A stretch of DNA of 63,952 bases, filler included, from Bipalium vagum (Eukaryota): assembly GCA_037834085.1 (NCBI GenBank). It is 3 parts of 3 records of this genome, joined end to end, with 100 filler letters (N's around TTAATTAATTAA, not from the genome) between each part and the next. Parts side by side here need not be neighbours in the genome. Positions count along the whole stretch, not along the records: positions 1 to 30,634 come from JBBMKC010268416.1; 2 more parts are not named here. The stretch is one strand, 5' to 3'. Positions 1 through 63,952 of the stretch are shown in pieces. Each line of letters starts with the position of its first letter. Position 1 is the first letter of the stretch. The notes under the pieces were generated by a model, which saw only the letters and a list, made by a program, of their open reading frames with translations, had not been told where the DNA came from and did not search any database. The translations under genes and the position numbers were made by a program.

Positions 1-1029
1 TCCTCAATTGTAAACAATCGCCCCTTCGTCCTACTTGACGTGAAGGTAGCCAAAAAATATATAATTAGGAGCAAAAAAATGATTTTGATATTGGTATCAC
101 AACTGGGGAGTTAGAGTTGATTAGTTAGTTATAATCAAGGATCATTGTTAATTTGTGCCGCTCCGTGTTTGGACATCTGTGCCTGGGAGTCTCCACATTA
201 TTTTAAAATATTGTTTTTGTCAATTATAAAAATATAATTATTAATTTTTTATAAAATTTTTGTAAAAAAGATGTTTGAAATTATTACATAAGAATGAAAG
301 CGTACATTAAAATGAAACAGAACAATTCAATAAATTCATATTTTCAAGGACAAAATAATTGCTCATTTAAGCAGCAACATTAAACTGTGAATTTTACATT
401 TCCAATTCTCAGAATTCCGCCAATCATGTATTGTTTTATTAAGAGGACGCGAGTCTCCGTTATCTTGATAATAAATGATAATAATAATAAAAATGATCAT
501 GTCCACATTTTAAATTTATAAATGAACACGAGCTACATCTGTTATTTTTTTTATCACTATTGAGTTTTATGCCATGTGTTATTTGAGTGATTTTTACCTA
601 AGAGTGATTACATTTTTTATTCATTACAAATATTGTTTTTGGGTTCCACAACCAGAATTTTAAATGTGATGTTTATTTTGATTACGAGATATATTAAAAT
701 AGTAGTGAATAACGTTAATAATCTTGGAGAGTACATATCAATTTTTTCTGAGTTTTCTAATTCAGCCCATCTTTTAACATTTGCCACAATCAGGAACTTT
801 GCAAAAACACTGAAAAAATTTGAGGGAAATAAATTTACTTAAAGAAATTTTACGTAACCATTATTACAAGCCACAAAAATTGATATTTGATAAAATATTT
901 AACAAACCCGAAATTTTTTTATAATACAATCCATAATTGTCTATTTACGCCAGCTCAAACAAACTGGAATTGAAGTGATAGATGATATTGAATTAAACAG
1001 GGGTTAAAATTGGAAATGACAATTAACCA

Positions 1030-1560
1030 ATTACCGATTCTTGCTTCTTAACGTTTGCTTATTAAAGATTTTTTCAATATTAGGGAAAAAATATCATCAC
1101 TCGTAAGACTATCTAAACTTTCAAGTATGATTTTAATTCATGAAAATAATTTAATGGTTCTTCAAGACTTAATTTTGTAAAACTTCATTATTATCTTCAT
1201 TAGCTTCTACTTCTTCAACTATGTCATTATTGTGCATGGCTGTAACTTCTTTATCCAATAAACTTAAATCTGGATCACAAAAATGGTCTTGGGATTTCAA
1301 ATGCGATTCAAGAATTTCTTCTTGATTAATTGGATAAATAATTTCTAATCTTTTTATTAATTCACCAGGGTTATTACTTTCCCGAGTTTCTATTGTTGAA
1401 ATAAGAAGGTTGGATTTTACAAATCATATTTTCTCCCAACCATTTGTAATTGTTTATTGGGAAATATCTTTCCACCAATGTGCTATGTAAATAAAAAAGC
1501 TATTTCTTTAAACAATGATTCTGCGTGGTTTAAAAAAGAATTAAAAATCTCATGTGATAA
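1030..1560 (-). mobile_element. pogo/Tigger-like DDE transposase C-terminal relic in an RB1CC1 intron or upstream region
   Basis: Minus strand reads AHWWKDISQ*TITN..WEK..FVK, resembling the pogo 'AW..V...TI.NCW.K.GF' motif. It is followed by an acidic stretch (about 1170-1420 open frame). Stops and frameshifts are present. Confidence 0.5.
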
Positions 1561-1989
1561 TTTGTTTGTAAACTTAGATTTGTGTTGTCAAAATAAATAA
1601 TTACCCGTGAAAATCAATAATAAATAATTATAATTGAAATTGGATTAGAAATATATTGACAAAAGTGATGTAATATTTAATTGTGAGCATCAAAGAGCAT
1701 ATCGAAATATAATTAATGAAGATGCAAAAGTATTCTTCCATAAAATTTCATTAAAAAGCAAATTTAGAGCAATTAAAATTAAAATATAATTTGGAAAACA
1801 TTATTGATCTAAATTAATTATTAATTTTTTGTTATTTTATAAAAAAGAATTCCCACTAAATCCAAAATGATATATCTGAGGAAATCATTTTTAAAAAATT
1901 GCAAATTAAACATTACCATCAAAGTACGGATAACTGTTATAAATTGATTATTTTTCTATCTCATATTATCATGTAAATTTAATATTTAG

Positions 1990-4900
1990 CTTCCTGTTAA
2001 CTTGCTTCAATGGGTACTATCACAAGATAGTCGAACTCGACCTCAGGTAACTGTACAGTCATTCATTTTTGAGGCCAACGAGGCGTACAATAATTTATTA
2101 GGCATATCAGAAGAGAAAAAACCATGTTTGACAAACATAAAAGAAGAATGGGGTAACATGGGTCTCATAGCAAATGCATATAGGTATGATTTATAAATCG
2201 GATGGATTTTATAAGTTTTGATCAGAAACATTGAGATAGGAAAACTGTTATTGGAGCAAGGGAAGCCAAACCAAACTGTGATTGAAGAAGATATAGAGGA
2301 ATTTGAAAGAGTAACGGAGAAAGAAACTCATACCAGTACTAAAGAGTTTTTGAAGCGTCTAGATTATTTATCCGGAGTTCGTGAACAAAGTGAAAAGTTG
2401 GTGAGTCTAATGCAGACTCACAAGGACTATATGGATCACACAGTTCAGTAAGTCAATTGGATAAAGACTAGCTCGAATTAAATGATATGTAGGCAGTGTA
2501 AAGACTCCGGCAGTCTGACTGCGTTAGTTGATCACTGTGCCAATAGTAGAATTACTTTGGATAATGTGGGCAAGCAGTACGGGCAGTTGAGAGAGTTTCT
2601 TTACAAGGTCGAGCGGAGCAAACAGGATTTAGCGAACAATATCGATTGCAGGAAGATGTAAATTTAGATGTTTGGGAATTTAGTTGGTTAATTTTACCAT
2701 GCAGATGGTTACAGAAATTCCAAACCAAGATTTGCGAAATCGATGAATCAATGTTTCTTGTGAAGGAGAAAATGAAACGTGTTAGAACTGGGTTACGAGT
2801 TCTGGATCAAATGGACACAGCCCCACTGATGTATGCTAGAGGAGTTGTGGAGATAGCTCGTCGACATCATTATCTCGACTTTTGGTTCGATTGGGGTATT
2901 CGGTGCTCCAATTATTCCGAAGAAGTAAGAAACACAGATCAAAAGATTCGGAGGTTATGGGAGAAGGATTTTGGTAAAGTTTTCAATTATCGTTGTAATT
3001 CTTATTGATTCATTCATGGATTTTCAGAAAATCACTTTGTGCAGAGTCTCTTCAGTTCCCTATATTCGTTTTCGTTGCCAAAGGTGAGTTTTGGAAAGTT
3101 TTTACTCTTTTAATCATACTATTGAATTAGAAACCAGTTGATCTAAGATAAACAATAAATCAAATAAAAAATGGTCTTATGTTAGAAAATTTTCTATTTA
3201 AATTATTTTTTTGATATCTTGTGCTTAACGACGAGTGGAGTCCTGGAACATTCGGTGAATCAATATCCACTGAACATTGAGATATTTTAAAATGTTTTTA
3301 TAAGTCTACCAAACATTTAACTTTCTATGATTAAGTGGATTTAGTTTTCCTTATTTTTTTATNNNNNNNNNNNNNNNNNNNNNNNNNNNNNNNNNNNNNN
3401 NNNNNNNNNNNNNNNNNNNNNNNNNNNNNNNNNNNNNNNNNNNNNNNNNNNNNNNNNNNNNNNNNNNNNNNNNNNNNNNNNNNNNNNNNNNNNNACCTTA
3501 ATAATTTTAAAATTTATAATTAAAAATGAAATAATGTAAATTATAATCATATTAAAAAAAGTTTAAAATTTATTTTATATTTGAAATTAATAAAAATATA
3601 TGTTAAAATTTAAATATAATAAAAATGTTAATTTATTGATTTTATAAATTAAATCAATAAAATTTAAAAATAAAGAATTGAAAATTTCATGGCTTAATAA
3701 TTAAATATTTTTGAATTCTAAATTTTGGTGTTGGAATAAATATGTAAAACCGAATCCTCTTAATAATATTATTTGTCTAAAATTAATTTTTAATCTCTTA
3801 TTTATTTGTATTTATGTATTTCCCGCTTATTGATATATAGGACGTCTCAATGTTTTTTATTGGTTTAAAAGTTTTATAACTAAATAATATCTTCAATTTT
3901 CTTGTTTAGAGGAATTTTTAAAAATTTTATTTTATTCAAGCTAATTAAATTAGAATTTAAAATTTTCAATTTATGAAAAATGATGACATTGATAAAGATC
4001 AAATTAGAGGGGAAATTAAAATTTATCATACATTTTTAATAGAAACATTTTTCATCCATCCTGTTCTTTTGACTGCTTTATATAACTCTGTATATTGTAA
4101 AATGAACATTATACAACCAGATCAATGAGTAAAAAATTAAGTGTGACTTATCTGCGATAAGCTTTTGATTTTGTTTCCAATTAAACAGCAAATACAATTA
4201 AATATTGAAGGAATTCGAACCATTGTTACAATTGAGCTCATTTTTGTCTAGCAGATATTGAAGATGAGGATACGATCTCATATTCAAGTGTAATATGGAT
4301 CATTGATAATAGTCTAAAAATGAGAAAAATAATAATAGAATAAATTCGAGATTTGGCAGCGAATTTGTGACGAATTTAGAGTCGATAAGAAGTTAATTTA
4401 CCATGGAAAAGCTTTCAACAAATAATCAAACTGTGTATGGAAATGCAAAATATCACAAGCTGTGGTAAAATGTGATGAACTGAGTTTAATATAATGATTT
4501 TTGTTCTTCAATGTAGGTATTGGACAATGGAAAATTATAGATAATATAGAGTGACATAAATTTTTTTTCTTATCAGTTAAAAATGTTTAAATTTAATTTT
4601 CAAAGTTTCTTGATCCCAAGGTCTTAGCAGCTATTATGCTAATTTTCGTTCATTTAAAATGACATTTGTTTCAATAATTCAAATATTTTGTTGAAAAAGG
4701 TTTATTCTCGCACCCATTTAAAACTAAATTTATTAAATAATTAGAATATTAAATGTGTAATTTTAATTAGGTTAGTACATTAAGTATATATAATGTTTAT
4801 AAATATAAATATAATTATTCAATTACATAAGAAAATGTCAATAACTAACAGGATGATAGAAAATGAGAGAGGCATGGTTGAAGCCTACAAATATATATGT

Positions 4901-7900
4901 AAATCCTTCACATGGACAAGGCATAAATACGAAAAGGATGAGGGTTTATCTGATGTTTTTTCAGGAATATAGGACGGGGGAATAGAAGAGGTTTGGACAG
5001 AAGCAAAAGATCTCTGAGGTAACAAAAAGTTTACTTATCTGATAAACAAATAATAAAGCAATCATTCTTGAACATATGAAAAACGATTTTGGTGTATATG
5101 TTTCAAAAGAAGTGTTCTAAAGTAGTGTTCTAAGACCACCAGATTTCAAATGAGCAAAAATGAAAGTAAAACTGCAACTGAAGCTGCAACACAAATAAAA
5201 CTCGACTAATTTGTGCTAAGGATAAAATGGATTGGGACGATCAATGGAATAATTTAGCAAACATGATTTTTATCTGCGTCTATGTTCCATTTCACAAAAA
5301 TGAATCAGCTCACTAATTAATTATTAATAATGGACATCAACTAATATTTCTACCTTCATACAGTCCACAATTGAATCCCTTCGAGGAATTATTTAGTGCT
5401 TGGAAGGTAAGAATAAGATCTGTGAATATTACAAGTCATGAAGAATTAATTGCTTTGTTTACAGATTCAAAATTTATAACAAGTGGTCATTGTGTTCATT
5501 ATTTTAATCTGATAAAACCTCTAACAAGAGAAGATTTTTAATATGTACTGATGTATTTAGTATTTACGTGTTAAATCAAATTATCTATCTTTAATTTTTT
5601 TATATTAATAATAATTTATAAAATATTTTGAAATAAAGTACAAAGTATTTTGAAAAATCCTTTATGTACTCTAAACTTATGAATTTTTAGCAGATGATAT
5701 CTTGTCGTATTTGTAGGAGGGGAAATAAATTTTTGTTGCACTGCATATAACATGCTCAATTTTGTTAGGAGTCTTGTGCAAAAAAACGTTAAAGCTGTTC
5801 AATCTTCAGAATATAATAAAATGAAAAATCTTCTGGATATTTTGTGACTCCTTTTTTATTCATACGTTAAAAGATACCTTAAACATAATAATTTACCTCA
5901 CCAACAACCATCATACTTTCCTGAGACTCAGCTCCATGTGAATTTTGTTATTTTAGCAAATCAAAAATAGTCCTAGTCTCGAAACTTGGGATTGAAGTTA
6001 AAATATTTAAAATAAAAATCAGTTTTTCAACTAAAAATATATCTAACACAATCTGAAGGTACAATTTTCAACGAGGATGAAAATTGAAAAATTGAAAATA
6101 AAAGTAAAAAAAGGTTGATAATATATTTTAAATTTTCCAGCTTGGCACTCCTTTACTTCAAACAGTTCGACCATCATTACCGAAGATAACAGAAGAAGAC
6201 TTAAATGAACTTGCGCAATATTTACCACATTTGAGTTCCTTGTTAAAGATCGATAAGATTGATGAAAATCCACCAAACATTAATTCTCTGTGTGGTGGAC
6301 TGTTAAATGAAGAGAATAATCAACCTTTGGCACCGATTCCAACGAAGTGAGTGGACTATCGATTTTTTAAAAAAATAATAATGTTTTATATAGTATTTCT
6401 AAAATTTATTTCAGTCTATCACACTTCTCCAAATTTTATTAAAATATTAATTAATATTCATCACTACCCTACGCGATCTTAACATCACTGAATTGCGTAT
6501 ATTTTCTTATAGGTACGTTAAGCATTTTATCCATTCTGAAATTATCAACAATTGTATAAATTTCTTTTTAGTTTTGTATTAAGAATAATTTTTTAACTTT
6601 ACATTTTTATGTATAATTTAATGCAAATTTTTAAAAATTGAGTCAAACTTAAGTGCAAACCTAATGAAATTAAAGTCACATCAACTAAAGTTAATTATTT
6701 GAATTAATCAAAAAATTTTAACGGAAATTATTTTATTTTATTTTTCATTGTAAGCTTACAAATGAAAAAAAATTGCATTTATTTTGCTAAGATTATTGTT
6801 CAATGTCGTAATGAAATTTGTAGGCAATTATTGTAATATTGATTAAGTATAGCATTGGTAAATAATGAATATTATATCAATTTGACATTTTTCTTTGGGA
6901 ATATTAAATAATGATGTTAAATTTTGATTACTTTCTATTTTACATTAAATTTAAAGGCTGAAATTATGAAAAGATAGACAAAAAATTTATTAATTTTTGT
7001 ATGATTAAAAATTTCTGTGCATTTGTTATTTTCTGTTTGAAATATAATTGATTGAATAAAAATTGTTGATTTTTCTTTCAACCTCATAATTCCGTTCTTA
7101 CTGTGTCTTATCTTAACAAGAGTCTGGTTTATCTTTTAATAAAAGATTTTAATTTTGCTTTTATCAGTTTAAAATTAAGCCTAAAAGCAAAATTTTATTT
7201 TGCATCTGCAAAAATTTTTTCAAAGTTGAATACAAGGGTACCATATGTTCATAATGAAACCTGTCTTACCATGTAAAATGGGCATCTGTGACATTTTTAT
7301 TAAAATTCAAAAAATCCTACAAACTGAAGTCGTATATTAAGTTCTTTTACCAATTTTTTTCATTATAGAATAAATTTCATTAATAATTGAGAAGTTCAAT
7401 TTTTATTTTATTTTCCTCTTTTGTGAAGCTACTTCTTTATCTGTGAGATTATTACTAATCTTGCTGATAAATTTATAGATTTTTTGTAAATTAAGATCTG
7501 ATTCTTGTGCTATTAATTTCATTGACTAGTTCTTTTCAAAGACTTTTCTTACTCTTTCTATGATACCAAAGTTTATGATATCTACAGTGTAGTGCATAAT
7601 TATAAGACCACCTACATAAACTTTTGGCGGGGACTGTATATCTCTCGTATGAGTTATCTTGCTGAAAAATCTATTCTTGACTACCAATATTACCAAAGTC
7701 CAAAAGACGATTTTTTAAAACATTTTGATAGCCTTTCACGTTTAGCTAATTCTCAACTAAGAAAATCTCGTCCTGACCATTCCACACAAAAGTGGCTCAT
7801 ATCATAACACTGCCACCAGCTTCAACACGAGTAGTAGAGAGCAATTCCTCTTTTCATAAATCGTGTCAGTAATGTGAGAGGGCATCTGTTTTTATTAAAA

Positions 7901-10900
7901 CCCATAAAAAATGAAAACCTGATGATTTATTAATTAATTTGGCCTGAAAATCAGATTTTTGAAAGCAACAAGATAAATAATAAAATCTTTTGGAATTTAA
8001 ACCTATTTATCTTAATAATCAATAATATATTATTATTATTATTATTTATAATTATACGCCTTGCTTAGAAATAATTTTGCATTTAACATTCTTATCGAAC
8101 GTATCTTTTATATTGTTCTTCATTGAATTATATGACAGAATTAATTTCAGAGTTTATTACAATAAAAAATGAGTTTTTTCTAAATTTTGAATTTTAAAAT
8201 TATAAATACAATTAACATTTATAAATTTTAGGAATGAAAAATGTAATTTTTTTCATTGATCCTATTTTATCTGAATTTATTAATTCTTAATTTTTTCACT
8301 TGAAAAATAGAAAATGGAATGGAACAATTCTAAAATTGTAATTAACTACATCAGCTTAAAGTGTCACTATCATTTGGCTGTCATTTCCACCATTTAATTC
8401 TATAGGATTTTAAACATTGGAATAGCTAAGATTCTGCGATTGATAAGATAAACTCTCTTACTTGTCAAAACCATCTTAGGGACATTTAACCTCAATTATA
8501 GTATTCGCATTTTACGAAATATTAATGTTTTATAATTTATATGATTTTATAATGAAATCTTTTAAATTTTATTAACATTAATTTAGATTTATCAGATTAA
8601 AAAAGTAATTATGTGAGAAATCAATTAAGAGTTAAATTTATGTTTAATTAGTGTTTTTTTTCTATTCTATGGTATAAAAATAATTTTTTTTAAAAATGCC
8701 TAACATCATTTTTCATTTGATATAGATTTTTTGGATATTTATTAAGAGAAGATAAAAAATATATTTTTTTAAAATTTGTAGTAAATTGTAATTAATTTTA
8801 TTGTTTGTAAATTAAGATTTCCGTAAATAGATTAATTGTCTAATAAGAATTTCGTATCGCAATAGTGTTTTTCAAATAAACAATAATTTTAATTTAAATA
8901 ATGTGACTAAACCATGAAATATTGGAAAAATATATTCAATGCTGAATTAATTTTTTTTCCATAATTTGAAGTCTTTAAATTTCTCTTATTTTATGTATAA
9001 AATTTTTTTAAAACGTGACATAAATCGATTATTAAATTATAAAATGAGTATGTAAAAATAAGAAAATTTTAAGAATTATCGATTTCTCAACAAAAAAGTC
9101 AATTTATCGACAATTAGTAGATAATAGACCCGTCTCAGCATTAATACCGATCATACGATCGATCTGCAGAAAGGGCTCTGTAGTTATGAGTGACGAATGG
9201 AAAGATTATTCAAAATTGTCTAAACAAAATGATTATAACTGTGAATCATAAATATATTTTCGTCAATCCAGACAACGATGAAATACTACTCAAAGAATTG
9301 AGAATCTATAATATAATAATATATATAATCCTCCATATAAATAAAATATCCAGAATGTAAGGTATTTATGGCACTCTATTGGAATCCTATGTGTGGGAAT
9401 GGGTGTGATGCGAAAAGTCCAAACACAAAGTGCAAGGAATTATTGAATTACTTTAAAAAATTGTATTTTAAAATAGTTCTTTTTTTATGAGATGAAAAAT
9501 AGATGATTTTGTTAGAGGAAAATAAAAAAATTGAATTGAGTTAAAAATATTCCAATATAACTGCATCAAATACATAGAAAAACCTTCTTTTGATGTAATC
9601 CATCTATTACTGTTGAAATCTGGATTTCACCTGAAGAGAACCACTGTCTCTTCCCTTTATTGATCTTATACAGTACCCATTTTTCATCGCCAGTGACAAT
9701 TCTAAATAGAAATGGGTCATTTTCAAATTCTGATTGGTATCATTGGTATAATAAACGATATAGTATGAAAAAGAAGGAAATCTTTCTGCATATTATAAAA
9801 CTTAACTATTTTTTTACCGAGTTGAGTTGTCAAAATAGTGATAATTTTATTCCAATTAAAATATCCAATATCTTAACAAATATTTAGCGTGCTTTTGGTT
9901 CAATGTAGTTCAAGTCTAACTGAAGAAAAGTTTTAGTCTGCTGAAATCAATCTAAATTTTCTCTTAACTATATTAAGCATGTTTTCATTTTTGTAAATGT
10001 CTTGGAAACATTTAACAGCGAATTGAATAATGGCTAAAATTATATTGTATAACATAAAATTAAATGAAAACTGTAATAGTAACGATAAAAAAGTCAGGAT
10101 TGTAAATGAATAAATCAGTATAATATATTAAATAATAGTTAATGGTCAATAATAATTGAATTACATTTGGTGCCTAAAATAATTAAAATATTCCCTAATG
10201 TGTTTGAATAGCAAAATTACAAAACTGATATAAAAATAGGCATCAAATTAAATCTAGGATTTTTTTTAAGCTTAGGAATTCACGATAACTATTCAAATAA
10301 TAAAGGATTAACTATTAGGCTGGTGCAAAAATAATGAGTGTTTTTTTGGCAAGTCATTAATTTCAATAAATTTTTTGTTTGAATATTCAATATATTTTGA
10401 TAAATTTATTTGCCAGACCTCTCGCCAACAGATTTCCATTTCTTTAAGTCTCTGGATGATTTCTTGGTGAATAGGTGCTTCGAAACCACAGCCGATGCTG
10501 AAATGTCCTTTGATGTGTTTGTTGCCTCCAGGAACAAAGACTTTTATTCCACAGGCATAAATAAACTCATCCATTGAGTTATGGCGTTTTTATTTTTATA
10601 GCTGTAAAACGACATTATTTTTGCACCAACCTAATATATAAAAAGCGCTATTAATTATAAATAAACATTTTACTGAATTGTGTATATTGATTTATTATTA
10701 TTACTTGAATTTTAAAACTGTTGCTTTTGATCATAAATTTTCTTCTATTTTCTTAGATTTTCTTATTGCGTTTTCTTGATAACTTTGATAAATTTATAAA
10801 CTATTTATCATAAAAGGTTATTTATTTTTTATAATTTCAGAATTAAAATCAGTCCTTTTTTATTATTCTTTATAAACATGTTGTAGATTTTAAAAATTAT

Positions 10901-13900
10901 AATTTGTAATTTTTTTATCCTTAAATCAGAAAAATGATTTCTCGTCAGAAAGAGTTTGACGCAAAAGTATTTATTTAAAAATTATCCTTCTATAATTTCC
11001 TGGTTAAAGTTGATTTGATCGAGATTCATTGTTATTGCTTGTGAAAAACGGCTGAGATTTTTATTGTAAAAATCTTTAATAAGAAAGAAACCCTACTTCA
11101 ACAATCTTTTCTGTTCAACCTAATGAAATGCTTAGTGACATGAATGTAAAGTGATTTATTTATAGATTTTCTGTGGTCGAATTGAGAAAAAATCGCATTT
11201 CAATAATCTTTAATATATTCAAGTCATTTTTTTAGTAAATGATGGCTTGAAAAAATCAACTTAGGGGTTTCTTTATTATTCTAGACATTGTCTATAGCTT
11301 TAGGATAGTTGGAATTAACAATAATCTATACTCATCTACACCTTCGTAATTATTGAGATTAACTTTAAACATTGATCTATATATAAGGGGCATATGTCTA
11401 AGAATAAATGAAGATTGTCAAAAAGAGTTTAAAGCAAACCAATTATCGGATCACACTGTGAGTTTTGAAAAAAGGAAATATGCAAATGAATTTTCTGTAA
11501 TACTTAATTTCGATGATGAAGAAAGAAAACCAATGGTAATCTGAAGAATAATATAATAATCTTTAATGGGATCAGTTGATATGAATAATTTTGGATTTTT
11601 TCCAATTTTAAAATTTTGCTAATAGTTACTTAAAACCACGTTCTTCTTAAATAATACTTTATTCTTTGGATATATTGATGAGCTTTGTTTTTGAAAGATT
11701 CAGTGTTGATCAAGTGTTCATAAGATGAGTTTATTTTTTGAATAAGCTGAAGAAATCAATAAGCGAGAAAAACAAGTTCTATTTTCAGTAAGTTTCAAGT
11801 TTAATTAGTAAGAATAATTTACTGCACCACATTAAACCAGGGTTTGCAATTTTTAAGAGTTACAGATCCAGTATGTTGTAAGAAATAAGGCTTAATATTA
11901 TTATTATTATTAAAATATATTTTAATTTAAGAACTCCAACAGACAAAGATTTTGACGGTGTCGCTCTATTTCCCATTCCCGATGACACTAATATTGATGA
12001 ATTAGCCTTATCCCAACGAGTTCAGATATTCAGCGAGGCCGCGATCAGTCAAAATTCCACCACCAATTCAAGTAGCAAAATGGTGAAATCCATTGATTCG
12101 ATGGGTATTTGGAATTTTTCTGTCTGGTCAAGTAAAATCCTTTTTTCCGATTAGAGTTTCAGCTCACAAACGATGCTACAACAGAAACCAGGAAAGACGT
12201 TGTTTGTGTTTCCGGATCCCTGCTGGAATCGTTAGCTCAAATCATTCAGACATTGAAATCAAAATTAAAGGCTGTCAAGACCGATCACAATCGTTTGATA
12301 CAGGAACAGTGTTCTTCTCATGAACAGGTTAAGAAATTTTTCCCTGTCTCTTTTTGCGAATGTTCATTTGATAAATTTTTTATCGATTTTAAAAATAAAT
12401 ATTTATATTTCAATCGATTTAATAACCATAAAAAAACTATCGATTTTTTTTATTTATCTTTGAGAAATAATTTTTTTTTTCATAAGCAAAAAAGGAGAGT
12501 AGAAAAATTTTACAAATCAAGCGGCATTTCAAGTGCCTGTTGCCAAGAGCCGTTGGCAGACATTTATATCAAATCAATTGCAAATTGAAAACTATTATGA
12601 CCGTAAAGGAAAAAATTGTTTATGAACATTAGAACTTTATTTTTTAAATTTAAACTGAAATTTTTATTGTAAGATGCTTTCGTCATACTATAAGAATTTT
12701 TAATTTTACTACGTTATCATTTAAATAATGTAAATTTTAATGGTACTAAAATTATAATAATTAACAATATCAACAGGTTTAAAGTTTTATTGATTTATTA
12801 TTAAAATTTTTCATTTGCAGAAAAATTAATAATAAAATGTAAATATTTGATTATTGATTTAATACAAGATCCTTATAGTAAAAATAAATAAGATGTAAGA
12901 TTATTATTAATAATTATTTATTACTATTATTTTTAAAAATATGTTTTAAATCCAAAATTCTTATTATTGAAGCCTTTTAGTGATAAAAGATCTGAATTTT
13001 CATGAAAATTCAATTATAAAATGTAAATATTTGATTATTGATGTAACTAAATCCTAAATTATTATAAATTTATATATTATTATTATAAATAAATAAAAAT
13101 TTTTCAGCATTTAATAATAATAAAATAAACTTTGTTTTATTAGATAATTTAGACAATATGAGACCTCGTGTCGTAGAAAAGGAGAATAAAAATTGTAGTA
13201 TAATTATCAAGTCTATATATTAGCGTACATTTTTCATTAAAAGAATTCCACTTTTTAACAAGCTTAATCAACTTTGTAAGTTGAATTAATGTAATTAGTC
13301 TTTCTCGGTAAATTTTCAATTATTGCCGTTTGATAGTTGAGAGAGTTGATTAGTGCTTCTATGAATAATGAGAAACAATTTTTTGCTACGTAGTCAAAGA
13401 AAAGACTCCCAATATTCATAAATTTGTAACCTTTTGACAAGATTTGAGCTTGGTTTTCAATTTTTTAATAGATATTTTAAAAATATTTTTTGGAATTGTT
13501 ATTTTATTGCTAATTTTGTTCTACTGGCTTTTTATTTGTTTATCTAATGTTTATAATTTTAAATTTACAAAACGTTCTAAGTAAAAGGACAAAAAGAACT
13601 GTTTCTTTCAACCAGTATTATGTTTTTTATTAATTTAAACTATAAGATATAATTTTCCTTAAAGAATTTATTTTTAGAATAACTTGTTTAATCTTCAACG
13701 GTCGACGTTTGTTTTACTGTGTTGATTAAAAGATGAATTACAATTGTACCAATTTAACATTTATTATTTTATTGTTAATTTTTATCATGTAATTATAATT
13801 AATTGGAAGTATGAAAGTATTTTTTATGTAGCAGAAGGGAAAATAAATTTTTTGAAGAAAGATTCATTTATCAACAATCGGTGTAGCTTAATTATATAGA

Positions 13901-14757
13901 ACTTTATATTTAGAATGTCTGAAAAAATGACTGATATCATTTTTAGATTAAGCTGATTTTACAGAGTATGTCAGATAAATCCATTTCCGATAGCCAAATC
14001 CATCAGATGTCGTCTTTTAATGTTAAAGAGTATGCTAGTAAAAATAATGTGATTTTGTCTACATCTGAACATCTTTCAGGTGCTCTTCAAAGTCTATTGA
14101 AACCCAGTGTTCAAGACGTTCGACAAAATTAATTCAAATCTCTCACAAAGAGTTGGTCTCTTTCTCTGTTTGTGTTTAGCAAAATATATATAACACTATC
14201 TAGATTCATTCAAGGAGACCCAGTTTCTTTTATCGGCTTTGTCATCAATGGCACTCTTCAATGGAGAATGATTAGCACAGATAACAGGATCTATTTCCTC
14301 AACGACAGCAGTTTTGCAGAAAATTCCCCGTTGATTCGACGTCGGCATGCCGATAGCGATGCTGACAGTAAACGAGTTTCAGGTTTTTTTCTTCCTTGAA
14401 TGAATTGAATATCTCTACGTGATAATTATCCTATTGACCGTTTTATGGTGACAGAATCGGAATCGACGACCTGTTCAACGATGACAGTCTCTGACGTAAC
14501 GACTGGACAGTCAGGCCCGGTTTCGTCACTGAGTTACTTATCAATGCCCATGGTGAGTGGGATTTATTTGTCCAAAGATGAGTACATGTGTAAAAAGGTT
14601 AGAACAAAAAATTGATTTCTCGAAATGAAAAAAATTTGATTTTTTCGTAATTTAGACAGTGAATCGATACGGTCTACCGATCAATACGAAATTCTTTAGA
14701 GTCCATGCAAATATCGATTGGGGGACAGTCAATGGTAATCGATCGGCAAACAGTTGA
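1990..14757 (+). CDS. RB1CC1: RB1-inducible coiled-coil 1 / FIP200 / Atg11-like autophagy scaffold, 5'-partial, multi-exon
   Basis: Phase-consistent GT-AG exons: 1990-2183, 2226-2447, 2493-2657, 2705-2973, 3028-3083, 6141-6346, 11932-12104, 12155-12327, 12495-12602 (less certain), 13965-14029, 14080-14151, 14204-14382, 14455-14597, 14656-14757. Motifs LLQWVLSQD, KQDLANNI, APLMYARGVVEIARR, SLPKITEEDL and C-terminal Claw YFLNDSSF...KKTVNRYGLPINTKFFRVHA match FIP200 (LLDWINVQD, KQELANNL, VPQMYCLAVVEVVRR, KKAQNRFKVPLGTKFYRVKA). Confidence 0.9.
3363..3494. other. Assembly gap (run of N) inside an RB1CC1 intron
   Basis: Uninterrupted Ns. The flanking exons (3083 and 6141) join in phase and colinearly with FIP200. 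Confidence 0.98.
4860..5530 (+). mobile_element. Tc1/IS630-like transposase relic
   Basis: 5341-5420 translates LIFLPSYSPQLNPFEELFSAWK (the SPxLNPIE catalytic-E motif). Upstream parts are broken by stops. Confidence 0.7.
7250..7900 (-). mobile_element. Tc1/Tc3-like transposase relic
   Basis: Minus strand 7890-7770 gives a degenerate HY*HDL*KEE...TRVEAGGSVMI*ATF, matching the Tc3-like YWHDLRKE...GGGSVMVWGAF. Confidence 0.55.
9130..9420 (+). mobile_element. Merlin (IS1595/ISXO2-like) transposase relic
   Basis: LIPIIRSICRKGSVVMSDEWKDYSKL...VNHKYIFVNPD...TQRIENL...LESYVWEW. These are the SD.W..Y, VNH..FV.P and TQ.IE motifs of DDE_Tnp_IS1595. Confidence 0.8.
9560..10030 (-). mobile_element. mariner (DD34D) transposase relic
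   Basis: Minus strand NDPFLFRIVTGDEKWVLY (9720-9670) and a KKVFLCI* remnant of KVMLCVW. Confidence 0.75.
10315..10634. mobile_element. 320-bp mariner-derived MITE with TIRs and TA flanks
   Basis: Left end TTAGGCTGGTGCAAAAATAATG; right end reverse complement TTAGGTTGGTGCAAAAAATAATG; TA on both sides (10313-14, 10635-36). Confidence 0.85.
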
Positions 14758-16505
14758 GAACAGTGATCGATATTGAAAAATATATAAATATATATCGTGT
14801 ATTTTCTTATTTTTTAAGGCTTTCGTCGTTTGAAATTTTACAAAAAAAGTTTTGATATTGGTAATTTTATTTTGAGCACCCGCACATGTCATTGTTTGAC
14901 CCTACTGCTGTCCACGTTGTGCTCTTTGAATGGAGGTTTCACAACAGAGTGCAGCACTTTTTATAGGTATTAGGCGATCAATAGGTCTTTGAGAATAATA
15001 TTTAGTCATTTGCAATTTTATTATTATTGATTTTATTGTTGAGCTGAGATAATTTAGATTAAATTACCAAAGACTGCTGAAAATTTACTTATTTAAAAAT
15101 CAGAATTCCTCAACTCGTTATTTAGGCCTGATGAACGCGAAATAAGAATAGAAATCTATTTTTAAAGAAATTGACTTTCTTAATAAAGATTTTTTAATAA
15201 TAATTTTAGACAGAAAATCAATAATAAAAATGGAAAAATTATAATTTTGTACATTTATTTTTCCATAATTTCTTATTAAGGTTGTAAAATCAAAATTGAT
15301 TAAATTTGATAAATTTTTATAATCAAAATGAAATAAGTTAAGAAAATATTTTTTAAAAATTCTCGACTTTTTCATTAAATACACAATTTCTTTAAACTAA
15401 GGGTTAATTGGTATCCCGGTAAATTAAGCTTTATTTATCATTTATTTATTTTTATCATTTTGGTTTTTGGAAAAAATTAAAGTTCGTTCAAATATTTTAA
15501 GGGGTTTATTCATATAGTGGAAATTTTAATTGTGATTGAAGTAATGTAATAATGATATTAAATGAAAAGGATTATAATAAAGAATTGAAATTGAAAGGAT
15601 TCCCGTAATAATTTATATTTTAGCTAAAAATTCTAAATTGTAGTATTGATAATAAAGCCATCGACAAGAAGTCCCTTGGTAATGAAAGTAGTTTATTTCA
15701 TTTATTTTAAGCACGATTATCAACTTTTTAAGCACGATCAACTCCAGGAGCACTCTTATATGGTCCTAAAGCTAATATTGAATTGGATTCGCCATTTTCA
15801 TGGCTTCAAAGACTGCCACTCATTACGTGTAGGAATTTTCCACACTATAACCAACTCTGATTAGAAACGGAGATTGATAAAAAAAATTATTATTTTCCTT
15901 ATAAGCCCTTTTAGGGAAATTTCCCAAAAAGCCAAAAATAAATTAATTAACAGAGCCGATAAAGGCAAGACCATTGTAATAATACTCTATCAAATCATAA
16001 ATAATAAATTAATTTATTGGTGATAAATCAGATTGTTGTGATCAATTTTTAGTATTCTCTTATTTTTTTATCTCTTTGTAAAAAAGACTGAATAATTGAT
16101 AACTGTGATAAAAAGATAATATTTTTGTTTTATCAATTGGGGTTTATTTATTCTTCTATTATTTACACCATCTCAGAGAGAGCTTATGAGCCCAAATTCC
16201 AGTAAAATTCAAAGATACGTTGTGAGTAATTAGATTAATAAAACCCTAAACCAAATACACAAATCTAAGGACGGTTTTGACTGACTGAGGAGAGTTAGCG
16301 TAAATAATTCAAATGTGTACTTGAGAAATACGCATTGTTCGTAAATTAAATAACATTGGTTGACAAGAAATATTAAAAATAGTAAAACACATAGTAAATA
16401 CACTGGGTTTATGTTTTAAACATTAACTATAAAAAGGAATCTGACAAAAATAACTTTCCATTAACTGCTAAAGAAAAAGAATAGACTTAAAATATTGTAA
16501 CTAAA

Positions 16506-17049
16506 ATGCGGTCTCAGAATACCAATTCTGTCAACATTTTTGGTAAATGATTTTACCACCGTTATGCAATACATATTTAAAAATAGGGCTGGAAAAACAA
16601 AGAATTTCGATTTATTCGTTTACACTATCATTGCTGCTCTGCCATGAGCACCCTTTCATTACTGTTGACATAAATGTTCCAAACGGAATACGTGAAGGAT
16701 TTTATTCATTAATATCGATGATTGCTCCCAAAACAAGGTATAATAAGCCACCATAGACATAAATTGTATTAAACGTATTCGTCTGTCGTGATGGATTTCG
16801 TTGAATTAAATGAAGACAGTTTATTTATTTATAGTTTCATTGTGATAACATCTAAATATCTGAAAATATCTAAAATTAATTATGAGTTAATCAAGTAATT
16901 AATTAAGTAATTATTATTATTATATTTTAATTTATGACAATAAAATTAAAGAACAATTTTTAATAAAAACATTAATATATTTTCAAGAGAAAATCTGTCA
17001 CTAAAGCACTCTGGAGTGATTTACTAACAAGCTTAAGTTTGCACCTAAG
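16506..17049 (+). CDS. Candidate small orphan gene (unknown product)
   Basis: ATG exon 16506-16542, a 44-nt GT-AG intron, then a phase-consistent open exon 16587-16737 ending at AG|GTATAA. A possible further exon lies at 16989-17049. No recognisable motif. Confidence 0.3.
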
Positions 17050-17089
17050 GTTTTTGTAAGAAAAAAATAAGACTTTCGAGCATGTACTC

Positions 17090-18177
17090 AACATTGGTGC
17101 ATCAAAAAAACTTTATAAATAAAATTTTGAAAAATATTAACTTCTTTAATCAATTGATTTTCGTTTAAAGATTCATTTTCCATTGAGAAGAACATTTTTT
17201 CTCATCTTTCGATTTTAAATTTTTTGTTCATTGTTTTCATTGTTTCCCGTTAAAAAATTGTTATTTGTAAAGATCTTTCAAACAACGTTCCCAGAGAATG
17301 TGAGGTTGACCATCACTACCACGTGCCTTGTAAAATGAAAGTAATATTCTGTAATAAAAGACAAATATTTTGAAGCAACTACTCGACGAAGATCCAAGCG
17401 AACACATAAAAACCTCACAGAATCTTTAGGAGTTAGTCAATAAGTGGTTTCCATAAGGTTGAAATCAATAGAAATTATATACAAGCAAGGTGCCTCATGA
17501 ATAGAAACCGGGAGACGTTGAAAGGCACTATTTCACTTTCGAGCAACTGCTTCAAATGCAACAAAGAAAGAATTTCTTACATCGTGTAGTCAATTGGTAT
17601 GCAAAATGGATATTCTTCAACAACCCCAAGAGGATAAAATTCTACGTTAGGTCGGGTAAATGGATCTCGTCGGTTTCAATATCAACACCATGATTGGAAG
17701 ATGATGCTTTGTATCTGGTGGGACCAAAAGGGTGTTGTATACTTTGAGCTGCTACAACCAAGCGGTTCTATTACGAGCGAGCTGTATAAGTTACAATTTA
17801 TACATTTATACGAGAAAAAAGGCCGGAATACGACCAAAGATATGTTAAAATTCTTCTCCATGTCTTAAAAAATTACTTATTAAGTATTTGATAATGGTGA
17901 AGTGGGATGTTTCAGTGCCCCCGATGTATTCCCCGGACATTGTTCCTTCCGATTATTGTTACCAGTTAAAATCTTTCAAGGAAATTGACCAATGACTCCT
18001 AACTTAGATCGCCTCAAAATAAGAAAATTAGAAAATGTGAAAATTACGTGAGAGGTGGGAGAAAAGTTGCTTTGGACATAACTTTGATTAAATTTTTTAT
18101 TCTTGTTGTAAAAAATATACATTTTTAAAACATTTTTGAATTGTAAAATACGGACTGGGATAATTAGTACACCCAAT
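17090..18177 (+). mobile_element. Near full-length decayed mariner element
   Basis: Fragments FLHRVV..KWIFFNNP, MLCIWWDQKGVVYFELLQP and PMYSPDIVPSDY (YSPDLAPSD motif). TIR-like right end ...AATTAGTACACCCAATA. Multiple stops and frameshifts. Confidence 0.85.
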
Positions 18178-18285
18178 ATATTTTTATGAAAATAGAAAAT
18201 AAAGAATAATTTTAATAAAAATATATATATAGCATTTTATATATTTAGAAAAGAGACTCTGAAACGTTAACAATAATTTCTTCGA

Positions 18286-18806
18286 TCAAAGACCAGGGGG
18301 CCAAGATAATTTCTGTCCGCCGAAAACGTGAATATGTAAATGTGGCACATCTTGGAGGGCATCCTTCCCGTTGTTAATTACCAATCTATATCCATTTGTT
18401 GCGCCCCGCTGTTTCGCCAGTTTAGCAGCAACAAGCATCATGTGTCCCAATAACGTCTCATCACATTCTTGAGCCTCTTCTAAGTTTTCTATTTGTTTCA
18501 ATGGGACCACCAAGAACTATAACCAAAAAGATAAATTCACATATGAAAGTACTTTATTAAGCACGAAAAGTTTACTTTGACTTTCGTCTGACGACTCAAA
18601 CTTAGAAATGCTATACATTTATCATCCTCGTACAAAATTGTGGCAGGGATTTGTCTTTTGATAATTTTTGTAAACACTGATGGTTTGGAGTGCGGTTTAA
18701 TTTCACATTTCGTCTTCAGCTTTCTTCCATAATTCATTATCAATACAAAAATCACTGTGAAACTTAGGATGAGAACAAATCTGACAAGTATTTTTTGGTT
18801 TATCAT
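18286..18806 (-). CDS. HINT-family histidine triad protein (153 aa) with N-terminal hydrophobic anchor
   Basis: Exons 18806-18576 and 18516-18286, 59-nt GT-AG intron. SVFTKIIKRQIPATILYEDDKCIAF, LLGHMM, GYRLVINNG, HLHIH triad and C-terminal WPPG are HINT1/2 hallmarks. Confidence 0.92.
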
Positions 18807-19074
18807 TTTAAATAGTATTTTATAAAAATTTTAAAATATTTGCTTATTTAAATATGTTTATTTAGTTTAGTAAAAGAAAATGTTCATTTAGCTCAATGCC
18901 GTTTAATATTTTCACAAAATATCATAAGAAATTTTTTTTAAAAAAACCAAGATTTTATTTTATAGACATTTCCCATTTTTGCCCATAATTCTATGATTAA
19001 ATTTTATGAATTATGTCGTTACCTTATAATTTTAATTTGAATATTAATACTTAATATTTTGTGAAATATTATAT

Positions 19075-19200
19075 TAATAATAAATATAAAAATAATAATA
19101 AATAATCTTCATTATAATAATAATAATATATTATAATTATATAATAATAATAATAATAATGAATATTATAATTATAATAATAATACTAAGAATAATAATT
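19075..19200. repeat. Degenerate (AAT)n low-complexity tract
   Basis: Imperfect runs of aataataat. Confidence 0.7.
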
Positions 19201-19276
19201 AAAAAATAATTTTAGCTAATTAAATAGTACAAAATTAATTAAAAAGAAAAGAAGGCAATAAATTATTATTTTTTGG

Positions 19277-19983
19277 GATCTAATCTTGACAATGGCGAAC
19301 CTAAATTGCCAAGATTAGATCATGGTACACAAGGAGGGACCGATTTAGGATTAATGATCCTAAAAGGGGAATTGACATTTCCCATTAATAAAATTTGTCT
19401 ACGACTATATACTATATAAGGAGAAGGATTTCTCCATAAATTTACCCTCAACAACCAGACTTCAGATTCGAGATATTCGTAGAGATTCAAACCAGACGAC
19501 AGATTCAAGATATTCAGAAGACTATAATTCTAAAGTATATTGTTAATGCATTCAGTCCTGGAATTGTGTTTAAGCTTCCCATGAGAGGGCTATTTCTGAG
19601 CAACTGTAAAGGCTCAGCTAATAGTCCGGGAAGCTTAAGCGAAGCCATCCTGTAAGCTTGTTTATTTTATTTTATTTTCTTCTTGCTTAACAGTTTACTT
19701 TATTATTAATATAATTCTTAATTAATTATTATTATTATTTGACTTTTGAATCATTTAAGTGTTTATTTTGTTTTATTTTATAAACCTTTTGTGCTTGATT
19801 GATAAAGACAATTGCAGACATTTCAGATCTTATTGTGATCCTTGAGTTTGACGATTTTTGTGTAAATGTTATCATTGTGATTTTGTGTTATAAATACAAG
19901 TTTTGCTTTACTGATTGTTATTATTTTTGCACCACCTAAGAGTTGGAGTCAGGTTTAACTTTTGATACACTAGTTAATGAACA
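19277..19983 (+). mobile_element. Solo-LTR-like element, copy A (left boundary uncertain)
   Basis: Colinear homology with 54940-55600: TATATAAG, CCCTCA about 35 nt downstream, an internal direct repeat, a nested hairpin, GTAAG, ATTTCAG, ATAAATACAA, the identical 20-mer CCTAAGAGTTGGAGTCAGGT, and a shared end TGAACA. Confidence 0.65.
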
Positions 19984-20199
19984 AATATGTTCTACGTAAT
20001 GTATGTCAATTGAATCCTATTTAACTTAAATAATATAACTAATTACATTAACTTACCTATAAAATGTTTTAAATAAGCTAAATTCGGTCACCTATCTTGA
20101 AACTTTTTATTAACGTTTTTTTTTATAAAAGACTTCTATTTGTTATATAAGCCAAACAAAAAGAAACTGGTTTTATAATTTTGTTTATTAATATTAAAT

Positions 20200-20900
20200 G
20201 AACTCATTCAACATACAAATATTTATGTTGGCATCAGTGACGGACAGTAAGTTAACAGCAATTATCCATTTAGGTGTCCAGCATCAAGTATGGTAAAGGA
20301 CAAGTTACCAACTCTTAAGATTGAACATTCATAAAAGCTTTAAACCGATTCAAGGCATTATTAGTGGTTCTTGGTCTTTTGGTTAAGATTTCTGCGTTTT
20401 AGAAATACATTGGCGTTGAGTTGAAGCAACCCGTAATCATACAATGAAAGAAAACTCATCGATGAATTGTTCAAGAAAACCTTCAAAACGATACAAATGT
20501 TTTTGTTACTGATCTTATTTATAATTCAATTTTGTGATGCATTCCATCTTTTTGGATTTACCGCCACATCTCTTTCACTCATCCTATCTCATCACACCAC
20601 GTCGTCCATTATCTTCGTACTAGTTCAATAACAAATTTTTAGAGGGGTAGCCTTCACCTTTTTCAAAATATTTTGAACATTGGAACTTCATTTAATGTTT
20701 CAGTCTTTGGGTCTCCGCTAATTCCACTGGTTATCCATATCGATTCCACCAAAATTTTTCTATAAGTTCCCTCCTCCAAAGTTGTAAGTTGGTATCATAT
20801 CACAGCAATCATAAATTGAATGACTGATTGAGTATAACATATATTTAAACAAGTTTTGAGTCAGTGTCCCAAAAAATAAAAATAAACCTACAATGATTAA
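20200..20900 (-). mobile_element. Mutator/MULE-like transposase relic
   Basis: Minus strand contains RPRTTNNAL(E)S (MULE RTNNxxE motif, about 20380-20345) and a degenerate GT..KTC near 20870. Confidence 0.5.
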
Positions 20901-21232
20901 TTATTAGGCATCACGTCTAGATATAAATAGTCTTAGGTTAAATACCTCTTAATGGCGATCTTTTGCTTCTAATTGAAACATCAGTCTGGTTTCATAAGAT
21001 TTATAATTTTATAATATAAAATTTTGAGACACGTATCCTTACTTTTTTTCAACAATTATTAATTTAATTAAATAAATAATCAAATATTAACAAAAATTGT
21101 TTCATAATCAAACGAAAACTTCTCAAACACACATTTTATTTAAAATCAATTCGAACATGAGTTGATTATAAAAATTATTCCGTAATATTCAAAAATTCGG
21201 AGAATAATAAAAAATAAATATTAAATTATTTT

Positions 21233-21437
21233 GGACCATGTTTTTATTTTGACCGACTCGGTCAAAAAAGAGACTTGAAACGATACACAAAACAATAGCA
21301 AAAGAAAATTCCATGAGATCACCATAGACTCCCTTCATTGATACGATCTTAGTCTTCAGTTTCCCCCAAATCGATTCAATTCTTTGTGTGTATGCACCAG
21401 ACTTGGTGTAACAAACCGGTCAAAAAAAACATGGTCC
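21233..21437 (-). mobile_element. Merlin-derived MITE (205 bp)
   Basis: TIRs GGACCATGTTTTT(A)TTTTGACCG on both ends. Near-identical 9-bp flanks AATTATTTT / AATTTATTT. Internal minus-strand remnant SGAYTQRIESIWGKLK matches the Merlin catalytic-E motif. Confidence 0.8.
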
Positions 21438-22322
21438 AATTTATTTTATTAAAATTTTGTTTTAATCAATATTTTAATTGTTTTTCATCTGTAAAATTTT
21501 CACTGATGGTGCTAAAATAAAAGAGTACAATAATAACTCAATATTATTTTTGAAATGCTTCCTAAAGAATCTTTTGTTAAGAAAAAGTGAAAAAACAAAA
21601 TTTTTAGGTAACTTCGATAATTTTTTTGAAAAAATAATTTTTCATCTTCACTCATTATTCCTCTAAAAATTATCTGTTGATTTTTTTAAAGTGAACCAAA
21701 GTTGTTTTTTCTCAAAAATTGTTTTTTGTTGATATTAGGTATGGAAGAAAATTTCAGAAAATCAATATTTCAAAAATAATTTTAATCAATGTAAAACATA
21801 AAGGAAGAGTGAAATGTTGTGAAATGCTGAAATAATACATTTTCAATATCAAATTACACAATTTTAATATCGGAGACTTTGACATTAATTAATTATTTTC
21901 GCGAAATTATAATTAAATATAATTAGATTACTTTCGTTATGATTTCAGTGCAGCATTAAAACAAAAACAAAATCGTTCTGAAATTTTATTGTGTTGTTAA
22001 GCAATTTCAATCAAGATGTGCGGTACAAGAGAAAGTAATCAAGATTAATAAATCAGCTGAAACCCCCGTATAATTGTCATTATACCGATACAAATAAAGA
22101 ATAATAATAAAACCAGTAAAATTCACAAAAATCAAATCAATTAAACAAGTAAAATCTCAATATTATGTAACATGAAAATATGTAAATAATAAAATATGCG
22201 ACGCCTACATGTACTATAAATGCTGTGGACCAAACTCGAGAAAAATAAACGTGATCTTATGAGCACAACATAAATATCAATAAAAAATAGAATAGCAAAA
22301 TTGAAAAAGTATAAAATACTGT

Positions 22323-23571
22323 TTAAAACTGATAAGTTATTGAACCATCTGATGATCGATGTCCCGTGCCTTTCTTTTCCGTTTCTGAATTTGTCGAATC
22401 TCCCGGCTCGAACTCCGGAGCGGTGGAAATTCTCGACAGCCCTCTGCCTCTGGTATGCGTTTTAACATGTCTCGACTTTTCGTCTGAACGGGCAAATGTC
22501 TTCTGGCAGATTTCACACTCAAACGGTTTTTCTCCGGTATGAGTCCTGCGATGAGTTTTCAAATGATCAGTACGAGCAAATTTCTTAAAACAAAATTCAC
22601 AGGCATATGGCTTAATTCCAGAATGCACTCGCAAGTGGCGATTTAGTTCATCGGATCGGTTAAACTTTCTTTTACAAGCTTCATTTGTGCAGATAAATTG
22701 TTTTTTAGGTTTGGCAATAGATCCTATGCTACTGCAACCGCGAGGATTTTGAAAGGAAATCGTTTGTGATGTGCTCGGAGCATCCCATGAATGGTGAGAT
22801 ATCCACGACAAATGACCTTTCAAATCCGATTTCGTAACCGGCTCTTGTTTTAGTTCTTGGTGAACCTCTTCTGACTGTTCACTGCTGCACGTATCTCTAT
22901 TGATAATAGGCAAAATATCATCCAAACAAATCTTAGATAATTGAGATGAATATCCCATAACACTTGATCTGTAACTGCCTGAAATAATAACCACAATAAT
23001 AACGGAACTCAAATTGTTTTCTCTGCTGAAAATCGGGCTTAAATTGTTAAAAATAAATAATTATTTTTCTTCTGGAAAAAATTATATATAATCAAAAACG
23101 AAAATATCCGTTGAATCAACTGTTAAAATGCGACATTGCCACCCACGCATGATTCACAGTGAAACGAAGCAGTGTTGCTTACGTGATTAGTGAGTAGTAA
23201 CAAATGTCATTTAATATTGTTAATATTAATCTTAATGAAGAACTCATTTCCCAATATTATCGGCATCAATTCCCGATGTTATCAAACAATTATCAAAATA
23301 TTAACATACCAAGACTTGACGATAAAGTTTCAACACCGAAACCCAAACCTTCTAATTCAAGTTCCGTTTGCAAATTGTCATCTTCATCGAAACGCATCGG
23401 AGTTGCAATGTTTTCCACGCTGTATTGATGTTCGAAATATTCACATGCTTTATTTGGAGGCGTTAAACCAGTTTTTACATTGTCCAATTCACTTCCATCG
23501 AGTTTATCAGTTCCAACAAGAGCAATCAGCTTTTTAGAATCTACATCACTTGGTGGAATGCCTGAACTCAT
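22323..23571 (-). CDS. EGR: EGR/Krox-family C2H2 zinc-finger transcription factor
   Basis: Exon 1 23571-23310 (start codon inferred), 331-nt intron, exon 2 22978-22323, phase consistent. Three fingers have recognition helices RSDELNR, RTDHLKT and RSDEKSR, versus EGR1 RSDELTR/RSDHLTT/RSDERKR. Confidence 0.9.
23140..23149 (-). promoter_or_regulatory. EGR consensus binding site TGCGTGGGTG in the EGR intron
   Basis: Plus strand CACCCACGCA is an exact match to the EGR motif TGCGTGGGYG. Confidence 0.6.
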
Positions 23572-23707
23572 TGGATTATTTGGACAGTTATCTTGCAATT
23601 TGGACTGATATTTTCATTCATAAAATATAATGTAGTAACTGTTACTATTTAAAGATTTCAAATGACTTAATTAGGGCAAATAGATTTTATAATACTACGT
23701 TTATGAA

Positions 23708-23749
23708 AACCAATCAGATTTCGTAATGTCATGAAAACGAACCAATGAA
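23708..23749. promoter_or_regulatory. Tandem CCAAT (NF-Y-like) boxes upstream of EGR
   Basis: AACCAATCAG (CCAAT 23710-14) and AACCAATGAA (CCAAT 23742-46), 32 bp apart, about 140-175 nt upstream of the inferred ATG. Confidence 0.5.
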
Positions 23750-26700
23750 ATTACAGTTGAGAAGAGAAATTTTATTTACATTAAATCCAGATTTTCTATA
23801 AATATATCTTTTGTAATAAGTACTCAAGTTATTGACAAAAAAATTTTTTTCTTCTGGAGGTAAATATAATATAAATGATCCTGTTCTGAATATATTAAAG
23901 TTAGACAATATATATTTAAAATTAATCGATTTGTAACAGTTTCATTTTTTTAATTAACCTAATCAATTGCAGTGAAAATTAGAAATTCATTCAATTTTTT
24001 GTGAGAATTTTTTCATCTTTGACAAGATTTTTAATAATTATAATTTATCAATTTTTCAAAAATTATATTGATTGTTTGAATTTATCAAGAAAATTTCAAT
24101 CGATATTTTTAAGTCTAAAACTAATTCAATATCATGAAATGTAAATTAATGCACATTTTTATTAGGCAATTAAAATAAAAAAATTTTTAATTGTCTACAT
24201 CATTATGACACGGTTTCTTTTACTAATGTTAATCGTCTTATTTTGTTTTAATGGAAACGAAATCAAATCAAATCAGAATTTGAGACGGTTTAGAAATAAT
24301 ACTTTATAATTTTAATGACCACTACTCTGTTCAAACTAATCAAAAAGACTCATTAAAACAAAAGGTAATATTAACCAAAAATGATTATTAAATTCGAATA
24401 CAATGAGATAAAAAATAATAATAACCTTCTATAAGAATGAACAAAAAAATTTAAAGGAATGTATATTTTCCAAATTTTGGATACTCTTATTGATTTATTT
24501 TATATATTAATGAGAATAATTTTGCAATTATAAATAAATAATAAAAAAAATTATTATCTTAGTTTAGGGAAAATATAAAATATCACATCAAAAATCACAA
24601 AACACCTTATAACTTTATTTACAATGATCTCTACAAGAAAATTTACAGAACTTACTCTTAAGTTCCCACATTTTCGGAAGTGGTAATTGAGAGAGTCACT
24701 TATAAATAAAGTTTTGCCCGACAGTATGAAGCATCTTTTTATTTGTCAATATATTTGAAAATAAATAATAAAAATAATATGATGAAATTCTTACTAGTTT
24801 GGATGTGGGAGTTTTATACTCGACTTAAACAATGGACATAATTTCATTTTAATACAAAACTCGAAAAAAACAGATGGATTTTTGACGGAAACTATTTAAT
24901 ATTTTTAAATACTACTTATAAAAAATAATTATTTTAATATTGATCAGCTCAATCATCACTTTCGAAACCTGTTATCTTTCTTAAATATTTGCCTTTTATA
25001 TTTTAAACAAATAACTGAAGAAACATTATTTTCGATTTTTCTTTTAAATATTGATCTTTATTATTTTTTTAGGATTTGTCTAAATTAAACAATGGAATGG
25101 GAAATAAAATCGGCATCATTGAATCTGAAATTAGTTTTGATTGAAAAATTTATATTTTATTAAAAGAAAAGACTCAAAATATTTATTCGAAAAATTCTAT
25201 CTTGAATAAAATTGATTTATTTTGTGAATTTCCATTTAATATTTCAGTTATTATTGATCCGTTGAATCAAATTTATATAAATTAGAATTTTGAAAGCGAA
25301 ACTACATTCTTGTATAGGAACATGATGAAGAATCATTTGTAATTTTAATTATGAATTATTAAATAAATAATCATTTTGATTTGAAAAAAAGTGACATTCA
25401 AAGATTAGCATAAAGTAATGTAAATGATACCATGTAATATGATTTGTTCGTCAATATGAAAGATAGGTTATTATTTAATAATAATTGAAAAATATGTTAA
25501 TAAATAAAATGAATTTCTTATTATTTTGAATGTGGGAGTTTCCAGCTATATTTAAACAATGTATAATATTTCATTTTAAATTCAAAAATTGAAAGAATTT
25601 TGTGAATTATTTTATTTATTGTTATTAATTAAAGAAAATTTGATATCATATGAGATTTTTAAATAAAATAGATTTTTTTTCAAGAGAAGAAATTAATATA
25701 GAATATCGTTTGTTAAAAAAATAATACCACTTTAATTAGATGATGTAAAGCTCAATAATTATTATAATTTTATAGTATTTTTTTATAAATTCATTCAAAT
25801 CTTTCAGAAAAATTATTATTGAATGTTTCGGTATTAAGATTAAATATAAATATCATTTTGAATTTATATTAAAAAGATTTTTGTACAAAATATGTTAATT
25901 TATCAACATAACAGTATAAATATAAACAACTATTGTTAATGGTTTCGGTGGTGAATGGTAGACTTTCTATAGTTAGCAACTCACACCCTATTTTGCTTCA
26001 ATTATCATATTTACCATTAGTAGTAGACTTGAAGAAGTTGTATTGTTTTGTATTCAACATAAATAACCATCAGTAATTTTGTTATGTAGCTCAATTTAAC
26101 AATAAAAAAATATTCGGACGTAATACAATATCAATAACCTTTAAATTTACTAAGAAAACAAAGTTAATCAATAAATTTCCGAAATCAAAAGAACTTCATA
26201 AATTTATTAGGTTGCAAAATAAATTAATCTTCATTTTTTTTATAATTTTTATCTTATCCCAGGGTTATATAATATTCATTTGGTTTATCCTATGTATTTA
26301 GACTAGATGTGTCTGTAAAGTAATAAGTTGCCCTTTTATATTTACAGGAACTTTTAGTCCTTTCCTACAAAAATTAAAAAATCAGGTATGAACAGTTTAA
26401 TAATTGACATATATTGTCCAAATATTCAACTAAATAAAATTAGGTTGTCAGAATAACACGAACACAAAATCAACAGTCTAATGGAAAAGAAAGGATCTAT
26501 TTCGTGAAATCTTATTCTCAAATAAGTAAATTAAAAATTATTCAAAAATAAAAGCAATTACAAACACGTAAACGTTTATTATAATCATACTCATTCTCGT
26601 ACTATCAAAAAACGATTACACGTTACAAAATCTGTTTTTATAACAATATCTAATTCCTTAAACCCACACATTTTTTATTCATTTTATAGATTTAGTCAAT

Positions 26701-27064
26701 TTTATAAAATTCAATGGAATATTCATAATAGAATTTTTAACTTTAATATATAAATTTTCTATGTAATTAGATTTAATTTTTAATAACTTGATTTTCTATA
26801 ATAAATCAAAGCTTTAATAAATTTAGGTATAAGTGTATATATAAAGTCATTCATGTCCAGATCATTTTGGTAGTTATTTATAAATTAAATAAAATGTAAT
26901 ACATTAAGTTTTAAAAAATTAAACATTCATTATTTTTATAAATGTATAAAACTATTTATTTTTATGATACATTTGTTTTAACTTTCTAAAAATTATCAAT
27001 CATTTGATTATTTTCAAATAAATAATTTTGTTTTCAATCTTTAAATATTTACAGTTTCGTTAAA

Positions 27065-29521
27065 ATGAGTATTATGTTCGATCGAAAAACAGTTCAAATT
27101 TTATGTCACTGCAAGAGATTTTTGCCTCTCTGTAGAACTTATTTTTGCAGATATTGCTATCAGATCAGATGTTCAAATTGTATTACCCATGAGGTACATA
27201 ATGTGCTCAATTTCCACCTTATCTTTTTCAGGTCGACTGTTATTACTGCCCAACTTGCTTAGAAACCATGGCTAGTGGTGAAGCAAATTCCCGTAAGGAC
27301 AAATGTACAAATTGTTTTGATTGTCCCAGTTGTGGCAATATGCTTTCTCTACGCGCATCGGTTTTACAAGTTCCAAATGCTGATGATCCAAAAAAGCCCG
27401 ATCTCCAGAAATTTTATTATATGGCTTGCAGCTATTGCCGATGGACAACACGGGAATCAGACATCCCAGATCGAAAAACATCGACTAATTTTTGGCCCCA
27501 AAATGAAAATCCATATAATAAACAGGTTGATCGAACACTTTTAAAATCTTTTCTTTAATCGATGTTTTCTAGATCAAATCACTTGTCGAAAGTTTCAACC
27601 AGTTTGCCAGCAAGGAGAAATTGGAAAAAGAACGTCACAAATACGCGAATAGGAAAAACTATTTCTTCCTCATGGTAATTTTTTCAATCAAAACATTATA
27701 TAAATAATATTGATTTATAATTATTTTATTTCCATTTATTTATTATTGATTTGTGATGATATTCTTAAATTTAACTCAAGAGCTCAGTAAATTAATTTTT
27801 AAAATTTTATTGATTTTTATTACTTGTATCTCTGACACGAATGTTTTTAATTTTAAAAATTTCAAATAAAGTGTTAATGATAATTCCTGATTTTCAATTT
27901 ATCAATAAAATTCTAAAGCTTTAACGAGAAATTTGAGACTTTGAGCCAAACATTAATACAATGGGATTTTTTTCTTTTCCTCTTATTCAGAACGATAATT
28001 TATTTAATAGTAATTATATTATGATGAAATTAGAGTCTCAGAAATATCTCTTTTAAATAATAAATCAATTTTTTATCATAAATTACGACTGCAATTTGAA
28101 AAAAAAGTGGGAAATGAGTAAAACGCGTTATCCTTTGGATTTTTTAACAAGATCAATACAATTTTTATCAAGAGTCACTTCTTAATAGTATTTATGAAAG
28201 AATCAATATTCAAAATATTTTATATTTTAATTAAAATTATCGATTTTTCTAAAAAATTAATGATCGTGTCCAATTAGAAATTGCGGTTTGTGTCAAAGAC
28301 GAGCAATTCTCACAAAGCCATTGCAAAATTAATTCATATTTGTAAAAATTAACAATCATTTTTATTTTAATATTTATCGTTGGTCATTTTTCTCTGATGA
28401 TTTTTATATCATTATTATGACATTATATTAATGGTATGCAAAATATTTCTTCAAAACTAGTTCTTCCTTTTCCTACAGAACAATTTTGGGAGTGATTAAA
28501 TTACAATCGTATCTGAAATGACACTGTTTGTATAAAGGTTGATCATCATGATATTTCGATTAATACACGATATTAAAGTGTTTTATTTTTATTTGATTTA
28601 AAAATTAATTGATTTTCTTAAAAGTTCTAATAATCAATACTTCATTTTTTATTATCCAATGAGATGTGTGATAGAATTATTCGATATTTATTATCTAAAA
28701 CTGAATGCATTGTCATATTAAGAATTTCTATTCAATTGATTGATTTAGAATATGAGTTGAACTCTTCATCAAAAAATATTTCTGTTGTATCATAATTAAT
28801 GGTTCATTATTACTTGTCGTTTTTTGTGATGTTAGTTACTCTTTCCTTCAAGATTATAGAATATAATGAATTTAAGTTGAACAAAAAAAGTCACGAGTAA
28901 AGCTTAAAGTGAGCAGAAACTAAGTTTTTACCTTTTCCTGTTATATGAGTAAAAATAAAATGGCTGAAACTTACATTTCAATAAAACATTCAGGATTCAA
29001 TGGCCGGATCGAATCGAAGACGGTACTCGACACAGTTACGATTGAGGTTGTAGTTTTATTGATATCTGATTGTAGTAGTCTTATATTAATGTTTGACTCG
29101 AGCAGTAAGCGTCACTCGGAAATCGAAAAGCCCATTCAAATTCAGCCAATGGAGGCAAAGGAAAATATTTCCGACATCAATGAAGATTTCTTTGAGAAAA
29201 AATTTTGTCTCGAAGAAGGTAACGTAGGGATTTAATTTTCACAATAAAATATCATCTTTATTTCGGTCGATAGTGACTAATATCGAGCAAAGATTGCGAG
29301 ACCCGGAGAGACAGCCGAGATCGATGAAAAATTTTCGACCAATCAGCAAACAGATCCTTGTCAAAAGGTCAATGCGATGTCGTAATTGTGATCATAATTT
29401 GAGCAAGCCGGAAATCGCTACAAATTCTATACGGTTTAAAATCAATTTGGGTAGTGTATATCATGTCCCGGAGATAAAAATCAAAATGTTGCCGAAATCA
29501 CCACCATTTGAGTTCAACAAG
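27065..29521 (+). CDS. DCTN4: Dynactin subunit 4 (p62), 3'-truncated by contig end
   Basis: Approximate exons 27065-27193, 27232-27525, 27573-27674, 28993-29046, 29106-29218, 29274-29521. YFCRYC, HEVDCYYCPTCLE, CTNCFDCPSC, YYMACSYCRWTTR and KRSMRCRNCDHNLSKPE are DCTN4 motifs. Confidence 0.93.
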
Positions 29522-30634
29522 GTTTGTTTCTTAAACATCTCAAATTTTTTGAAAGGCGTTCCGAACGAGACGTTTAAGTCTGAAAAACTAGAATATCTGA
29601 CAGAGAGAGACCGGTTGGAAAACATTTGATTGACTATTCGAAAAACTTCTATTCACTTATAATAAAAATAAAATACTACTACTACTAATAATAATAATAA
29701 TAAAATAGTGACAATAATAATTGTTAGTAACATTTATATCACTCGTGAAATTCTCCAAACTCATTTTCAAATTTATATTTCGTTTGTCACACAAATTATA
29801 ATTATGTATATAAAAAAATATCAATAATTAATTTTAAATTATAAAACATCAAACTATAATTTAAATTAGTATTGGTTTTTAAATCCTCCCATCTCACTCT
29901 TAAAGAATTTCTTGGTCTTTTCAATGTTTTTCACAATTTTCTCTATTTTGACTAGTCATCTCATAGCATCTGCCGTGGATCTTCTGATTTCATAGTATCT
30001 TCGTATTGATTTTGGTCTTTGGTTCTACCTTCTTTTAGGTACATTTGGGTTATTTAATGTATTCTTTGAAACCTTTTGGAATCCGGTATTATTCTTCCAA
30101 ACTAGCTTGAAAGTATTTTTAAAGTTTTGTCACCGAGCCCAATTTCTAGCTCAGCTTTTCCAAGCAATTCTAACTTGCTTTTTTGCATATCCTGTTTTTG
30201 ATTACTTTTAATCATCTTTATGCTTCGAAATCTCTAAAATAGCTCTGGTCTCATCACTTATTCTTTCTCCCAGATCTAAGAGGCAATCCATTTCGTGCCT
30301 TATATCTACACTGTTATGTTAAGTGTTTTTTAATTTTTGATGATAACTATATCTTCTTTTTTAAACTCGTTTATCAACATTCTCTTCGGAGAACCCGCAC
30401 CTTCTTGAGTCTCGCTCAACTTATGTTTTTCATATTTTAATTCTTTAAGGATTTATACACTGTCAATGTCTTAACTTTTCATAAAATATAAAAGATACTC
30501 TGCTAATACACTGGTGGAAATAAAATTATAGCCACCACCCAAAACCTAATTATTTTTCTAAAAACTGAATAAAATTTACTAAATTATTTTGTACGTTTAA
30601 TATACGTTCATAACAATAAATATTAATCGCTAAA

Positions 30635-30734
30635 NNNNNNNNNNNNNNNNNNNNNNNNNNNNNNNNNNNNNNNNNNNNTTAATTAATTAANNNNNNNNNN
30701 NNNNNNNNNNNNNNNNNNNNNNNNNNNNNNNNNN
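30635..30734. other. Artificial contig linker N44-TTAATTAATTAA-N44
   Basis: Exactly 100 nt, with a palindromic core giving stop codons in all six frames. Same design as 48267-48366. Confidence 0.95.
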
Positions 30735-31606
30735 ACATGTACCTGGATTCCATGCTTGACATTCGGAAGAATACAACATTGTTTGTGGCTTTCAGATTTT
30801 CTTCTTTTTACGTACTGCTTTCTTCTATCCGAATTCATTTTGAATATTTTTTCATCAGAGAATAAAATAGAATCCCATTCATTTCTCACAGGACACGAAA
30901 TACACATAGACGACCATTCTTTACGTCTTAAACGTTGCTTAAAATTGAGAAAAGGTTTTCTGCCAATATATGAGGTACAGAATATATTTCAGCTAGGCAG
31001 TGCTCCATGTCATAAGGCAAGATTGGTGACTTCAATTTTGGAAAAGTTTAAATTATGCATTTGAGTGATTAGCAGACTCAATCATCAAATCTGAATATAA
31101 TTGAGCCTTTGTGGGTTGATCTGAAAGCCAGAGTTGCTATCTGTGGGCCGACAAATACTGAGACACTGTGAAAGAATTCGGAGGAAAAGTGAGCAATGAT
31201 TCCAACATCTAAAATTAAAAATCTAGATGAAAGCATGCCAAGAAGGATGCAAGAGGTCATTAAAAATAAAGGCATGAGTACAAGGTACTAATTTCGAATA
31301 TCTTAATTGTTCATGAGGTTAACTGTTTCTTAAAATGTTTTTCTTCATTTGAAATGTAAATAAAAACATGTTTTACTAATGTTTTATTTTTGTATTCAAA
31401 ATAACTTAAAAATTGATGTTTTAGAAAAAATTGGTTTTTCTACATTTACAAAAATAATGCTTTAGAAATTTTTGATTGGAAACATGTACTTCAACATATT
31501 CTCTCATGTAGTTAGATAAAAATTGAATCAAAGTACTTATGGTACTATATATCCAACATTTTATGGAAATAATAAGGGTGACCAAAACATATGTACGGCA
31601 TTGTAT
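30735..31606. mobile_element. Tc1-family element relic with two halves in opposite orientation
   Basis: Minus 30907-30735: EWDSILFSDEK...VKHG (first D). Plus 30980-31290: IFQ..SAPCHKA, NIIEPLW, SMPRRMQEVIKNKG. TIR-like end ...CATATGTACGGCATTGTA. Confidence 0.8.
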
Positions 31607-31877
31607 TTATTAATTTAATTGTCAAATTTTTAGATTATCATGCTTGAATTAAATATAAAAATTATTAATTTTAGTACAGTTATATTAACATGAAAACTTA
31701 ATTTCCAAAGTAAAAATTAAATAACGTTTATTTAAATTCAAGAAATTTTATTCAGTTAATTATATATTCTTGTTTGAAAGCAGTAAGTATATTTATAATT
31801 AATTGATAATTTGAAAATTGAAAATTTAAATTTGTTACTTTAACTAATTTATGGAAATTTGCAATTACTAAAATTCA

Positions 31878-43397
<11,520 letters not shown>

Positions 43398-45250
43398 ATT
43401 TTAATAATAATATTATTATCTCATTTTCCAATCGATCGTTCAATTTTTAACGATTAATTCCGTACACATATATATAGTACTACAATTGTGAAAATAGCTC
43501 AATTTTACATTTTGTGCGATAAAATGTTTGATTAATTAAATCAATAATTTATTGATTTATTATTATCTCTTGTGATTCCAATTTTATCCTCTTTTACATT
43601 GGTTGTGTTTAGCATATTTTTTCAGCTCGGGGTTGTGTGATGTCGGGCGTGACAATTGGTCTCAATTACATTGCTCATTGACATTCAATAAAATTGATGG
43701 TACACCCAAAATAAAATCAATTTTTGTTTAATGCAAGTCTCCATTGTGTTTTCTTTGGAGTCTTTGAAATATGACAAGTGATTATTTAGCGAATTATTGT
43801 GGTCTTGAGATTTAAACTTTTCAGAATTTATAATGTAATAGTTATACAATGAAGTTCTAATCATTTCTTTTTGTATTTATTTCCAATTTCCGGTTTTTGA
43901 AATGGTTTATATATCGAATTTTGCTAAGTAATTCTCAGAACACTTAGTGTATCAATAAACAAACTTTTATATTGGTGTTGTGATAATTTTTCCTATTAAT
44001 TGTTTTTATATTTGTTTCTTTTTATATATATATATATATAATCATCTAAAAATTTAATAGATTTTTATAATTATTTGTTACCATTATATTATATTTTAAT
44101 TTTCTAAAAAAGGGGATATGATTCTTTCGAGATTTGAACATCTAATTTTTAAGTTTTTCGCACTATGAATTTTAAAATTATTTGTCCAAATTTTAAAGAA
44201 CGGGTAGTCGGGTTGATATTTGAAGGTTTATTGGTCAAATGTTTTGATATTAATTACTATATTTATTTTTAATGGTTTGAACTATTGAAGTTTTTACCTA
44301 CTTCACTCCAGTTTAATTTTTAATTTCTTATTCAATTTTGTAATTAAATTAATTTTATAAATAGAAAGCATGCAATGAACTGAAAAATAGTTTATTATTG
44401 ATGATTTTCTCGGGTTTAGATGAAACACATTGAAATAAAAATTAAATTACATTGTTCAAATAAAAGAGAAGATGACTAAAATTTAATAACGTGAAATGAT
44501 AAACTTAAAACTCATTAAGTGACTACAAGGATCAAAAAGGAGTCATGTATTGAAAGCGGAAGAGCACCAATCCAATTTAGCTATTTAAAACCTCAGTTTA
44601 TACCGAGAAATTTTTATTTCTCACTGCCATTACTTTATAACTTAAGATGATTTCGAAATTTTAAAAATCTATGTAGATTTTGCCGCATAAATAAACTTCA
44701 GTTTTTTACTGATTGCTAGAAAGTATTTTTCCATAACTATCTTTTCATGTATTAACCCTGGTTACAATGGATTGATTGAGACCGGATGTTTTATCTGGTG
44801 ACATATTTCTTGTTTATGATTGTAAAATTAAGCATTTTTCCACAAAAAACTCGAATAATTATATCTAAGGTATACAAAGATAACCTAGGTAATAATCAAT
44901 TCGACATGCAAAGTTGTAACCAATATAGAAATGTATGTCCCGGGATGCTTCATAAATGAATTCTGAAGGACTTTGTTGACAATTGTATGAAGATGAAGAA
45001 TGTTGTCAAATTTTCTTATGAAGATATTATAATGTACTGAGAATAAATGCTTTATATGCGGAAAATTGTTAATAACGAGTAACCAATAGTTCACATCCTT
45101 CCAATTGGTTTTTTCTTATCTATTCTGGGCAAATACAAAGATGAATGAAAACCTGATGTAAAACGAAGAATAATATCACAAAAAACCAAAAGAAGCATGA
45201 TGATCAAAATTTTATTAAAGAAACGTTGCCACGTACGTACAAAACCCAAT

Positions 45251-47952
45251 CTAATACTTAATCAATTTAGTCGGTAACATAAGGTCAGAAGAGTCCTCAT
45301 TTGAGCGTTTCATCTCGCTCTTGACAATAAGTGCTTCCTCTTTAGCTTTGATCGATGGTAATTTTTTAATAAATTGATCGTGTTTCGAAATTCTTATAGA
45401 AACAGCTAAAGATTTTTCTGACTCCTCGCCTTCGATCTTCCTGGTACCCGCTAAAATGTATGTATAATTGTTGAACGATCCAAAACTGAAATCAAGGATT
45501 AAAAATCCCTCCAAAATCATATGACACAGTGCTTTCTCGAAAAACAATCGACATTTCAATTCCGGAAACTTTTTCGACAATTCCAATCGGAATTTTGTCG
45601 CTTGACCGTACAGTTCACCAATGAGTTTGTTTCCCGTGATTTTTTTCGAATTTTTCGATTTCTCGGCATTATTTATGATGTCAACAGCACTGTTACGAAG
45701 CTCCGAAACATCCACTGAAACAATTTCAAAATCTAAAAAGACCAAGAAAATGATCAGTATTTCCGTAACCAACACACCAACCGTTCTTATCTTTGACAGT
45801 GTCGGCACACACCGAACACATTGATTGGCAGCGTTTCTCATCAAATTGCTCTTGGAAAATTGATGCCAGAAATGATCTTTTGCACACATTTTCCTCCAGA
45901 GCGAATCGATTCATTATGTTCAAATTTGCAATGCCAACTTTTTCTGTAAAAAGATTCGATCCGATTTTAAAGTATTCCGATAGTTTCCAAAACAGAACAC
46001 AATCGGCACGATTACCATCGCGACCAGCTCTGCCTGACTCCTGGTAGTAATTTTCCAAGCTTTTACTCATCGACATGTGAATAACGAATCGCACATTCGG
46101 TTTATCGATTCCCATTCCGAAAGCTATTGTGGCAACAATCACCTAGAAAAAATAATTATTATTATCATTATTATTTTTATTGATTAATTATTCTTTTTTA
46201 TTAATCGTATTTTATTTATTATTATTATTATAAAATCAACAACAATCGAAATATAAAGATTTAAAGAAAATAATAAATCAATATTTTGTTGATGGATAAT
46301 ATTATTTGGTAACTACTAATTTTACTGTTGATTTTAATAAAATATTTTTCAAAATTCATTTGTATATTCTATTTGAAATCGTGAATTCTTAATTATTAAA
46401 ATAAATATTAATTTTAATTATTATTTTATTAACCTTTTATTTATATTGTTGAATTGAAGAAAATTCGATTAATCATTTTACAATCCAGTTCAAATTAAAC
46501 ACTAAAATAAAAAAATGTTCTAAAAATTAAATTTTTCTTATTTTGGAAGTTATACAAACATACAAATATTTGAATCTGGTACGTTCATAGCAAGTGAAAT
46601 ATTCTCATGACCAAAGTGGTCGATTCTCTCTTAATTCAGAGTGTAATCATTATTTCAGAGAAATTTTCCGAAAAAATCAATAATTGTTTCACAATAACGC
46701 CGATCTCATTTCAGATAATCAAGGCTGTCGAAATCAAATGAGTTGAGAATAACGCCGACATTTTTGGTTTCTTTATCAACAGACTCATTTCTTAAGATTT
46801 CTCATTAACTTCAAAAACCGAACCGATACAAAAAAGGTATTTATTGAGCTATTTGTTTTCAGAACTTTATTCCATTTAAATTAATTAGCTTGTTTCTCTT
46901 TTGAAAAAATTATTGATTCTCATAATTTTAAATTCGATCAATAAGGTTAATTTTGAGATGAGTTGAGCTCATTTTTATTTTAATTATGACGAAACAAAAT
47001 TGTTTCTACATATCACAAGAAATCCTAATGAAAAACACTGCCCATAGACCATGGATCGGTTATGGTGCCTTCCTCAGAGAAATCAGTCGCTTTGCAGATG
47101 TATTTGGCTGGGAATATGTGTTGAAAAGACACCTCCATTTTTCGTCGCATTTAATAATTATTTTAAGTATTGAACTTTATTTCTCTTTCTTAGCAATAAA
47201 GACGAGCAAATAGATAAACACTAATATTTTAAATTTTCATTTAATTAATGCGAGACTTATTTTGAAGCTTCTTAACTTTTCAAAATTGTTGAAGATGGTT
47301 ACAAACTGTGGTATTATCAATTCCAATCATCTCTGCAAGTTCACATTTTTATTGTAGAGTTTGGCCTGGATAATGATTTTTCAGTGGATTGTTATAAATA
47401 TTTGGTGGTCGTCCTAAACGAAACTCGTCTAGAAAAGACGTGTCTCCAGAACGGAATCTTTTGTACCGAAACACTGAGTATTTCATTTGTTAATTGAATC
47501 TTTATCCTACGCTTGGCAAATACTGCATTCCTTTTTAATTTAAATTCATATAGAAATTTTCCAATTTGCGCAGCCTTCATTGTCTATTATATCTAGTTTA
47601 ATATTATTCAAACAACCCTAAATAATACAATAAAGTTTCATATCGAAAGATGCCTACCCTAATATTATAAATCAATAATTATAAAAATATTAATCAAAAT
47701 CTTAATATTTTTTTCTTTAAGGTTTGCATATTAAAAATCGACTATAATTTTCCATCAACCTAATATCAATAATACTTAGAATGATTACTAAGAACCACTC
47801 ACTTTGCATTCTTCATTGAGCCAATTTATATGAACTTCTTTACGTTCCTCGTAACCCATACTTGCATGATAGAAACATGATTTGATTCCTTTTGACTGTA
47901 ATTCCCCGTTCACCCTTTCACAGTCCTTCTGAGTGAAACAATAGACAATACC
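45251..47952 (-). CDS. RECQL: RecQ1-like DNA helicase, 5'-truncated by contig end
   Basis: Exons about 47952-47801 ([12 protein letters not shown]...FYHASM), 46143-45782 ([34 protein letters not shown], Zn-binding C..RC..MCSVC) and 45732-45251 (winged helix [19 protein letters not shown]). No HRDC domain, as in RecQ1. Confidence 0.88.
47280..47625 (-). mobile_element. mariner N-terminal relic in a RECQL intron
   Basis: [11 protein letters not shown] resembles the mariner HTH 'LYEFKLG..A'. TIR-like TAGGGTTGTTTGAATAA lies just upstream. Confidence 0.55.
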
Positions 47953-48266
47953 TGATTTTTATAAACCATTAACTATTATTTTTTCAGAATATCATAAAAA
48001 GAGCAAATGGATACTAATCAAACTCGTGAATATAGTAGAATCTGAAAAGTAGATTTGAGCCATTTCATGGTTCTTTTTTGAAAACCTCTAACCTCCACTG
48101 AACTCGGGTATTTTTCAAAAAAAACTATTAGGTTGTAAAAAAATTAATGGCGGTTTATGAAACTTAATTTTTGCAGTATGAATTAATATAGGAAAATTTG
48201 TTTTATTAATATAAATTTGTTTTCATATTGAAGCGTAAATTTTAAAAAAGGTATTTCAACAAAAAA

Positions 48267-48366
48267 NNNNNNNNNNNNNNNNNNNNNNNNNNNNNNNNNN
48301 NNNNNNNNNNTTAATTAATTAANNNNNNNNNNNNNNNNNNNNNNNNNNNNNNNNNNNNNNNNNNNN
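48267..48366. other. Artificial contig linker N44-TTAATTAATTAA-N44
   Basis: Identical design to 30635-30734. Confidence 0.95.
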
Positions 48367-49102
48367 TCTTTTAATGCTTTTGGGCGAAACATAAATTTTA
48401 TTATTTGATGATGTTATTGTTTCACAAATTTCTCTATATATCTTTTTCCTTTTAGAAGTAATTCCTATACTAATTTTTTTCTCCAATATATAATAGTATA
48501 GCTCTAAAATTTGATGTTGCAATAGGAACATAAATTAATAATTTTTTTTCCTCATGTTGGCATTCCTGTCATAATTGCAGTTCCAATTCCTAAAATCCCT
48601 CCAATAAAAGAAATTCATAATTTAAAATGAGAATCTATAGATGTATGTTTAAATTTTTAATTTTTATAATGTTTTAAAAAATCCCCTAAAACTGTTATTG
48701 TAATCTTTTTCAAATTTATTTTTATACTTAAAAATTCTTACATGGTCACCAATATTATACTTTGGTTTTTATGTTAATTGATTAATATTTTCATTTTCAT
48801 TATTTTTTTTTTAATTTTTCTGGACTTTTACTCGTTACATTAGAAGATATTCCAATTGAATTATGAATTTTATTGTTATAAATAATTATTAAATTTGGTA
48901 ATAAGTTTAACCATTTTCTATTTCCTTGTTCTGTGGATTTTTTAAACATCATACTCTTCAAATTTTTATTTTCATGAGTATTTTTAAAATGTATGTTTGT
49001 ATTTAAATGTTTACTCTTATTATGTTTTAAAATACTTTTATTACAAACTTCACAAAAATATGTTTCAGTCATTTTTTTAAAAAGAAAATAATGATTATGC
49101 AT
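48367..49102 (-). mobile_element. Polinton/Maverick relic (C2H2 finger fused to retroviral-like integrase C-terminus)
   Basis: YFCEVCNKSILKHNKSKHLNTNIH, then NRKWLNLLPNLIIIYNNKIHNSIG and KPKYNIGDHVRIFKYKNKFEK. These match the 'W...L......YN...H..I' and 'PKF.VGD.VRI......F.K' motifs of Polinton integrases. Confidence 0.7.
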
Positions 49103-49149
49103 AACATTAAATATTGAATTTTTATTACCACTTTAATGTTATTTTTTAA

Positions 49150-49460
49150 AGTAGTAAAAAAATAGTTGTGGTTTTTCTTAAAAAATTTCTGATCCAAGTG
49201 ATTTTTGACTTCTTCATTGGAACTAAAATTTTTACCATCTAAAAAATTTTGTACGGAACTAAAGAGATAATAATCAGATCGTGCTAGATCTTGGTATAAT
49301 GGTTGATTTCAACACTTCAAATGCAAACTGTAACTGCTTCTGACGAGTCCATAAACTTGTGTGAGATCGGGTATTATTCTGCTGGAATATCACACCTTTT
49401 TATTAATCAATTCTGGCCTTCTTTGATTCATGGTGGTTATATAATTAATCAGAATTCATA
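49150..49460 (-). mobile_element. mariner transposase C-terminal relic
   Basis: RPELINKKGVIFQQNNTRSHTS and DLARSDYYLF (HDNARPH and DLAPSDY motifs). Confidence 0.75.
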
Positions 49461-50270
49461 ATGTTCTGATGATAAACAAGATGCAGACGAGCCAAATCTA
49501 GGTTAATCATCATAAAAACATGGTGCAATTTTGGTTTATAAAATATCTTCTGATACGTAGGAATAATTAAACACGGTAATTTCAGTCGCGCTCTAACTAT
49601 AATCTAGTGTAAGCCGAAAATGTCTTTGTGCTGAACCCTTTTCCAAAGTGATCCTCAGCTTTGAAGAGGAGATGCACGATCCAGACACAAGTAACCAGTT
49701 TATAGTCACTGACTCTACGGGCACCATCTATCAATGGGATTATCATAGTTTCTACACTTCTCTAAAGGAGAACTCCATGACTTTAACCCCACCTGAAATC
49801 ATTGTCTCAACACCATTCATTCATGAATCATCTGGATTCAATCACTACAAAAGGTATTTTTAAAAGTGCAGTTTTACAGCTTATTATGGATTTTTTTAAT
49901 AAAAATAAATTTATTAACGAGTTCTCATAACAATATTGATAAGCTTTTCAAGTTTTCAAAAGTGGTTTAAGATATTAAAATTGGTTGGTTTATGCACCTA
50001 TTATTGAAACATTATTCAAAAATTGACTAAATTCATGTTTAAAATTGGTTATTTATTTAAGGCAGACTAAATAATTTTTCAACATTGATATCTAAAAGCA
50101 TCAAATTTTAAAAACATAATTAAACAAGATAAAATAAAATTTATTGTAAATTAATTTCTAAAATTATAACATTGAATTTTTAAACTGAACATAACACCAG
50201 CTTTGTTTATATGTTGTATTTTTATTAAAATTTTAATTAAACTCATTGCTACTAGAAATTACTATTAGGG

Positions 50271-52005
50271 ATGGCAGGAAAGCAAATTGCACAAATTGCT
50301 ATTGATGAATATGGAAGACCACTTGTTATATTAAAAGATGAAGAAAAGAAAAAACGGCTTGTTGGGATTGAAGCTCATAAGGTATAATAATTATGTTATC
50401 AGTAATTAATAACTGTCTTTTAGTCCCATATTATGGCAGCTAAGACAGTTTCTAATATCTTACGTACATCCCTTGGACCTAAAGGACTGGACAAGATTAT
50501 GGTTAGTTCAGATAATGACATTACAGTGACTAATGATGGAAGAACAATTATGGAAATGATGGACGTTGAACATGAAATTGCTAAGTTAATGGTTGAGCTT
50601 AGTAAATCACAAGATGATGAAATTGGTGATGGAACTACTGGAGTTGTGGTTTTGGCTGGAGCTCTTTTAGAGCAAGCTGAACAATTATTAGATCGTGGTA
50701 TACATCCTATTCGTGTATCAGATGGTTACGAGATGGCTGCAAAAATGTGTTTAGAAGAATTAGATAAAATCAGTGATACGTTTGTATTTAGCATGGAAAA
50801 TAAGGAGCCTTTAATTCAAACCGCTATGACTACATTAGGTTCAAAAATCGTCAATAAATGCCATAGATTATTTGCTGAAATGGCTGTTGAAGCTGTTTTA
50901 TCTGTTGCAGATGTTGAACGAAAAGATGTAGATTTTGAACTGATAAAAGTTGATGGTAAAGTTGGAGGAAACTTATCAGACTCACTTTTGGTAAAAGGAG
51001 TTATTGTTGATAAAGATTTCTCACATCCCCAAATGCCAAAATTTATCAAAGACGCGAAAATTGCCATATTAACTTGCGCATTTGAACCACCAAAGCCAAA
51101 AACAAAGCACAATCTTTATGTAGAATCCGTTAAAGATTATGAGAATTTGGCTAAATATGAACATGATAAATTTGTAGAGATGGTAGACCAAGTTAAAGAA
51201 TCTGGCGCAAATCTGGTGATTTGTCAATGGGGCTTTGATGATGAAGCTAATCATTTATTGTACCAAAAAAGTCTTCCTGCTGTGCGATGGGTTGGTGGTC
51301 CAGAAATTGAATTGATAGCCATTGCAACCGGTGGACGAATCGTTCCTCGATTTGAAGAATTGACATCCGAAAAACTGGGAAATGCTGGAATAGTTCGTGA
51401 ATTGTCATTTGGAACTACAAAGGACAAGATGCTTGTGATAGAGGAATGTAAAAACTCCAAAGCCGTTACTTGCTTCCTTAGAGGTGGTTCGAGAATGATT
51501 GTTGATGAAGCTAAACGGTCATTACATGACGCCTTATGCGTAGTTCGAAATTTGGTATGCTTTTTTCAATAATCTTATTTAAGAATAATCAATAAATTCT
51601 TTGAAGGTGCGAGATCCTAGAGTGGTATATGGTGGAGGAGCCTCGGAAATCGCGTGCTCACTCGCTGTTTCTAATGCTGCAGATCAAATACCAGGTTTGG
51701 AACAATATGCCATGAAAGCATTTGCTGAAGCGTTGGAGGCTATTCCGATTGCATTATCGGAAAACTCTGGCCTTCCTTCAATATCAACTGTTGCCGAATT
51801 GAAAGCCAGTCAACTGAAGGAACAAAACCCGAGATTGGGAGTAGATTGCAAGCGAGTGGGTACAAATGACATGAAAGAACAGCTCGTTCTAGAAACGCTT
51901 AGCTCGAAAAAGGCTCAGATCATGTTAGCTGTTCAGGTGTGTAAGATGATCTTGAAGATTGATGATATCAGAGTTCATGCTGAAGATGTAAGTGCAAATT
52001 ATTAA
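50271..52005 (+). CDS. CCT5: T-complex protein 1 subunit epsilon (chaperonin CCT5), complete
   Basis: Exons 50271-50381, 50424-51554, 51607-52005. Motifs [24 protein letters not shown] and the epsilon-specific [14 protein letters not shown] and [16 protein letters not shown]. Confidence 0.98.
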
Positions 52006-54239
52006 TAATTTTATAATTTACATAAATTTTAAAATTATACGTCATTCAGAAATAATCAGTATTTCTGGTGTAAGTCACTTGTTTTATTATTTGTTATGTT
52101 GCTTTATTTTCCATTAATTGTTTCTCTTTCAGCTTGAATCTTTGTATTAATTCTGAATTTGTGTTGCCAAGTTGTATATGTTTATTTACAAGTTGAATAA
52201 ACACCTAGTCCATCCTTTTGTCATTTGAATGTGATTATATTTTTGGATTCCCAGCCTCTGTTCTCAAGCTCAATAGAAGTATTGTTCCTGTTTCTCAGGA
52301 TTTTTCGTATTTATCATAGCTCACTTTAGTCAACTTATTTAATCGGTAAATTTATCAGTCAATCAATTCGAAATGTATCTCAGACCATTAGCTAATTTCT
52401 GAATATTTTGAAATTTGAGAATTGTTGTCTTAAGGATATCTGTTTAGTTTTTATTCAAATACTGTTTAGATATTGTAGCAATTTTCAAATTAATTAATTT
52501 TTTAACATTCTGTGGCTGCTTTTAATCTGAAATGAATAAGAACCAATAAGAAATTAGTTTCGATTTTGTCACCAGTTTAAATTTTGTAATCGAGAGAAAA
52601 GTGACATCTTTCTTTTGAAATAATGAAAGAAATTATCTATGCGAGAATAGGTTCAATTTATATAACAAAGTGGCCTTAAAATCCACAAATAAACTAATTT
52701 ACGATTTAATCAGTATTAGCAACAAATCTAATAAGAAAATGAAGTTGTTTCAAAACCTTATGTATTTTCTTAAAGGCTTAATAACGAAATTTTTATAGTT
52801 AATGATTTTTATTTTTTGGAAAATATTGATTGAATTTAATTTGGAAGTTCTATTACGCGTTTTTCCTGTTTGACATTATTACACTAAATACCAACGATCC
52901 TATGTTGTCTTTTAGTAACTGAATATAAAAAATAACAATTTCTCTTAGATTAAAAACAAGTTATCAGGATAAATTCTAGAAAGGCATTTATTATTAGACT
53001 TGTTTTAGTTGAGCTTTATAAATATGACAATTCATAAGAATCTAACCTTCAAACTATATTTAGAACACATCATATAAGTTTATATTAAGTCGTTCTATTT
53101 CAAAAGTACTTGGTGTGCATAAAAAATCTCGTACCTTTTCAGCAATTACATTAGTTCTTATCGATTCAAAACTTATTCTTATAACTTTCACAGTAACGTT
53201 AATCGTAAAATTACCGAGAAATAGGACTATATTTCAGATCTTAACTGATTTCGCACTACTATTTATATTAATTCTTGGTACGTAGATCTCTATGTCATGC
53301 TCGGACAATAACGACATTAATTCATCCTAACTGAGGCTGATATGGGTTAAAGCTTGTGACCTACTAAAATCAAAACTCAGAACCACTAATAAACTTTATT
53401 ATGATCGTAAAATGGTTTAATAAACACTAAACTACTCTCAAACAAACCTCAATCACTTTTCAGACACTTAAAATGCTGTGCAGGATATTCCTGGTCAGCC
53501 AAAATAAAATTACCAAATAATGAAAACATATTTTTTTTCGACTTAGTAATTTTGATCGAAAATAATGATTTTACGCTAGCTTATATACTAATTTTATTGT
53601 TATTTAACGTCTCTGATTAAACAGTTAAGCTGTCAATTATCATAAATAAATATTTCTAAAATAAATCTAGTTTAGGTAAGCATGCTACTTACCAAAAATC
53701 AGTAGTTGCTCCTAAATTAATATTTTTAATTTTATTTATTATGAGGAGGCTAATCAGACCTGGGGAATTTTTAAAAAGTATTAATGAAATTTTAAAAATG
53801 AACTTATTTTTAAAATTTAATAAAAAAGGAATTTCTTAAATTATTAAAATTAATTCTAAAAATTAAATTGTTAAAAAATTGAATAAAAATATAAAAGATC
53901 AACCTTTAATAAAAAGATTTATCAATCAAGGATAATCAGACTACATTGAAAATTCATTGAGTTTTACTTTTTTCAATTTTTAATTTGAATGTTAATCTCT
54001 GGTTACCGTTTTTTTTATTAATAATGATTCGCATATCTTCCGTTCATCGTCATTATCGAAATTATTCATAATTACTCAAAATTCTTCAGCGCTAACTCAA
54101 CCTTTTTGCAAAACGCAATTCTATGAATGATCTAAAACTTTACTGGTTCTGCTTAATTGCAAGGTAAGGCAATATACAAATAAAATCATCATATAATCAG
54201 TTCTTCTTATCCGATTATAATAAAATTTATCTTAAATTA

Positions 54240-54600
54240 AAGCTATTGAAATGTTGAATATTCCAGAAAGACATGCATTTACTTCATTATATAATAATTC
54301 CTCAAAAGTTGCTCAGTTGAAGACAGTGTTCTTCCAGGAAGGCCTTCCAAAATAACAGATAAAATTAAATATATTAAGCAATTTTGAATAATGAACCTTC
54401 AAACAGTGTCCGTTTTGTTGCACGAGAAGCAAACCTACCAAATATTAAGCACATCAAATTATGCGAGAAATCATTGATTAGAAACCACAAATGATGTATG
54501 GTATGCAACATTTATATGAGGAAGATTTGCACCTGCGTATGGAAATATTGAAAAACATGATACCGATTCTTGAGGACCAGAAAAACAATGGCAATATATT
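54240..54600 (+). mobile_element. Tc1/mariner-superfamily N-terminal relic
   Basis: SVEDSVLPGRPSKIT (GRP linker) followed by a degenerate second HTH. Breaks off at about 54600. Confidence 0.45.
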
Positions 54601-54939
54601 GTTGGGCTTACCCAAGACTGGGAAAATAAAACCAAGGAAAATCATGAAAAAAGGTTTAAATTAAAAAAAATCATAATAATAATATTAATAATTAAAGTTA
54701 ATTAACTATTGAAAAAAATTAAAAATTCCCCGGTATTTTTATTTTGATAATACTTAATAAATAAAACAGCCCTCCAGAAGTTATTTTTACTTTTAAAGAA
54801 TTCTAAGAGGTAATTTATAAATATTAATAGTCATCAGAAAATAATTTTTTAGGGAATTTTAGAGTTTTAATAAAATTTTTAGAATTTTAAGATTAATTTT
54901 GAGATTATTTCAAGAATAATCTCCAGATGAAGATCAGTT

Positions 54940-55600
54940 TCAGAAAGTATATAAGCAGAGGAACTCTAGCATATTTTCACCCCTCAGAAAACGTTCTTAT
55001 AATTATTGTCATTTATGAAGAATACTGAAGCAGATTTCTATAAAGGAAGGATACTGAAGCAGATTTCTACAAAGGAAGGAAATTACAGTTCAATTCACAA
55101 GTATTTCAACGTTTATTTAAATGCTGGGACTATGCTTAAAATTCCCAACCAGCGGGTTACCGGTTAGCAACCGTTAGGGCTCAGACGATAACTCGGGAGT
55201 TTTAGCGGAAGATAAACCGTAAGATTGTTCTATTTTCTTTTATTTTTTAAAATAAAGTAACTATTAATATTGATTAACTTAGCGTATAAGTAATATTTTG
55301 TTTTAATTAGACTTGGAATTAAACATTATATTATAATTGACTTTTTATTTGACATTGCAGTTTGATATACTTATTATTCTATTAATTCATTTGATTTTTT
55401 TGTTGCTTGATTATATTTTGTTTTGCGGAGAAAGTTTGTGAAACATTTCAGACATTAATTGTGATCCCAGACTTTTGATTATCATTCTGTATTTTTTGAT
55501 TGTGTGATATAAATACAAATTGTTGCTTTACTGATTTTTATTATTTGCACTTCCTAAGAGTTGGAGTCAGGTCTAAATTTGATACACTAAACAGTGAACA
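54940..55600 (+). mobile_element. Solo-LTR-like element, copy B (may start near TGTTGG at 54600)
   Basis: Same ordered motifs as 19277-19983. Contains a 29-nt tandem duplication, 55022-55050 / 55051-55079. Confidence 0.65.
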
Positions 55601-55899
55601 AAACAGACTTTCACTTATTGAAGCGAAAAGTTTTAAATAAAAATTTAGAAGTGAAAACTTAGAGGTTAATAAAGAAATTCTCTACTTTGACTATAGATTA
55701 ATTTAAAAATGTTACTAAGAATAAGAGGAAACTATAAGTATTTGAATATTTTGTGAGCAGCAAAAGCATATACAAAAAATTATGATGAATTATTATCTTA
55801 AAGGAACACCGTCTTTATATAATAATTATTATTATCCAAAAATATTAAATCAATTCAATGATAATCTGTCAGTACTGATGTCACAATATCAAAATCTGA

Positions 55900-57150
55900 G
55901 AATTTTGATATTACTGATGATCCGGTTCTTGGTCTATTAATCCCACTGGAAAGGATCATCTGTGATGATCCTTATCCATTCTCCGAAAAATTCTGTAATT
56001 AATTTGTCAGCTCTCTGTATGAAATTTTATATATTCTTCCATCCACACTTTCAATTTGTCTGATTCAATAGTTTCAAGATCAACGTTATTTCCGCCATGG
56101 TCTTTTCTCAATATATGTTCCCTTCATAGAACCTCGCTAGCCACAGTTCATCATTGATATCATTTGATTCAACTATACATTCCTCGATATCCTGTAATAT
56201 ATTTTTATTATTTCCAGGAATAGATTTATCGTCAAATCGACTGGATGGTCTGTCATATCTATTGAAGAATTCATCAATTTTAATAATATCATTAGTCGTT
56301 CTTGATTTCGCCCTTTTCCCTCACCATATAATTGTTCTTCATGTTGTCTTACGTATGGGTCTGCCAATTTATTTAAATAATCTCTTTGAATCTTTCTTTC
56401 CATTTCACTACTCACCTTCTTCTGTGCTTTTCACCCTTCTCAGAAGTCTGTTTCTTGACCTCAATCTTGTTCGGTCACGACTAATGAAGATTTCATTATT
56501 AACTTACCTTTTTATCTACATTGCGATACCTCTATCGGTGATGTGATCTTTTGAAATAGTTAACGGCTCTTTTCATCGATTTTCTCTTCTAACGCAACTA
56601 AATTCTTATATTCCACTCTTCTACTAGAGATTCCACCTGTTCCCATTATTGTGCCAGGTACGTCATTTGGGGCTTAAATATTCTTGCGGTAGTCTGCTGT
56701 TCTCCTTGATTTTCTACGTAAACAGCTCATCATCATTAAATATTCATCGTCGTCTACATTCAAAGCTTCTTACATTATTTCTAAAAAAGCTCATCATCGT
56801 TGCCCATTCCTGATCTCCAAATCTGATCATTCTTATCTAAATCTTCACTGGGCTTAATCAAAACATTTTAATTACACATTTCTTTTATATCGTCGTATTA
56901 ACAACTTAATATCTAATTACTGTACCAAAAGTTCCACTATATAATATTTTATTATTTTACAACTTGCCATAAATTAGCAGAAGGTACTGCAAATTCCGTT
57001 ACATGGATAAATAAATCAACAATTTTATCTTTTTTTCCGAACCATTGTCGAAATTCCTTTTAATTTTTTTACCAACATCATCTGGATACGGATTCATCAA
57101 CACCATTGTATGCATCCTTTCTTCCAACAATTCGATCTACCCATTACCTA
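55900..57150 (-). mobile_element. Decayed gag-like region of an LTR retrotransposon
   Basis: AYNGVDESVSR* (gag 'F/YxG....WL' type start), an Arg/Ser-rich stretch, and a degenerate NCG*RG zinc-knuckle remnant near 56150. Many stops. Confidence 0.4.
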
Positions 57151-58099
57151 ATATCACTAAAATTAATAGTAAAATTGTAATTTATCATAGACTTCTGTAG
57201 GGAAAAAGAAGAAATGGGAAAAATTATTTTTCATATCATTGTTATTAATTTATTTAACTATATTTTAATGTTATATTTATTTATTTCATTATTATTTTAA
57301 TTATCTCAGGGTGAAAACCCAACAATATTCAAAAAAGTATTTATTGTTCATAAGAAACCTGAAATAATATATAATGTCATCAAGTAATGACACTACAAGG
57401 TTTCTTAAGATTAAAACAAAGAAAATTATACTATATCTATTTTTTCTTTAAAAAAACCAAACTTGGTAAGATTTATATTTTTAAGTCATCCCAACTAGAG
57501 TTTGTATACAGCCATTCTTCCCTTATCCAGGATCAATAGTTCGATGTGGTCATGATGGATTTCCTAAAGATCAAGTATATCTTCAAACGTCTCTTTTACA
57601 AAATAAAAAAGAAATATCTTCCGGTAATACTGAATACGTTAGAATACCTTACATTGTTTCCGGTCATAAAATGATGGTTATATGCAGAATTTCACTTGTT
57701 AATAACCAAACTTTGCAAAATAATCACACTGAATTAATTTTTCAATTGAGTGACAGTAATTTTTTTCTTAATTCTCTTAAAAATTAAAAAAAGTTTTCTT
57801 TTAAAATCTGATGGTTTTAAGTTTTCAAAAAAATATTTATTTTTAATTAAATTATTCAAGGTAATTAATAGTAATATGTTACCTTTGACTTATTCATAAT
57901 AAGTTATTCTAGACATTTTAATAAAATGCACTTTTTTCTATGTGAACACGTAAATATTATTTAGGATTTTATTATTTTAATTATATTATTTCCAAATTTG
58001 AACTCGTACATCCCAGTTGCATGCACTTGGCATTTTTAAAATAATTTCTACTAAAACTATGAATTAGAAATGTAAAGCAATCTCTGCACTTTCGAATGT

Positions 58100-58570
58100 T
58101 AGATAAGTCAATGCATTCAAACAAATATGTTTTCAAAAAATATATTTTCATGTTTGAATATATAATAATTCATCTTCTGAGGTACAATTTCTTCTTTTTA
58201 CAATATTCTTCCATTTCGAAAACATATTTTCGATTGGATTTAGCATTGGAGAGTAGAATGAAAGGTATTGTAAACGTGTTCCTTTCCTTGAAAAATATTT
58301 TTGACACTATTACAGTTGTGAAAAGGAACGTTATCCAGTATAAGTACACATTTACTAACTGATTTGCTTTCAATATATTTAAAAATATATTTATGCATCC
58401 CAGAAATGAGCCACTATTTGACGGCTTGTAATTAATTATATGAAAGAATATGGCACAAAAAACACTTATATTTTTAGATTTAATACTTTTATTTCTTGTT
58501 ACTGGTGTTGACACAATCTTTGATCGGTCTTTAATAATTCTAACCAAACTTCATCTACAAAAAAAAATTA
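58100..58570 (-). mobile_element. IS630/Tc1-like DD34E transposase catalytic relic
   Basis: FVDE, KNISVFCAI, ILDNVPFH and YSPMLNPIENMFSKWK, across frameshifts. Confidence 0.85.
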
Positions 58571-58835
58571 CAGTCGGAAAATTCTTGTAACTCTTCCATA
58601 AGGTTGAGGCTTCGTCGGATAAAAGCAGATCAGATACGCCGACTAGGCATAAGTCATTCATACTGAGTGTTTCCTCAATATCTTTCAACCACCTTTCGGA
58701 TTCAGTAGAGCTTCTGCCGTTATATCGATTGATTTGAAATCCCAAAATGAGTTTTTTGGTAAAGCATACATAACTAATTTTTTTCCATTCTTCTGGTTAG
58801 AGCATTTACATTTTCGGTTTGGTCGCCAGTTAGTT
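58571..58835 (-). mobile_element. Ty3/Gypsy 5' fragment (PBS plus gag start)
   Basis: PBS-like TGGCGACC at 58828-58821, followed by INRYNGRSSTESERWLKDIE...LLLSDEASTLW. Confidence 0.6.
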
Positions 58836-58979
58836 CTTCTTTACTACACATTGAAAAGATGTCAGAGTTATAAAAAGTATCTATTCAAACAAAATATCAA
58901 TACATAACATGTAATTCTCATAAAGAGTGATATTTGTGAGTATGGTTTCATTACTGGTTTCTTTATCTTTTACTATCTT

Positions 58980-59260
58980 TTATTTACTTCTGGTTTCATT
59001 ACTGATATGGTCATAACTTCTGGTTTTGATTAAGTTGACTTCAGTCTCATCAAAGCAAACCAGCTTACAGTTTTGAACATACTCAATATTCCTCGCATAA
59101 AGCTGTCTAGCCTTAATGTTTTTACAATTATTTCTCTCTTTGGGAACTCTGGCTAATCGCTTTCTGGTATAATTCATGTCAAGTAAAATTCTTGAGACAG
59201 AACTTTGGCTGACTAAGATGCACTCAAATCCAAATAGAAACAATTGAATTACAGGACCTG
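58980..59260 (-). mobile_element. IS630/Tc1-like transposase relic (HTH to first D)
   Basis: VSQSSVSRILLDMNYTRKRLARVPKERN...LVCFDETEVNL. Confidence 0.75.
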
Positions 59261-60522
59261 GCTTTAAATTTTTTTTATTAATAAGTCAGATAGAAATTAC
59301 ATTACATTATTTTTCCAATAAAATTCTGTTTTAAAAACGTGGAAAAATGACAGATTTTCCATCAATAATATACAATGTTATAATAATCAAAGTAAGTCAA
59401 ACAATTCTATTTTTTGTTTTATTTCTTCATTAAGAAACGCCTGATTTGTTACCACCCCAATATATGCTTCTAAAATGTGTTTTTAAAAAGCACAATAATT
59501 AATTTGAAAAGAAAATTAAGCAATTCTTTTATTTCAGCCTTACGAGAAGTGAGAGGATACAATAATGAGGAATTCAGGTGTTTATTGCACTTCACTGACC
59601 CTATAGAAGATTCCATGCAAATATCACAGTCAGCGTTGCTCTTCATCGCCAACGCATTTATTCTCAAAATACGTTACGAGGTCAAACCAGAAATGATATA
59701 CGGATTCACTATAGTAATTCTCCTAAAGACTATGCTGATCATAATGGCAGAACGACACTCTATTATTGATATTAAATTCAGAATGAAAAGGACTAATATG
59801 ATGAAGCGACGAATCCATGACAAATTAACAAAAATAACAAGACAGTTAATAAGAAAATATCAAAATGATGGGAGAAAAAAATGGTCTATCAAAAATAAAT
59901 ACAAAGGGTTTTTGGGAAGCACTTATTAATGATTTTTTTATTCTTGTTTGAATAAAGCTTTTTCGATATTTGTTTTGGATCTTTGACGAATTTCTTAAAG
60001 AATCAGAAACACGTGAAAAAGTAGACGATTCTTATGTAACTAGAGCATGAAGGACAGGAATATATCAATTGACTTTGTCATATAAATTCTATCGCTTTTT
60101 CATTGCAGCTGAAATTGGTTATACTCATCTAAAATACATATATTATGAATAAAAAAAATTATATAAAATTTGAACTAAATTATAAAAGTTTTTGAATTAT
60201 AGAAAATAATTTTATAAAAATTATGAATGAATTTGTGACTTTCAAAAAATTTATTGATGTATTAAAACAAGGTGGACCCCACTTTATGGCATGCTACCAA
60301 ATTTTATGTACACCGATGATATCTACTTACACTGGTCTACAGCATTCTTGTATCGGAGACAAATCTATATTTTTCTGAAAATACTTTTAAAATCATTAAT
60401 TTTATTATATAAATTATAATCGTAACACTTCCAGATCTAAAAAAAATCATAAATTAAATATAAATTACCACAAAATTTAAACATTTGTTTAAATATTCTT
60501 TATTAGTTAGCACTTATTGAAA

Positions 60523-60720
60523 ATGCCAAGAAACTGCGAGAACAAACCGAACAATTTCTGTTATGTTTGTGGTTCTGTTGGGATCCACAGTGAAATCCTC
60601 AGAAAAACTGGTAAAAAACCAGTCTGATCAAACAAAATTCAAAGATTCCAGAGATCGCTGATGTACCTCAGGAGCCGATGGAAAGTGACGAAACTTGTTA
60701 TCGACATCGGAAACATTTGA
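60523..60720 (+). mobile_element. DNA transposon relic, probably Sola-type
   Basis: MPRNCENKPNNFCYVCG matches the 'C.N.P..FCY.CG' start I associate with Sola3-like transposases. The rest is deleted. Family assignment is from memory. Confidence 0.45.
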
Positions 60721-61097
60721 TTTAATTTGATATTTGAAATTAAATTTACATTTTATATGCATGAAAATGCTTCTTATCTTTATTTTTATATCTCTGAATA
60801 AAGAATGTGATTTTGTATTTTATATTGTAAAAATAATATTTAAAAAATTAATAAAATTATAAATAATAATCATTTTAAAAATAAATTAAAAGTTAATTAA
60901 GGGCGGAGGTAGATATTAATTAAAATATTAACCCACGTGAATAATCATTATTATTATAGAAATTAAACAGTTTACTATAAATAAATGTTGTTGATATAAT
61001 ATTAACTAAAATTCTTATTAAATTATTCTGAAATCTAAATTATTTTCGACGTCGAGTTTTTTATATATTGGGCTAATAAAATTATTTTCTTTGTCTA

Positions 61098-63848
61098 GCT
61101 CGAGATAGTTTTATCGCAATGGATGTTTCTAATTTTGAAGAATACCAAATAAATGTTGATGAATTAATTATTTTTGGCTTGATTAAAGTATTCTACACAC
61201 TTTTTACACTTTAGATGTGTGTCTGAAAAAGTAAATCCGTTCAATGAATCTCATAACGGATCTTTACGAGAAACATCATTAATGGGATTTTCTATGAACT
61301 TTATATCATTTTAATCCTTATAACATTTTTAATATTCTAATTTTTCCGAAACCAATTATTTCAGACTATTTATTATAGGTCAAGAGAACTGATGAGTTTA
61401 GTGATTGTACTTCTCTAGAAAGACGCAAATCATAAATCATTTTAAAGAATTTGTAAAATCAAAATTAGAAAATAAAACATGAATTATGAAATTAATAATA
61501 ATAATAACAAAAGAAATAAAAATGTTAATAGGTATCTTAACCTACACAAGGATTTGCTCTATTAAACAAGTAAATATTACCTTTCTGGAAAATCATTTTC
61601 CATAAGCAGAATCACTGATCGACATGCAAAGAACAAGATTTCGCAAACTTGAAGAATTCCCAATAGCTTATATATTTAAACAAATAAACTTTGACAACAA
61701 AAAAGTAATATTTTAGGCACGTACAATGTTTCCATAGAAACGTAATTAGATATCGCGGGACCAATCGAATAACCTCGATTTTCACATAATATATGTTTCA
61801 ATATTATGATACTAAGTTTATAAATGCAATCACTAATTAGTTTAAGTTGTAGTGAAATCCTGTTCCTTCATTGCAATTTCAAAAAACGACACTGGATGAC
61901 AAAAAATCTAGTTAAAATACGACAGAAAATCGATCGATCAATTAATCATTTTATATTATTGATGTTTTTTTGGATACATTCAAACTTAATTTGGCTGCTT
62001 CTAAAGTTGGAATTTTCAGCGGAATTTTACAATGATCTTGAAGTAAGATGGTTCTTCATTTATTGTTATTATTATTATTTAACAACTTTCACTCTACATA
62101 ATATGTAATAACGAGTTTGGAATGATTAATTTATTTTTCGATAGATCTTATAAAAATAATAATTTTTATTTAATTATTAATTAATAGTTTTAGTTAAGAA
62201 TAAAATGAAAGATAAAGTTTAAACTTCACAATAATAATAACTAGATTGTAAAAGAATCGGGGATTTTCTCTGGATATTCTTTAAATATAGTAATAATAAG
62301 TAGGAAAAAGCGTTTTTATTGAAATTATAAAGAAATAGTAGAATTAAGTAGTTATTTATACTAGATATGTAAATACGTTAACATCAATAATTTATTGTCA
62401 TTTTTCAAATAGATTTATTATTTATTGAATGAATTTTTTTTGTAATATTTCGTGAAAAATTATACAAAAATTATTTATATTCCTGTATAGAACTGAATTT
62501 CAACCCTAATTAAAAATGAATTAACAAATTTTGTGCAACTCTCAGCGAAACCACGTCATTTTGAAAACTAAATATTTTTCTTTTAGGTTACAAAGCAAGG
62601 TTTTTAAAATATATCGAATTTCATCTTTAGATGCTGTTAATGAGTACTTAGGAAATGTAAAAAATTTATAAACCAACTTTTACAAAAACTTTAATTTTTT
62701 TGCGGAGGGAATATCAAAAAATATATTTTATCCTTTATATTTAACATGAAACATTAACATTTAGCTAAATGGAATATTCAAAAGTAATCGTTTATGTAAA
62801 ATAAGAAAAACTGTTTCCCTTCCAATATATCATACATGAACTTGTAAGACTAATTATAATCAAACGTAGACTAAATATATATTGCACATTTTAAATCATT
62901 AACAAAATTATTATGGAGACTCCCATGCTCAGCTTCCATATAACAATGTCTTCTCAAAATAAATATCTTGTGTACATAATTGATAAAAATTCTTTTTCGG
63001 TGTAAAACAAATCATAGCAAACGAAGTTTTAGTAGGAATCAAATTCAAAAAGGAAGAACGAAAACAAACAGAGTTAGATGAAGCAGAAGTCCAACCAGTA
63101 AAAAGATGTAAAAGTATTTTATTTTTTTTGTTGAAATTTCAAATCAAATTTAATTACGCGATTGAAATTTTTTTGAGAATGCATGAGTGTTGCATTGTGT
63201 TACTACCATCATAATAAAGTGTATTAGTGGTTCTCTGAGTTTTGATTTTAATAGATCACAAGCTTAAGAAAGACTTAGCTTATAGAAACCTCAGTTAGGT
63301 TATGCAAGTTAAATGACTGTGCTAACACTATAAAGCTGCAGTTTTTATTTTTTTGTCTATAACTTTCTTTTGTAAACTTTGTAAATTCTTATGGTATTTT
63401 TTTCTATCAAATAAATATTTTGTTTCAACAGAATATTTTTATCAAAAAATATGAAAATGTTTAATTATATCCATTTATGGAAACCTCTTAATTTTAGAAC
63501 CATTCTACAAACTTCTTCAAAATATTTTGTTATTATAAAATGATGTTGATTTAATTATTGTCTTAGGATGTATCAAAGATTTTCGTGATTTTTATAGTTA
63601 AACTTTTCTTAAAAAATAAATATTTTCCATACATATTGCATTATAGTTATTTTATTATTTGGAAATATTTAAAAATGTAAATTCTTATATTGAAAAACTT
63701 AGCCTACATGGTCCACTGTTTCGCCAATTGGTAAAGTGAATGTTGAGTTTGGATTTAAAGAAGGAAAATTTGGAAATCATAAATGTTATCCACAGCTATA
63801 TTGCAAAATTACGATGTTTCAAAACCTTATCGTTCCTACGGAATTCAA
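61098..63848 (+). CDS. Candidate multi-exon gene of unknown identity running off the window
   Basis: AG/GT-bounded open segments: 61099-61187, about 61853-62042, 63018-63107 (NEVLVGIKFKKEERKQTELDEAEVQPVKR) and 63703-63848 (PTWSTVSPIGKVNVEFGF...LYCKITMFQNL). I could not reconcile phases between all of them. Confidence 0.35.
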
Positions 63849-63952
63849 GTAAACCTCTTAATTAGAATAATTTAGGGATCGATTTTACTATAAATGCCAC
63901 CACAAGTGCACTTGTTTAAAATAACTAAATATATCATATTAAACAATAAATT

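Follow-up and report, generated by a model that had tools for sequence, protein, structure and literature searches.

LTRs follow a modular pattern in which TG, a TATA box, an R-region stem-loop, a poly(A) box, a T-rich stretch and CA stand in this order, and R/U5 is the conserved part (PMC2664473). In foamy virus, the R region has a splice donor ahead of the poly(A) signal, which is controlled by U1 together with RNA structure (PMC3694450). In flatworms, both 4-bp TSDs and promoter activity have been described for solo LTRs (PMC4558846, PMC12471100). The pLTRs of Penelope-like elements in A. vaga combine a TATA box and Inr with 5' palindromes of 18-38 bp and TSDs of 8-10 bp (PMC3846280); an intron close to the TSS is retained in the 5' UTR of Penelope and Chlamys, and Naiads have no hammerheads and attain copy numbers in the tens of thousands (PMC2377424, PMC8557442). 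Further sources on Penelope-type elements are PMC11167929 and bioRxiv 10.64898/2026.07.22.740005.

In this study, we analysed a window (the whole stretch of DNA, 63,952 nt with filler) in which two diverged copies of a repeat, A and B, each carry an RNA hairpin on the + strand. It was hypothesised, with a probability of ca. 0.5, that both copies derive from an LTR retrotransposon as diverged solo LTRs and that the hairpin is a cis-acting RNA signal of the R region. Because structure in the R regions of LTRs, and in terminal repeats generally, is already a familiar feature, the novelty of the locus is placed below the first estimate.

Results

A conserved hairpin in copies A and B

The hairpins of the two copies are as follows.

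19568..19640, + strand: hairpin A, defined by its stems, pair probabilities and the two-copy comparison
55134..55206, + strand: hairpin B, with a 12-bp basal stem containing one bulge, a 7-nt bulge and a GUUA tetraloop

Hairpin A consists of a 13-bp basal stem, a 6-nt 5' bulge, an 8-bp stem, a 1x2 loop and a 6-bp stem, above which an AA bulge and a 2-bp stem lead to a GUAA tetraloop. Its MFE was -37.1 kcal/mol (z -7.11), none of 200 shuffled sequences was equally stable, and the original prediction of the coordinates and stems of this copy was thus borne out. Nearly all stem pairs had a probability of 0.95-1.00 in a 326-nt context. The 'loop' reported earlier contains the 2-bp stem, and its cap is GUAA in A and GUUA in B. 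The opposite strand folded with only -28.3 kcal/mol, the + strand being favoured because of G-U pairs. Just 5' of the hairpin of A, a 10-nt stretch (19554-19563) repeats a part of the 3' arm (19623-19632) at 9 of 10 positions. This stretch could displace the 3' arm, and a bistable RNA is possible; competing folds are also present in B.

Hairpin B in isolation took the A-like shape weakly (z -1.80; 8 of 200 shuffles equally stable). With at least 15 nt of flank the long hairpin became a minor fold, and the outer-stem pair at C55144 had a probability between 0.00 and about 0.15 in context. The claim that B shares the architecture of A held for the overall shape and failed for the details of the basal stem, which is shorter and has one bulged base, and of the 5' bulge, which is longer. 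The inner stem, which had been called partly broken in B, keeps four of its six pairs.

The two-copy alignment comprises 29 pairs, of which five were changed on both sides, four were changed on one side and five were broken in B, two of the last being the terminal pairs offset by a 1-nt gap. Three of the double changes had been named earlier and were recovered (alignment columns 20/81, 21/80 and 37/71), one of the outer ones being lost when the 1-nt gap of B is set elsewhere in the outer 3' arm, as BLAST does. The two additional double changes are 19594/19620 (U-A to C-G) and 19605/19610 (U-A to C-G), the latter in the 2-bp stem inside the reported 'loop'. With the two terminal pairs left out, 24 of 27 core pairs were kept in B despite 17 substitutions, and the three broken core pairs compare with 7.9-11.3 expected under a random-substitution null. 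The probability of both criteria of this post hoc test, for which the structure was taken from A, was 1.5e-5, 3e-5 and 2e-3 under three substitution spectra. The loop letters were more conserved than the stems. The hairpin is real, beyond chance, and it is a selected RNA structure.

The idea that selection acted on + strand RNA structure in a non-coding mobile repeat is supported by the two-copy covariation, by the G-U strand bias and by variant rows from other copies (see below). The accompanying options of a ribozyme or a free small RNA found no support in Rfam or in hammerhead and HDV pattern scans. In line with the earlier statement that no known core is matched, Rfam gave 0 matches at the gathering threshold in the window (small ribozymes, SECIS, snoRNA and miRNA), and the best weak match was snoU105B with 22.6 of 49 bits, in A only.

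Promoter-like, splice-like and poly(A)-like signals around the hairpin

Homology between A and B extends from the TATA box to their common end (66% identity over 528 columns). Their upstream regions do not align, and the 5' ends have TGTT alone in common. The following features were assigned, those of the introns by prediction.

19071..19210, + strand: (ATA)n microsatellite in the candidate U3 of A, non-diagnostic as similar tracts lie elsewhere in the window
19277..19321, no strand: 45-bp near-perfect palindrome upstream of the TATA box, in A only, the deepest block of the family
19413..19419, + strand: TATA box of A, with an initiator-like A at 19444
54948..54954, + strand: TATA box of B, with an initiator-like A at 54979
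55017-55080: 29-bp tandem repeat in the leader of B
19652..19940, + strand: putative intron of A, 289 nt, with a GTAAG donor, a T-rich stretch (51% T), TACTGAT and an AAG acceptor
55219..55558, + strand: putative intron of B, 340 nt, GTAAG...CCTAAG, 49% T
19889..19894 (A) and 55508-13 (B), + strand: TATAAA ahead of a T-rich stretch, a candidate for a poly(A) signal of variant sequence
19864..19983, + strand: 3' block with the highest conservation and AACA as its end, a candidate for U5 and the end of R

Identity between A and B was 59% in the TATA/Inr part and 69% in the hairpin region, and reached 75% and 88% by block in the last 170 columns; conservation thus peaks at the hairpin and at the 3' end and is lowest in the leader (48%) and the T-rich stretch (52%). 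The 88% applies to the last 94 aligned columns, which belong to the 3' block. In A and B alike, 31 nt separate the TATA box from the initiator-like A. From there to the start of the hairpin it is 124 nt in copy A and 155 nt in copy B; about 120-150 nt had originally been given.

In both copies GTAAG lies 11-12 nt 3' of the hairpin, and the 3' block holds the branch-point-like TACTGAT, a pyrimidine tract and AAG. Look-alikes of donor, branch point and acceptor are present in A as well as in B, the splicing itself being predicted from sequence, and an intron of the host gene CCT5 likewise ends in AAG (one example). An AATAAA common to the two copies was not found. The apical sequence of the hairpin recurs imperfectly, as a direct repeat, at the donor site (19602-19611/19647-19656 in A; 55169-55178/55214-55223 in B), and at the equivalent position of both repeats A has T and B has C (CTGT vs CCGT).

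The palindrome at 19277..19321 is likely an enhancer or binding site acting at the DNA level, judging by its form and depth. Three consecutive palindromes precede the TATA box of A (19277-19387). Joints run back from about 19345 to 19277, which suggests that this block occurs in tandem at other loci.

Ends of the units and flanking repeats

The extent of the units and the sequences around them are as follows.

18855..19983, + strand: full extent of copy A if read as an LTR (1,129 bp, TGTT...AACA), its left edge being uncertain
54600..55600, + strand: copy B as a whole unit under the LTR reading, TGTT...AACA, 1,001 bp
18850..18858 (left) and 19983-19991 (right), + strand: 9-bp direct repeat around A, an exact 9-mer that includes AATA and TGTT
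54763..54771, + strand: alternative left edge of B, a 9-bp direct repeat with its right copy at 55600-55608 and one mismatch
54381..54599, + strand: decayed Tc1/mariner-like transposase relic that breaks off at the candidate left edge of B

The right end is fixed at GAACA in both copies (19983 and 55600). At this edge of A, the depth of placed contigs fell from 4,909 to 41 at bin 20000, and the loose ends agreed with both copies up to GAACA. On the left, both possible readings of the ends rest on two copies. Under the LTR reading, A has a 4-bp candidate TSD, AATA (18851-54/19984-87), next to the TGTT at 18855, and no 4-6-bp TSD was found for B (ATAT vs AAAC). A TGTT start is plausible for both units from their sequence.

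The candidate left edge of B at 54600 is independently marked by the stop of the transposase relic. We take this relic to be Tc1/mariner from its GRP and SDE motifs, FFSDE being presumably a Tc1/mariner transposase motif. For the ORF at 54482, the match to five homologs extends as far as 54601-54607, and two of these homologs run on with FFSDE. The rest of the relic gave no tblastn match at E<=1 to the right of B, and Pfam gave no match in the relic region.

Under the other reading, insertion by target-primed reverse transcription (TPRT), the ends would be set by the 9-bp repeats, which begin at one shared register, after ...GAAC, in A and B. For A, such a repeat had an empirical frequency of 2.2% (2,327 random positions), and for B the corresponding null was 16% (7 exact) to 24% (9 with one mismatch). 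The terminal stem-loop of the unit is weak (-2 to -4 kcal/mol).

Size and variation of the repeat family

Of the 1,835,864 contigs of run X1, 5,541 were placed on A at >=80% identity, with 19150-20150 as the target, so that the multi-copy depth covers A from 19150 onward. The depth was 41,760 at the hairpin, up to 307,983 in the 3' block and 389,710 at the palindrome 19277-19321, compared with about 24 in the unique flank, that is, up to 10^3-10^4 times the flank. The family of A and B is very large; the statement stops there because summed depth does not give the number of copies and the window itself may derive from the sample of X1. Among the sequencing runs, X1 was the one listed as containing the repeat, and no RNA run was listed. 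Through joints, the hairpin is connected with the upstream block on one side and with the 3' block on the other, the spacers between them being of different kinds. The similar depth of the upstream and 3' blocks suggests many full-length units, and not 5'-truncated ones alone.

Eight of the 40 variant rows listed (of 226) fall in the hairpin, two in the bulge and six in the stems, the rows not being linked per copy. Among these rows, five of the six stem variants were compatible with pairing, and four fit the partner base of A. The variant 19594 T>C (93 contigs) was matched by 19620 A>G (95 contigs), which together give the C-G pair of B. The variant 19577 T>C (76 contigs) breaks its pair unless a partner change is present in the other 186 of the 226 rows, none being among the 40 listed.

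No third copy was found in the window. Exact-pattern scans for further copies gave 0 in viral contigs, 0 in prokaryote genomes and, with one pattern, 0 in metagenomes. The 33 metagenome loci obtained with another pattern were attributed to chance after inspection, nhmmer (one weak match, E 0.041) and a covariance model. The literature searched held no paper on this family, and the repeat is apparently undescribed; Repbase and Dfam lay outside the search, so it may already be catalogued there. Two other repeat pairs in the window are 53350-53409/63204-63265 and 24713-24869/25443-25597, of which one is inverted (90%) and the other direct (73%).

Host and gene content of the window

The window has a GC content of about 27% and contains CCT5, a HIT-family gene, a C2H2 zinc-finger gene and genes for dynactin p62, a kinase and a RecQ helicase, besides several DDE transposase relics. 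The top named animal matches of CCT5 were flatworms, the first named match being labelled fungus. In a CCT5 tree of 41 rows, with 40 of the 120 homologs listed, the window sequence grouped with parasitic flatworms and three further sequences (support 99/95) and stood outside the set of cestodes, trematodes and monogeneans. Because of this placement, the host is probably a flatworm outside the sampled parasites.

No Pfam match to RT, integrase, gag or GIY-YIG was obtained in 189 distinct ORFs of the window (minimum 45-55 aa), nor in stop-tolerant frames beside B. No gag-pol ORF stands beside A or B within the window. Likewise, no paired LTR, internal region, PBS or PPT was found next to A or B in the window.

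Several other observations concern the neighbourhood. The HIT-family gene (18289-18830, - strand) has a hydrophobic N-terminal extension and stands head to head with copy A, its first ATG lying about 50 bp from the candidate left edge of A. CCT5 (50424-52005) has an exon of roughly 380 codons and a short intron ending in AAG instead of YAG. To the right of A, 20400-20900 (- strand) resembles a piggyBac-like transposase relic by eye. To the right of B, 56000-57100 (- strand) is a decayed coding relic that looks by eye like the pre-RT region of a non-LTR element and had no Pfam match. A gag-like fragment (58554-58796, - strand) and a fragment like the C-terminus of an integrase (48803-49132, - strand) were also recognised by eye; neither had a Pfam match or is linked to the repeat.

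Discussion

Proposed solo LTRs with an R-region hairpin

Since the order of TG, a variable upstream part, TATA, R stem-loop, poly(A) box, T-rich stretch and CA, together with the conservation of R/U5, fits the modular LTR pattern, the LTR reading is supported. The label 'LTR-like' in the original prediction remains the best class, albeit an unproven one. The points against it are the lack of a paired LTR, internal region, PBS, PPT or gag/pol ORF beside the copies, the lack of a TSD in B, the unaligned 5' regions, the short distance between the left edge of A and the HIT-family gene, the absence of a shared AATAAA, the other fold of B and the stem variant 19577 T>C; besides, the 9-bp flanking repeats fit another mechanism equally well.

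The following course of events may be envisaged for an LTR. Pol II would start near 19444 and 54979, and the hairpin would fold within the first 200-230 nt of the transcript. Gag or RT encoded by the element may bind it, serving packaging, dimerisation or strand transfer, and U1 at the donor downstream of the hairpin could repress the 5' LTR's own poly(A) signal in a foamy-virus-like manner. Selection would have acted on the hairpin while the subfamilies were mobile, and LTR-LTR recombination would have left solo copies that are now decaying. Such decay would explain the broken inner stem of B, and recombination between non-allelic LTRs would explain why B has no TSD.

Related assignments were discarded. 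The sequence TGGAGTCAGG, which presumably resembles a tRNA-Leu 3' terminus, was dropped as a PBS, as the common sequence stops about 30 nt later and the available ta-TRIM text gave no confirmation. The purine tract at 19243-57 is not followed by TG, as a PPT would be. TRIMp3 elements (Helenus, Ajax, Cassandra), defined by a tRNA- or 5S-derived promoter in the LTR (PMC10886601), were excluded since the repeat has no tRNA or 5S part (ARAGORN found 0 tRNA genes in the window, Rfam none). A reading of (ATA)n as the tail of a minus-strand non-LTR element does not fit the flanking repeats.

Alternative explanations

It is unlikely that the units are solo pseudo-LTRs or non-autonomous Penelope-like derivatives without a canonical hammerhead. 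Such units would be inserted by TPRT from a fixed 3' end, the promoter and a 5'-UTR intron would be kept, and the hairpin would be a structure bound by RT. This would account for the palindrome and a putative retained intron, and it agrees with the shared register of the 9-bp repeats (null 2.2% for A and 16-24% for B) and with the unrelated 5' parts of A and B. However, neither our own pattern scan nor Rfam found a hammerhead core in A or B, and the repeat contains no common ORF start, whereas the pLTR described in the available part of PMC3846280 includes the first 12 codons. Furthermore, no RT or GIY-YIG ORF lies nearby and no tandem or inverted arrangement was seen in this window, the Tc1 breakpoint favours 54600 over 54772 as the edge of B, and the depth of the upstream block matches that of the 3' block.

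It is quite improbable that the unit stems from a DNA transposon or a rolling-circle element of non-autonomous type (Helentron/HINE- or Mutator-like), with its stems acting in ssDNA, or belongs to a dispersed family of host ncRNA genes. The 9-bp flanking repeats, the internal microsatellite, the palindromes and the small terminal stem-loop are in keeping with it. Against this, the G-U pairs favour RNA on the + strand, the TATA/Inr spacing and the splice-like signals are conserved, A and B have no terminal inverted repeats in common and the terminal stem-loop is weak. A pre-miRNA was also rejected, for which conserved arms and a varying loop would be expected; here the arms vary, the loop is kept and there is a 6-nt bulge. 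Likenesses to flatworm spliced-leader RNA, the pistol ribozyme and a tetraloop-receptor were unsupported by Rfam or by both copies.

We consider it very improbable that the hairpin is an unclassified small ribozyme or switch with a pseudoknot between the bulge and the following upstream motif.

19558..19561 (A) and 55124-27 (B), + strand: CTGG, kept in both copies

CTGG is complementary to the bulge CCAG of B and of most other copies (variant rows 19582 and 19583). The MFE structure of B in context pairs GCUGG with CCAGC and uses an alternative long stem, and the conservation of the loop letters over the stems points the same way. A pseudoknot between CTGG and the bulge is possible from the sequence; the pairing is broken in A, and a 4-nt match of this kind, noticed post hoc, has a chance of about 4% in 25 nt. 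As for the ribozyme itself, no Rfam ribozyme matched, no hammerhead core was present, and a relaxed HDV descriptor gave 0 matches on both strands of both copies.

HBV uses TATAAA as its poly(A) signal, the hexamer found here. We give very little credence to an epsilon-like hairpin whose 5' bulge templates protein-primed RT and serves packaging, the units being the terminal redundancy of a HEART-like integrated element. The geometry of A equals the 13-bp basal stem and 6-nt bulge of HBV epsilon (PMC9157404), one bulge word is common to B and most copies listed, and epsilon-like stem-bulge-stem-loops lie 3' of a TATA box in invertebrate-associated proto-nackednaviruses (PMC12691608). However, B departs from this geometry in both basal stem and bulge, and the upper stem has 16 bp with internal loops vs 11 bp and a hexaloop in epsilon. 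No Rfam epsilon model matched at E<=10, no DR1/DR2-type repeat of at least 7 nt is common to both copies, the bulge word has no conserved acceptor, and there is no TP/RT ORF. A match of the bulge to a downstream acceptor was rejected, as the registers differ between A and B. The cited texts do not report such elements with fixed ends and in very many copies.

A slim prospect is an epsilon-like signal whose bulge serves as a priming template or takes part in a pseudoknot, on a massively amplified, intron-bearing terminal repeat of a retroelement class new to flatworms. If true, a mobile element of the chromosomes would be connected with epsilon-type priming, and the finding would be relevant to HEART-like mobilisation, which has been called unresolved (PMC12440569).

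Comparison with known systems

If the class proves ordinary, the present repeat would be a good example of a known principle rather than a new system. It is rare for cis-acting RNA structures to be defined by covariation in the LTR or pLTR repeats of invertebrates, and the many diverged copies would provide an unusually deep alignment for the hairpin signal, the possible pseudoknot and the link to the splice donor. With their promoter look-alikes and adjoining host genes, the units could promote host transcription in the manner of ta-TRIM solo LTRs.

As compared to the epsilon signals of hepadnaviruses and nackednaviruses (PMC9157404, PMC12691608, as far as available), the present hairpin differs in its upper stem and loop, has no Rfam match, DR1/DR2 or P or core ORF, and is integrated at very high copy. 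Penelope-like pLTRs (PMC3846280, PMC2377424, PMC8557442 and PMC11167929, in their available parts) are alike in the TATA box plus Inr, the upstream palindrome, the intron-like segment, the 9-bp flanking repeats and the fixed 3' end, and are unlike in the hammerhead, the ORF start in the repeat and the tandem or inverted arrangement, which are missing here.

Flatworm LTR retrotransposons and TRIMs (ta-TRIM and lennie, PMC4558846; Saci2-like, PMC12471100), which could be compared by description only, likewise have a flatworm host and many dispersed non-coding terminal repeats. They have TG...CA ends and a promoter inside the repeat, for both of which there are candidates in A and B, and A has a candidate for their 4-bp TSD. 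The units here measure about 1.0-1.1 kb as against 198 bp, and no PBS, PPT or paired LTR was seen here. The available parts of these papers describe no covarying LTR hairpin and suppose the packaging structure to lie in the internal region.

Retroviral R stem-loops and the foamy-virus LTR (PMC2664473, PMC3694450, as far as available), differ in that the present host is an invertebrate, the hairpin lies 124-155 nt after the start and not at it, the poly(A) hexamer is a variant and the function is predicted. They share with A and B the order of TATA box, start, stem-loop, donor, poly(A) signal, T-rich stretch and CA, and their conservation is concentrated in R/U5, as it is here.
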